A DNA stretch of 61,679 nt, counting the filler, from Asterionella formosa (lineage: Eukaryota): assembly GCA_002256025.1 (NCBI GenBank). It is 16 parts of 16 records of this genome, joined end to end, with 100 filler letters (N's around TTAATTAATTAA, not from the genome) between each part and the next. Parts side by side here need not be neighbours in the genome. Positions count along the whole stretch, not along the records: positions 23,222 to 26,985 come from NKIB01013920.1; 15 more parts are not named here. One strand, 5' to 3'. Position numbers and translations under genes: made by a program. Under the pieces are notes generated by a model that did not search any database, was not told where the DNA came from, and worked only from the letters and a program-made list of their open reading frames with translations. Numbering within the stretch: position 1 is the stretch's first letter; every line of letters begins with the position of its first letter. Positions 1 through 61,679 of the stretch are shown here, piece after piece.

Positions 1-1744
1 TTTGTATTGAAACGTTGAGAGGAAAGTGTCATTTATTTATGGCGTTCATTTGCCTTTCAAAATTCTGTAAGTGCTTCAACCACTCGTTTGGACGTGTTTT
101 CAAACTCATTGCTGCCATATTTTCACCTTTTTTCGTTGAACACGGAGCTTGGCAACTTCATCCTCTTCAGGAACATGAATTAGACTCCATCGCTTAAACT
201 TGGTATTGTGTAGGCGCGTAAATGCGACACCTGCTGAAGCCATAAATGATAGTACAAACAATAAGGCCGGTTTTGAGTGAAATTGTCAAAATTGTCGTGT
301 TGACCAGAGACTTTGTTATTATTGAAACAGATCTTGTAATGCATTTACAAATTCCATAAACTCTGACAATTTTTTGCTACCCAACATAGAAAAAGTGAGG
401 GGAAAGTTATCATCAATTCCGTGGTATTAAAACTGGGTGTGTTTGAAGGCCATGGATCCAACTGTATCATCGTCTTTGTCCATATAGATATCAAATAACT
501 TGTCCCAAACTGTTTTATGGGGAAATTTCCTTGCATCCAGCTCACACATAGTTGGTGAATTCCCAAGATCCAAAACATTTTGACGAGGTTTCTCATCAAA
601 AAGACATTAATTACTCTATGGTATGTGCCGTGCTTCTCAATATATTTGGGAGCAGTTGCAGCATTTGTTTATTCTTAGCCTTGGGTGGTAGTCCACGTTT
701 CTTAATGATAATCTGGGACTTTTCAGAATCATCATCGAATAAAATATCGGCAAGGACTGGAGATCAAAAAGCAGACACACTGGTCATAAATTTTTCTCGG
801 TGAAGAGTAACTTTCATTGTCTAAAGAAAAAAATGATGCCATGCATGGTGAGACTAGTTGTCACATAGTAGCCATGTTCACTCATGTGTACATAACTATT
901 TACTACAAATTGCCTGCTGGTCACATGACATGAATGGGAACACATGTTACCTGGTATACAGGTGACATATAATGCCCATGTATGATGAGTAAGTCTCTAC
1001 GTTGACTGTAAGAATTTGTATACTGGTAGTCTTTTTTGTTGAAGGGCCTATGATATTCTAATGCATAGGACTTATATCCTCTTCTTATATAGGTCTAGCA
1101 AAGTTCATATTGTACAATACTAGGTCAAGGAAGAAGGTGATGACGCCATGATTTGATGGCGCCCAAGACACCAAGGAACTGGCATGAGTAGGGCAGTTTC
1201 CAGATGTTGAGTTTTGGGTGGTGCTGTTGGAGGGTAGTGTTGCATCCAAAGAAAGTTCTTGTTGGTACCTTCTGTAGCATCAAGAAGGGATTTTACATCC
1301 AACAATCTACGAATCGAACTATCCATGAACTCACAAATAGAATGGAGGGTGATAAATAGATAGTAGTGGATAGATGCTCTATTATAAATTAGATAGTGGC
1401 ATTCTTGTTTGCTTATCATACCATCAACCAATCATTGACTAGCCACTGCAGTTAGAATGTTGGCCTCATCCATGTTGCTTTAGTCATTAACGGTATTCAT
1501 CTGATGCAATCATCATTTTTGCATGATGCATGATCGCCTTTCCCGTCACCTGACTTGCAAGGGGGCGTCAAATACCGGTCAAAGCATGCCAACTAATACA
1601 ATTATTTATAAGCTTAATAGAGTAAAAGATGGAAGACAAATAAATCTCCTCAAGTACTGGTATTCAAAACAAATACAAGTTTTCATACCCTACATGAGAG
1701 GAAAATTCTATTTTTATGTACAGTATGTTCATGTCAAGTGCTCC

Positions 1745-1852
1745 ATGTGACGGGACCTGTCTTTCAATCAGCCACATCCCTTAGAATCCTAGTACGGTAG
1801 GGACTAGGTCTACATGAAATGACAGATGGAAAATGCAGGAATCGAACCTTCA
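1745..1852 (-). mobile_element. Second, 5'-degenerate copy of the SINE candidate
   Basis: Minus-strand GGTTCGATTCCTGCATTTTCCA (canonical B box); plus-strand body GGGACCTG..TCAGCCACA..CCTAG..GGGACTA matches ~2193-2280. Confidence 0.5.
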
Positions 1853-2169
1853 TGTTGTACTTACTCACAAACTGTGACTACTATTTCAGGAGGTTTATGA
1901 AAGAAGACATGCATATCAAAAGAGTGAATTCCAGCAATGACAGTTGACAATCAACAATGAAGGCGCCAGGGATTGTGATAAACCTGACACCAGTAGCAAT
2001 GGGCGTACCTCCTCCTCTACTATCTTTGCTTCTCTGACTAGGAGGCCTCCACCAAAAATCTGTCCTCGAAACAGATACTGGGTAGTATCAACACCAGCCT
2101 ACCATATAATTGGATGGATTATGTTAAAGCTATCCAATAATTACAACACTCAGGCCCAAATAGGACCGG

Positions 2170-2326
2170 TTTTATTCCTCTGTAAAGTAAAATGGGACCT
2201 GCTGTCATTCCGTCAGCCACACACCATGGAACCCTAGGGACTACAAGAAAAAGACTGGTGCAGAATGCAGAAATCGAACTCTCCAACACTGCAGAAATTG
2301 TGCTAACCAACTAAGCCATTCCCTCC
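2170..2326 (-). mobile_element. Candidate tRNA-derived SINE (head 2256-2326 plus body)
   Basis: Minus strand reads GGAGGGAA-TGGCTTAGTTGG (A box)...GAGTTCGATTTC (B box)-TGCATTCTGCA-CCA, followed by a body shared with 1745-1852. Cloverleaf is degenerate, so not a functional tRNA. Confidence 0.55.
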
Positions 2327-3194
2327 TTACTACTTGCAATCATATGATCATCTGGATTATATGGCAATGGAGCAAGGGAATACTATGAAGAATCGATTCT
2401 TTGCATTTGCGAAAGAAGGTAATAGGGAAAAATTTTACTAAGGAGATTATCATTACCAGTAGAGCAATTGTAGGATATAATCTTGAAGAATATATCACAG
2501 AATAGACGCAAGTTAATATTATTACTTGTTTCAATGCATGATAAATGCTCATTGCCGATATATTACTAAGAATACCATGATAGGTGTATTCACATGACAT
2601 TGACCACAAATAGAGGGCGAAATAAGGATGTATACACTTTGGAAGTAGAACAAAAATATTGTAATGGAATGTCTGAGCGAGATGTTGAGACAAATTCTGT
2701 TCCCTTCAAAAACTGGAGGATCTAAAATAGCCCTGTTGGACAATGAGGACAACAGTAATGAAGAGTCAAGCTAGCGAAGAAGAAGGGCGAATTAAATGGT
2801 ATTCAAGAGGGTACCAATGTTGACGAAGAATTCCTTGAAAGTCTAGTAACTATTGGCCGATGTACTAGAAAACACAAAAATCGATGTATGCATGGAATGC
2901 CAATTATTTTTCAAGAGATTTGAAGACTGGCAACGTTGAACATTTTCTACGTGTGTTAGGGCAATGCAATTTTGGAGGTGAGGTGAGTCTGTCTTGGTCA
3001 GCAAAAACTCGCCCATACCTGAGATATGATCAGCATGGTATCTGAGTTACAAAAAAGAGATTTACTTTGTTCATTTCAGTAAACGCCCTTTTGTAATTCG
3101 GGAGTTTTTCAATCCAAAAACAAATTTGACAAGCATTGAAACCGGGGCTTTAAATTATCAAAATCGGCTTGTTCGATGTGATAACAACTGGTCA

Positions 3195-3368
3195 ATGCTA
3201 ATAATTTAATTACAGAAACCGAGTATATTTTCACGTCTATGTAACTCATAAAAAACGTATTTTTTCGATTAAGCTGACCCTCACGTAGAAAATTGGTATG
3301 TTGGCTACATAATCCTTCATATGCAAACAGTAAGACACTGGTGGTGCTGGCAAATCGATGCAACTGTT
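3195..3368. repeat. Dispersed repeat, inverted homolog at ~39327-39505
   Basis: Reverse complement shares GCACCACYAGTGTCTT..ACTGTTYGCATATGAAGGAT, ACGTGAGGGTC and ATGAGTTACATARACGTGAA with the contig-11 copy. Confidence 0.85.
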
Positions 3369-3776
3369 ACGATCGAACGGAGGTCAACATTCCGTTTGCT
3401 TCTTGAGTTGATGAAGGAGAGTGCAGTGGGGCATTTAAACTGGATATCTGGTCTGAGGTAACAAGTGACAAATTACAATCGTTTAACATTTGGTTTGGAA
3501 AACATGTACTCAAAATTTATTTTGTGAGGAAAGTGGTTGGGACTTTCTCCCCCTTTTCTTACTGTTTCCGCATGCCTTGAATGTGCTTGCAATACAAGAA
3601 GCAGGTGACATGTGTTGTTCAACCTATGTTGGGTCCGTGTTAATAGTCATAGTTTAAGAGTCCAAGAAGGACAAGGTGAAGGAAAATAGTGACCCTATGA
3701 TGAAGGAATGTAATTGGTTGATCACCTTGAGTAATTATGAATATTAAAAGAATAAGTGAACCCCAGATGTGAAAAT

Positions 3777-3876
3777 NNNNNNNNNNNNNNNNNNNNNNNN
3801 NNNNNNNNNNNNNNNNNNNNTTAATTAATTAANNNNNNNNNNNNNNNNNNNNNNNNNNNNNNNNNNNNNNNNNNNN
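3777..3876. other. Artificial contig linker (44 N + TTAATTAATTAA + 44 N), first of 15
   Basis: Same 100-bp spacer at 3777, 7650, 11523, 15391, 19257, 23122, 26986, 30850, 34714, 38575, 42436, 46296, 50150, 53998, 57844; intervening contig lengths never increase (3776 to 3736 bp). 17231-17948 is a separate within-contig gap. Confidence 0.99.
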
Positions 3877-4724
3877 AAAACTCTTACGTTACTTTTACTT
3901 ATCCAAATCATGAAGGCGATAAAAATTCTATTTTACTCCTTGATTCTTCTCAATATCTCTAAACTTCTTTTCAACTTTGAACCTTTGAACTTCCACGAGT
4001 TGCAGCAAGTTCCCTCTCTATGAAAATGCATTATTGCCTTGTACTTGCTTTATGAGAACTTCCAATAGCCCTTGGCTTGTTTTAAGTTGATCCAGTCAGC
4101 GCTGGTTTTGGCAACAGTTGACATTTTCGAAGGACCGTCAAGTTCCTGCAACAATATGTTGAGAAAACTGTTGAAAAATTTGTTTGCAGTTGTTAAAGCA
4201 GAAGCAGATTTGACACTCGTTACAGCAAGCTCGCGTTCGACAACAATTGAATAACCAGAGAGCCTACATTTGATCACTCCATCTTTCGACTAAAATTATC
4301 GACGTTTTTGAAATGATAAAATTCGAACCAAGTACGAACTTAATTGTAGAAGACAGAACGGGAATAGCTATCATGTAATCAGTTCTCTAGTAGAACATCC
4401 AGTAATGAAGATCAATGCCCTTTTACTATGTCACCCATTTTGACTTGTAATGTTGTCTTTAAGTAAATATTTTTTAATCCATACATGTAGTTTTTTACCC
4501 CTGACCATGTTTCAATTTACTCGATTGTTACCACAAAAATTATTTTAAGTACTTTTATGGATACTAGGGTAATCAGTACCAGGTACCTGCAGACTGGGAA
4601 GGTAAGGACGGTACCAGTAGGTCCGTACACACGGTTGGCAAAACGCCATACCGGTAGGGGTGCGCGTCAACCCCCCCCCCCAAAAAAAATTCGCAGGAGC
4701 TGCTGGCTGTTGAATCGGAACCTT

Positions 4725-4975
4725 GTTTTCGATCAAAAATATGATCAATGTATCATATAATTTTGATCATGCAGTAAACTTTTACCGAGCTTGAAGTATG
4801 ATGATACTATCATAGTTATAAAACCATTGCATCATATAATTAGTTAAACATGGTCATATGATGTGTATACTTTTGTCATACATCTATCTTAGCATGATCG
4901 TAATTCTCATCGATATCACTGTCTAAAATAGGATGAAATTGATCGAAATTTAGAATCATATTAAAGAATGGTTCT
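4725..4975. repeat. GATC/ATCAT-rich dispersed repeat, homolog at ~54335-54637 and similar tract 12290-12780
   Basis: Colinear blocks GATCAAAA.TATGATCAA, CTTGAAGTAT.ATGATA, ATCTATCTTA..CATGATC in both copies; probable transposon subterminal sequence. Confidence 0.7.
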
Positions 4976-5197
4976 ATGCTCCTATATCTCGAGTGGCTAC
5001 AGAATGTTCTACAATGCTCTCATCGCAATGATTGTTGGTGCCGCTTTCAATTCCACCTTCCCCCCAATCCAATTCTGAAGGTTGTTGTACTGGTTGCCTT
5101 GCCGTTGTTCCCCTGCTTTGTTCCATTTACTCCTGACAGATCTGAGTTTGCATTCACGCATTTTCCTATTACTATTAAATCTTTGTTCCAATCAGCC

Positions 5198-5657
5198 ATA
5201 CTAACAAGGAGAAGCAATTCATTGTTACCTGTTCATGATTGGCTTACCCAACAACATGCATTTCGCTTCTATCTTCACTTACCACAAATTGAGGAGGTAA
5301 CTGATGCATATTTCTGTAAAATAATGTGTCAGTTGAAGATTGAATGAGAAAGTATTGATCAATAAATGGGCTCCAAGAAGCAACACTGCTCTTTGGAACT
5401 TACGAATACTGTTTGTCTACCATTATCCTGAAAGAAGTAACACATATGTGTCAGTTTTTCTAACAGTTGTGGATTGATCCAAAGATGGCTGATAGGCACC
5501 AGCAGCATTTACCGATTTCTTTTGTCCACATTGATGGTTGGCCAGCCACCAAATCGAAAAGGAGCTATTGAATCACTGAAATGAGACGAGTCATTCCGTA
5601 TTTGTAATCCCAGCAATTGATCATCCTGGCATTTGATCTTGACAAACCGTGATGCTA
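5198..5657. repeat. ~450-bp dispersed repeat, inverted homolog at 27086-27530
   Basis: Long near-identical blocks, e.g. TTCAGTGATTCAATAGCTCCTTTTCGATTTGGTGGCTGGCCAACCATCAATGTGGACAAAAGAAATCGGTAA in both. Confidence 0.95.
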
Positions 5658-6280
5658 TGCACAGCTTGTTGATTCCGCCATTTTCCATGATATTCACTCA
5701 TTCTTAGCCGCATGGTGTATCATCGTGCTGTATTGTAACTTCAGTTTTTCGCATCATGTGTTGCATATATGCCCTGTTATTTTAATTCCTATGAAATCTC
5801 TTGATCTGTTCTGCGCCTTTCTTTCGCCACAATTGTTTTCATTGCTTCACTGGACAGCATTCGGATTGATTGTGCTTTGAACGAAGCAATGATCAAAGTC
5901 CACCTTATTGCAGAATGGTGAGTCTCACAACTAAGTATCAGCCAGTCGATTAAAATTGGACTGTCTTTTGTGCACCCTCGTTGTGTTTGTACTTGACTTG
6001 GCAGCTGTCAGCCAAGAGCAGCCATGGCATGCCACCATTTATTGTCTATACAAGTTTCGAATGCGTTCAGCTATGATAACTTTTGCTCCCCCCTCCTAAA
6101 CACTATCTCACAACGCACCCTTGTCATAGATTTTTCTTTATCCTTTGGCTTCACAGGCCCAGGTTACTCAATGCCTTCATCTGCAAGGAGTTCAGCCAAG
6201 CAGGTCCACGTTGGCGTCAAGAAAACCTCAACCCCAATTTTCCTCACATGCTCCACTCATTTTTGCAGTATAGACTGGCT

Positions 6281-6400
6281 GGTGGGCGATAGGCCAAGCA
6301 AAGTGTCTCGCTTTTCATGAACATCTACAAGGTACTAGTGCTTTTGTCGAGGTTTGTGTCTAATACCAACTGCTGCCATCCATTGAAATATTCCAGATAC
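6281..6400 (-). mobile_element. Decayed N-terminal fragment of an IS630/Tc1/mariner-type transposase
   Basis: Translates IFQWMAAVGIRHKPRQKH*YLVDVHEKRDTL, resembling the W..LG..Y...KK.Y.VDGHE.P motif that precedes the GQDE catalytic motif in this family. Confidence 0.5.
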
Positions 6401-7159
6401 ATCAAAGAATAGCTACGCTCCTGTCTTTAAAGGTAAGGAACTAGAACGAAGACAAAGAAAATCTAATGAGACATGAAAATTACGAAACCAGAATCACTCT
6501 GTTACTATAAATAGACAGTCTCATGCTTCTTTGTGCATATCGCCTGCTATGCTGCGTTTCAATTCTAGATATATTACGTTCTTGTTAGAGAGACGATGTT
6601 AAGGAGAAGTAGATTGTGCTGCTCTTTAATGGATGTTGTTTAGCTATGATTGAGGTTGTAACACTGATTGATGCTCTGGTGACAGACCGGCCGGAAATTT
6701 TCGTCTTGTGTGATGAGCCATTTCGTTTACTTTGGATTTCTTTTCAAGCTCTTAACGGATTGCATAGTACGAACATAATGTACAATGTAGATGATGATTC
6801 ATCGAAGACATATGATGACTTGAACGACAAATGAAGATTTTATCACAAACATTCATTCCTCTTGACATGGCTGCTTTGTCGTTGTTGCAAGAATCAGAGT
6901 GAGGACTGGCGAGGATGATGAGCCAAGCCACATTACTCTAACTGGTACATTATCCTACCAAGAAATTTAAATAAAGGAAACTAAAAGAAACAATACATAT
7001 AATAATTAAATTTCCATAGTCAAAAGGGTTACTATTTAAATTACGAGGGCATTTATCAAAATTATTAGATGATATAACGAAAAATTATGATCAGATGATC
7101 ATAATCCTATGATGCATCATGGAAATATGATGGTTTTTATTTGCAGACGTTGCAGAGTA

Positions 7160-7648
7160 CCTTCCACCAAAAAATTTATTCATACTATGGAGCTTATTGA
7201 GGCCATCAATTCTTTGCTTGGAGTGACCAGCACTGTGATCAAATAGAAAGACAAAGTCGATTGTGGGGTAGAGCACCTGCAGGACATCAACGGCATCTTC
7301 GAACTGGGGCACCATGCGGGCATAGATCCAGTATCCCTCTCGGTTTTCTCCATATTCAAACACAACAAGAAATGGAGATTTTTCTGCTGTGAATGTCTTC
7401 TTTTGTCTTCCACCGTACACTTCAATTGCAGCTTCCTCGTCTGTGTATTTCTTCCCAAGGCGACAGAGGTTTTTCTCAGCAAGGATATTTATTGGTATCT
7501 GTTGGAGTGGCCCATGCTCACGACAGACAAATGCAGAAATTATTGAGCCTGTACCTTCATTCTTTGGAAGTAGTGGCCGCTCGCCCTTAGGCCCAACCCA
7601 CATCTTGGATAAAAATAGTAACTGTTTATATATAGCCTCATCTTGTCC
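7160..7648 (-). mobile_element. IS630/Tc1/mariner-type transposase catalytic fragment (truncated)
   Basis: GQDEAIYKQ (first Asp)...LPKNEGTGSIISAFVCREHG...EYGENREGYW...FVFLFDHSAGH (second Asp)...DGLN...MNKFFGG; breaks off before the catalytic Glu. Confidence 0.75.
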
Positions 7649-7848
7649 ANNNNNNNNNNNNNNNNNNNNNNNNNNNNNNNNNNNNNNNNNNNNTTAATTA
7701 ATTAANNNNNNNNNNNNNNNNNNNNNNNNNNNNNNNNNNNNNNNNNNNNATCACTTTTTCTATAAATAGGATCACTTTGGCAGATGTAGAAAAATAATTT
7801 TGATTTGGCGGATAAAAAGGACTTTATTCAAATCAAGTAATGACCCAA

Positions 7849-7880
7849 AGTAAACTTTACTCAATTGAGTAAAGTTTACT
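7849..7880. repeat. Perfect 32-bp palindrome
   Basis: AGTAAACTTTACTCAATTGAGTAAAGTTTACT equals its own reverse complement. Confidence 0.97.
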
Positions 7881-9392
7881 ATTTCTGTCAAATCAAAACT
7901 TTGTGCTATAGCCCATCACATGGGATATGTAGGACCCAGATGACTCACATGGGGGGTATGGCTGGATTCGTTCAAGCTCAGAAAACAGTACTTAGTCCAC
8001 ATGCAAACTGGTATATAATTATTTAGCTTAGAATAAGCGATTTTTTATAAATAGAAAATGCTAGAGTATACCAGTATTCATGGTGAGTGGCTGGTGAATT
8101 CTTCATGTCTTTTCAGCCTGACCATGAACAAAAAAAACAAATATCTCCACAAACATTACAAACAATGCTTCCTTATTTCACACAACTATCAAGCAAGACA
8201 AAGATAGTATAATCATAAATAATTATTCTTATAACACTTATATTGACAACGAAAATTGAAGCCGTCAATGGCGCATTTTTCATGTAATTTAGAAATGTAC
8301 ACTTTTCAAAATGACAATGGTTTGAGCAGATTTGACACTATAGAGTAGCTGCAGAAAACAGACAATATAATGACTAATGCAGTATCATGATTAATTGAAA
8401 CAAAATATGTTAAATAAGTTATTCATTCACTGATAATTGATTGATTGTATTGGTAATTTGTGAACCAGTAGTCGTAGATGCAGATATCAGCACTGACAAA
8501 AGTGAAGCATGTCAAAACTAATGCCATAATGTGCAGCAACCCCTTCAAGGAGACGTTCCTACTTATCCGGAAAATGACAATGCTACAATCAGGCCTTGAA
8601 GGAACTGAGCGCAATGACAACAAGAGAAAAGCAGCCACATGTCAGTGCCATGGTGATCAAGATTTCTCTAGCAAAATTAGGCGTAAACTCGAATCAGCAA
8701 ATGACCCAATGACCCAAAGTATTATCTGCCAAATCAAAACATTTTGCTATATCTTTCAAAAAGATCATATTTAGAGCATAAAACCATGTTTAAAATCATG
8801 TCACGAATGAAAAATAACGGCATTATGCGCTGGCCAGCATATTGCACTAAGTATCACGTCAAAGGTTTGACTACATTTTATATTGCTGAGATTGTGATGT
8901 CAGCAAAAATACCGCAGCTTGCAGCTTCCTGGTACTCAAGGTCGTAGTTACCTGTAGGAGCTGCATCCATTTTATACCGGTATATCAAGAAACTCATTTT
9001 TATGGCGCCTTGGGGGAGCCCGTGTTGCGCTTCCTGGTGTGTGGTGGAAATTCATCCAAATCTGATACTCCAAATGCCATTGACACAACACTTAATACTC
9101 TTCATACAGCGGCCTTACACCACACTCCTAACCAGGGAATACCTGAAGAAACTTAAGAACGCCTATAGCTCATCGTAAATAGAGATTATACACCATTGAA
9201 ACTGGAAAAGATTTGCCATTTTGTAGGTGGGAGCTAGAAGTAAAGGCCAGTTGTTCGCCTTCTAATGTGCACAAAGTAACCATCAGATAAGACTGCCACC
9301 GAACACTTTGACTACCTAGTATATTGATTGACGTCTCCTGACCGTCATAACATGTTGGACCTCACCCACTTCCATGGGCGTGCAAAAATTTG

Positions 9393-9899
9393 TCAAGGAT
9401 TCTTGGCGTCGCATTGAAGGTCGTTTTGTTCCAAAGTGGACGTCTCGGCCAGGCTCAAGACTGGCGATAAAGTTTTGTAGAACTTAGCTCGCTTTGGAAC
9501 AATGGTTGACAAGTCTTTCTTACAAAAGTGGTCAATCCAAAACTCCCAAAGATCTTTGGGTGCATAATCCAGAGGCGTGTGATCTCTCCCATCCCTAATG
9601 AACATCAAATCACAATCTTTGTCAACAATATAGTCAACAAATTCAAGACATGGCTTCTGAGTCCAAAATGCATCATGCAGCGGTGTTTGCCCCGTATCGT
9701 CCCGAACCCACAAATCATGCCCACATTTGTCCACTAAGAATTGAACAACTTCCAAAAAGCCTCTCTTGCAGGCCGTATGTTGAAGTGATTCTCCGAAGTT
9801 ATTGGCCGCCTGCAGGGGACGAACCGACTCATGCCAGGTTCGCGTTAGTTCAATGTCTCTCGAACATATGGCGGCAATTGATTCTTTGTCATAGAAATT
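9393..9899 (-). pseudogene. Ankyrin-repeat protein (diatom-type family), 5' end missing or spliced
   Basis: Frame stays open upstream of the ORF-track start: YDKESIAAICSRD...NNFGESLQHTACKRGFLEVVQFL...DDTGQTPLHDAFW...DGRDHTPLDY...WEFW. No ATG before an in-frame TAG at 9936-9938; several consensus residues altered. Confidence 0.7.
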
Positions 9900-10924
9900 A
9901 ATGATTTTTATAGCGCTTTTTATAGCGCATTCTAACTATTTTATTTCTAGAGTTGCTGTCATTGCGCTCCATTGCCCACATAAGGTGGGGTGGTAAAAAG
10001 GTTTCTTGGTTGTTAGTCACTTCCTTGTGCGGAATTAGTTAAAAAAAAAATTGTGGTCGCTTTGTTCTTGGTTCAATTCTCTATGACTACACTGCTCGTG
10101 TCAGCTGGAGAATGGGATGGTGAGTGTGGATTGGGTTAAAGATTTCGATTTTGGTCCCACTTCTGGTGATTCCATTTGAAGTCTACATAACAATTCTTGG
10201 TGATTCCAGGGCTTCCAACTCTTTGTTTTTGTGTTTGTCTTCATTGCCTTCATCATCAAAAAATTATTGCTTTGAGCAGCACATCCAGCTCTGGCGTAAT
10301 TTCTTCATCAGTGACTTCTTCATTTCTCTTTCTTCTTTATGATTGTTAATGTTTAGCATGATTGCTGTTTTTCACCGTTCTTGCGTTAATCTTTGTTTGC
10401 TTTTCCATCTCCTCCTCTTTCTGCATTCTCTTTCTGTCGGATTTCATTACTATCTTATGGTTCTGTCCCACATGTATGATTTGTTATTTCTTTGCCTGGT
10501 TGGCCGCTTGGATAGCGCCTTTCGTCATGGTTAATCAGTCGTTTTTATGAATTATTATCTATCGGGACACCCAAGGTCCCTGTAGCTTACGTTCTACTAA
10601 GTTCTGTGATCAGCGCTGTAGTACTGTATTAGTTTTTCTTAAACTCGCCTTTATACTTGGCAAAAAGTGTAAATTGTCTTCGAAGAATTTCTTTAGATGC
10701 TAATAATTTAATCAGTGATTTGATTATGAGTTTATAGTTGCATCTTAATAACTGATTAAAACCCATTTTTAGTAAGCCTTCCAGGCATAAAAAGAGCCTA
10801 CCATCTTTTTGTCTCTTCTGTCAGGTTCACATTTGAGGTTCTGTAAACCATAATCAAGAATCATTTGATTCTTGTCTACTCTCAAATCCCTTTTTGTACG
10901 CTTGTTAAGACTGAGTTGTGCCAA

Positions 10925-11095
10925 AAAAGGGGGGTCAGACATCTTCATTTTGTTCGAGAGAGGCAAAAGTGAAAATCGAAAAAGCCGAAAAAAGTTTTCT
11001 TTGAAATGTTGTCGCCAATTTTAAATTTATTACATATATATTATTCATAGATCTGTAGCTAATAGGATGGTGCACCTTACTAAGGCAATTGAACC
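10925..11095. repeat. Dispersed repeat, direct homolog at ~39895-40062
   Basis: Shared CAAAAGTGAAAATCGAAAAAGCCGAAAAA, GCCAATTTTAA and GATCTGTAGCT blocks in the same order. Confidence 0.85.
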
Positions 11096-11809
11096 GAAGA
11101 AGATCATGGAGTCAAAATGGCCCCGGATAAATTATAACATTTGATGCAATGGTTTTCGGCCAGAGACAGTACCAGGGTAACCTACCAGCAAGTTGCGTTA
11201 ATTTTTCTGAACTAAAGATTTAGCTTTTTAAATCCCAGTTTCAATTGTTTATGTAAGCAAAATGACTGCAACTTGCCAGGTATCTCTTGCTTTTCAGTGT
11301 CCAGAATCTCTGCCCTCTCTATTTTCATGATAGCTATATACCGGTATATAGAAATATTTGTATGTACCGTTGCGGTCGTCATTGCGATTGCATCTCATGC
11401 ATTCGCTTTGGGTTCACTCGTCGTGGTCGTCATATTTTCACTATACGGCGATTGTGGCCCTTGGCACTCCATTATTTCTGCTTCTGACACGGGTTTTCAG
11501 AGCGCTTTAGACGAAGGACAAANNNNNNNNNNNNNNNNNNNNNNNNNNNNNNNNNNNNNNNNNNNNTTAATTAATTAANNNNNNNNNNNNNNNNNNNNNN
11601 NNNNNNNNNNNNNNNNNNNNNNGTTGACATTTTCAATTCTCACATGATACTACATCTACTATTTCGATTCAGCATAGAAGGAGATACGAAAATGTGCGTA
11701 ACAGACTACTGTCCACATAGCTATAGTTATAGAATGATTCTGATTAGAATGTATTTCATTTTCATATCGCTCGCTCGTTTCTGCATTTGGTATACTGTAC
11801 TTGAATTAA

Positions 11810-12220
11810 CTATTGAACTTGTCCGCATCTTTGATACCATCAAGAGAGCGAAAGCAAGTGGCTCTTTTCATTGTTGTTTGCTCGTTGGAAGAATTTGATA
11901 TCTGTATTGTCATTTGCTTGTTGGAATTGTCCGTTGCCTCAAACTTGCTTGGCGTGTGCGTTCTCACACTATCAACTTGTTTTCAATGATATGTTGTTCT
12001 TGTATTCACTGTTGAACTTGTCCGTATCTTTGTTACCATCAATAGAGCGACAAGTGGGTCTCTTCATTGTTGTTTGCTCCTGGAAAAGTCGGTGTCGGTG
12101 TCCGTGTCCGTGTCATCCTCATCAATAGAGAGACAAGTTCTTTCGTTGGAAAAATTGGTACAGTATCATCATTCGCTCGTTCGAACCACTGTCTGTTGCC
12201 TCAAACCTGATTAGCGTTTG
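11810..12220. repeat. Degenerate ~200-bp tandem duplication
   Basis: TTGAACTTGTCCG.ATCTTTG.TACCATCAA.AGAGCGA at ~11813 and ~12012; GTTGCCTCAAAC at ~11933 and ~12195. Confidence 0.75.
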
Positions 12221-12816
12221 AGTACCGGTACCCGGTATGTGCACTGTCGACTTTAGTACATTACAGGCGGAGTGACTTCGCTACTAAATTGCGTGATATA
12301 ATAATATACCCTGTAGCATGATGCAGAATACAGTTGCTTCCCAATCATCTCATCATGATTGATAAGATGATACTGTGATATCATGATAAGGTTACATCGA
12401 TACATACATCACCAAAGTATGATACGTAATAATGAATAAAGTACATCACATAGCTATGATGCAGCGATCATAGAACTGTGATGATTTTATGAAATATATA
12501 TGATATAATTTTGATCAAAATATGATCATGTAAAAATAGTACAATGACAATAAAGTACAATAAAATATGTACGCAAGTGTTATCAATACATCACAGAATA
12601 TAAATCAAGCAATCATAAAGTATGTTAATTAATATATATGTTTGTCGTTTAATGTATACAGTAAAAGTCAACACTTATTATGATAGTATTATACAGTGGA
12701 TAGGATCTAAGTATACGGATGCGTTGATATGTACATCACTATAATATGATTTGTGATATGGATTGATGCATATCACATACCGGTATCCTCAACAACCAGC
12801 AATCACGTTCATTGTC

Positions 12817-14390
12817 ATGTCGTCTTTCCTTGTTTTAGCTATATATGTGCCAGCATGTGTATTTTGTAAACACTACGCTGGCGGAACATGCATATTACAC
12901 TGTGCTCTGTTCAACAATTACTACACTCGGTTACCATCACACCAGTTCCACCTCCACAAGCGCCGCAATAAGCTCCGCGAAAAGGTCCGCGTTTCCCTTC
13001 CACTGTTTTACATCATTGTTTTCTGGCCTTTTGACAACTTTCCAAATGGCATTTCACGGATTTCATGGAAAGCATCAGTCAAACAAGAAACGAGACTTAC
13101 TTCCATTGTTTACACTACACGACTTTATGTTTTCGGAAAAGAAGATGAAGAAAGTTATGAAATCAATCGAAGATTCCTTTGAATACACTAAAAGATCAAA
13201 TGAATTTGAACAGATTCATAATACTCCAGAAAAAGCAAGTATGCCGATACAATTGTGGCTGAGATTGAAAAGAAGGAAAGATTGCTTTCGAAGAGGAAAC
13301 CCAAACAGTTGGTCTTCGTGGATGAAGACTCTATTCGTACAGAGTCACAGTTCCACCATCCAGTGTCGTATTTTGCTCCTCATTCTCGCGAAATCGCTGA
13401 TAATGAAGAAGAACTCAGTGATTCTCATTCATTTGATGAACAAATTCATGCGATGAATGAAAATATCGGCGGAAATGTGGCAGACAACACTTCTGAAGTA
13501 GAATGGTTGAAAAGTTGCAAAACCAAGAAACATATCTCACTATGCGTCCAGAACATCAAGATGAACATCATAAAAGCAGAGAAACCATTGCATTTCTAAA
13601 AGAAAAGATATTCAAGAAAAAGTCTGAGCTAGATCAAGACCTCGAATTCAAGAAGATCAATGCAGACAGAGATGTGATGACCATGCTGGCTAAGGCAGTT
13701 GATGCTCTGAATAGGGAACGAAGTCAGAAACACAAAATTGAATCTTTTTCCAAATCATACATGGAAGAAAAAGAATTTCTTTGTAAAATCACTGAAAACA
13801 ATCCCGAAGGCAGCTAGCCTGCTTTTGTGAAATGTGTAGACTTATTATGCCAAAGCAAACGGCATCTTCCTTGAGTATGCCGGAATCGCATGGACAACTA
13901 AAATTGTGGAAAGATTTGTACACTTGTAAACCCGCAAGATATCTGCAATTACGCCTCTGTATTTTATGGAGTCAAAGGTATCAAAAAATCATCCTCAGAT
14001 CATTTTAAAGATCTTGCATATTGGGACCTTGAAACAATTACCTTTATGATCCATTATATAATTCATGAACTTCATCCAACTGAGGTAAAGGTTATATTTG
14101 ATCTTGATGAGAACCCAGAAAAGGGTAATAACAATTCATATATATACCAAGGTGATTGTCATCCACTTCATCACGAAAGTAACTATGTGCTAATTGTGAA
14201 TTGCAAAAGATCAGATGAGGAGGAAAAGAATCATTTTGTGCATTATCTTTTTGCTATAAATGATGGATTATGCCAAGTCCGTGATCCAGGAAAAGATGCA
14301 AGTTTGGATGAACATTATGATCAAGTATTTCACCTTTCCCGTAAGTACTGCGTCATCCCCGGATGCAGAAAAGAGTTGGAATTGTTTTGA
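12817..14390 (+). pseudogene. Frameshifted ORF of unknown family, probably transposon cargo
   Basis: Five overlapping same-strand ORF fragments in staggered frames (12763, 12845, 13255, 13503, 14046), with Cys/His-rich start and charged helical middle; flanked by motif-rich AT tracts. Confidence 0.45.
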
Positions 14391-14587
14391 ACCGATACAG
14401 GATATCTTCCATGAAGTGACCATCACGTAAATAAGCCTAGTTGATTTTGAATGGATCACATGAATTAATTGAATACATCAAAATGCTTACTTGAATATAT
14501 CTATATATTATCTGAATACATCACGTTCATTATGTGATCAGAGTATCATGCATGCATTCCTGATCATCACTATATTACGTGATCACT

Positions 14588-14723
14588 TTCACATAATTAT
14601 TTGAAATACTTCACATAATTTTTTGAAATACTTCACATAATTATTTGAAATACTTCACATAATTATTTGAAATACTTCACATAATTTTTTGAAATACTTC
14701 ACATAATTATTTGAAATACTTCA
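14588..14723. repeat. 22-bp tandem repeat, 6.2 copies, near-palindromic unit
   Basis: TTCACATAATT(A/T)TTTGAAATAC units start at 14588, 14610, 14632, 14654, 14676, 14698. Confidence 0.98.
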
Positions 14724-15205
14724 ATTAATTCTGTAATTCAGTTCACATTGTCTTAAATTTTTGTTCACGTAATTCTATAATATAGTTCACGTGATTTATT
14801 AAATTTTTACGTAATTTAAAAGTACTATCAAATAATGTTGATCACTAATTCAACAACCGGTTTTTCACATTACATGGGAAACAAATCTCGATATGCAATC
14901 AAACAAAGCTGTTCTATCAGAATGGAATCTTCAGTCTTGAGAAGGCAGGCATTATGAGACATCTGTAAGGACATTGCAAGACAAGGAGAAGCCATTCATT
15001 CAGAAGGGGAAAATTATTCACTCTTGAACAGGCATCATTCTACGAAGTTGCAACATGAATGCATCCTCACACACTGATTTCCTTCTTGTACTTGAAATGA
15101 CTTCTTCATTGACCTGCAGAGATTTTCAAAACAACAGTGTGTCAGTAATGTATTTGATAGAACTAGCAACAGCAGAAAGTAACACACAGTTCATTCCGGA
15201 CTTCA

Positions 15206-15312
15206 TTGTCCCTGCCTGTTGTCAACAACAATGCGTGAGCTGACAAGCCATACTAGCATTTAGGTACACAACAAGAACACACTCACCATTCAACTGTATT
15301 GCAGAGTTCTTT
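15206..15312 (-). repeat. 107-bp block identical to 44162-44268, containing a 71-nt intron-like sequence
   Basis: Minus strand GTGAGT...CTCAC...ACAG at 15286-15216 and 44242-44172; partial third copy at 44408-44477. Confidence 0.9.
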
Positions 15313-15656
15313 CATTTGAGTCAAGGATTCAATTGACATTGCAGCAACCTATGCAGTTACAGAAACAATGAGAAGGAATGATTTGTTAGCNNNNNNNNNN
15401 NNNNNNNNNNNNNNNNNNNNNNNNNNNNNNNNNNTTAATTAATTAANNNNNNNNNNNNNNNNNNNNNNNNNNNNNNNNNNNNNNNNNNNNAGTACTAACT
15501 AGTAACGTAAGAACAAATGATATTTATGATGAATCACAGTATGTACGTACATTTTATCATGTTGGACAAGTGTGAAATTCCTGCCGTTGCTGTCCACATA
15601 GCGATTATGCAAGACAACGACCACAGGCCCTGCCAAATCCATCGAACGATCGAACG

Positions 15657-16668
15657 ATGAAGTCTTCCATTAACAGAACAATTTGGATCATGGCGATGAG
15701 TGCTATTCTGTCCCAGGCCTTCGTTAGAAAGCTGCCAAACAGCAGGCGTAACCTGTCAACAACAACAATGGCCATGATGGGCGAGACAAAGAAGGGAAAG
15801 CTCTTAGTATTGGGTGGGACAGGTAGGATGAAGGGAGACCCTCACATGTTGCACATGATGATGCTTCTTTACGTAATTTAAACTCACACAACTAATGCAA
15901 TATCACGTATACATATACGAAGGCTTCCTCGGTCAAACGATTTGCAAACGAGCCATTCTGGAAGGATACGAAGTTACCAGCCTCTCCAGGCGAGGACTCC
16001 CGCCTACTGGAGTCACACCAGCCACAAAAACTATTGACTACCGAAAGGGTGATGCTAGACAAATGGAAGCCGTGACTAATATTCTCAGCGAGGGGGGATA
16101 TTCGGGTATTGTGCATTGTATTGGCTTGCTACTCGACAGCGAATCAGGTCTTGGGGAATACAATGTGTTCGTATCCGGATCGGGCTCGCTACTTGACAGT
16201 AAATCGACGTATGACACAATAACTCGTATCACAGCGTTCAATGCTATTGATGCGGCTTTGGATTATGCAGTGACGGCTGGACTCGAAAAGCCACTCCCTT
16301 TCTGCTTTACTTCGGCAGCAGAAGCTGGATGGCCCGATGTACTGGGTGGACCTCAAATAGAAAAGTTTTTGGCACCAGAATGGTTGAGAAGGTATCTGAC
16401 AGCTAAACGTGCTGTTGAGAAAAAGCTGTTAGGATCAACTCCTCAGTTGAGACCCGTCATTGTGCGTCCTTCGCTGATCTATAGCTTGGACAGGCCAGCA
16501 AGCTATGTTCCAGTTGGTGCTTTTTTCCTTGGAAACAGTGTTGGTTTGCCATTTGTCGATCGTCCAGTTACAGTGCAAGCTCTTAGTTGTGCCATTGTGC
16601 GAGCAATGGATAGAGACAGTGTCAGCGGAATTCTAAGATATTCAGAAATCGAGGAGCTAAGTCAGTGA
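15657..16668 (+). CDS. Atypical SDR / NAD(P)-binding Rossmann protein, Coq11-like; exons 15657-15822 and 15923-16668
   Basis: Splicing the 100-nt GTAGG..ACTAAT..GAAG intron restores KLLVLGGTGFLGQTIC; also SLSRRG, SAA, RYLTAKRAVE, RPSLIY. N-terminus resembles signal peptide + SQA-FV plastid transit. Confidence 0.88.
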
Positions 16669-17111
16669 GCTAAGTCAGTGCAAGGACTTCAGATTACTCG
16701 AACTAGCTGATTGGAAGTCAACATACTTTCATCAACATGCTACGATTCCTACTGACGAATCTACCACAGAAGATATGATTTAGTTAACCTCCTTGCAGCT
16801 AGACTACGACCAGCAATTGTCGTATTTTTTGGAAGTAACTAATGTGCGCTTGGGAGGGAAACTACACCTAGTCAATCTCTCTGAATAGTTACTGCCGACT
16901 GCAACCCTGACAAGGAAAGCTGATAATAATTTTATTTGCGCATCAAAAAGTAATGACCATGTCGTGATTGGTACCAGAATCGCAAAGTAAACGGGAATTT
17001 CAGATGGTGTTTCTTTTGATAATCCAGTCGACAATGGCTTCATCCTTTCTCGGTCAATTAGGACAGCATGCTTCGATGTGTGTCCATTATCAATGGAAGG
17101 GTCTAGGCTCT

Positions 17112-19255
17112 TCAGAATACTTTTTCAAGACGATGTAACCTTCTGATGTGTTGAGAACTAATGATTGCTTCAGCTGCTGCAGAAAATTGATACAGGCTCC
17201 CCATATCCTTCCATTGATCGACCTTCATGTNNNNNNNNNNNNNNNNNNNNNNNNNNNNNNNNNNNNNNNNNNNNNNNNNNNNNNNNNNNNNNNNNNNNNN
17301 NNNNNNNNNNNNNNNNNNNNNNNNNNNNNNNNNNNNNNNNNNNNNNNNNNNNNNNNNNNNNNNNNNNNNNNNNNNNNNNNNNNNNNNNNNNNNNNNNNNN
17401 NNNNNNNNNNNNNNNNNNNNNNNNNNNNNNNNNNNNNNNNNNNNNNNNNNNNNNNNNNNNNNNNNNNNNNNNNNNNNNNNNNNNNNNNNNNNNNNNNNNN
17501 NNNNNNNNNNNNNNNNNNNNNNNNNNNNNNNNNNNNNNNNNNNNNNNNNNNNNNNNNNNNNNNNNNNNNNNNNNNNNNNNNNNNNNNNNNNNNNNNNNNN
17601 NNNNNNNNNNNNNNNNNNNNNNNNNNNNNNNNNNNNNNNNNNNNNNNNNNNNNNNNNNNNNNNNNNNNNNNNNNNNNNNNNNNNNNNNNNNNNNNNNNNN
17701 NNNNNNNNNNNNNNNNNNNNNNNNNNNNNNNNNNNNNNNNNNNNNNNNNNNNNNNNNNNNNNNNNNNNNNNNNNNNNNNNNNNNNNNNNNNNNNNNNNNN
17801 NNNNNNNNNNNNNNNNNNNNNNNNNNNNNNNNNNNNNNNNNNNNNNNNNNNNNNNNNNNNNNNNNNNNNNNNNNNNNNNNNNNNNNNNNNNNNNNNNNNN
17901 NNNNNNNNNNNNNNNNNNNNNNNNNNNNNNNNNNNNNNNNNNNNNNNNATAACCGCGTAGGCGATGCCAGAGACCAAGATAAAGTCGTACACAGTGAAGT
18001 GCTTCGCGGCACCCTTACTCTGAGCTCGATATACCTCAATCACTGGAAGTAAACATGCAACTGTACTCCATTCCTGAAAGTGGAGGCCCAACTTTAATTG
18101 AGCGAATGTAATGCTGTGCAAGAGAACCTGGTTCTTCGCATTCTTTGCATCTTCGGTGAATGCAACTTGATCCATGATTGTTCCTGTCAAAATCATTGGA
18201 AATGTGGAGCGACCCTGAAAATTCAAGACTGCTTGGTGAGTTGGGGCAAGCATTGTTTTAATGCCATCCTGCTTAAATTCAAAGCATAGCTCTTCAATCG
18301 CTAGTATTTCGTCATCCATTTGATCCAGTGGAGTGCCAATACTGCCAAGAACCATAATGCGATTGTAAGCTGCAAGAAGACCAGTTCCGATCTCACTTGT
18401 GGCAAGTCCATTGGTGTAAGCCCGATACAAAGGGGCGACAAGAGTGTCGAGAGGCATTTTCCAATGATTTGTATAACAGCACACAACTAATATTGTGCGG
18501 GCCCCTACTTCCTGTGATTTCGTTGTTTCCAATAGGTGCATTGCCAGCCTACCAAAAGCAAACCCATCGTCATATCTCCCAACGAATGTTTTTATCATTC
18601 CGAAGGTGCCCACAGCTTGTGTGGACATCGCAGACAAACCGAAACGTAACGTGAAGCGCATCATCTCCAGAGAGACTAAGATGAATTCTCTCCCTTTCTC
18701 CAAGAAAAAGGCGCTGTAAGCCAAAATGCCCATAATTTTCATGCAAGCCAGCTTATCTTCGTCTTTCATTTCTGGTAATTTCAGAATGTCACTAATGTCT
18801 TTCGGTACTAGTGATGATGCGCGCACTAGACTTGTGATGATATGTATTGTTGATGGTTTCTTCGGAAACGAAATTTTGAATTGCAACAGAAACTTAAAGC
18901 CGAGATCCAATGCGTCCAATAGCCAACCTCGTGCTCTAAGAGACTCAATTTTTGCGTAGTATGCACGAAGGCAATCCCGACGCGAAACAGAAAAAGCCAG
19001 TACTTCATCAAATAACTCATTGCACATCAAGAAATCGCCTGAACAATATTCCATCTCTGCCCCCAAGCTCGCGAGTTCAAGTGCTAGATTGTAATACTTG
19101 CGCCACCTACATTCTTTCTCTAGCAATCCACGTGCTTTTCTCAGATATTGCGAGGCTGGAAAGTACGCAGACCTGGCTTTTGCTAATTTTGCTACCTTCA
19201 AATTCAATTTTGCCAACTCGACCTTCTGCCTTTCATCGGTCACAAAATTAAGTCC
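17112..19255 (-). CDS. C-terminal helical (TPR-like) region of a COG3899-type predicted ATPase; partial, spans an N gap
   Basis: ~435 aa open from the contig edge: ELAKLNLKVAKLAKARSAYFPASQYL..W.KYYNLALEL..AEMEYCSGDF..; after the gap a plausible end MKVDQW..EKVF* (TGA 17112-17114), whose linkage is inferred. Confidence 0.75.
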
Positions 19256-19974
19256 TNNNNNNNNNNNNNNNNNNNNNNNNNNNNNNNNNNNNNNNNNNNN
19301 TTAATTAATTAANNNNNNNNNNNNNNNNNNNNNNNNNNNNNNNNNNNNNNNNNNNNGAGCTGGGGGTTCAAATGCAGCAACCTGAAGGATACATATTGTC
19401 TACGATGAGAAAATATTGTCTACGATGAGAAAAGGCAGCATGCTATTGTTCTGACTGGTGTGATACTTCCATTGTAAGTGCGTGTACGGTGGTACAACAC
19501 ATAAACCGGTATACCTAAGATCTATGATAGGTGCAGGTTTTTGAGGGGAACCTTGGCACGTTGTAATACTTCTCTGCGAATCTGCATAAAACAACATATT
19601 TTTAATGAATAATATTTTTTACTTTTTTTTTATGTATATGCTTGACTTACAGGTACATTTTAGCCCTTTCATCACTCCCCCTACCTTTAGTCCAATCGTA
19701 TCTGTCCCACCATCGCAAACAATGTAATCCCAATCACAGACATGGTATTCAGAATCATTTCCATTATTTGGTAAACATGATATACTTGAAAAGTCTTGAA
19801 AGAAGATCACCAGTTGCATAATTAAAAATTGCCAAGGCACAGAATTGCAACAAAGTATAGTCTCTGACACTTTTATATAGTTTCGACTGCTCCATCCATC
19901 ATGTCAGTGCTTTTTGTTGTGAGGAGCCAGGAGTTGAAAGTGCTGTTCCATTATCAAATGATTGTTAAACCAAG

Positions 19975-20099
19975 AAATGAAACATTGGTGATGATGTAGG
20001 AGATGGGTCTGGCCGTTTGAGCTGCCATATGACAAATAGCAATGATGGCACCTAGTCTAAGATGCCAATCACCACAAATGTTGCCAAGACTCACTCTTT
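19975..20099 (-). mobile_element. Decayed BED zinc finger, likely hAT transposase N-terminus
   Basis: KSESWQHLW*LAS*TRCHHCYLSYGSSNGQTHLLHHHQC fits the BED pattern KS..W.HF...C..C..LSY....G.S.L..H...C. Confidence 0.6.
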
Positions 20100-21436
20100 A
20101 CCATTGACGCTGGCAATAGGCTTTTTCAATTGTTTCTTGGTCAAAAGTAGAGGCACTGGCAATTTCAGGATCATCGACAAGAGCACACAGCATTGAATAG
20201 TATTAGTGTTGCAGGTTCGCTCCAGCTGGCCATGTTCATCGTGAACCTTGTTGGTGCTAGCGGGAGCACTGATCATTGCAGAAAAATTAAAGCAACTTGT
20301 TTGATGTTACAGAGAATCTGGTCCTAGCTAGCTACCGGTAGCGCTACTATTAGCTACGTGTCAGGCTACATAGTACAGTAGGAGTGAGAGAGGAAATTGC
20401 GGAGACAAAACCGATACATACAGGCATTTCCTCTTATACCGGTATTCTAGACGCTACACTCTACACTATATACTCTCACCGGTATATCTGTTATTACATC
20501 AAATCTGATGAAATCCATTTTACCGTATGTAAAATTTGTTGGATCGACGTGATGTGATTGATGTTATGTAGAGATGCATCTGATGCTAACGGTAGTACAG
20601 TACGATACCCAGTACCAGGGGACCACAGTTTGAACCAGCTCATTACAAAGCGTCAAGACCACTCTATTTGGACCAGCATATACAGAATCGTGCATGCCTA
20701 TTGAGACGGGCAGGCGCAGGTCCGAACACTTGTCTTTGCATTGTTCCCTCATGTGCTTCCACCTGGAATCTTTTTTTAACGTAGAAAATATACCAATGAC
20801 GTAGATGATGACGTGTTTTCAGCACCTTTTATCAGATGTAAAAATGATACCAATATGCATACGGTACTATGTGAAGATATTAGCAATCATTCTGGCTGAG
20901 GAACCCCCAATGTGGAGCGACTTTTAATGTCCACTTCCACCTTCTAAAGATAATTCCATACCGGTACCGATCGAGATCTTTCCAATATACCTCATACCGC
21001 AACGACAGGTATTGTACTGATGTATCTGAATAGCTCGTACCACCTAATTAATTGCTCAAGCTGTCCTCATCAGTCATGCAACTATTTTACACAAGATTCA
21101 TCCTTTACTCTACTACATGTATATGAGTTTATGCACAGATGGTAGCTAATTTATACACTTTTTATACATAAATTCAATTATCCCAAAAGCCCTTTCATCA
21201 CCACTACGGCATATTACTTAAAATGTGTGTATCATATAATGCATTCATACAGATATTCATACATAACTACATAGATGATGAACAAAAGTTCCGGTATGAC
21301 TGAATGAATTTTTGGACCTTGCATGTAGAATTGAACGACATGAGATGGAAGCGAAAGAATTACAAACACATCCACAAAAAAGAAAAAGGCGTATTTAACA
21401 CACGTGCGAGAGATTAAACAACGAGAACAATCAAAC

Positions 21437-22585
21437 ATGTTTTCTATCGTACCTACATACAACCGTACCCACCATGATGCTCCAATTACATACAACCGTA
21501 CCCACCATGATGCTCCAATTACATACGCCCCTACCTACCATCACGCTCATATTTCGAATGTGTATGGCGAACGAGTAGAGTACGCAAGGATTGGACTCTG
21601 TCCTTATCATCCAGACATTCAGCTTCACAACAAGGACTGCTGCCCTATATGCGATCAATATCGTATGAATAACCAAGGGTATCCTGCCACTTCAATTCTG
21701 TTTGCGATTAATGCAATTTTTTCAAAGATGAAATTGAATGAACAGAATGCTAACATTCAAGAAGAAGGTCTCATGGAGCTTCGGAACTTGGCTGCGAATG
21801 ATGAAAACCACAGGGTGACAATTGCTGCAGCAGGAGGTATCACTACGATTCTGTCTGCAATGAAGACTCATTCCTCCATTGATACTGTGCAAGAGAATGG
21901 TTGTGCAGCACTTTTGAGCTTGGCTGTGAATGAAAACAACAGAGTGACGATTGCTGAAGCAGGAGGTATCACTACGATTCTGTCTGCAATGAAGACTCAT
22001 TCCTCCAATGCTACTGTGCAATACTATGGTTGTGGAGCACTTAGGAACTTAGCTACGAATGAAAAGAACAAGGTGACGATTGCTGAAGCAGGAGGTATCA
22101 CTACGATTCTGTCTGCTATGAAGACTCATTCCTCCAATGCTTCTGTGCAAGAGTATGGTTGTGCAGCACTTGATGACTTGGCTGATAGTAATGAAAACAA
22201 CAAGGTGGCCATTGCTGATGAAGGAGGTATCCCTCTGATTCTGTCAGCTATGAATAATTATTCATCCAATGCTAATGTACAACTCCAAGGTTGTGCAGCA
22301 TTTTGGAACTTGGCTGACAATAATGAAAACAACAAGGTGACGATCGCTGAAGCTGGAGGTATTCCTTCAATTCTGTCTGCAATGAAGACTCATTCCTCCA
22401 ATGCTAGGGTTCGAGAGCATGGTTGTGGAGCACTTTGGAAATTGGCTTTGAATAATGGCAGCAACAAGGTGACGATATCTGATGCTGGTGGAAAAGCCCT
22501 AATTGAGTCTGCTGTGCGAAATTACTCGTCCAATGCTGGTGTTCAAGAAAAAGGTAATGGAGCACTTTGCAATTTGTGGAAATGA
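21437..22585 (+). CDS. Intronless armadillo-repeat protein (6 repeats + cap) with N-terminal Cys/His motif
   Basis: 43-44-aa repeats SSNAxVQxxGCxALxxLAxNxxNKVTIAEAGGIxxILSAMKTH; ATG 21437 chosen because its upstream sequence aligns with the paralog ATG at 50689; 33-bp duplication encodes TYNRTHHDAPI x2. Confidence 0.9.
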   Translation: MFSIVPTYNRTHHDAPITYNRTHHDAPITYAPTYHHAHISNVYGERVEYARIGLCPYHPDIQLHNKDCCPICDQYRMNNQGYPATSILFAINAIFSKMKLNEQNANIQEEGLMELRNLAANDENHRVTIAAAGGITTILSAMKTHSSIDTVQENGCAALLSLAVNENNRVTIAEAGGITTILSAMKTHSSNATVQYYGCGALRNLATNEKNKVTIAEAGGITTILSAMKTHSSNASVQEYGCAALDDLADSNENNKVAIADEGGIPLILSAMNNYSSNANVQLQGCAAFWNLADNNENNKVTIAEAGGIPSILSAMKTHSSNARVREHGCGALWKLALNNGSNKVTISDAGGKALIESAVRNYSSNAGVQEKGNGALCNLWK

Positions 22586-23461
22586 TCATTATGGTTATAT
22601 TTAGGAGGATCAACTAGTATTTATTATTCTAATTACGGAACTGTTATGTTTTGATTATCAATAAGTAGGGTATGTTTTTGTTAAACTGTTTGTTGAAATT
22701 TACGTTTACACTCTTCTTTATGGATGTTTCCCTGATTATGATACATACATTCTGAGCGAGGCTTGTTTTGTAAACTCGTTCATTTTGCATACAGAAGGAT
22801 CCATCAACATGGACATGGAGATGGAGATGAATAGCACACTGTCACCATCTGGGGGTAGCCGGAATGAAACAAGTCCATATATAAAATGTATTCGCAACAG
22901 CAACAAATCAGACATGATTCCTCGGAGAAAGTGATGAGTGAGTACCAGGTACCTGTCGTATTCCAGTCGTCTTGGTCTACAGTATTAGGGGTTTCTTATA
23001 TATAGAGGAGGATCAGAACAGCTGGATATGTTCCGATCCTGAGAATTTGAGAAAAAGAAATACGTATGTTTGCATACCAAGTCAATTCAGTGATTACGTA
23101 TGCACTATTTACGTATGGAATNNNNNNNNNNNNNNNNNNNNNNNNNNNNNNNNNNNNNNNNNNNNTTAATTAATTAANNNNNNNNNNNNNNNNNNNNNNN
23201 NNNNNNNNNNNNNNNNNNNNNACACAGAATCCTGGTAGTTTGTCCGGTAGATTGAACTGATGGAGGACATACAGAAACCCTGTTTCTGTGTGTCCTCCAA
23301 TGTTTTCGGTGTGGCCAGACAAGAATCAAATAGAACGTTCGATTTTAGGTTAAGACTAACATGTCTAGTAGTAGAAATGTTGTGTTCCTGCTTGATAATG
23401 TATATATGTATGTAGTATAGTTGCTACATTAAGCAGAGCAGGGAACTATCAATCATTTCAT

Positions 23462-23695
23462 GGGCCATACCTTATTTGCGATGGTGGATATCTTTGCTAG
23501 CCATGTCTTGTATATCCTTAAAAAAACAGGACTTGATGGCAGTCAGACAATGAAGTGGTCAGCTATGCTTGAGTCTGTTTGCAAAGACATTGAAGGAGTC
23601 TTTGGTATTCTGAAAAAACGGTTTGCATTCCTAAAAGTTTTCAACCACATGCATCGTCATCAGAAGCATATTGACAATGCATTTGTCACTTGTTG
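23462..23695 (+). mobile_element. PIF/Harbinger (DDE_Tnp_4-like) transposase C-terminal remnant
   Basis: YLICDGGYLC*PCLVYP then frameshift to KTG...KWSAMLESVCKDIEGVFGILKKRF...IDNAFVTCC. Confidence 0.85.
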
Positions 23696-25178
23696 TAAGT
23701 TCTTATCTTCACGCTTTCGAGCTGCTTGAGACAGTGGATTGTTGCTTGCATCGCCGAGCACCTCTATTACATTAGGTGTCAACTGTGGGTCCCTGCGAAA
23801 AATTATAACTGTCAATGTAAGATAACATGGGCTCTTCTTGTATTTCCAGAACTGGTGTTGAAGCTCGTTTTCGATTTCCTGAGGGGTGAGGCTCAACTTG
23901 CTGTTCAAGGCCAATTTCTTTCTGAACTCTTTAATCAGCATGTCATGACATGTGTAGTGGAAGCGCGCCCTTGCCACTCTTCATAGATACAAAATTTACT
24001 GGCAACAAAGCGATAACAGCACACCGGAAAATCCAATGATGACATTGACAATGTGCTATTCTCGTCTTCAATCATACATCTAGCTACAACGCCGATTACT
24101 GGTACAGCCGTCATAAAAAAACCCTAGTCAAATATGATCACCCAAATTAATTATTTGGGTGGCCCAATATGACGAATTTAGCTACATACATAATTTAAGG
24201 GTATGACATCACAAAAAAATATAATGCATCATACAATATATATGGACGGAGTGAACTAAAATAGTTTTGACAACTTCCATTATTATTTTAGAAACCCACA
24301 TAATTTTTGGGGCCAACTGACAATATTTTCTGGTGACATGAAGAAAAATTTGTTCAGTAATAATCTCTATAATACAGTACTTTTCTCTACAATTCACAAC
24401 ATTTCCGTTCACAAATATTCTTCACTCTGACTACCATTAATTCTGTTAGTTTGCTCCCATTTTATCTTTACTTTGATCACATTAATACCTCAAGGTTAAA
24501 CAAATATATATGCCAGTCAAACAAATAATTATGTGTAACCAATTCACTTTTTCAATTTCATTCTACAATCGCAAAATCAATCAAATTAATCGCTTCGCTA
24601 TTTAGTTTATATTGATACTTTCTATAGAACGTGATTCTCAAACCAATATGACAAGCAATGGATGTTCATTCTTGTAGCTGGATGCTGTAACTAATCGCAA
24701 GATTGCTTGGCTACTCATAGTACTTGCAGGAATCCATGTTACTACTACCGGTAGATCAATTCATAGCAAATGAGCCGGCTGCTCATTCTCATTGCTCGGA
24801 TTGATTTTTTTTGTAGAAAGAGGGAAACATTTGCAGAGTGAGTTGATGAGAAAAAAAGTTACGAAGCCATGATTTCGGTTCTGCTGTGCTCCTTACCATG
24901 TTCCCCAATGGCCAACCCAGCCCTGATCATATGATTGTTTGCGATCAGTGAACAACAATCGCAGAGTGAGTTCATGAACAAACAATCGTTACAAAGGCAT
25001 CATTTTCGTTGTGCTTAGCTACCATGCCGCAGCCTGATTCCCAAAAAATCTCTCGCTCAACAGATTGATTGTCTGTAGACAAAGAACAGCGTTTGCAGAG
25101 TAAGTTTGTGATCAACAAGCAAGTAAGAAGCACACGATGTAGCCCTTTTTATAATTCATTACAAATAGCAATTCATGC

Positions 25179-25501
25179 GCTAACAATTCCGAACAAAGAT
25201 GAAGGAGAATAGGAGAGGAGATCCGCCCACAACAAGCAACAGCAAACAGTATCAAGCAACAAAAGGCAAGAAAACATTGCACTTGCTTACCATCATGTAT
25301 ATAATTGTCCCCTTTGCACCAGAGGAATTGTTTCAACAATGCGACAAACAAATGATTGATAGTCTGCCTGACACAGAGCACGACACATTTCATTCTTCCC
25401 AAGGGTCAACCCTGCCCTGCCAAAAACAGTTTGTTTGCTGTTGCTTGTTGTGGGCGGATCTCCTCTCCTATTCTCCTTCATCTTTGTTCGGAATTGTTAG
25501 C
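25179..25501. repeat. Perfect 70-bp inverted repeat pair around a 183-bp spacer (MITE or foldback)
   Basis: 25179-25248 is the exact reverse complement of 25432-25501; no clear TSD. Confidence 0.93.
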
Positions 25502-25570
25502 TAGCAATGATTATTTTATCAAATAGAACCGAATCAAATCAAAAGAAATGTTGGTAGATACGTTTTATAT

Positions 25571-26106
25571 ACCCTAACCCTAACCCTAACCCTAACCGGT
25601 AAGGACAACACAGTGCACTTCTACATATTGATATCAAAAGACATACAACCGGTACTAACGCATTCATTCTCATACCAGTTTCCATCTATAGGATTAGTCA
25701 TACTGTGTGCTACAGTTACATGCCCAGCCCTAGAAGGGCTGGATGCTCTATACCCTAACCCTAACACTATGGTAAGTACAACACAGTGCACCTCTACATA
25801 TTGATATCAAAAGACAAACAACCGGTACTATCACATTCATTCTCATACCAGTTTCCATCTATAGGATTAGTCATACTGTGTGCTACAGTTACATGCCCAG
25901 CCCTAGAAGGGCTGGATGCTCTATAGGGATGACACCTAGAGGCGTCGTCCCTTTTCCCTAACCCGTTCTATTGATACAACACTATTCGAAAAATCAATGA
26001 ACCCCTATCTTTACATACCACCACACAGCGCACACCCTCCTGGTGTCCTTTGCGGTATTATTGCAGGCATGATCCAACGAATCTACCATCTAACCCTAAC
26101 CCTAAC
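25571..26106 (+). mobile_element. Penelope-like retroelement remnant interleaved with telomeric repeats
   Basis: (CCCTAA)4 at 25572-25595, two units with 173-bp period separated by (CCCTAA)2, CCCTAACCC at ~25956, RT thumb fragment IDTTLFEKSMNPYLYIPPHSAHPPGVLCGIIAGMIQRIYHL (25967-26092), then CTAACCCTAACCCTAA. Confidence 0.8.
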
Positions 26107-26619
26107 TCAAACTCCTTGTACCAGAACAAAAACCAGGAAGAAGCCAATGACAAACATGCCAATCAACAAAAATATACCCAGGACTTGCAACAATCGACGT
26201 TCACAATAGGCTCTTCCAATTGCTTCTTGGTCCAAAATAACAGCATCTGCAAGTTCTGGTTCATCCACAACCTCAGCAGCGAGTACTGCTGCAGATTCCG
26301 GCTGGCCTTCTGAAAATGCGCCAGGACATGCCTGTTGTTGTGGTGGTGCCACAACAGGTATAGTAACGTCTTCCGACTCTTCATGATCATTCTTTTCTGA
26401 GGATGTGGGTGCCAAATTCTTTTTCTTTTGCCTTTGTGCATTACTTCTACTAGCAATTTCGATCTTCTTTTTGAGGAACGACGATTCTTCTTCGTCACAC
26501 TGAGTTCCTTCTTGGAAAGTCGACGAAGCAGGGGACTCCTTCTCATCCAGGGTGTCACTGGGTTTCTTCTTTTTGCTTCCACCGTCATCATTCTTCTTGT
26601 TATTGTTGCTTGACGACAT
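26107..26619 (-). pseudogene. Single-pass membrane protein N-terminus, apparently truncated just after its TM helix
   Basis: Low-complexity N-terminus, PGAF and VLAAEVV motifs, RR + hydrophobic helix, as in diatom type II surface proteins; the stop TGA runs directly into GTTAGGGTTAGGGTTAG. Confidence 0.6.
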
Positions 26620-27525
26620 AGTTTGCCTTGTTGTAAACGGTCTCGAAAGCGAAGAGAAACAAAATTAATGGACGATGACATATTTATGCAATTCTCGCGA
26701 TAGATATGGCAACTTCATATACCCGTATAAATATATACTTAAATATGAACACGTCAGCCCTGTCAACGTCAGACGACGTCAGATATAAGTCACAAGAGAA
26801 CGATACTTTCTCTTGTTTTGTATGTGTAACAACCGGTGTTTTAATAAGCACTTACCGGTATAGTCTTTGTTTGTTTGATCGTTTTCATCTCTTTTATCTT
26901 TGCCATAGTTCCGCTTAGCCTCTTCACATCGAGATCTTTACAGTTCATCAGACCCATCGCCTCTGAAAGGGCGAAAAGAAGAATTNNNNNNNNNNNNNNN
27001 NNNNNNNNNNNNNNNNNNNNNNNNNNNNNTTAATTAATTAANNNNNNNNNNNNNNNNNNNNNNNNNNNNNNNNNNNNNNNNNNNNAGCATCATGGTTTGT
27101 CAAGAGCAAATGCCAGGATGATCAATTGCTGGGATTAAAAATACGGAATGACTTGTCCCCTTTCAGTGATTCAATAGCTCCTTTTCGATTTGGTGGCTGG
27201 CCAACCATCAATGTGGACAAAAGAAATCGGTAAGTTTTATCAGCCATCTTTGGATCAATCCACAACTGTTAGAAGAACTGACACATGTGTGTTGCTTCTT
27301 TCAGGATAATGGTAGACAAACAGTATTTGTAAATTACAAACAGCAGTGTTGGAGCCCATTTATTGATCATTACTTTGCTTCTCATTCAATCTTCAACTGA
27401 CACAATCTTTTACAGAAATATGCATCAGTTACTTCCTCAATTTGTGGTAAGTGAAGATAGAAGCGAAATGCATGTTGTGGTGTAAGCAAAACATGAACAG
27501 CTAACAATGAATTGCTTCTCTTTGT

Positions 27526-28000
27526 TAGTGATAATCATGGAGGTGAATTTACTGGTGTTCCTTTCCTGCACATGTCAATGTTGAACTGAATTAAAGATGT
27601 AACTACTACAGTCAAGAATCCACAAGCAAATGCAATCTGTGAATGTTTACATCAATCTATCAGTAACAGTCTACTAGTTTTGTTAAAGGCTCATTCTCCA
27701 ATGAATGAATTTCAAGCTCAGAATATTGTGGATACATATTTTGCAGTTGCATCATATGCAGCTCGAGCTACTTTTCATAGCATTTTACGTATTTTACCAG
27801 AAGCATGGGTTTTTCAACCTGATATGATATTAAATATTCCTTTGATTACAGATTTACAATTAATATAATACATCAACGTCGACAAGTAATAATTGACAAA
27901 CGTTTACGTCGTGTTAATCTTATTATTACAAAGTGGGTGATGAGATTTTAATGCTTTTGGATAATCCTACTACTTTGGATGATTGCGGACGAGGTCCTTA
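27526..28000 (+). mobile_element. Ty3/gypsy integrase core remnant
   Basis: DNHGGEFTG..F..*IKDVTTTVKNPQANAICECLHQ...VFQPDMILNIPLITDLQLI...YKVGDEIL, with stops and frameshifts. Confidence 0.85.
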
Positions 28001-28139
28001 ATCTTCTCTCAAGGCGGAACTCTCAGTCGACTCAACTCACTTCTTCCCTGCTGCAATGGCTGACCCCAATGTATTCGACAAAATAAGATGAATACAGTCA
28101 AAACAATAACAATGAAAAGGAAACAAAGAAAAGAAAGAA

Positions 28140-28516
28140 ATATGTAGATACATCTACAACCTACAACAACAAAGTCATGTATAATGATAAATATGGAAAA
28201 CCTATGGATTCTGCTGCACAAGGGCTCACCAGTAACCCAGCAAATGATAAAATTACAAGAGACAGAAGAAATTACAGTGGTCACAATCTATCAAAAAATG
28301 ACATGGACATAGAGAAAATGAAGAAAGAGGTAGATACATGACAAACCACAATGCTGATGTCAGATACAATGATAAAAACGGAAAACTTACCAATTCCGCC
28401 ACACAAGAGCTCACTGGTAACCCAGCATACAATGAAATTATAAGAGAAAGAAACAATTACAGTAATGAAATGGACACAAAGAAAGACGTAGATACCTCTA
28501 CAAACAACAATAACAA

Positions 28517-28559
<43 letters not shown>

Positions 28560-28680
28560 AGAAATAATGATAAACACGAAAAACGTGCTGGAGATTCCGC
28601 CACACAACAAAGGTTCACCAGTAACCCTGCAAACAATGAAAAGACACAAGACACCAGCAATTGCATTGATCACAATCTAT
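28140..28680 (+). repeat. Three degenerate coding-like repeats with an (AAC)n expansion
   Basis: GTAGATAC...AATGATAAA...ATTCYGCYRCACAA...TCACYRGTAACCC recurs three times (VDT..NDK..SATQ.LT.NPA); (AAC)n at ~28504-28555. Confidence 0.75.
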
Positions 28681-30707
28681 GGAACAATCCAACTGATGCA
28701 GTGATCATGTTTGAAAGAATTTGCGCATCCCCAAATGTGACACAGATCAATCACCACAGTTGTACTACAAAATTATGCCCACAATGTGAATTGTGGAAGG
28801 AAGGTCATCGTTGGGTGCAATATTGGCCCCCTTAAGACTTATCAATTTCCCATGTGTCTCTACAGGCACAAGTGCAATTATTAATTTAGTTTTAACATAC
28901 TATAACATTTTATTTTCCTCCCTAGCATGGTACATACTGTGCCATAGGTCAAGCATATGTATAATTGCACACTGCTCTGAGCTGCCTAAGTTGGCACATT
29001 TACATGGGTTGCAGCTTTGGCTTGCACCTGTGCCATGGTCAACAATCCATACTCAGAAATCAAATTCAAATTGATGTTGTTTGAATCAGGAATCTCAATG
29101 AGCTCCTCCCAACCAAATGCATTAACTCTCCGACAAAAGGACCTGGATGTCATGTATGTGATGCTTCACTGATATTCTAGTCATTAAGCCTAGTACATAT
29201 GTATTTTGGTACTCAAAGCAACCACGCATGGTTTAAGCTAAATGTTAACACTTCAATGCATCGTGCATTATAATATGCATGCTGTAGACTAGGTATTATC
29301 TTTGCGAGACTACCGGTATTATGTTAAATTATTTGCTTCACATATTCATTGATTTTACGTCTGCCCGATTTCGTCCTCACAATTATAATAAAACATCCTG
29401 CCTATCCTGGCTGCCGTTGCTCAATTTGGGCTTGCAACAGGATCTTTCGTTTTCCTTTTGAGCCCATCGTCTGCTGCGTGTTACAGTTGTTAGAGTGGAC
29501 TGGAGAGTATAACAGTGAAACTTTGAATGTGATCGTAGTTAGTACTATTTGTCGAATTTCCGATTTGATTGCTACCATGGTCCGTTTTGATCACTTCCAT
29601 CATTGTTTGTTGTTCCGCACTGTTGTTTTGATTCGAGTGTAACTATCTTCATAAGGGCTTATGTATGTATCAATGACTTCTCTTTGAAGATGTATTTTTG
29701 TAGATATTATTTGTTGTTTTGTATAGTTGTTGACCATGATGTTAATATTGCCGCCAAGTAATGTTTTTCTTGCACTAACACGCTTTGCTATATTTCTACT
29801 ACAAGTTCGTATCACAAGCTACATAAAAATTCTCAGCTAGAGCGAGTCAATAGTGCTCTAGCAGCCTGGCGATCACGCTTGCTCAGAATGGAATGATCAG
29901 GGTTGTTTGGTGTGAGGAATGCCTGTGGCGGAGAGAGTGCTACTACTTGTGTCAGGCTACAACAGCGATGTGAATGGTTGCAGCAACCAGATCATCTATG
30001 CTACATAATGATGCAGGTCTAAATTGGTTTCTAACGATGCAAGTCAAAATGGAGTTCAGCTTTTTCCTTCTTCTTTTGGTCTTTGATTGTGTGGTGAGGG
30101 AAACAAGAAGTCCATGTTGCCTGTGTATTTTACTTCATTTCTAATCCAAAACAATGTTTTCTATTTCTCATTTGAGGCTACTTATTACATCGCATTTCAT
30201 ACTTTGGTTGCTCCAAACATAATGTTCAATTTTCGTTGATGTTTCATGTTACAATCCCTCTTGTGTGTTTTACCCTTGTTGTACCATTTCTACGTGTATT
30301 ACTGTTATTCTGGCTGTCATGTTAAACAAATCGGCAATTTTAATCCCTACAATTCGATGTGCCCCATATTGCCCCTAAATAAAAATGAAACTTAAGAAAT
30401 TACTTAGAGCCTAAAAATGACTTGGAAGTATCAAAACGGCAAGACGATAGCTAGAGCGGGAATTGCTGTGAATCACAACGCTCTGTAGTGAATCACAAAT
30501 CCGATAAAAATGTTATTCTGATATTTTTTTATATTCGAATACATATTCTCACAATCGGTAGTTTGATTGAACATTTCTCCCAGCCTTCGTCGTGTCTTCG
30601 TTCCTTCTCAATATCATAACCTACCGTTGCCTTACATATAAGCGTGGCACAGCAAGCTCGAAGCTGCATAGTATACAACAGACTACCGCACATTGTAGTT
30701 CCACAAA

Positions 30708-30849
30708 ATGACAATTGCATGCACATACATGCTCACGGGAGACGTGGGAGGAACGAACTCTCGCATGGCGCTCTATGGAGCGGCGTCGTCCATTCCCCTT
30801 TGTGTCAAATACTACCGCAACGAGGAACACATCAAAGAAAAGAAGGATG
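30708..30849 (+). CDS. GLK: Bacterial-type glucokinase, N-terminal fragment cut by contig end
   Basis: MTIACTYMLTGDVGGTNSRMALY matches the L.GD[IV]GGTN.R.AL phosphate-1 motif. Confidence 0.8.
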
Positions 30850-31329
30850 NNNNNNNNNNNNNNNNNNNNNNNNNNNNNNNNNNNNNNNNNNNNTTAATTA
30901 ATTAANNNNNNNNNNNNNNNNNNNNNNNNNNNNNNNNNNNNNNNNNNNNGTACCTGGTACCAACTTGCTTGGTGTTTTGTTGCTGTCAGATACTAACTAT
31001 GTAGGATACCAGTACCTACCTGGTTGCTATGACCACCGTAGATACGGAGTCGCTTACCTATAACTTCTGGTATTTACAAATGCGAGGAAAATATACGGAC
31101 CGCCCCTTCTTCTCACAGCTCAGGGGAGGAGGTGCGGTTGACGACGGTTGTCACTATGGGTTAAACAAAGCTAAAGTTCTCTCCAATCTTCCGTTCTCGT
31201 ATATATCTATGTATAAATACATGTATTATTCGCAGATCACCCACACACTTCGTATTCCCTCCATTCAATCATTTCTTCACCCATCGCCTTATTCGCTGCT
31301 ATACGACCCACCACCGGCTATCGTCCAAT

Positions 31330-31618
31330 ATGCCTCCTGCTGTCGAAGAACCCTCGAGTGCGCTTGATTATGTCATAATGACTGCAAAGGTGAGCACCAT
31401 CATTGGAATACAGAAATTTTGTTCTCAGCTAGCTCCTTCGCTAACAAACCCAATGGCGTTCCGCCTTGCCACCTTGTGAATTTCATCAGATACTCTTCGC
31501 CGTTTCACCCCTCCTTGTGTTGGGATATATTCTGATGCTGGCATTTGAAGATGAAGAAAAAGAGGAGAAAAAGCGGAAAAAGAAGATAGACTTTCAGTTG
31601 GATGGCCATGCGGAATGA
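31330..31618 (+). CDS. Spliced 62-aa single-TM microprotein; exons 31330-31389 and 31490-31618
   Basis: AG|GTGAGC donor, CTAAC branch point, CAG acceptor (100-nt intron); product MPPAVEEPSSALDYVIMTAK-ILFAVSPLLVLGYILMLAF-EDEEKEEKKRKKKIDFQLDGHAE. Confidence 0.7.
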
Positions 31619-32568
31619 GAATCTCGGCATTTCATACTAGGGTTTCCGTTTTTCACACGTATGATGGGTGTTTCCGTCGTGGCTGGTGGTGATTGAGAGT
31701 AAGAGTGCCGAATATTAAATGGGCGATGAAAAATTAGAATCTTCTACTTTGATCCACTTTCAGCTTGTTGTTGTTATCGGACTGTCGCAGAAAATGTGCC
31801 AGACGGCAGCGTTGATGTTCGCAAGTTCGTCCTGTTTGTACTTTGGAGTAGAAATTCCCTTGGCTTGAATTTTTCTCATACATTGAATTGTTTTTCCCAC
31901 GGGGGAGCAATAATTTGGACCGCCTTTCACTCCATTTATAGGTCGTCAGACTGTTTCTATTTCGAAACCTTTTGTTGACCCTTAGCAAATAGCTAGGTTG
32001 GTCTCCCACCCTAGAATGTATGTGAACACAATCTCACAAAACCGCATTTCTAGGTGAAGGCTGTAAAGTGGCTGAACTAATACATGCTTCAAATAGATTC
32101 CGCATGCGATCCTGAAGTCTACCAACTTCTTTTTTGGTAGGATCAACTGGCCATCTCAGACGTTTGGATGTCTTGGTTTTCCTACTCCTAATACATACTA
32201 TGATAATTCATATACCGGTACCCCGGTACAAAGAAGTATATAATTCGTGGACCGTTTGGTGAAGAAAATCCGGGTTAGTCAAACATTGTGACGGACTTGA
32301 CAAGGAACCCGGAGTTTTCTTGGAAGTTGAGGCGATGTCAAACAAAAGATTTGCAGGTGAGTTTGGATTTGTTGACCATGGTGGCCCTTCGATGGTCATC
32401 TTTGGGGAGGTTGCGATGCCAAGTAACTGAAAGCCAACATGCATGCCAATAGAAAGAATCAGATAAAATGCAATGGTGGAACGACGCTCTAACTTTCGAC
32501 CCCGCAATGCCAAATCTCACCTATCGTCAACTTGCTGGGCCCATTTTCTTGTACAGAAATATACAAAA

Positions 32569-33003
32569 ATGAAGGTTATCTTTGCTCTCCTTTCCACTGT
32601 GGCCGTTGCTGCCGCATTTGCTCCATCTGTCAATGTCCAGCGAAGTGCTGTCGTTATGAACGCCGAGCCTACCTCTCGTAAGGCCTTCCTCTCCTCTGCA
32701 GCTCTTTCTGTTTTCGGTGCTGCTGTCCTCCCCGTTGTTGCCAACGCCGGAACCATGGCCCAAGAGAATGTGTCCGACCCGACCGAACAGTGGGAAACTG
32801 GCTCGCCTACCCCTGCGGCTGCTGCTGCCCGTACGGCCCGCTACGCAAATGCCCGTACCCAGATGAACTCCAACTTTGCACCTATCAAGCGTCTTACTTT
32901 GGAGCGCAAGTCCCCTGTTACACGTTTGGACATTAACGCCCCTTACTTCACTGCCTACAAGGAGACTTTCCCTGGACTTTACAAGACTCCCCCTGGAAAA
33001 TAA
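32569..33003 (+). CDS. Nucleus-encoded, thylakoid-lumen-targeted protein of unknown function (144 aa)
   Basis: Signal peptide + AAA-FAP motif, transit peptide, SRKAFL Tat-like motif, hydrophobic stretch and ANA cleavage site; C/T-ending codon bias suggests high expression. Confidence 0.88.
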   Translation: MKVIFALLSTVAVAAAFAPSVNVQRSAVVMNAEPTSRKAFLSSAALSVFGAAVLPVVANAGTMAQENVSDPTEQWETGSPTPAAAAARTARYANARTQMNSNFAPIKRLTLERKSPVTRLDINAPYFTAYKETFPGLYKTPPGK

Positions 33004-33392
33004 ACGGTTGATTCTTGGTCGGAAGCATGAAATAGACGATTCAAAGTTTCTGACATTGACCAAAACAGTTTGGGATATATCCTTTGTCTAGTGTTGTGAT
33101 ACACGTAGATATCTGCATTTCGCTATGAGGTAGAAACCTCTACAGGGCTTCATAGCCGTTATGTAGTTTTTCTAGATTGGGAATTGCTATGTACCATTTT
33201 ACTTTCACTCCCCACCCAAACAATCCTCGAAACCACGGAAAGAAATATCACTACAACTTGTCCATCGTGCTCCTATTCTTCCTCCCACTTTTTACAAATT
33301 CCACCACTGCTTTCAGACGAATGTCAGTTCCTGCTAATATAAGTGCATCAAAATTGGAACATGACACCAACAACCGCAACAAAATATGCTCG

Positions 33393-34050
33393 CTACATCG
33401 GCACTTGTTCTCCTGGCATAATTCCACAGTTGGCATAGTGACAAGGATGAATCATCTCACCTGTCTTTAGACAGACATACATCCCTTCATCCTCAGTCAC
33501 AGTCCTCCAGTTCCATCTAAAAACGAATAAATAGGTAAATTAGCAGCGAAAATAAAAACGAATCATGAGTGTGTTTAGTTGCGAAGAAGAATCATACATA
33601 CCCTTCAGAAGCGAACTCAATAGTATTTCGAGCAGCATTTTGATAGATCTCATTCGCATCCGACCATAATCTAGTGCGAATACGATTGGAGTACTCGCTT
33701 CGCATGGGGATCGGGACAACCTCAACCTTTTCTTCGAATGTTATACGTTTTGCAGGCTTGTGTGTTCGTAGTGGTGCCGACTTGCGCTTTTTGCTTAAAT
33801 TAAGTCGATCTTGAACCCGATCGTATTTGAGCACCTCTTTGAAGTGTGTGACTTGTTTTGTTCGCGGGTGCGACCATGTAGTGTCAGCGGATTCAACTTC
33901 CTTGGGCGCCATTTCTGCCGAAGTTGTGTCCATCGGCACGGTTTTCCTCGAATCAATACCGATTCTCATAAAGAAATTGTTTCTTACTTGCTGAGAACTT
34001 GCTGGCTTCAGCGGCGTCATCATGGTTTGAGTTTGGGTCATCGTGGCCAT
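33393..34050 (-). CDS. Uncharacterised diatom-type protein with KRITF motif; exons 34050-33602 and 33516-33393
   Basis: 85-nt GTATGT..TTTAG intron joins NTIEFASEG to [27 protein letters not shown]; stop TAG 33393-33395. Confidence 0.82.
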
Positions 34051-34339
34051 GTTCTTCTTGTTGCAACAAAAACAGTGTTGGATAGTTGACAATTAGTACC
34101 GGTAAGTGATGAATGGCAAGGCAGCCATCCCTAAGTGACATGCAGTGTCACTGCATGATTCGTCAAAATTCGTCATTATTGCCTACGCACTGCCTGCTAT
34201 AATGATGTACAGACATCATCCAGGGCATCGACACTTCCATTTTTTGTATGAATGAACGAACATCCTCGGCAGTACAATTCGGTGCCAAGATATGCGTGTC
34301 ACTGACCTGGTTGCAGGTCGGGCATGCATTGCTTGCCCT

Positions 34340-34713
34340 TGCACTGCTACTGGTACATAGCACATACCAGTACGCACCAGTACAAGGTTATCTATGTACC
34401 AGGTACCGTTAATAAGTACTCCGAGAACCTCCATGTACTACTAGATTACCGGTAAGGCAGTGCGTACATGACAATATCATTGTACTGGTACCAGAGTACC
34501 TGGTACCTGGTACCTGGTACCCGATGGGGCAACAACAAGGGCAACATACTACGACAGGTACTACCGGTACCGGTCGTATATAACAATCTATATCGGTGAC
34601 CAGGAGTCAGTGCGTGCGTACAGTACTGGGACCTGGAACCACGGGTACGGTAACCGCAATATACTGTAGTACGTAGGTATTGGGATTTACAGGCTACCTA
34701 CTGCAGATGTCGT
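34340..34713. repeat. GTAC/TACC(W)GGTA-dense low-complexity tract
   Basis: Includes (GTACCTG)3 at ~34496-34516, TACCGGTA at 34447 and 34562, and TACGGTA, TACAGTA, TACTGTA, TACCAGGTA variants. Confidence 0.8.
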
Positions 34714-34813
34714 NNNNNNNNNNNNNNNNNNNNNNNNNNNNNNNNNNNNNNNNNNNNTTAATTAATTAANNNNNNNNNNNNNNNNNNNNNNNNNNNNNNN
34801 NNNNNNNNNNNNN

Positions 34814-36370
34814 CTTGCCTTGATCGCCGCCCCTGTGGTTGCCGAGATTTATCTCAAGGAACAATTCAATGATGAGGTGCGTTTTTAGTGTCATAACTAA
34901 GTTGGAGACCTTTCCATATTCATGTAGGGGCTGGTAATGAATCTACTCTCCTTATTGATGAGTTCTTGTTGAATTGAAATAACACAGTGGCCGAATGATC
35001 AGCTTTGTTTAAGCTTCATAGATTCTCGTCTCACAGTCCTTCTCTCTCTCACTCACTCTCGTTTCAGGGCTGGACCAAACGATGGACCGAGTCAAGCAAG
35101 TGGAAGCCAAAGGCCGACATGGGAAAGTGGGTCAACACCGCTGGAGAATGGTACGGGGATAAAGAAGACAAGGGAATCCAAACATCCGAAGATGCTCGAT
35201 TCTACGGCTTAAGCGCCAAGCTTAGCAAGGAGTTCAAGAGTGAAGACAAAGAGTTGGTTATCCAATACTCTGTCAAGCACGAGCAGGACTTGGACTGCGG
35301 TGGTGCCTATATCAAGCTTTTGCCAGGTGGAAAGAAGTTTGATGCTGCAAGCTTTGGCGGGGATTCCCCTTATGCTGTCATGTTTGGACCTGACATCTGT
35401 GGTTCCAGTAATAAAAAGACGCACGTCATCTTGCACTACGCAAAGAAAAACGACAATCTCCTCATCAAAAAGACTGTAAATACCGAGTCAGATAATTTGA
35501 CCCACCTTTACACTCTTGTTATTCGCCCCGACAACACCTTTGAGGTATTCATTGACAACAAGTCGGTAAGAAAAGGAAAGCTTGAAGATGAGTTTGATTT
35601 TCTCCTTGCAAAGGAAATCAAGGATCCTGCGGCATCGAAGCCCTCGGACTGGGTTGACAATGCCAAAATGCCCGACCCTGAAGACATTAAGCCTGAAGGA
35701 TATGATGACATTCAAGCCGAGATACCTGACCCAGACGCCGCCAAACCTGATGATTGGGATGATGAAGACGATGGCGAATGGGAGGCGCCAATGATTGACA
35801 ACCCCGACTACAAAGGACCATGGAAGCCAAAGATGGTAAGTATTTCAATGCGTTGCATCTCATATACACTTTGTTTACCGACCTTGTGAATGCCGTCAAT
35901 CTTTTTTGGTCACTCAAATCGGGTTTCCTTTCACAGATTAACAACCCTCTCTACAAAGGCAAGTGGGAGCACCCAATGATTGCTAATCCAGATTACGCTG
36001 AAGATGATGAAATGTTCATGGTCTGTAAAGATGGATGTACTCATGTTGGATTCGAGTTGTGGCAAGTTAAGACTGGTACCCTTTTCGACGATATCATCAT
36101 TACCGATAGTTTGGAAGAAGCGCAGAAGTTCGCAGAAGAGACTTTCTTCAAGAAGAAGGACGCTGAAAAGGAAATGTATGACAAAATCAAAGCAGAGAAA
36201 CGTGAGGCAGATATGCCGGAGGATATGGTAAGTTGAACCATGTAGAGCGGGACCAGCTGAGAGTTGATTTGCAAAAATGCATTAATGATTCTTTCCATTT
36301 CTTTTAGGGTGAAATGGGAGACGACATGATGGGCGGCATGGACATGGATGGATTTGGTGACGAATTCTAG
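34814..36370 (+). CDS. CRT: Calreticulin, 5' partial; exons <34814-34876, 35068-35835, 35937-36227, 36308-36370
   Basis: KHEQDLDCGGAYIKL, MFGPDICG, P-domain repeats (KPxDWD, WEAPMIDNPDYKG), GFELWQVKTGTLFD; three GT-AG introns keep frame; ends GFGDEF*. Confidence 0.97.
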
Positions 36371-36702
36371 CTGCCACAATATCTGTCGTACTTTACAGTG
36401 TTGACCGCCTATCATTGCAGGGTTGTTTACGTACTTAATTTTTAGTCACTGGGTCCCACAATTATGAACAGTTGTTAGATATAACGAATGAAATTGTCGA
36501 CACGAACAAATATCGTCGTAATCATTCAAAACAACCTATTTTGTGTTCGTAATACAATGCGTAGCTTGGTGCAACATGAGGTTTCACCCATTTTAAATAG
36601 AATCAGTTTTATTCCGTCGTTTAGAGGTAGAATACGTTGCAGCGGAGTACGCTGTATGTAGCAAAAATTATAAATTGCAAACGTTGCCCGGGAACCGTTC
36701 AA

Positions 36703-38370
36703 TCAAGTATCCTCGACAGGAGGAGGTAGCTTTCGTGAAGCAAGTTTTCCACTTCCTAGGTCACTTTCGTCAAGGCCATATCTTCGAGCAATCGCGCCAA
36801 GCCAACTCAGAGACTCGACTGTGATCTCTCCACTAGTAGCAACTGCCAACAAAGGACGGTTGGACTCGTAGCCACCGTCAGACGAAAAACCACTTAGAGC
36901 CTGGGATGCTGCTCCCGCCAAACGTATCTTACCCACACCCATGTCTCCCTTGGCCTTCACATCGAATCTGCTATCTGGCTCGGCACTATTATTGTTGACC
37001 CAACCTTCCAAGAAGTCAATGTTGAGAAATGCAGACGACATCGGATCACTAGTAAATGATTCTGTTTTGAGTGATATCCTTGAACCATCGGGCCTTTTCA
37101 AACTTGATTTATCCAGTTCTTTTAGTGCCATTTTGTATCTCGCAATATCATCGTCGCCTAGAAGGTCTCGTGTATCGACTGCCTCCAGGCCATCGTGTGA
37201 CAGCATGCGGAAATCGCTTTCCAATTTGCGATCAATTGTTAAACACAAATTTCCATCAGTAGCAGTGAAAAAACTAATAGAATCTGGTGAAAGACTGTCC
37301 ACGTGCATTCGGCCAATAGGGGCAGCGTTTTCATCGACAGGTGCACTAAGGCTGATAAGTACATCACAAGTACCGTTGACCCCGCCTAGATCAACAACGG
37401 GTGCTTCATTCGAACTTGGTGGAGGCACAAGTGCTTTTGCAGTCACGTGGCCATGGTTTGATTTGACACGAATTGCTGGACCAAATAAGTTCAGTGATGA
37501 AGCAACGTTTAAATTGGCTTGCCCTCGCCCTGGAACGTACAGTGAACTAATATCGATACAAGCTCCTTCGTCGTCCACATCCAGTTTTTTCACACCATCA
37601 TCTATCCCAACCTTATTAATCTTGATATTGATGCTATTGCCAAGTATCCTCTTTGCTCTTACTCTTCCTGGGGTTGAGATACTGATGTTTTGGGCTTCTA
37701 TGACATCAGTGATGTGTATCGCTCCGTTGCTGTGTGTCGAAATAGATATGTCATGCCCGCGTAATTTGCGAACAACTACATCACCGTACTTCGAGAATAG
37801 ATGAATATCACCTTCGATCTTCTTGTCGATTAAGATGTTTCCTCCTTCCAAAAGGTTGCATTTTAGATTCACTTTCTCGGGAACCCATGCCTTCACCTGT
37901 AGTGATGACTTTCGAAGGATTTCTTCACGAGATACGTGCGTCAGCCCGTCACTGTAGGCGACCCTGCGATAAGCGGCATATTCAACAGAATCCGGCAAAA
38001 TGGATCCATTGTCAGTGATGACCCCATGACTATTGAATACTGATAGTGTTCTGGTCTTTTCTTGTGCATTGGACCCGATCGATTCAAGAAATACTTCGTT
38101 GTACTTATCCTGTGGGGAAATTTCAATAGATACTTCCGATTCAGTGCGACTGATCCTAGGCGCTTCATCTTCTCTGACCATCACCGTTAGGCGAGCTTCC
38201 TTATCACCAGGAATCAAGCTTTGCTCCAGTGAAATTAGCCCATCTTCGCGCCATTCCGGAAATATATTAAGATTTGTCGCGGGGAAAGAAGATCGAATCA
38301 GCAAGGTGCCGCCATTCCGCAGCTTAAGTAGAGGTATTGACTTCGACAACCTTAATAAATGGCTGCTCAT
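36703..38370 (-). CDS. FAM185A/DUF4097-like beta-repeat protein, probably mitochondrial
   Basis: 555-aa intact ORF from MSSHLLRLSKS (basic, acid-free presequence); VPEKVNLKC..GGNI.I..KIEGDIHL..GDV.V.KLRG..I.I beta-strand repeats. Confidence 0.72.
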   Translation of the reverse strand: MSSHLLRLSKSIPLLKLRNGGTLLIRSSFPATNLNIFPEWREDGLISLEQSLIPGDKEARLTVMVREDEAPRISRTESEVSIEISPQDKYNEVFLESIGSNAQEKTRTLSVFNSHGVITDNGSILPDSVEYAAYRRVAYSDGLTHVSREEILRKSSLQVKAWVPEKVNLKCNLLEGGNILIDKKIEGDIHLFSKYGDVVVRKLRGHDISISTHSNGAIHITDVIEAQNISISTPGRVRAKRILGNSINIKINKVGIDDGVKKLDVDDEGACIDISSLYVPGRGQANLNVASSLNLFGPAIRVKSNHGHVTAKALVPPPSSNEAPVVDLGGVNGTCDVLISLSAPVDENAAPIGRMHVDSLSPDSISFFTATDGNLCLTIDRKLESDFRMLSHDGLEAVDTRDLLGDDDIARYKMALKELDKSSLKRPDGSRISLKTESFTSDPMSSAFLNIDFLEGWVNNNSAEPDSRFDVKAKGDMGVGKIRLAGAASQALSGFSSDGGYESNRPLLAVATSGEITVESLSWLGAIARRYGLDESDLGSGKLASRKLPPPVEDT

Positions 38371-38689
38371 TTGTGCAACGAGAAAACTATAAAAGACACA
38401 ACCGCAAGAAAGCCAATCGTCGACAAAAGGGTATAAATTGTAAACGGACGATAAACCGGCGTGTAATTGAGAATGGGCGCACTCCAAAATTAAAAAAATT
38501 AATACCGGTATATCATGCTGTGCTGTTATTTAAAAAAGGTCCGTACTTCCTTCCCGCGGGCTGGTTTTCAGCAANNNNNNNNNNNNNNNNNNNNNNNNNN
38601 NNNNNNNNNNNNNNNNNNTTAATTAATTAANNNNNNNNNNNNNNNNNNNNNNNNNNNNNNNNNNNNNNNNNNNNATATTGGACCGAAAT

Positions 38690-39010
38690 CTTCAGCATCA
38701 ACATCCATTTCTACTTTCTCAATTGAAGTAGATGATGAACCTTTGTTTACCTGTTCCCTCAATCATCCAATTTTGGCAGACAATATTCAATATCCTCTGG
38801 AATATTACTCAATACATGATAGACAATTGCTGGATATACAATTGATTCTCAATCAAACAACTCATCTCATTCTCAATCAACAAACCAAACACATCTGTTA
38901 AATTTTCCCTCTATCAATTTTCATCATATACATTTCATGTATTTTGTAAAGAATCCAGGAGATACTTGACGTATTGTTATTCCTACATCACTATCGAATC
39001 CTATGGTACA
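38690..39010 (+). mobile_element. Ty3/gypsy pol remnant (RNase H to integrase linker)
   Basis: LNHP...QYPLEYYSIHDRQLLD...VKNPGDT*RIVIPTSL, resembling the region before the integrase zinc finger in diatom gypsy elements. Confidence 0.55.
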
Positions 39011-39148
39011 GTTACTTTTCAACAAACTATGCATACAACGGAACGAATTAATATCCATTACATCAAACCTTTTCAAAGGTAAAAGGTTTTCCCTTGGTGT
39101 GGGAGAGTGAGCGATCTTGCGCATCAATACAGATGTATATAGGGTTAG

Positions 39149-39275
39149 TGTTATATCATATATGTATCAGAACTCAATAATGAGAGAACTCGACTAACCC
39201 TCATTGTATACTTTGGTGTCGACTTGGAGAACGAGTTACACACAAGGATTAACAAATAAGCTCATATATTCAACA
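39149..39275. mobile_element. Possible short solo LTR
   Basis: Bounded by TGTT...AACA termini; no matching TSD and no second copy in the window. Confidence 0.25.
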
Positions 39276-40899
39276 AATACTACTACTTCTAGTTAGATAC
39301 TTCACCAGGTACTCAAACTGTCCAAAAACAGCAGCTACAACGATTCGCCGGCACCACTAGTGTCTTTACTGTTCGCATATGAAGGATAACATAGCAAACA
39401 TACAATCTTTCCACGTGAGGGTCTGCTTACTTGGAAAAATGCATTACTAATGAGTTACATAAACGTGAACATATATTAACAACCACTAATTAAAAAATTA
39501 GCATGTAAATAATTTAATCGAAACCAATTTAACATAAATACATCAATTGCATATACATGTATGAATTGCCAATGGCTTTTTTACATAAGCTGACCACTCA
39601 AATATTTGCGGGAAACTGAATGAAACAAACCCCTATGATAATAATCACAACATGAATAGAATTACCTACTGTCATTCAGAACACTTTGTATGGTTGTTGC
39701 AACAAAATTGACCATCCTACTGCTGGATATCTAACAGTTACAATCATCAAAACAAGCATACCATCCTCATTTTCTTTCTTCCTGCCACCATTGCCACTTT
39801 CGAGGTTACGCCTTCCATAATTGAATGCAGGTTGCCTTAGTTCTACTGTTATATCGTACTTTGTACATATATTGAGAATGGATGGTTCGAAGAAGAAGGG
39901 GTCCTCGTCATGCATCTGCATTTTGCTCTAGATAGCCAAAAGTGAAAATCGAAAAAGCCGAAAAACTTTTTCACATGTAGCTGCCAATTTTAATCTTTCT
40001 ATATTTATTATATGCATGGATCTGTAGCTTATGTGATTGCGCATATTAGGGCAATCAAGCTGGAGAATTGTCCCAGAGAAATTTTCAGAATTGACTTAGT
40101 AATTAATTTCAACCAGAGGGAGTACCACCAAGCAAACGTTGGCAGTTTTATGTACAGTACCAGGTACCTGGTAGCAGGTACTACCATCGTAAGAGCATCT
40201 CTACTGCATCGACCAAATACCAAAGTCAATTGAAGTTGAAAGCATCAAAACAGATCACTTGGTCAAGAATATTTTATCAAAAGTCGAATATTTCATTTTT
40301 TGGCAAGAATGCATCAACCAAATCCTAAAATAGTCTAATCTTGCGCCCAAACTTTTAGCAAATAGAAAAAGAGCAATATTATCTTTATGTGTGAATTGTT
40401 GATTTAGTGATGATGGCTGGGTACGCACTACATAGATATGTACGAGCTCCTACAAAGGTTGACATGGAAATGTCTTTACGCCTCTATTAAGCCAAGCGTT
40501 GGCCAGGACTTCTTGGTTCATTGGACATGATGCAGTGGGAATGGAAAAATTGTCCCAAAGAACACAGAGGACCATTTCCAGGAAAGGATGGAGTGGCTAC
40601 TGTTGCTTTGGAAGCTGCTGTTGATTGTAGACTTTGGTGAAGGATCCTGGCGCTTCCGTGCAAGCTTTGGTCAGTGAGTGCAATGAGCAAATCATGTCAT
40701 CATAGCATGTATCATACTAGTACACAACATGATAGTAGAAGACAAGTGGGATAAACAACACACAACAGAATTTTCATTTTTATTCAGGATGGTTTTTTCG
40801 TTGACGATGTAAATCATGACAAAGTCTTACTTTTCTAAATTCAAAACAATTCGAATGAAATACATGAATGGTGAGTACGCACTGCCAATTGCGAAACTA

Positions 40900-41950
40900 T
40901 CTGATCGAGCACTGGTGGATTCAACACAGTAGGTGGCTCAAAAACTTTGTCAATGCTGCACCAATTGATGTGAATCACAATAACACTTTCGCACTGTTAT
41001 TTCCTGGCAGACAATCTTAATCGATCCATATTTTGCCATGAGGAAACGGAAGAATACTTAAAACGCAAATTGGTAAGTTGGTCCATATTGTGTCATCTCG
41101 TGTGTCCATGGAATTATTGACATTGCCTACTCTTCTAACTCTTTTGTCTTTTTCTTTATTGAGGCGGATCCAGGCATGCAGCACCTTAGGTGCGGATGCT
41201 TCTCCAGGAAGCGCAATTTGTCTACGGAGGTTTAGTTTAGTCCTCCATTGATGACACACTCAATCGTTCTCTGCAACAGATGAGAAGTATTGAAAATCTT
41301 TTGCCTGATCAACTTTCTGCTGCACTCTAACAGCTTTTCTTCGTAATGATACATTGTTGAATAGAAAATTCCATCAAAGCAACAATCAACCAATAGTTGC
41401 TGAGCAAGAAGGATTGATGACCATTTTCGCTCAAGAAGTAGACTAAGGAAATTCATTATTGCATTTCCGACAATGACAGTGTGTTGTTTTGTCATTCGAT
41501 TTTTTCGCTTACCTTCACAATAGAGTAGATTGATTTCATGTGCAAAATTCTCAAGCTCATCCACTAACTCTTCCTTCTTTCTTTTTGAACTTCTATCCAG
41601 GAACGAATTTCGATTCTGATTTACCAACTTGTTTGCAGTTGCGAGATCCTGTATTGTTTTATCATGCAATCCCTGTAAGATGGTTAATTGTTGTCGCAAT
41701 TGTTGTTGCTTAAGTAAATTTCTTTCCTCACTTTCATGCAATTATTCCTGATGCTTCATTTCATAGTTTTTTCTTTTATACTTTCAGGAACCAGCCAGAG
41801 TAGGTGGAGTTGCTAGGCGGAGTACTCAAAAATAAATCATTTCTTGTCTTGGATTTCTCAAATGCAACCTGGGGAGTGAACTAGTACAACTCTTCTTCTT
41901 CTGCCTTCTTGGTCGATTGTACTGGAGAATCATCTAAGACGCTGTTTACG
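40900..41950 (-). mobile_element. Decayed transposase-like ORF of unclear superfamily
   Basis: 169-aa fragment 41232-41741 continues through frameshifts to GGLNLNSVDKLRFLE...MPGSASIKK...FTSI-GAALTKFLSHLLC; AATTATGTG-rich tract upstream. Confidence 0.35.
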
Positions 41951-42356
41951 GCACTCTTTCGAATTTATGTCTTAAGTGACATATTTATGCTACTTTTTTG
42001 AAATATTATGTTACTTTTTTCCTAATTTATTCGGGTTTAACAAAAATTTATATCACTTATCGAATAATTATGTGATCACAACAATAATTATGTGTGTCAT
42101 CTAAGCCGCGAAATACGCCACTTTTCGAAATTTCGTCTACGTATGAGTGTTAATTATGTGGTACTTCACATGCATTAATGCCACTCTTCACGTAAAAAAG
42201 ATTACTTTTAACGGTTTCATGTGAAGTTTTAACTGCTTCTTGTCACATCTCTTCGTTCCAACTCCTCTTATTCGAAACCGTTTGATACGGCGGGATACAA
42301 CCTTCCTCGCTGTTTCCCAAGTCCAATGGTACCACCAGAATGCAGCAAAGTTTTCT

Positions 42357-42435
42357 TCCCATTCATGATCCTTGGGACTTCGTCATGTTGTGGCGTTCTA
42401 CCCCCTGCTCCATAACCACAGCCACCCTGTCGCGG
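42357..42435. repeat. 79-bp contig-end sequence, exact reverse complement of 46217-46295
   Basis: Both copies run exactly to a contig end. Confidence 0.97.
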
Positions 42436-42535
42436 NNNNNNNNNNNNNNNNNNNNNNNNNNNNNNNNNNNNNNNNNNNNTTAATTAATTAANNNNNNNNN
42501 NNNNNNNNNNNNNNNNNNNNNNNNNNNNNNNNNNN

Positions 42536-42750
<215 letters not shown>

Positions 42751-44479
42751 GGGCAATTGAGTAGTAAAACTAAAAGTTCCACGTTGCGGTTTCAACCTAC
42801 TTCATTAGAAGTCTGACTGGATCACCAATTCCGAAATGATGAAAATCTCAAAATATTTCCATTTATTAATATAACCTGTAACCGCTATAAAGTTTCGAAC
42901 GGAAAAGCGCTGCCACCTTTCACAGCAGAATCGCTGACTACCAACTCAGCTTGCTGACTGCGGACTTCGTATTCACACCCTGAATTTTAGGTCAAACCGA
43001 CACCTAAAAAATGGTTGGTACAAAATGTACACACGAGAACGACTTCTACCTCAGGCGGACCACACCCATCCATACCGAATACAGAAAGGACTGATAATAC
43101 GTTGCAGGGGGACAAAAATTATTGTCACTACTATGTATAATCCACACAATCAATTACGACTCACCATTACTTCATTTCAACCTCAACCAAATAGAATGTT
43201 GATGAAATGATTCATGAATACTTAATAGCTAGCTATTAGAAGTGTCAGTACTACTTGTTCTGTTGAAAATTGTTGACAACATTCAACAATGGCAGCATGA
43301 TTCTTTGGTAGTAGGCTGAATGGTGCTTGAACCAAATCAATTTACTTGTTCATTTCAACAACTACTAGTAGCAATTCATTAGCATCAAAATTACAAAATC
43401 AGAGTTTCGATGTTAACATTGTAGTCTTTGGTAGTAGATTTATCCATACTTCTAGCTAATTAGAATAATCTTGCACATTGTGAGCTTAGCTTCATGCACT
43501 CCTTGCATCGCTCATGAAGTCTCAATGATAGGTTTATGGAGCGAGTTCAATCATCTCTTAAATCTATCAAAGAATCATGTTATTTGTGTGAATTTTTATC
43601 TGCCCAACCTGCTTTTTCAGGTTGCGACAAATGGTGGTCCATCAGTGACAAATTTGCATGACATGGTGATGCTAGAGAATCCGGAAAGCTTGATTCAATT
43701 CAACAATCAAAAATGCGCCAGATTCTAAATTCTTCAAGTCGGTATTTTCTAGCAATGAGAATAAGGTGGTAAATTGATGAATTGGGCTTGAATTGGCGAC
43801 GAAAACGAAGAAGTATGATGCACTCTATACTAGCTAGCTAGGTATGGATGGTAAACAGAATAAATCAGACGTTTACAAAATCAAACGAACATTTTCATGG
43901 CTGTTATGATATCTAGTCATCACTATTCTATTTGAAAATCACATCCACACATGCAACAAGCAGTTAGAATAGTGGTCTCACTACCAACATGTGAAGTGAT
44001 GCAGGAACTTACCCTGGAGTCTTCTCGGACTGAGAATTATGCAGCAAAACATACCTACGCAAGACTCCATGTCTACAAGAACTCTTTCGCACGTACAAAT
44101 TCCGATTCCAATATTTTGGTGACTGTTGAAAAAGCCGACCGAGTCGACTTTTCGGAGGACGTTGTCCCTGCCTGTTGTCAACAACAATGCGTGAGCTGAC
44201 AAGCCATACTAGCATTTAGGTACACAACAAGAACACACTCACCATTCAACTGTATTGCAGAGTTCTTTTGGATTTCATCCGAATGCTCCTGAATTGAAAG
44301 GGTTTGCTGCAATGTCAATTGAATGTAGAGGAACATCAGTGTGAGTTATCAGTAGCGTTGCTCATATAGCCGTCAAAATAGCGCAGTAATCTTACCAGAA
44401 CAACTTCCATTCCGGACCTCATTGTCCCTGCCTGTTGTCAACAACAATGCGTGAGCTGACAAGCCATACTAGCATTTTT

Positions 44480-45685
44480 CGCCGACTATTCCGTTGTTTG
44501 GTTTTATTGTCCTATGCAGTTACAGAAACAATGAGAAGGAATGATTTGTTAGCTAGTAGTCATGTTACATTGAAACAACGACACGCAATTCCATCGTATC
44601 CTCTTGCTTCACTTACCACAAATCAATGCAACTGATGCATAAGTCTGTTATAGTAACTTGTCAGTAAGCCAAATTATTGAATAAGTAAGTTTCGGGTATC
44701 CAATGTTGTCGAATAAAACTTACCGGTTCATTTTTGTCATCTTAACTTTGAGAGAAGGTAAACGTTTTGTCAGCTTTATACCAACAGAAGTGAATAGGTC
44801 CAACGAGTGGAGTGACAAGAGCACTTACGCAATTTGGTTTTGTTTTACATTGGTGCTCCCCAACAAGCGAAACGAGCTGTTGAATCAACTGAGAAAAAAG
44901 GAAATGTGGCTGCATTTAGTTAACAATTTGTTGTTGTGCTGCCTGTCTCCCAATGATTATCATCCAAGTAGCTACCACATTGATGGCTTCATTATATTAC
45001 CTTAAACATTCTCCATCCTTCGAAGGCGCAATGTGTCGAAGTCACAATGTTTTTCGTCATGTATTGCAAAAATTTTCTTTTCTTGTCATGTGCTTTACTA
45101 CGACGTATCTTATCATGAAGCAGCAGGCATTGTTTGTTAACATGACAGAACGATTTGAAAAATATATTGGCCATGAATATAGTAATAAAATTTGTAAATA
45201 TATATATATATATATATAGCGTTATACATTTTATAAAATTCAAAGGCGCTCTCGATATGGAACATCTGATATGGTTGAGATGATCATACTCACATATACA
45301 TAATTCGAAAATACTCAATGCACTATATGTCCATTGTTTTCCACGACTACCGGTACGTGTACCGGTATTATCTCTGAAATTTGTTTGCATCGATATTTTT
45401 TACGTCCGTTGAAACTAATTATTTAGACCGTTCAAATGCCGCAAGGGTTTTGGTAGCAAATTGTTTAAGCCCCTTTTTTGGGCGGGAGCTCTTCATGTGT
45501 ACCGGTACATCATATGACAATAGCAACGTATCATATATATATACAGGGTACCAGTAGCAGGTAGTAAGTGATATACTGGGGGTAGTCGGAGTAGTGCCGG
45601 TAAACTAGCAACAGAACACCATATGTTCAGGACTGTTGCTACTGCAGTGGGACAGTAAATCATCATAGTTTTAGGATTGTATGAT
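44480..45685. repeat. ~1.2-kb dispersed repeat, direct homolog at 54792-55997; fragment at 15348-15390
   Basis: Colinear from CGCCGACTATTCCGTTGTT through TCCATCCTTCGAAGGCGCAATGTGTCGAAG to CATCATAGTTTTAGGAT; no intact ORF. Confidence 0.96.
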
Positions 45686-45888
45686 CGTAAAACTAAAAAC
45701 CAATAGAACACGAAATGTCTATGACTGCTGCTATTGCAGCGGGACAGTAAATCATCATAATTTTAGGATCGTATGATCGTAAAACTAAAAACCAATAGAA
45801 CACCATATATTCAGGACTGTTGCTACTACCGTGGGACAGTAAATCATCATAGCTCTAGGATTGTATGATCGTAAAACTAAAAACCAAT
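45613..45888. repeat. 92-bp tandem repeat, 3 copies
   Basis: Units start at 45613, 45705, 45797; only one partial unit in the homolog at ~55927. Confidence 0.93.
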
Positions 45889-46395
45889 AGTCGGAGTAAT
45901 AAGCGAGCAACAGAACACCATATGTTCTGGCATACCTACCCGGTAGTTATCATAATATTGCTTTTATGAATTTAACTGGCGCGATAATTAGCCAGGCTGA
46001 CGAGTTACTACCGGTACCAGGTAGTACGTCTATATCTTTTATCAGCACCTTTAAGTAGCACCTACGGTTATGGTGGTACTATGTTTTTCCCTATTATTTT
46101 CTGTAGCAGCTCTGTAGAGAGGCTGTGAAGGTCAAAGCGCTGCCCCCCGCCCCCCCTCTATTACCGGAATACCGGAAAAATTTGGTACATCACCCATTAT
46201 CGTGCGTTGCAACGGCCCGCGACAGGGTGGCTGTGGTTATGGAGCAGGGGGTAGAACGCCACAACATGACGAAGTCCCAAGGATCATGAATGGGANNNNN
46301 NNNNNNNNNNNNNNNNNNNNNNNNNNNNNNNNNNNNNNNTTAATTAATTAANNNNNNNNNNNNNNNNNNNNNNNNNNNNNNNNNNNNNNNNNNNN

Positions 46396-49300
46396 GGTTT
46401 CAATGTTGGCGACATTGAAGTGAATTATATTTCGTCGGTCACCACTTCTGCGGACTTCGATCTCAAAGTCATCCAACTTGACACTACGTGTACTTTCAAC
46501 TACAATTATGACTATTCATTCCTCTCTGGAAGTGGCCAAGGAACGGCATATACCAACGACAACTCAGTCGAAGCGTCCCTCGTATTTACTCAACCCAACA
46601 GCGACGAACCTCCAAATGCGCTTGCTGTAGAAAACTGCCAAATTGATCTTCAAATTACAGACCTGGATTTCGCAGGAGGGATTGTGGCCTCCATTTTGGA
46701 TACTGCTGATAGATTAATTCGTGGATATATTGAAGGGGAAGTGCAACGGTACGCGTGCGACAAGGTTAACAACCTGGATCAATCGGCAACTACATTGTTA
46801 GGAACAATTCAATCTGTATTGGAAAAGTACTTGATAGATGTGGACCAAACAGATCCATTGCAAGCCGAGAATGAATTCAACACTACCTACAGCTCGTCCC
46901 TCGTTAACTTTCAAGATCCAAAGGGTGGCATTTCGACGATTGTGGGTGCCTTATTGTCAGAAGCTAGTAAGTTTTTAGCGACGACTTCAACCGACACCAC
47001 AACTGGCGAAACAACTTTGGGAGTAAATGAGTTGATTCGAACATATCTGCTGGATGATTCTGGCACCTTTGCTCTCAACGCTAGTGACGTTTCACTTCCA
47101 GAAAATGGAGTGCTGCTCCAATCCGATGGCAACATAACGTCCACGTTAATAGCAGTTTTGGGCATGCGAGTAAAAGGGCTGGATAGTTTCACACGAATTG
47201 ATCCGCTCGAGGACATTGGACGTTACACCCTTGCAACTTCATTTTCCTGGCAAGAACTTGCACTGGAAGTTGACATGATGGTTGAACTATCTGCGGACAA
47301 TCAAGATGGAGGAATCACGTCCAATGTAACGGAGACGGTATCTATCGGTGTAACATTCGATCAAATGGAAGTATCTGCAGCTCTTCTCCTTGCCATTTAC
47401 CATGAAGCTTTGGGTAGTCTCCAACTGGGATCTTTATTGAACATGAAAAACATCTTGCCTTGCATCTTCTCTACCTTGGCAGGAGCTAATATTTCGCAAC
47501 TCGATGTATCCGTTGGTTCGATCGGAATGCCCACGATTGTTGGTTTTAACTCGCCCGGCATGGACCGCATCTTTGCAACCTTGGTGGAGGGTCTGTGGGG
47601 AATGTATGATCAAGTCATCGCCAAGGCGCTTCCTGCCTTTTTCTCCACGACCATTCGAGAACTACTCACTTCAACCATTCAAAAGTATGTTGACAGTCCT
47701 GAAGGTTGTCCATCACCAGTGGTGCCACCTAATTTCGATTTTGTTGACTTTCGAGAATTGTTTCTCAACGAATCTGAAGCGATTTCGTTTGGAGCAAATG
47801 GTTCATCGCCATTTGGTGATCTGGGTGTTTTGATCCGAAAACTCATTGACACGGAAGTCATCGCGCCCGATTCGAAAACAGGACTGCCCAAAATCAACAA
47901 AGCCGTGGTGGACCCATTGACCGAGGATCAATCTAACAAAACTGGCACTCTGTTGCTACCTCGCGATTTGCTCAATGTTAATTCCGCATTTTCAATTGAG
48001 AAGTATGATGCAAGGATTCGATTCACGGTTTCCGAGGTCAAGGTCGAAAATCTCAATACCATGCGTGCTCCCTTGCGTCTACTTGATCCAGTATCAGATG
48101 AGGCCAACACACTTGATAATCAAATCACGTTTAGCAATGATTCATTGCCGCTGAGTGTGGGAGCGCGTGTAATGTTGGAAATCATCGGAGACGGTGATCT
48201 GAATATGTACAATGAGTTCACTGTGCGCGTGGATCTGACTGGTGCTAGTATCGCATTGAGTGCACTACTAAAATTGGCTTCGAAACCCTTTCTTCAGTTC
48301 CCACTTCGAGATATGTTCAATCTCAATTGTTGGACTGCCGCCATTCAAGCCCCCGAACTGACTTCTCAGGGACTTCGAGTCGACCGCTCAGCGATTACGG
48401 CAGCACTCCTGGGATTGAATGTTGATCTGGAAAAACTCGCCCTTGATATTGAGTGTGTAAACTGCTCTAGCCCTCTCCTGTACAATTTGTCATCATCATT
48501 TAGCGCCCCAGGGGCAGAAGAAGAAGCAACAAGAAGTGCCAACCATGTTCTTGACTATTTCATCACTTTGGTGGAAGGCGAATACTTCCAAAGTAAGATC
48601 GACCAACTTCTCAACGATGCCCCGAGGAAATGTCCGCATAACTCAGCGTTCATGAGCGATCCAGTTTCATATTCGTATGAGCCCTTGACTGCCAGTCTCC
48701 CAGATGACTCCACAGCTTTTGTGTTAACATTGGCCCTTACCACTTTTGGTATTATTATCGCCTTCGTCCTCGAAAGGTACATTGTGAAATGTATTGTGTA
48801 TCGAAGGAATATGAAGTGGCTGCGATCATTGCCAAACGAAAAGATCTATCGCATTTATCGCAATCAACGTGATCAGAAAAATATTCAAGCCAAATTAAAT
48901 GAAACGACTATGTCAATGTTTTCAAGTGCAGAGGTCCCAGTACTCGCCCGGTGGCTGCTTCCTACCGTGATTATTGGAAATGTTGCTTTCTTTCTCAGTG
49001 GTCACTTGAGCCTTGGAGGCACCATTCTAATAAATTTCAACCTGGCTGGTCAAGATATCACAATTAACGACTTCTACTCTTTTTCGATTGCCCAGTCGAC
49101 TATTGAACTTTGGAATGCAGGAGGGAAGGCATTGGCCGTGCTCATTGTACTATTCAGTGGAATTTGGCCGTACACAAGGCTGTTCCTAAATTTTCTGTGC
49201 TGGTTCTTACCCCCTCGACTCCTTTCGGTGTCAACTCGAGGCTCCATAATTCTTTGGCTTGATGCATTGGCAAAATGGAGCACAATCGATATCTTCGTTT

Positions 49301-50149
49301 TGGTTATTACCTTGGTTGCTTTCCGCATAACCGTCTCAAGTCCCAAGATGGCGTTCTTACCAACTGATTTGTACTCCTTGGACCTGCTAGTTGTTCCGGT
49401 TTGGGGTTTATATGCAAATATCATCGCTCAGAACCTATCTCAAATCACATCACATTATCTAATTTTCTACCATCGCAAAATAGTTTGCAAAGGATTAGAA
49501 AAGGGGGACAGCCAAGTAAAAATTACGGGCCCTGATGCAAGCGACGTGGAAAGCGCGGCGATCGATTCAGGAACAAATATTCAGTCATCGTCGACCACGG
49601 ACGCTCTTAAGGAGAACTTGAAAGATCACGGATATTCTCGACCACACCGTGGGGATAAAGACGTCATCTACGTTCGCCGTGGTGTCAGCACCGCTACACT
49701 TGTGACGGGAGCCCTCCTTGTGACGTTGATCATTGTGGGATGCTGTCTTCCTAGCTTTTCTTTCGATATGCTCGGTGTCCTTGGACTTGCCGTTGAGTCG
49801 GGACAAAATTTCCAACAGGCCCTTACTGAATATTCAGTTTTCTCCATCTTCAATTTATTGATCGACGAAGCTGCTTTTCTGGGAACCACAAAGGACTGGA
49901 TTGGGTTGGTGTCTATTGCCTTGGTATTTGTTTTGACTGTGTTGGTTGTTCCCATTTTTCAAACTCTCGTACTTCTGTACCATTGGTGGGTCCCCATGAC
50001 ACGAGAACGCCACCTGCGTTTTGTCACATTGACTGAGATCTGTCAAGCATGGCAATACATTGAAGTGTTTGTTATTGCTGTCATGGTGTCGGCTTGGCAA
50101 TTGGGATCCATTAGTGCGTTTCTCATCGAAAGCTATTGTGACTCGCTGA
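46396..50149 (+). CDS. Large membrane protein with long beta-rich N-region and two PqiA-like domains; partial at both ends
   Basis: Whole contig is one open frame (~1250 aa); SIAQSTIELWNAGGKALAVLIVLFSGIWPYTRL...LDALAKWSTIDIFV and second SVFSI...VLVVPIFQ...AWQYIEVFV. Confidence 0.85.
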
Positions 50150-50688
50150 NNNNNNNNNNNNNNNNNNNNNNNNNNNNNNNNNNNNNNNNNNNNTTAATTA
50201 ATTAANNNNNNNNNNNNNNNNNNNNNNNNNNNNNNNNNNNNNNNNNNNNGAGTTTCCGTCAACTCCCAGGCACCACCCACCGGTATTTTTCCAATATCTG
50301 CGCCAGGGTACCTGTTGAACCGATGCCAGTGTATGTCGGTACTGGATAAAAGGTATAATAGCTCGTAATTTCTCAAGATGTCCTCATCAGCCATGCAACG
50401 TTTTCATACGAGATCCATTCATATATATTTGACATACGATACATGTTACTAACAATATTGTTCCTTATATGAATACACAAAAGCCCTTTCATCACTAAAT
50501 TTCGTCTACATTTTATAGTGCATACAAACATAGATGATGGACCAAAGTTCCTGCATGGAGATGACTGAATGAATTTGGAGCTGACATGTAGAATTCAACA
50601 ACTCAAGAATTATTACATAACACGACCACAAAGAAAAAGGCGTTTTATATGATACATGTACGTTTAAATCAACGAAAACAAATCAAAA

Positions 50689-51717
50689 ATGTCACTCAAT
50701 CGCAACGTCCCTTCAATCGTGAATGAGCATGGCGTACAAGCAGAGCACATTAGGAATGGATTCTGTCCTAATCATCCAGACATTCAGCTTTGCAAAAAGA
50801 ATTGGTTTGGATTTTGGTAGACTGTGCGAGAGGGCTGCCCTAGATGCGATCGTAGGAATACCCAAGGGCCTACGGCTCCAACGACTCCAATGCCTCAGCA
50901 GTCTCCTTCTTTGCCAGCAACACAATCTCAGTCTACAACCCAAATTCCAACCACTTCAATTTCGGCTCCGATTGATTTGATTCTGTCTGCGATGAAGGAT
51001 CATTCATCCAATGCTGAAATTCAAGAAGAAAGTCTCATGGACCTTTCGAACTTGGCTGCCAATCGTGACAACAACAGGATGACGATTGCTGAAGCAGGAG
51101 GTATCATTCTGTCTGCGATGAATAATCATTCCACGAATGCTGACATACAAGAATATTGTTGTAGAGCGCTTTTGAAATTTGTTGAGAATGACAACAACGA
51201 GGTCACGATTGCGGAACAAGAAGGTATCACTACCATTCTGTCTGCGATGAAAAGGCATTCATCCAATGCTAATGTGCAAGAATCTGGTTGTGCAGCCCTT
51301 TGTATATTGGCTGACAATAATGAAAACAACAAGTTGAGGATTGCTGCAGCAGGAGGTATCGTTATGATTCTGTCTGCAATGAAGAATCATTTATTCAATG
51401 CTAATGTGCAAGAGTATGGTTGTGCAGCACTTTGGAACTTGACTGAGAATGAAGACAATAAGGTGACGATTGCCGAAACAGGAGGTATCACCACAATTCA
51501 GTCTGCTATGAAGACTTATTACTTCAATGCGAATGTGCAATACTATGGTTGTGCAGCACTTGGCACCTTGGCTGTGAATAATCTCAGCAACAAGGAGGTG
51601 ATTGCCCATGCTGATGTAAAAGTCGCAATTGATTCTGCTTTGCGAAATCACTCAGCCAATGCTGGTGTGAAAGCAAAAGCTGAAAGAGCACTTCAAATAT
51701 TGAACCATGAGAATTGA
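50689..51717 (+). pseudogene. ARM-repeat paralog (5 repeats + cap) with one in-frame TAG at 50818-50820
   Basis: ATG 50689 reads GFCPNHPDIQLCKKNWFGFW*TVREGCPRC then continues in frame into the ARM array; 5' and 3' flanks homologous to the 21437 gene. Confidence 0.85.
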
Positions 51718-51869
51718 TCATTATGGTGGAAATGGTCATTTTGGAAATTTTTACTATGATTAATTAGTATTCATTTTTGTAACTAAGTAACTGTTCTATG
51801 TTGATTATCAATTATAGCTAAGTGTACATTTTGTTAAGAATTTACGTTTCTGCTCTTCTTTTTTATTGA

Positions 51870-52008
51870 TAGGGTCAGTAGAATCAGGGGATGCCGCCTT
51901 CTGGGCGTCATCCCTAAGTAGCACCTGGCCCTTCTAGGGCTGGGTATGTACATGTAGCAGATGGTACCACTAATCCTATGGTAGTACAGTTGTAATGGTA
52001 TAGGAATC
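51870..52008 (-). mobile_element. Diverged solo copy of the twin-hairpin unit found at 25845-25964
   Basis: GGGATGCCGCC-TTCTG-GGCGTCATCCC and CCTGGCCC-TTCTA-GGGCTGGG, then TGTAGCA..ACTAATCCTAT, matching the reverse complement of the contig-7 unit. Confidence 0.8.
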
Positions 52009-52388
52009 TTTAAGGAAGTGGATAAACGGATTTACAAGGAAAATATCTTAAAAGTGAATGGTGGGGTTCCCTTGCAGGTGAGGAATTTGATTTCCTCTCA
52101 GCTTTCTGTTGATGAGTATGAAGAAAGAATTGAGCTCGACTCTATTTTCTCTTGGAAATTTGAAAAAGCAGAAACCGCATTACTTTTTTTGGGATGAAAA
52201 GCATCAGTAGTTGGTTGCTTTTTGTCACATGCAGACATGCAATAAATTGCGTCTGTAAAAAAGCCCGTTATGGCTAACAGTTTCACTCTATTATCCACTG
52301 CCCAAAATTTGCAGTATGACATATCATAATTGGATTAATCATACAGAAAAATGATTGATCAATCATTTATATAAAATTAAAATTGATC

Positions 52389-52848
52389 ACACATACACAC
52401 ATACATAAATACATATATACATACACATATGCATACATAAATAGATAAATATATTCATACATACGTATAGACATATATAAATACATTCATAAAAAGATAG
52501 ATACATACAAATATACATATATACTTTCATAGATACATACATACATACTTTCATACATAAATATACACATACATATACATATACACATACATATACATAT
52601 GCATATACATATACACATACATATACATATACACATACACATATTCATACATAGATAGATAAATATATTCATACATACGTATAGACATTTATAAATACAT
52701 TCATAAAAACATAAATACATACATATATACATATATACTTTCATTCATACATATATACATACTTTCATACATACATATACACATACATATACATATACAC
52801 ATACATATACATATACACATACATATACATATACACATACATATACAC

Positions 52849-52885
<37 letters not shown>

Positions 52886-52900
52886 CACACACACACACAC
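52389..52900. repeat. (ATAC/ATATAC/AC)n low-complexity microsatellite
   Basis: Direct inspection; includes an internal duplication (~52440 vs ~52655). Confidence 0.97.
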
Positions 52901-53283
52901 CTTTATCATAGATCATGATACATGCATTATATTTAAAAAAAAGAAAAAAGTGAAAACAATCGAATGTGAATGAGATTTTGCGATCTGCGCCAATGGTGAG
53001 ATAGAATAAACAATTTCTTTCTTTCAAAGAAACAGCCTGATCGACTTGTGATGCAATATTAAGTCGTAAATTTTCTTTATACCAACAAAAATTCCTTTTT
53101 TAGTCTGCGCAATAATATTGACATACTGATTTGCAATTGCGAATTACTCATGTCCGTTTGATAGGCTTGTTTTGCAAGGGATTGCAAACCCACGCCGGCA
53201 ACATTGGATACACATGTAACATTCCTTCTTGGGGGTACCGGTACCGGTAGCCCGGTACAATATCCGATGTGGGTACCAGACAA

Positions 53284-53497
53284 AAATGGCTTTGAGCCAC
53301 GTTATTACATCGTTTTCCGACTAATTCTAGAATAATGCTAAAATCGATCCCCTCTTTCGCCCTTTGGCACGATAATAGACTAGTTAGTTCATTAAGCTAC
53401 ATGAGAATTGAATCATTTTTTTATTTGAACACATATTTACTGAGATCCTATCAATTTTAAAAGTGACAAAAACGGCCGAAGTGGCTCAAAGCCATTT
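53284..53497. mobile_element. Candidate MITE with 17-bp perfect inverted repeats
   Basis: AAATGGCTTTGAGCCAC (53284-53300) and GTGGCTCAAAGCCATTT (53481-53497) around an AT-rich interior; no TSD seen. Confidence 0.55.
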
Positions 53498-53739
53498 ATT
53501 AAAATTTTACCATCTACTATTAAGGTTCTTTATAGGCGATTATTAGAAAATATTACATCGTTTGCATGTTTTTTTTCGCAGCCAGAAGCTGCATCTTTCT
53601 TGTACTGGTGGTGTCACTTCAATTATATCTTGTTGGTTCCATCAAAGACTCTTCGCATTTTTTCGCTGCAGTCGTTGCATCGCTCATTCTTATACTCCCA
53701 TTGTATCTTGTCATGTAATTGCAGTTGCACTGCAGCATC

Positions 53740-53997
53740 ACAACACATCATAGTGTCATGGTATCTGGTAAGTAGAAGTTGCTTCGTTGTTGGTAATGGA
53801 AGATTGCCTGCTCGCTTGTAACATGTTGCCCCTGTTTTCGTTTGCGCCACTGTCCAGCACTCTGTTGATAGTTTTTTTAGAGTTCGGATTGCATCAACCT
53901 TGTTTGCAAGCGCCGTGTGTGCATCTATTTTCTTAGCTACTATACTCTCGCTCACACTGCACTCCTTCCGCACGCCGCTTCCTTTTCAACTCTTCAT
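53740..53997 (-). mobile_element. Possible C-terminal remnant of a pogo-like transposase
   Basis: WTVAQTKT...YKRAGNLPLPTTKQLLLTRY resembles C-termini of diatom DDE_1-type ORFs (from memory only). Confidence 0.35.
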
Positions 53998-54097
53998 NNN
54001 NNNNNNNNNNNNNNNNNNNNNNNNNNNNNNNNNNNNNNNNNTTAATTAATTAANNNNNNNNNNNNNNNNNNNNNNNNNNNNNNNNNNNNNNNNNNNN

Positions 54098-54222
54098 GAA
54101 AACGGATCAATCACTGTAGAGCTTTTGGTTGGCTTGCCAAACCATATGGATCACTCTGGCATCTTTTCTCAAAAGAACGGACCCCCAACCTTCCTAATCC
54201 TTGATGGGTGCAGGTCCTCTCG
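54098..54222 (+). mobile_element. pogo-like (DDE_1-type) transposase fragment
   Basis: ENGSITVELLV...MDHSGIF..KNG..TFLILDGC.S, matching the FLLLDGH.S second-Asp motif. Confidence 0.65.
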
Positions 54223-56200
54223 ATATGCAGAAACAAGAACTCAACACACCGTCTAAAAATACAAAAAAAATCATGCATATAGAATCAAGGACATTGAACG
54301 CTAAGTGGCACAGGATTTTCGTATATATGATAATTTTTGGATCAAAACTATGATCAAGGTATCCTGCAACTGTGATGATTTATTAATATTTTACGGACCT
54401 TGAAGTATTATGATAATAAGAACATTATCATCACACAATTTATATCAACTGATCAACAACATTTCTCATCAATATCATAAACGTATGAATCCTAAAATCA
54501 GCTTAACTCTATGCTATCATGTGAATTGTTTCATCGTATATCTATCTTAAACATGATCATGATTCTAATCACAAGCATTGTTCAAAATAGATAGAAATGG
54601 ATCGTAATTGAAGTATCAAATTGAGAAATGCTATCTACTAAGTTATGATTTTTCAGGCCAGCGACTTTTCTCTCTCTACTTGGCTCAATGTATATTGTTC
54701 CTGTCTCGCCCTTTTCTTCCTCTTTTGTGAATCTTGTGCCAAGCAGTGCTTCGTCTCTCTCTCTCTGCTGTTCTTAGTGTCATTCTGAACTCGCCGACTA
54801 TTCCGTTGTTGGATCGGTTTATTTTCCTTTGCAGTTACAGTAACAATGAGAAGGAATGACTAGTTAGCTAGTCATGTTACAATGACAAAACATCACGCCA
54901 TTCCATCGTATCCTCTTGCTTGCTTCACTTTCTACAAATCAAAGCAACTGATGCATAAGTCTGTAGTAGTAACTGGTAAGTAAATTCTTGAATATGTAAG
55001 TTTCAGGTATCCAATGTTGTCAAATAAAGCTTACCGATTCATTTTCGTTAGCTCGACTTTGTGGGAAGATAAATGTGTCCGTAAGTTATGCTCCAACAGA
55101 AGTGAAAAGGTCCAACGACATGAGCACTTACCAATTTTGTTTTGTTTTAGCTACATTGGTGCTCCCCAACAAGCGAAATGAGCTATTGAATCAACTGAGA
55201 AGAGAGGAAACATGTGTTTAGTTTACAATTTGTTGTTGTCCTGCCTCCCAACGATTGTAATCCAAGTACCCCCAAGTTAATGGCTTCATTACCTTAAACA
55301 TACTCCATCCTTCGAAGGCGCAATGTGTCGAAGCCACAATGTTTTTCGTTATTGCGTAAACTTTCCTTTCTTGTCATAGTATGCTTTACTACGATATTTC
55401 TTTTCATGAAGCAGGCATTGTTTGTTAACATCACAGAACGATTTCAAATATATTTGCGATGTATATTGTTAAAAAATTTGTAAATATATAAATATATCAA
55501 GTGTTGTACATTTATAAAGCAAAGTCAAAGGCACTCTCAATATGGCATAACTGGCATTGTTGAGATGATCATATTTGCATAAAGATAATTCGAAAATATT
55601 CAATGCACCATGATATGTCCATTGTTCTCCACAACTTCGTGTACCGGTACTGTTTCTGAAATTTGTTTGAATCAATATTTTCTACATCCGTTGGAACCAA
55701 TTATTTACCAGCAGACCATTCAATTGGTGTAGTTCACAACCCATTTGTATCATTGTTTATATGCAAGGATTTTGGTAGCTAATTATTTAAGCCCCCTTTT
55801 TTGGCGGGAGTTCTTCATGTGTACATCATATGATCATAAAATTTTATCATATACATACAGAGTACCAGTAGCAGGTAGAAAGTGAGAGAGATACTGGGGT
55901 AGTTGGAGTCGTAGTAAGCGAGCAACAGAACACCATATGTTCAGGACTGTTGCTACTGCAGTGGGACAATAAAGCATCATAGTTTTAGGATCGTATGAAT
56001 ATATAGTTGAAAGCAAGATATGCTATTACTCAAACTCAGTTCTGATTTTGTATATGATAATGTAAATAGCACTGTTGATCTTATGGCATCATATCTAGAG
56101 AGCGTAAAATATTATATGTAGTGGATTCATTTCATTGTAGCAACACCTGATTTTAACATCATCGAAGTTAAGACAACAACAACAGTCATCTAATAGTACA

Positions 56201-57843
56201 ATGTCTTCAAAAACCCGCAAAGAGGTTCATGGAAACAAGCGACATGTGGTAAAAACTGCCGACATGGTACCATATCATAAATTTTCTAATTGCAAAGACC
56301 AACAAGTACATGACAAACTGAGGGAAAAACATTTTGCACTTTCCAAAGGATATTATCAATTGGTCAATGAACTCAATCACTACAAAGGTCGTAATTTGGT
56401 TCAAAACTCGCTTGTCCATCATATGAGGTGATCAAGAATCTCCAATTTCAGCAGCCTTATCAGAACGTCGTTCCCACTTAGCTAAAATTGAACCGATCCA
56501 TCAATTGTCACAAAGCTTGTGAGTTTTATTTGCTTTCAAGACCAAGAAGTTTTGCTGTGAACATGCATGGTTGATCGTGAATTGTAGGTACGCACTGTGA
56601 AATAGAATATCAATCTAATGTGCTTTTTTCTGGTCCCAAAAGAAAATCAAACATCCCGCCCTATCTGGTCCAAGTAGTATGAAAGGCATTTCCAATCACA
56701 AACAGGATTGGTTTGCCGAATATTGCCTAACTCGGCTATACACAGTGAAACCGGAGTTAGGCAAAGAAGTGGAGAGTGACCCAGAGAGCTTGCTGATTTC
56801 ATATGGAATGGTTCTGATGCACTCCTACTTCCGATGAATCAGACCATTGAACGTATCAACAAGGCACGTTCAGATTACATCAAATCAACATTTGGTGGCA
56901 TATGCATTAAAAAGTTGAGAGAATGTCAGAATGTATTGAATAATCAATTTAAAGGAATCTTAGGTAAATTCTTGCAGGGAGATGCTCTGAAAGCATGATG
57001 CTTTGATTCAGTGATTACATTCTTATCAAATATGTTTCAATTTAAAAATGCTAACATAATTCATGACACACCATCTGGTCTAACAGAATATAACTTCCAG
57101 ACTATTGATATTGATCACTTTATAAGGTGGGCGTTCACGATGCTTTATCGTTTTGCGCTGTCAAAGGACATTGACAGGGGAAGCCAAGAAGGATACCAAG
57201 TCTGGCGTGATGTTCTTGCTCCATTCTATTTTATAGGCAGGACAAGCTGTGGAGAACCATTTTTAACAGGAGACAAATCTGGTGTGACCAAATTTCAACT
57301 CAGTCTTCGGGCACAGTGTGAATTGCAATCACGTTTTGTTGGTTCGCTGATCAATGCCAGTACAGAAGCCTTTTGCTTCTTGGTGCTGAAAGGAAAATTC
57401 CGATTGCAACAAAAATATTTGGGTTTCAATCCAGATACGCAGGAAATTTCAGAGAACGATATTCGTCATTCTACTGATTTGTCGACATTGTTGGGAAACC
57501 ACTTATCAAAAAAATTGGGAGGGAAGAAAGTTCAGTTTCAAATGGTCTCACTGATCAATGGACTGATGATATTGATTTACTCGGTTATTATAAGGTAATC
57601 TACACTGGACTTTTACAAAAGAATCGATCTGAATATGGAAGGAATCCTAGTGGAATTGCTACTTCCGCAAAAAATATCATCTACCCACACTCATACTTCT
57701 CATTTACCAACCTAATTGAAGAGGATATGCATCCAATATGTTGAACCACTTCAACCAAATGTTCCTGAGAAGAATATTGATTACAGTGACTGCATTAATC
57801 AATGGGACATTGATGATGACTTTGATTTTGAATGGATCTAATA
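56201..57843 (+). pseudogene. Frameshifted ORF of unknown family, likely transposon accessory gene
   Basis: Same-strand fragments 56201-56431 and 57011-57598 with coding-like intervening sequence; STEAFCFLVL motif and acidic tail. Confidence 0.4.
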
Positions 57844-57943
57844 NNNNNNNNNNNNNNNNNNNNNNNNNNNNNNNNNNNNNNNNNNNNTTAATTAATTAAN
57901 NNNNNNNNNNNNNNNNNNNNNNNNNNNNNNNNNNNNNNNNNNN

Positions 57944-58935
57944 TACCAGCCTGAGGCAGCCCATACATGCCACGACGGATTTCGGCATAGATGTGCCCAT
58001 CAATGATTTTGGGAGCTAGGTTGTAGAGGATTTGAATGTGTGGGGGGATCATCCATATAGGGATGCGCACATATTCATATTCGGCAGGTGCAAGATGACT
58101 TTCCAGATAAAAATCAGATAAATCCAGTGTCATGAAGCGGCCATTGGGGGTACTCATGGTACTGTTGAACAAACATTTTGCAGTAGTGAGATCAGCAGTC
58201 TTGGTGCTGACATTGCCAGTGTAAATGACATGATCACCCCCAGCGGTCAAACGAACGCGTTGGGGAATGGTTTTCTCAGGTCGATCGGCACACACAATGC
58301 GGATGTAAGTGGCGCGTTTGTGTGAGGGCATCTCATGCTTATGAATGAAAAAACAGCAATTAGTACCCGTGGGCATGTCAGAATGGTGTCCCAAGCCCTG
58401 AAATAACTGGCCAATTTCTAATCCATTGGCGGTGGCCCACAGGGGAGCAGTGCTGCAAGTCAATAATTCTCTATATACAGGCATCAGGATCAGGGAGAAG
58501 GGGGATGGTGGATGCTGTGGGTGTACCGGTCACCCTCAGTGATGGAATGGGGTGATGCAGGAGGGGAGCAATGGGTTGTTGTGTGAGCTCAGGCAGTGAG
58601 AGAATTTCAAGGAGCTGCTGGAGAGCAGCTTTGTGGGTTGCAAAGAGTGGGGCAACAGGAGACCGAGTGGTGGGATGTAACAAGGCAAAGGCAATGTCCT
58701 GCAAACTGGTTGTGATCAGGTCAGCGGATGAATTACAGGGTAGGTGGACAGTATCGCAGATTCTGATTGAACGTTTGTCCCACATTCAGATGTGGTAGCA
58801 GCGATGGGAATCCACAGCAGGGTCGACATACCAACCATCGAGAGCATGCGGAGCCCATGTTGTGCAGTGTTGGGGCTTGGCATGAACAAGGACCCAACAG
58901 CCAGGTGGAGCAAGGGGGATACGGTTGTAATCATA
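57944..58935 (-). mobile_element. Ty1/copia (CoDi-type) pol remnant: integrase C-terminus and RT N-half
   Basis: YNRIPLAPPGC.VLVHAKP..TWAPHALDGWYV; GTNCCFFI..TYIRIVCADRPEK..RVRLTAGGD..TKTADLTTAKCLFNS..DLSDFYL..EIRRGMYGLPQAG. Confidence 0.93.
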
Positions 58936-59651
58936 TGGTGGCTCCATCGTCGAGTTTAGAAATCAGTTTCTGACAGGTCAAACAAGAGACTTTGAAATCG
59001 CTTGCCAAGCCGTAATCTTTGGGAGAGACAACAATCAACGGTTGTTTCATTGTTGAAATCAGAAAGTCAAACACATCCTGCTCCAGAAATGATTCACATT
59101 GCTGTTCAATGGACAGCTTTTGTTGTCTATTTGATGTAAAGTAAGTTACAAAGTCGCTCACGAAGTGATTGTTTGCAATATTCTTTTACAAATTTATTAA
59201 CACAACTTTTGCAATACATATCTTCCTACAGAAATTTCGACAATGTATTATAGTCGATTATATGATTCATGTTCAGTTGAGAGCAGTCTGTTTTAATTGG
59301 TGACGATGTGATTGCTAGTTCAATTGGTGAAGTGGTTGTTATAGGGGGACAAAAAGGCATGTTAGAGGTCCACCAATTTTGATTTTCATCAGACGCTATA
59401 TTTTGTCTTCCTTGACCACCAACACCAATTTCGGAAATGAGACGGCTACCATTGTAATGTGGCATGATTTTGTCTTATAACAATTGGTTGGTGTTGCTTG
59501 TTTTTATGGCTAGTTGATTCGTTAGATTGTGTAAAAATAAAAATATATTTGTCATTCATGCCACCACATTTTTAGAAGGTTTCGAAACATTGTACGTAGG
59601 TGGATTGAAGTTCTTGATTTCCTAATGAAATAAATGAAAATCGTAAAAACA

Positions 59652-60110
59652 CTAATCACTAATAGATTTAGAACATTTAGAACGTTTGGAAGTTGGTATG
59701 AAACCAGTGTACACTTTGTTTGGGTCCTTGTTCTTCAAAAGAGATCGAACCCCCTTCAAACAACAGTCAGGAAGTTGCATCCGAACACCTTTTCCCAATG
59801 GACCACTGAAAACTTTGAATAGAAACTTGTACAGAAGATTGCGGGCTCTTGATACCATAATGTCTTCATCCTTCAACCTGGTAAGAATGGATTCACCTTC
59901 CAGAAACTTCTCCACCAACTCTTCGACTTCATCCCATTGGCACTGACATTCAGGGCAGCAAAAATCGCAGCATTCGCAGAAGATGCGATCCTAACATCCC
60001 TCCACATACGACTCTACAATCAACCGTTCTTGGCAGGTAGGACAACTATATTGACTACAGTTAAATTCGTCATTACCGTTGTCATCATTTTGATGTGTAA
60101 TTTCGCTCAT
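59652..60110 (-). pseudogene. Cys-rich P2X7-C-terminal-like (KolX-like) small protein with one in-frame TAG (59991-59993)
   Basis: From ATG 60110: CPTC..GC*DRIFCECCDFCCPECQCQW...RARNLLYKFLF..GPLGKGVRMQLPDCCLKGVR...VYTGF. Confidence 0.65.
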
Positions 60111-61359
60111 GGTTGATTGTTGCTTTTTTTGTTTCTTACCAGTAGTCATCAACACTATTTGTCATGCTGCCAGCTCGTCTGACACATATATGTTGATTGT
60201 ATGATAGGGTATATAAACATTGAGCCATGGAGAATGTTTATGTATATATTTATTGAATTCGAAAAGGAATCTAACTATGTATGTACGCGCAAATTTCCAG
60301 TGATTCAAATATTTCAAATGGAATCACGTCATTCAAATTTAACTCAAAAAAATTCGCAGTTCCAGGGAATTTCGGTAACCCTAAGCAACATTTTAATTTT
60401 TGCCTAGGGGTTCAAATGCAGGAACCTTAACCAAGATTATGTACTACCTGTATCAGGTACCCTGGTGAACCTTGACTCCGGTATTGGTTTATATACCGGA
60501 ATGTGCCACTGAGTGTAGAGTAATATGCCTTTTGGGTACCAGTTATATTAAATCTACAGACAGCAACTAAGACTCAATATAAACGGATAAAAAATATCAT
60601 TCTCCTGATTTAAATTTGTGTTTTGGCATGGAACAAAATTATGTCTTCATTCAGCAACGCAGATATAGTATAAACGTTTAAATATCTTTATCGTTTGTTT
60701 GAAATGGAACTCTATCTATCTGGTGCCGACTCCTGTTTAATTCAAAAAATCAAATGGACAGTCGAATCATGGGAATTTATTGCAGCAAACTCCCTGTTCC
60801 ATGCCGATTTTACAACCCTAGCGACGTTTTCTCCAAACTAGGGTTAAGCCGAGGGCCGCAACCTTAAGACCACTATAAGGGGAATTCTTACATTTTGAAC
60901 TACAAGCTTTTTCAATTTTAGCAATACGACAATATTTACTATGAACAAGTCATTTGTTTCACGCATCTTCATATAGGATGTCTTAACGCCTGACCACAAA
61001 AATGTTGAGTGAGGCACATCGGAAGAAAATAAAATTACCTCATTTAGCTGGGCCGACATTTTATCTTCATATACGATATTGTTTAAAGTTTTATACTCCA
61101 AATAAATATAGCTTCCTTTAACGCTTTTCTTAAGGTGGACAGTTATTATGGCGCGATTGTGTGCAACATCATCCCAATTTAAACATGCACGATAGGTCGC
61201 ACCATAGAAATTAAGTCATAGAAATTAAGTGATTTTTTACTGTCAATATATACCGGTATAGCGGTATGCATCCTGAATTGCTCTGGAGACAATCACAAAA
61301 TACCATATTTTCATATTTTCGGATCTTTCTACCGGTACTTGGTACTATTACGAACCGAA

Positions 61360-61600
61360 GATGCACCAAACTTCGAGCAAAGTACAGAGTTATTTGTAAG
61401 ACTCTGGATAAGGACAAAGTAAAGCTTGTTCTAAACAACATTGTTAGAGAACTAGAAGCTACAAAGGCTAACAATGGAGGAGTGTTACTATATGGTGCTA
61501 TCACTAGATAAGAAGCAAACAAATTTGGCAAAATTACGTGGCTAACAAACGACATGGTAAAGTACCATTTGAAGAAATTGAAGAACAACAACACAGATCT
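61360..61600 (+). mobile_element. Possible decayed N-terminus of a pogo-like transposase
   Basis: KANNGGVLLYGAI...WLTNDMVKYHLKK with an internal stop; resemblance from memory only. Confidence 0.3.
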
Positions 61601-61679
61601 AGTAGTAGGGGGCTTAAATTCTACAGTTCTATTGGATTGTTCCCCAGCAAATCAATTGGAAACTAGCAGCATACTTACC

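Follow-up and report, generated by a model that had tools for sequence, protein, structure and literature searches.

Telomeric repeats, a putative Penelope-like reverse transcriptase fragment and short repeated units joined to a truncated membrane-protein gene in the freshwater alga Asterionella formosa

The window analysed here is a stretch of 61,679 nucleotides, filler included, made of 16 joined parts of the Asterionella formosa assembly GCA_002256025.1, and the locus described lies at positions 25571-26619, within the part taken from NKIB01013920.1. Along the plus strand it consists of an outermost telomeric tract, (CCCTAA)4.5 (25571-25597), adjoined on its left by unrelated repeat-rich sequence; a first copy of a short repeated unit (25598-25752); a (CCCTAA)2 tract (25753-25764), just after which CACTAT (25765-25770) may be a degenerate repeat; a second copy of the unit (25765-25955), the fuller form of a short high-copy element; the tract CCCTAACCC (25956-25964), separating this copy from an internal piece of a reverse transcriptase (RT) ORF cut at both ends (25961-26095); a degenerate gene-side tract, CTAACC CTAACC CTAACT CAAACT CC (26090-26115); and, on the minus strand, a truncated gene with an ORF of 170 aa (26107-26619). 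The four telomeric tracts, confined in this window to 25571-26115, share one orientation, with CCCTAA on the plus strand, and tracts of this type flank the RT piece and both units on either side. Telomeric repeats of a single polarity at every junction had been reported in the preliminary description, and all the elements that it listed were found in place.

The clustering of these repeats is far from what composition alone would give. The motif TTAGGGTTAGGG occurs five times in the window, always on the minus strand and always within 25572-26105, while 100 shuffles gave a mean of 0.00; similarly, the (CCCTAA)3 18-mer with up to three mismatches has six matches, all on the plus strand at 25572-26111, against 0.03 expected. 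Among the plus-strand hexamers of the window, 9 of 15 CCCTAA and 0 of 4 TTAGGG fall in 25572-26105. The tracts are very short, from 1.5 to 4.5 repeats. The one on the gene side had been recognised before and turns out to be longer than noted, running in degenerate form to 26115 and enclosing the stop codon of the gene: its in-phase mismatches per repeat are 0, 0, 1 and 2, rising to 5 past the tract, and the probability of finding at most three mismatches in 12 positions is 3.8e-4. The sample behind one RNA contig (X4, see below) carries one additional CTAACC behind 26089.

The 170-aa ORF has an N-terminal region rich in Lys and Ser and, at its C-terminal end, a single hydrophobic helix, LLQVLGIFLLIGMFVIGFFLVFVLV, followed by QGV and a TGA stop at 26107-26109. 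Its end (...FVLVQGV, then TGA) stands directly against the telomeric repeats. The last codon derived from the gene is that of Gln (26116-26118), and the final two codons (Gly, Val) and the stop are supplied by the gene-side tract, which bears out the earlier remark that the ORF stops right after its membrane helix and runs into repeats. A relative of 619 aa with leucine-rich-repeat (LRR) Pfam domains, P0168, is 55% identical in its residues 1-77 to residues 1-82 of the gene product, with 32% identity for gene residues 62-150; beyond the alignment it continues with a membrane helix and then an LRR region up to residue 619. The window also holds a pseudogene piece of the same gene family (19697-20181, minus strand), matched by tblastn to residues 255-424 of P0168 and carrying stops and a frame shift, which runs past the membrane helix into the ectodomain. 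Both P0168 and this piece extend more than 300 aa beyond the membrane helix into the LRR region. The gene thus retains the N-terminal region and membrane helix expected of a type-II membrane LRR family and is devoid of the part that follows the helix. No remainder of the gene was found left of 25571, nor was the post-helix region found elsewhere near the locus. A local Pfam scan of the truncated gene returned nothing relevant. A metagenome scan with the gene alignment found three loci (L001-L003), all resembling the pseudogene type of the window; they have neither TTAGGG repeats nor the unit and are not the source DNA of the proteins P0001-P0003, and two of these distant relatives, L001 and L003, extend past the membrane helix. 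Comparison with the full-length relative therefore supports the view that the gene is truncated, as the preliminary description had claimed and as both P0168 and the pseudogene piece indicate by continuing past the helix.

The junction between gene, repeats and RT piece is crossed by RNA contigs and by a probable DNA contig. A poly(A) RNA contig (X3) covers 25916-26594 with no differences, an RNA contig from another study (X4) covers 25916-26236 with three differences and one extra repeat, and a contig from a probable DNA run (X1), whose sample is the same as that of one of the RNA studies, covers 26043-26308. Bridging contigs from the RNA of two studies, and a third that is probably DNA, contradict a misassembly, which could have undone the earlier description. 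The junction is therefore real, and transcripts of the shortened gene carry it as their 3' tail. Both RNA contigs stop at 25916, the edge of a repeat; this stop carries no weight in the interpretation, and neither do other stretches that lack contig cover, such as the left junction at 25571. Since the gene-repeat junction is common to variants of the gene, it is old.

At the opposite end of the chain, the left flank is a very high-copy repeat, with a summed contig depth in X1 of 1,031,620 at 25408-25461 against 720 over the gene, and it contains a perfect 70-nt inverted repeat. None of the contigs listed bridges the left junction at 25571, and the reads are cut at 25564-25605. In the window, non-telomeric sequence and genes lie on both sides of the locus, with no chromosome terminus there; a Pfam search with 60 flanking ORFs (22.4-30.7 kb) gave a single row, Plant_tran, whose score of 17.4 bits (E 0.0036) falls short of the cut-off of 22. 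The earlier proposal that the chain was internalised rests on this unbridged junction at 25571.

The RT piece, of about 125 bp, belongs to the thumb or helix-turn-helix region and shares ACCC with the repeats on its left and CTAACC with those on its right, as judged from the profile alignment and from P0005. Positions 25961-26110 align to positions 451-500 of profile A3 (641 positions, 23 sequences, proteins of about 650 aa) with an E-value of 1.1e-22, the sole match to this profile below E 1 among the six-frame ORFs of the window, where the eight other rows have E-values of 2.2-9.9. Traces of a degraded RT element left of the chain, at 24486-24602 and 25213-25356 on the plus strand, were considered and rejected because the A3 alignments there are unconvincing. 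With phmmer the piece finds 627 proteins at E<=1e-3, the best being P0005 (87% identical). In the family, D142-K143-N144 (DKN), upstream of the RT core, is invariant in 23 of 23 sequences, in a region outside the fragment of the window, as are R391, D394 and D395 of an RYIDD motif; the fragment itself covers the thumb only. Precomputed annotations assign PF28514 to 120 and PF26215 to 115 of the 120 relatives listed, which are 597-757 aa long and among which a GIY-YIG family appears in none (0/120).

The fold of the family is predicted to be closest to that of telomerase. Its AlphaFold model (pLDDT 83) has as its top Foldseek matches telomerase TERT, 6zdq_A (1.2e-8) and 3du5_A (1.6e-8), followed by a group II intron RT and LINE-1 ORF2p. 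The nearest named Atlas clusters, to be taken as a lead only, carry DUF8422, HTH_animal and RVT_1 and are mostly from Rotifera; they share PF26215 and PF28514 with the RT relatives, and in two of them RVT_1 is present in 59-63% of members. In the local Pfam library, RVT_1 was found in none of 16 full-length members of the family at E<=0.01, nor in any of four at E<=10, and a scan of the RT piece itself returned nothing relevant; profile A3, compared by sequence with solved structures, matched no RT and gave four weak, unrelated matches (E 0.37-0.83). Taken together, the DKN and YxDD motifs, the TERT-like predicted fold and the thumb match identify the family as one of RTs, and it fits an endonuclease-less Penelope-like element (PLE), in keeping with the first recognition of the fragment as a PLE thumb. 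Because only 125 bp of the RT are present, the lack of an endonuclease in the source element is deduced from its relatives.

As to orientation, the RT piece does read in the sense direction on the C-rich plus strand, as earlier noted, with the qualification that both of its ends are cut and that it comes from the interior of the RT ORF. Attachment to a G-rich overhang would give this polarity, in which the sense of the element lies on the C-rich strand and its 3' ends point towards the gene. In telomere-attached PLEs a hammerhead has been described next to the repeats. At this locus, Rfam (E<=1) detected no hammerhead over 24500-27500, its only match being an unrelated snoRNA inside the gene, and the core CTGANGA...GAAA has five matches in the window, against 5.9 expected, with none in 25571-26115. 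Two plain hairpins occupy the place where a hammerhead would stand.

These hairpins belong to the second copy of the short unit. The two copies, compared over 25598-25752 and 25771-25925, are identical at 150 of 155 positions, with a period of 173. Copy 2 is composed of a body, hairpin 1 (about 25896-25915), hairpin 2 (25926-25951, 11 pairs, loop TAGA) and TTTT, whereas copy 1 ends in ...GCTCTATA, with neither hairpin 2 nor the T run. The two structured units of the preliminary description are both present, the second with a 3' hairpin and T run that are missing in the first. The 3' end of copy 1 (…CTATA|CCCTAA) offers no overlap to explain priming. A diverged copy of the 3' part of the unit, with both hairpins, lies at 51888-51979 on the minus strand (blastn, 79% over 92 nt), an internal site with no recognisable telomeric tail; over the three copies compared, the differences within the hairpins are single-sided, which permits no claim on covariation beyond the two hairpins being kept. 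No tRNA, 7SL or 5S-like head was found on the unit by Rfam and a tRNA scan.

The unit is also very abundant. Summed contig depth over copy 2 reaches 354,535-487,809 in X1, against 720 for the gene, and 22,052 in the RNA run X3, against 453. The loose ends of contigs show what adjoins it elsewhere: before 25765 the other copies carry unrelated sequence, and after 25964 (X1 n=15, X3 n=3, X4 n=4) they carry further CCCTAA repeats and then varied sequence. The reading of the 173-bp units as parts of a PLE is not supported; their behaviour is that of a separate and very abundant short element. Tentatively, the unit of about 190 nt may represent a novel type of non-autonomous short retroelement that relies for its copying on the RT of an endonuclease-less PLE, with any free 3' end, G-rich or broken, as the starting point. 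Just as tentatively, such an element would do without a hammerhead and would finish on its 3' side in a conserved hairpin followed by U4 and by a (CCCUAA)n tail imitating the C-strand of telomeres, and it might, with no greater assurance, have spread to very many internal sites as well as to chromosome ends, with abundant copies in RNA. A parallel is that of SINE/LINE partners, which share a 3' stem-loop recognised by the RT. Like a SINE, the unit combines small size (about 190 nt) and great abundance with a lack of coding capacity, and it has a conserved end hairpin and a simple-repeat tail; this tail, however, consists of (CCCTAA)n, where a SINE would have poly(A) or a repeat of the LINE type.

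Several known systems join reverse-transcribed DNA or telomeric repeats to broken ends. Endonuclease-independent LINE-1 inserts at breaks and dysfunctional telomeres, and HeT-A/TART heal terminal deficiencies in Drosophila. In these cases too the RT is primed by a free 3' end of a chromosome, and a broken gene can be capped by it; they are, however, of the non-LTR class, and in Drosophila telomerase repeats are not known to separate the elements. Chromosome healing, in which telomeres are added de novo at breaks, and the short interstitial telomeric sequences that telomerase leaves where breaks have been repaired (PMC2246262) likewise join telomeric repeats directly to broken unique sequence, with degenerate proximal repeats and a result that is now interstitial. 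The present locus differs from them in having retroelement cDNA between its repeats and in having flanks that did not come from opposite sides of a single simple break.

The closest comparison is with endonuclease-deficient PLEs, namely Coprina from fungi, protists and plants, including the diatom Phaeodactylum, and Athena/Terminons from bdelloid rotifers. The RT family shares with them the DKN motif, the RT core with YxDD, a PLE-type thumb after RT7 and, in the predicted model, a fold nearest to telomerase, and its listed relatives carry no annotated endonuclease domain. At the locus, as in those elements, the C-rich strand carries the element sense and the 3' ends are turned towards the body of the chromosome. 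Like the chain here, Coprina and Athena elements are described as 5'-truncated copies with short telomeric caps, in head-to-tail chains by host genes (PMC3846280, PMC6431247, PMC8557442, PMC13159263). Endonuclease-deficient PLEs are described as starting their cDNA from chromosome ends that are exposed or from double-strand breaks, with telomeric repeats added afterwards at the truncated 5' end (PMC3846280); copies 5'-truncated by short telomeric stretches build arrays with host genes in between, and reverse-complement repeats stand just 3' of a terminal fold (PMC6431247); furthermore, DKN, RT1-7 and the Thumb are given as typical PLE features, and Coprina is reported from a diatom, Phaeodactylum (PMC13159263). 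The Asterionella locus departs from these systems in that it holds only a 125-bp RT piece, which would have been primed inside the ORF and not at the 3' end of the element; in addition, a search for a hammerhead motif found none, the assembly places the locus internally, and the chain is mostly made of the short non-coding unit, whose link with an RT-coding element would be hypothetical.

We consider it somewhat more likely than not, with a probability of about 0.55, that a broken gene end was extended by alternating telomere-repeat addition and Penelope-like reverse transcription and was then joined to other DNA. The type-II membrane LRR gene would have been broken just after the codons of its membrane helix, and the free 3' end of the TTAGGG strand, which is the minus strand and the sense strand of the gene, would have been extended in turns. 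Telomerase-type repeats, now partly degenerate and the source of Gly-Val-stop, would have come first, followed by cDNA for which a CUAACC within the RNA of a PLE lacking an endonuclease served as the priming site; only about 125 nt of this RNA would have been copied, ending on ...GGGT. After one and a half further repeats, a full copy of the short RNA of roughly 190 nt, whose own 3' end would be a hairpin, U4 and (CCCUAA)n, may have been made; two repeats, a second, shortened copy of this RNA and 4.5 repeats would then have preceded the joining of the end to other DNA. The order and orientation of the parts are read directly from the DNA; the enzymes involved, the priming by short overlaps, the succession of events and a period as a working chromosome end are inferred. 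Of the healing event suggested in the preliminary description, the truncation, the RT family, the polarity and the real junction are supported; the units as PLE parts and a working telomere at this end are not.

A possible but less probable account is that the chain was never a telomere, and that a double-strand break in the gene was patched in a single event by an endonuclease-independent RT jumping between CCCUAA-tailed RNA templates, possibly with brief telomerase action, the product being ligated at once to another broken end and the distal part of the gene lost or translocated. No tract has more than a few repeats (1.5-4.5), ordinary genes flank the internal locus on either side, and, because the 3' tail of the unit itself brings CCCTAA repeats in other copies (the loose ends behind 25964), telomerase is not strictly needed for most junctions. 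Moreover, double-strand breaks are named as an alternative substrate (PMC3846280), and in mammals short repeats are reported to be inserted at breaks in connection with telomerase (PMC2246262). However, the gene-side tract (26090-26115) abuts the gene and an internal RT position and not an element tail, and is therefore best explained by de novo repeat addition; the remainder of the gene is missing on the other side, so that the event was no simple insertion; and a short-lived end and a long-lived one are indistinguishable from sequence alone.

Two further explanations carry much less weight. It is improbable that the chain is a present-day chromosome end to which the left sequence was wrongly joined through repeats. 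The stretch 25560-25600, which no contig listed bridges, the cutting of reads at 25564-25605 and the very high depth and inverted repeat of the left flank would suit such a join, but a live telomere would have a long array and not 4.5 repeats, and the missing bridge at 25571 says little because short k-mer contigs cannot cross such repeats; chains with interspersed host DNA are, besides, described for rotifer telomere regions (PMC6431247). Still less credible is a naturally short tail-anchored protein, with the chain as only a composite transposon insertion in the 3' untranslated region. Its appeal lies in P0001 (171 aa, 91% identity) and in the 216-aa P0002, whose N-terminal half differs, both of which finish with exactly the same ...LVQGV as the gene product, and in the presence of the transcript in the poly(A) RNA of two studies. 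These proteins look like homologs that naturally end there, which would count against the earlier description, yet they carry the variant letters of junction-bridging contigs, so that they repeat a single truncated end and add no independent evidence: contigs with the letter of the P0001/P0002 type at 26172 (A>C) bridge the same repeat junction. Furthermore, the phase of the telomere repeat is kept through the final two codons and the stop, and P0168, the pseudogene piece, L001 and L003 all continue past the membrane helix.

Endonuclease-less PLEs are the closest relatives of telomerase and are thought to survive via attachment to exposed chromosome ends or breaks; to our knowledge, clear, sequence-resolved attachments of this sort outside rotifers and fungi are few. 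Under the preferred reading of alternating repeat addition and reverse transcription, the locus would be a base-by-base record of such an event in a freshwater alga, comprising the break point within a known gene architecture, the new stop codon created by degenerate first repeats, an RT copy whose priming took place within the ORF itself, at 6 nt resembling a telomere repeat, and the repeated hand-over between repeat addition and reverse transcription. It would also indicate that such a cut gene can survive and give rise to variants, and that it can still be expressed, the patch serving as its 3' tail. The locus points, moreover, to an abundant short element with a telomere-repeat tail. If this unit is truly a retroelement, the alga would use, or suffer, a retroelement system akin to telomerase that patches broken DNA in general, and the locus would show such patching caught in a still-expressed gene.

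The locus is well supported as a fossil of break repair, in which telomere-repeat addition would have alternated with reverse transcription by a telomerase-related retroelement. Read on the plus strand, its chain consists of (CCCTAA)4.5 (25571-25597), a first copy of a short non-coding unit (25598-25752), (CCCTAA)2 (25753-25764), a second copy (25771-25925) extending through a second hairpin (25926-25951) and TTTT, CCCTAACCC (25956-25964), a coding-like stretch of about 125 bp (the RT piece) and CTAACCCTAACCCTAA (26090-26105), beside which lies the minus-strand ORF of 170 codons (26107-26619). Units 1 and 2 agree at 150 of 155 positions and recur with a period of 173. The 12-mer TTAGGGTTAGGG occurs five times in the window, always in the chain and on the minus strand (0.00 in 100 shuffles); the six matches to the telomeric 18-mer with up to 3 mismatches (0.03 expected) all fall in the chain, as do 9 of the 15 plus-strand CCCTAA hexamers of the window. 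Layout, repeat counts and unit identity thus confirm the telomere-repeat-linked chain of the preliminary description.

Logan contigs of four runs were placed on 25300-26900. A contig of the poly(A) RNA run X3 covers 25916-26594 with zero differences, spanning gene, repeats, RT piece, CCCTAACCC and hairpin 2, and the algal gene carrying the repair fossil is still expressed. An RNA contig from a separate study (X4) covers 25916-26236 (3 differences, one additional CTAACC behind 26089), and one from X1, probably a DNA run of the sample that also gave X3, covers 26043-26308. That both RNA contigs end at 25916 is uninformative on the transcript end, since a repeat edge lies there. The suspicion of misassembled junctions is thereby lifted for the gene-repeat-RT junction, which is contig-bridged and real, but not for the left junction at 25571, bridged by none of the listed contigs of the four runs.

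At 26172 the contigs of X1 and X4 have C instead of A, which in our own codon reading would be the Phe-to-Val change of two short relatives of the gene, P0001 and P0002. Since this variant sits on junction-bridging contigs, the variant gene copies have one common junction, and the event predates their divergence. This bears on whether the short gene simply ends naturally at ...LVQGV. Among its four relatives of similar length, P0001 is 91% identical and has the identical end, P0002 has the same C-terminal half and end with a different N-terminal half, P0003 ends 12 residues earlier and P0004 departs before the helix; taken alone, the ends of P0001 and P0002 would fit a natural terminus, but with a shared junction they are not independent witnesses. 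Moreover, the longer relatives continue. P0168, found by a search among longer proteins (619 aa, four LRR Pfam families), shares with the truncated gene its N-terminus (MSSSNNNKKN...) and the stretch that leads to the membrane helix, and extends more than 300 aa past the helix, where a Ser/Pro-rich linker leads into leucine-rich repeats. Another member of this LRR membrane family, a pseudogene piece 6 kb off in the window (19697-20181, minus strand; P0168 residues 255-424), has the same linker past the helix and a LLQF.ALA.FNYATGD motif, and the metagenome loci L001 and L003 also extend beyond the helix, so that the truncation proposed earlier stands. The pseudogene piece contains in-frame stops and one frame shift and is without the N-terminal and LRR parts; an in-frame stop at one common codon (NDDG*GKKK; Gln in P0004) occurs in L001 (783-1025), L002 (628-870) and L003 (35-271), which may represent a shared pseudogene or allele.

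In the alignment, the helix has equal length in the truncated gene and the pseudogene, up to a common Gln, after which the relatives have (F/L)K(K/R)P... and the truncated gene Gly-Val-stop. The last nine bases of the gene, with two more, are in phase with the adjoining perfect repeats, the mismatches per hexamer being 0 (CTAACC), 0 (CTAACC), 1 (CTAACT) and 2 (CAAACT), and 5 or 4 beyond; at most 3 mismatches in 12 in-phase bases have a probability of 3.8e-4. This match argues that native gene sequence ends at the Gln codon 26116-26118 and that degenerate telomere repeats supplied the stop codon. Right after the last native codon, CTCAAAC (plus strand, 26108-26114) is the reverse complement of the pseudogene at the matching place (19990s; sense CAG CTC AAA C), an agreement that is probably due to chance. 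P0168 has no match left of 25571, the only other rows lying elsewhere at E 6.7-8.9, and the distal part of the gene is therefore lost from the neighbourhood.

An exhaustive phmmer search with the RT piece (25940-26095, translated on the plus strand) gave 627 proteins at E<=1e-3, of which 10 reach E<=1e-10. P0005 (169 aa) is the closest match, with 87% identity; many others have 620-700 aa, and the piece aligns near their residues 450-530. An alignment of 23 of the long matches (A3) is invariant at D-K-N (142-144), at R391, D394 and D395 of RYIDD and at several further RT-like positions. Among the window ORFs its profile matches the RT piece alone at E<1 (positions 451-500 of 641, E 1.1e-22; the eight remaining rows at E 2.2-9.9), so the piece is an inner part of its ORF, cut on either side. 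With the local Pfam copy, 16 of 16 family members gave nothing, as did 4 of 4 at E<=10, and the A3 profile found four weak, unrelated rows among solved structures. In the precomputed annotation of a newer Pfam, PF28514 is present on 120 of 120 listed relatives, PF26215 on 115 and a GIY-YIG family on none. In the protein Atlas, as a lead only, a family member neighbours clusters with DUF8422, HTH_animal and RVT_1, mostly from rotifers. Furthermore, an AlphaFold model based on A3 (pLDDT 83, pTM 0.79) has as top Foldseek matches telomerase TERT (6zdq_A, 3du5_A), followed by group II intron RT, LINE-1 ORF2p and DGR and retron RTs. PMC13159263 gives DKN, RT1-7 and Thumb as typical domains of Penelope-like elements (PLEs) and mentions that Coprina elements have been reported from a diatom. 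Taken with this domain list, these features lead us to read the family as putative PLE RTs without endonuclease, in agreement with the earlier assignment.

According to the literature, endonuclease-deficient PLEs prime on exposed chromosome ends or breaks, and their truncated 5' ends then receive telomeric repeats (PMC3846280), while their RNA has reverse-complement repeats just 3' of the terminal fold and their copies form chains with interspersed host genes (PMC6431247, PMC8557442). The polarity found here agrees with that model: the G-rich minus strand leads away from the gene in its 5' to 3' direction, and every chain element has its sense on the C-rich strand and its 3' end on the side of the gene. 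At the right end of the RT piece, piece and repeat have CTAACC in common, coding for Leu-Thr (family consensus l-t; Ile-Thr in P0005), which suggests that a G-overhang primed on an internal CUAACC of the PLE RNA. At its left end the overlap is ACCC, with Thr-Arg-Ser also present in P0005, so that the cDNA would have ended in ...GGGT, an end well suited to repeat addition; unit 2 would have joined via its own CCCTAA tail. Unit 1, ending in ...CTATA with neither hairpin 2 nor overlap, is not accounted for by this mechanism.

Two other histories concern the chain as a whole. The end may never have been a telomere, having been patched and re-joined in a single repair event, which we hold to be unlikely though worth keeping in mind; that the join at 25571 is not real is very improbable. 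The left flank has the highest summed contig depth of the stretch (up to 1,031,620 in X1) and many alternative flanks at 25431/25432, 25437 and 25501. Just left of the chain lie three repeats of about 130 bp (24807-25118) and a perfect inverted repeat of 70 nt, its arms separated by 183 nt (25179-25248 / 25432-25501); the stretch as a whole looks like a high-copy foldback or MITE-like element. A sub-threshold Plant_tran match (plant transposon proteins; 23433-23726, plus strand; E 0.0036, 17.4 bits where the cut-off is 22) may be the trace of a decayed DNA transposon in the left flank. Thirty 44-N runs, in regular pairs about every 3.86 kb, and one 718-N run (17231-17948) make up 2038 N in total; the pair at 26986-27085 is found 370 bp upstream of the truncated gene, and the spacing looks like masking rather than assembly gaps. 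At 46348-50202 (plus strand), one ORF of 1285 codons encodes, close to the C-terminus, a PqiA (paraquat-inducible protein A) domain, unusual in a eukaryotic nuclear gene.

The short unit is a discrete element of about 190 nt with its own 3' end, hairpin 2 followed by TTTT and (CCCTAA)n, because in other copies the sequence before 25765 is unrelated and the one behind 25964 adds CCCTAA repeats before it becomes variable (15 contigs in X1, 3 in X3, 4 in X4). G at 25934 in most copies (388,810 of 395,325 summed depth, X1) makes hairpin 2 an 11-pair stem. Summed depth, which by the tool's own warning is not copy number, reaches 354,535-487,809 in X1 over 25840-25947 (720 over the gene) and up to 22,052 in X3 (453 over the gene); even so, the 3252 X1 contigs placed show that the unit's family is very abundant. 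Downstream of an ARM-repeat ORF (50821-51714), the minus strand carries a diverged copy of the unit's 3' part that retains both hairpins (51888-51979, possibly reaching about 52100); having no recognisable telomeric tail, this copy is an internal insertion of the short element. Neither a tRNA-like part nor an Rfam match nor a hammerhead core is present in the unit, and its fold is only moderately better than that of shuffled sequences (z -2.1 for the plus strand, -2.9 for the minus strand). Its ties to an RT-coding element are confined to its tail and its place in the chain, and mobilisation by the PLE-type RT family is a candidate link; no description of such a telomere-tailed short partner was found in the portions of main texts searched, which is weak evidence of absence. 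Events of this kind are already known from rotifers and fungi; the present instance is unusually legible and brings in an abundant short element worth following.

Follow-up and report, generated by a model that had tools for sequence, protein, structure and literature searches.

Short CCGG-type insertions at TA sites in Asterionella formosa DNA and their probable origin as transposon excision footprints

Introduction

What process places the same six base pairs, CCGGTA, at TA dinucleotides in one copy of a repeat and not in another? The question is raised by two repeat copies, A and B, from the diatom Asterionella formosa. A preliminary description reported three such differences between them and read them as footprints of a Tc1/mariner-type element. 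Excision footprints are textbook chemistry, and they have usually been observed at single loci or in engineered assays. In the part of PMC6943129 drawn on here, Tc1/mariner footprints are made up of 2-4 terminal nt of the element, either the first or the last ones, set between TAs (TACAGTA and TACTGTA for Sleeping Beauty), and excision proceeds by cutting of the non-transferred strand a few nt inside the element, followed by end-joining. Natural footprints of Stowaway MITEs in Triticeae, including a re-insertion adjoining a footprint, are described in the portion of PMC1925063 used here.

Materials and Methods

The window, by which we mean the whole stretch of 61,679 bases that was analysed, was found by inspection of its runs of N to consist of 16 contigs of about 3.75-3.78 kb in descending length, with linkers between them that read N44-TTAATTAATTAA-N44. 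Because the window is a chain of draft-assembly contigs, copies A and B lie on different contigs and do not represent one locus. One contig has an internal gap of 718 N at 17231-17948, which gave 17 pieces in the piecewise element scan. The G+C content of the window is 29-45%. An excess of TTAATTAA (31 copies) was rejected as a biological signal, since the linkers account for the copies. Pfam matches showed ordinary eukaryotic genes in the window, namely calreticulin, an NAD-dependent epimerase, armadillo-repeat proteins and a PqiA-like membrane protein, of which the first is used below as a landmark:

ORF 34999-35886: calreticulin (Pfam match)

Further copies of the repeat were taken from six metagenome loci (L001-L006), fetched with a 29-base block conserved between A and B. 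The eight sequences (A, B and L001-L006, with L002 covering the 5' part only) were aligned with MAFFT, and pairs were compared by BLAST. The contig of copy A was contained in 18 public runs from 12 studies, mostly freshwater or lake metagenomes. Logan contigs of 4 of the 18 runs were aligned, to positions 42760-46295 only. Run X1 is possibly the window's own sample and does not count as independent support.

Elements of the form TA|CC...GG|TA were sought with thresholds of at least 14 of 20 or at least 11 of 14 matching terminal bases. Of the 112 ORFs of at least 85 aa in the window, 78 were scanned against Pfam; the other 34 were judged by eye to overlap other frames.

Results

Copies A and B belong to one family of dispersed repeats, which is found on two contigs of the window:

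44479..45684, + strand: copy A, non-coding dispersed repeat, about 1.2 kb aligned (self-BLAST, MAFFT)
54791..55998, + strand: copy B, same family as A, on another contig, short at sites 1-3 (self-BLAST, MAFFT)

The two are 78.8% identical over 1271 columns by self-BLAST, with a mean column identity of 88% in the MAFFT alignment. Two subfamilies were recognised, an A-like one (A, L003, L004, L006) and a B-like one (B, L001, L005). L003, L004 and L006 are near-identical, and A is nested among them. In run X8 the depth was about 20 at 43350-43940 and 130-685 at 44058-46295, a jump which indicates that the repeat of copy A is multi-copy. The copies differ by indels of 4, 5, 6 and 9 bp, which argues against the repeat being coding. 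The segment 44162-44553 is a mosaic that is joined otherwise in other data.

The three 6-bp differences of CCGGTA type that had been reported between A and B were confirmed at 45348, 45500 and 45595 by MAFFT, BLAST and the 8-sequence alignment. They are listed here together with an older, related site:

45348..45355, unstranded: site 1, TACCGGTA, derived 6-bp insertion at TA, private to A (8-copy alignment)
45500..45507, unstranded: site 2, TACCGGTA in A against (G/A)TA in the B subfamily (8-copy alignment)
45595..45602, unstranded: site 3, TGCCGGTA, derived 6-bp insertion at TA, private to A (8-copy alignment)
45360..45367, unstranded: older TACCGGTA common to the family, 12 bp from site 1 (8-copy alignment)

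Site 1 has GAC-TACCGGTA-CGTG in A against AAC-TT-CGTG in B (TT at 55636-55637), with a clean 6-bp gap between them. The empty form is GAC-TA-CGTG in L003, L004 and L006 and (G/A)AC-TT-CGTG in B, L001 and L005, so that one of seven copies has the long form. Site 2 also shows a clean 6-bp gap, between CATGTG-TACCGGTA-CATC in A and CATGTG-TA-CATC in B (TA at 55822-55823). Here the long form is present in A, L003, L004 and L006 and the short form in B, L001 and L005 (4 versus 3). Site 3 has GTAG-TGCCGGTA-AAC in A opposite GTAG-TA-AGC in B (TA at 55915-55916). Aligned with each other alone, A and B are untidy at this place; the comparison with L003, L004 and L006 gives a single clean 6-bp gap. The word TGCCGGTA departs from the canonical one by a G for A at the second base. 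Its short forms are GGAGTAGTAA in L001, L003, L004 and L006, GGAGTAGAAA in L005 and GGAGTCGTAGTAA in B, and again the long form was found in one of seven copies. A bare TA stands in the empty alleles at site 1 in L003, L004 and L006, at site 2 in B, L001 and L005, and at site 3 in L001, L003, L004 and L006.

The further copies also bear on the direction of change, which the preliminary description had proposed to settle by polarising with a third copy. A alone has the long form at sites 1 and 3 while its nearest relatives are short, which makes the short form ancestral and the long one an insertion, not the remainder of a slippage deletion; both sites are gains on the A lineage. Site 2 splits the copies 4:3 and is unpolarised. 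Its distribution is, as judged from the alignment, that of one event on the branch between the subfamilies, in either direction.

A, B (55642-55649), L004 and L006 have the older site at 45360 intact, and its column is lost in L003. Two of the six covering copies show it in decayed form, L001 as TACCGGTT and L005 as TACCAGTA. Copy B in turn has an insertion of its own:

55706..55713, unstranded: B-private 6-bp insertion at TA, TA-CCAGCA (BLAST and 8-copy alignment)

B reads TATTTACCAGCAGACC here, and the other five covering copies (A, L001, L004, L005, L006) read TATT(T/C)AGACC. Possibly this insertion belongs to the same class, in a decayed or imprecise form.

The A lineage was surveyed for all private changes. 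Over 1067 ungapped columns there were 23 substitutions, 7 insertions and no deletions. The insertions comprise two of CCGG type, one GCTA at a TA, and four plain tandem duplications or microsatellite steps. Of the three 6-bp gaps in the BLAST alignment of A and B, two are TACCGG and GTACCG, and the third (ACCAGC in B) is likewise at a TA. Of the two findings that the preliminary description had named as refuting its reading, an ancestral long form (examined at sites 1 and 3) and a lack of enrichment of CCGGTA indels, neither was obtained; two of the three 6-bp gaps between A and B and two of the seven A-private indels are of this type, and the octamer is over-represented in the window.

TACCGGTA occurs 25 times in the window against 0.31 expected, an excess of about 80-fold, and none of 100 dinucleotide shuffles reached 25. 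With 1.09 expected under a third-order Markov model, TACCGGTA heads all 8-mers of the window in over-representation (z = 32), ahead of all microsatellite words. CCGG occurs 80 times, 25 of these within the context of TACCGGTA. Among the 16 palindromic octamers of the form TA-xyy'x'-TA, TACCGGTA alone is strongly enriched (22.8-fold; the next is 3.5-fold), and TAGGCCTA, which has the same base composition, does not occur in the window. A 7-bp relative, TACCWGGTA, was counted 11 times against 0.26 expected, and TACCCGGTA and TACCCCGGTA were found twice and once, respectively. One canonical product stands beside minor variants, as is the case for excision footprints. The half-footprints TACCTA and TAGGTA were without enrichment in the window (0.92-fold). 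Together, TACCGGTA and TACCWGGTA, here called scars, make 36 sites in 59.5 kb, or about one per 1.7 kb.

The flanks differ at all 25 TACCGGTA sites, which are therefore not a dispersed repeat family. The sole signal in the composition of these flanks is a depletion of T just outside the TA (4 of 50). Only one of the 36 scars lies in an ORF of at least 150 aa, compared with 18.8% of all TA dinucleotides (P = 0.005), and this scar, at 38503, precedes the first Met of the ORF concerned. The CpG-transition form of the word, TACCAGTA/TACTGGTA, was found 13 times against 1.27 expected and is the commonest of the 12 one-mismatch classes. Its abundance fits neutral decay of scars.

The scars cluster, with gaps of 12, 50, 50, 65, 72... 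bp. A dense patch at 34348-34569 lies upstream of the calreticulin gene and includes the array at 34497. There are seven junctions at which two units share one TA, in six arrays, against 0.39 expected for random use of TAs, and none of 20000 simulations reached seven. The arrays are as follows:

12223..12237, unstranded: stacked scar TACCGGTACCCGGTA
32213..32228, unstranded: stacked scar TACCGGTACCCCGGTA
34497..34519, unstranded: three stacked CCTGGTA units
40158..40173, unstranded: stacked scar TACCAGGTACCTGGTA
46009..46023, unstranded: stacked scar TACCGGTACCAGGTA, two units of different type on one TA
53236..53249, unstranded: stacked scar TACCGGTACCGGTA then GCCCGGTA, CCGGTA twice

Unlike units are mixed in four of the six, either CCGGTA with CCCGGTA, CCCCGGTA or CCAGGTA, or CCAGGTA with CCTGGTA. 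Such mixtures do not come from simple slippage of one unit.

Scars are polymorphic among strains as well as among repeat copies. In run X6, three contigs run on past 45350 with GTGTACCGG, which is site 1 in its empty TA form, and one contig each of X6 and X8 has the short form of site 3 (at 45594, six bases left out). No entry for site 2 came out of any of the four runs, which says nothing either way. The B-like short form of site 1 was seen in 53 contigs of X1, the run that may be the window's own sample. At 45749, X6 and X8 go on with CCGGTAAATGAATTT..., which is read as GACAGTA-CCGGTA-AATGAATTT, and L006 reads GACAGTAAATGAATTT; as aligned, this is a fourth clean TA-to-TACCGGTA difference, here between sources. 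A polymorphic pair was found at 46162-46177, where the extra unit, CCGGAA, has the same variant as the neighbouring unit, which hints at copying.

A search for elements bounded by TA|CC...GG|TA, which had been suggested as a check, gave none with inverted ends, either in the window (59.5 kb) or in L001-L006. At the thresholds given above, the window yielded chance or artefact pairs only. One pair with 20 of 20 matching bases (42399/46253) was rejected as a terminal repeat, being part of a 79-bp contig-end overlap beside linkers. An occupied allele at a scar site was found neither in the eight copies nor among the joints and loose ends listed for the four runs, which leaves the series of occupied, empty and scarred alleles incomplete. 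The 78 scanned ORFs contained no Pfam domain of Tc1, mariner or pogo type.

One ORF gave only a faint lead to DDE_3 (Atlas):

ORF 7091-7648: fragment of a multi-copy protein, unclassified and possibly DDE-like

It has 46 matches, to a family of proteins of roughly 1000 aa, of which the named ones are hypothetical proteins of Fragilaria crotonensis with 62-66% identity. The protein family matched no Pfam family, a PDB profile search gave one row at chance level, and the AlphaFold model (mean pLDDT 55.9) had no Foldseek match at E of 0.001 or below. No tie was found between this family and the scars.

Discussion

The observations to be explained are two polarised insertions, a TA target, a stereotyped product that is massively enriched, flanks unlike one another, scarcity within ORFs, stacked units, and variation both among copies and among strains. 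We consider it probable that the CCGGTA differences arose as footprints of excision, left by a cut-and-paste transposon that targets TA and has CC...GG ends. The source would be an element of Tc1/mariner/pogo type, or a non-autonomous MITE, with ends 5'-CC(W)...(W)GG-3'. Its insertion would duplicate the TA. On excision, the transposase would cut the non-transferred strand 2-3 nt inside each end, and end-joining of TA-CC to GG-TA would leave TACCGGTA, a net gain of 6 bp; if one more terminal base were kept, TACC(A/T)GGTA would result, with 7 bp as the net gain. The new TA that every scar brings would be open to another round, which would produce stacked arrays and GGTACC junctions, and the CpG within the scar would later decay to TACCAGTA/TACTGGTA. 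We infer both that a transposon, rather than another TA-specific process, made the breaks, and which bases terminated it. The reading first offered for the differences, a footprint of Tc1/mariner type, is supported and agrees with the anatomy of a TA, two plus two bases and a TA; the element that it calls for was not found in the window, nor a transposase domain of this type in the 78 scanned ORFs. Some probability is therefore left to the alternative of the preliminary description, another enzyme-driven process that writes CCGG into TA sites. Also to be set against a footprint reading are the lack of enrichment of the half-footprints and the deviation of site 3 and the B-private insertion from the canonical word.

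In mariner Mos1 the inverted repeat starts CCAGGT, and the cut in the non-transferred strand falls 3 nt inside the end. Trimming of one base from ends of this kind, CCA...TGG with 3-nt overhangs, would yield TACCAGGTA/TACCTGGTA, and trimming of one per side would yield TACCGGTA. The product of full fill-in, TACCATGGTA, does not occur in the window, and a further difference from Mos1 is that no mariner transposase domain is found among the scanned ORFs.

The likeness to Sleeping Beauty is close in form. As far as the part of PMC6943129 drawn on here describes them, its footprints also have a duplicated TA around a few bases, with a dominant canonical product and rarer variants, and TACC(A/T)GGTA, with its A/T centre, parallels TAC(A/T)GTA. 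The letters differ, being CC/GG here and CA/TG there, the main product here has two plus two bases, and the scars here are known without their element (PMC6943129, same part). The Stowaway footprints, in the portion of PMC1925063 used here, were likewise inferred by comparing homologous sequences on a tree, with a TA and short fragments of the terminal repeat staying behind, and the Stowaway insertion beside an earlier footprint is an analogue of the stacking described above. That case concerns a single intron site and an element still present in some taxa, whereas here the sites are many and occupied alleles were not found (PMC1925063, same portion).

Literature searches returned no account of TACCGGTA as a footprint and none of transposon footprints in diatoms. 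Where the octamer was mentioned, the matches listed appear from their titles to be primers or constructs. One paper, PMC1978519, was set aside, as it concerns Ds footprints and is unrelated.

A break at TA followed by repair could leave such marks with no mobile cargo at all, whether made by a domesticated transposase or another TA nuclease, or filled by polymerase-theta-type templated copying of a nearby CCGGTA. We regard this as unlikely. That the source element was not found in the window, nor its transposase among the scanned ORFs, would agree with it, and the clustering of scars and their stacking far above chance would fit local copying during repair too. At site 1 the older TACCGGTA 12 bp downstream is a possible template, and at 46162-46177 the extra unit has its neighbour's variant. 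At the other two sites, however, the nearest other TACCGGTA is 140 bp (site 2) and 95 bp (site 3) away, and most of the 25 sites are solitary in unrelated flanks, so that templated copying would still need a first, untemplated source. Moreover, the sequence TA, 2 nt, 2 nt, TA is what Tc1/mariner chemistry produces, according to the part of PMC6943129 drawn on here. Replication slippage, or local tandem duplication of the hexamer, would account for perfect arrays such as CCTGGTA three times at 34497 and CCGGTA twice at 53236, and four of the seven A-private insertions are indeed tandem duplications or microsatellite steps. Slippage may have lengthened existing arrays. As the origin of the isolated sites it is refuted, because the empty alleles at sites 1-3 have a bare TA without an adjacent template and it fails for 25 isolated octamers in unrelated flanks, and four of the six arrays are heterogeneous; we hold slippage to be very improbable.

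It could also be supposed that TACCGGTA is a selected, protein-binding palindrome of promoters and that the 6-bp differences are deletions between two TAs. The word is a palindrome found outside ORFs, and intergenic patches such as that at 34348-34569 upstream of calreticulin are rich in it. Against this, the long form at sites 1 and 3 is derived and confined to one copy, and a clean 6-bp insertion at a TA is unlike an origin by point mutation. The word decays by CpG transition as neutral DNA does, the site at 45360 having decayed in two of six covering copies, and no logic of binding is apparent in the mixed arrays, with their units of 6, 7 and 8 bp. Selection for binding thus seems to us even less credible than slippage. 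Least probable of all is an artefact of assembly or sequencing. The window is a chain of small draft contigs and the mosaic at 44162-44553 is joined otherwise in other data, but separate metagenome assemblies repeat site 2 (L003, L004, L006) and the site at 45360 (L004, L006), long and short forms both occur in runs of other studies, and one palindrome at TA sites is not a product of sequencing errors.

The excision of a TA-targeting transposon remains our preferred reading of the scars. To our knowledge, and by the negative outcome of our literature searches, 36 sites in 59.5 kb are far denser than any case in a natural genome. The mechanism is a known one, at a density and with a stacking for which the literature searched gave no description. 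The excess of stacking raises a question of target choice, namely whether the TAs of scars are preferred. On a bolder reading, which is doubtful though slightly less so than repair without cargo, the scars would come from a self-reinforcing process at TA sites and not as the passive by-product of an ordinary transposon family. A TA-specific transposase, domesticated or belonging to an element of very low copy number, would cut repeatedly, repair would write CCGG or CCWGG, and the TAs of scars (GGTA/TACC) would be preferred targets. If this were true, scars would seed scars, lengthen intergenic DNA, build GGTACC tracts and make CpG palindromes in promoters, and the process would be the leading source of small insertions in the lineage.

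For excision footprints as such, the polarised A lineage gives a measure of the contribution, with two scar insertions beside 23 substitutions, and the scars are frequent enough to rank as a major source of small insertions in the non-coding DNA. If the pattern is genome-wide, the scars would be abundant and easily scored indel markers for population work and would preserve a natural trace of past transposition after the element itself is gone. Non-coding DNA in a diatom would then owe much of its shape to transposon excision and not to insertion alone.

Composition of the window and contig ends

The window is made up of 16 contigs of about 3.75 kb each, longest first, and the spacer between contigs has the form N44-TTAATTAATTAA-N44. 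The over-representation of TTAATTAA in the window arises because the linker contains this word, and features that appear to cross from one piece to the next have no genomic linkage. Examples of the linkers are:

3777-3876, linker
42436-42535, linker
46296-46395, linker

A perfect 79-bp inverted match was found between 42357-42435 and 46217-46295, both of which are ends of neighbouring pieces. The match is most likely an assembly-graph overlap between two abutting contigs, not a terminal inverted repeat.

The sequence at 44162-44553, upstream of repeat copy A (44479-45684), is a mosaic with 100%-identical blocks common to 15192-15390, the end of piece 11623-15390. In L004 and L006, two further copies of the repeat from metagenome contigs, this piece (98% identity) runs directly into an A-like copy, and breaks at 44162, 44324 and 44408 were seen in several runs. 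The mosaic reflects a segmental duplication or else a chimeric contig.

Repeats and microsatellites

The contig carrying copy A starts with long (CAA)n and then (CTA)n microsatellites (42536-42750). Copy A has at its 3' end a tandem repeat of three units of about 92 bp (45609-45890), where depth over 42760-46295 peaked in all four public runs. A short interstitial telomere-like run (TTAGGG/CCCTAA) at 25572-25595 adjoins a tandem duplication at 25577-25925.

A multi-copy protein family

7091-7648, minus strand, protein fragment, 163 aa aligned with 67% identity to a family of roughly 1000-aa proteins

This ORF has 46 matches and belongs to a multi-copy family, whose named members are hypothetical proteins of Fragilaria crotonensis. 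Pfam gave no family for the protein; the HTH_33 and SAP matches were weak, the Atlas lead to DDE_3 was faint, and the quality of the predicted fold model was too low for classification. The conserved motifs in the fragment, GQDE, FDHS(A/S)GH and PKCHAELAGEGVEY, look like a DDE triad when judged by eye.

Other differences at TA sites

The window sequence at 46162-46177 is TACCGGAATACCGGAA, while the contigs of public runs X6 and X8 are six bases shorter and read ATTATACCGGAA. Local copying rather than an independent scar is hinted at for the additional unit, CCGGAA, because it has a T-to-A variant identical to that of the neighbouring unit.

At 45058-45061 of copy A and the homologous columns of the further copies L002-L004 and L006, there is a 4-bp TA-site difference: B-like copies have TA, L002-L004 and L006 have TATGTA, and A has CATGTA. 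TACATA/TATGTA is enriched 2.5-fold (58.5 vs 23.7) and TACATGTA was counted 6 times vs 1.7 expected; these words have the same form as classical Tc1-type CA/TG footprints, yet overlap with microsatellite-like words.

The repeat family also displays a second type of TA-site micro-insertion, TA to TAGCTA (+GCTA), which is private to each copy and differently placed:

44969-44974, +GCTA insertion, copy A only
55148-55153, +GCTA insertion, copy B only

TAGCTA occurs 32 times in the window vs 9.0 expected, and TAGCTAGCTA was found at 20325, 43226 and 43831. The TAGCTA insertions are unaccounted for by CC/GG ends, and may be the scar left by a different element.
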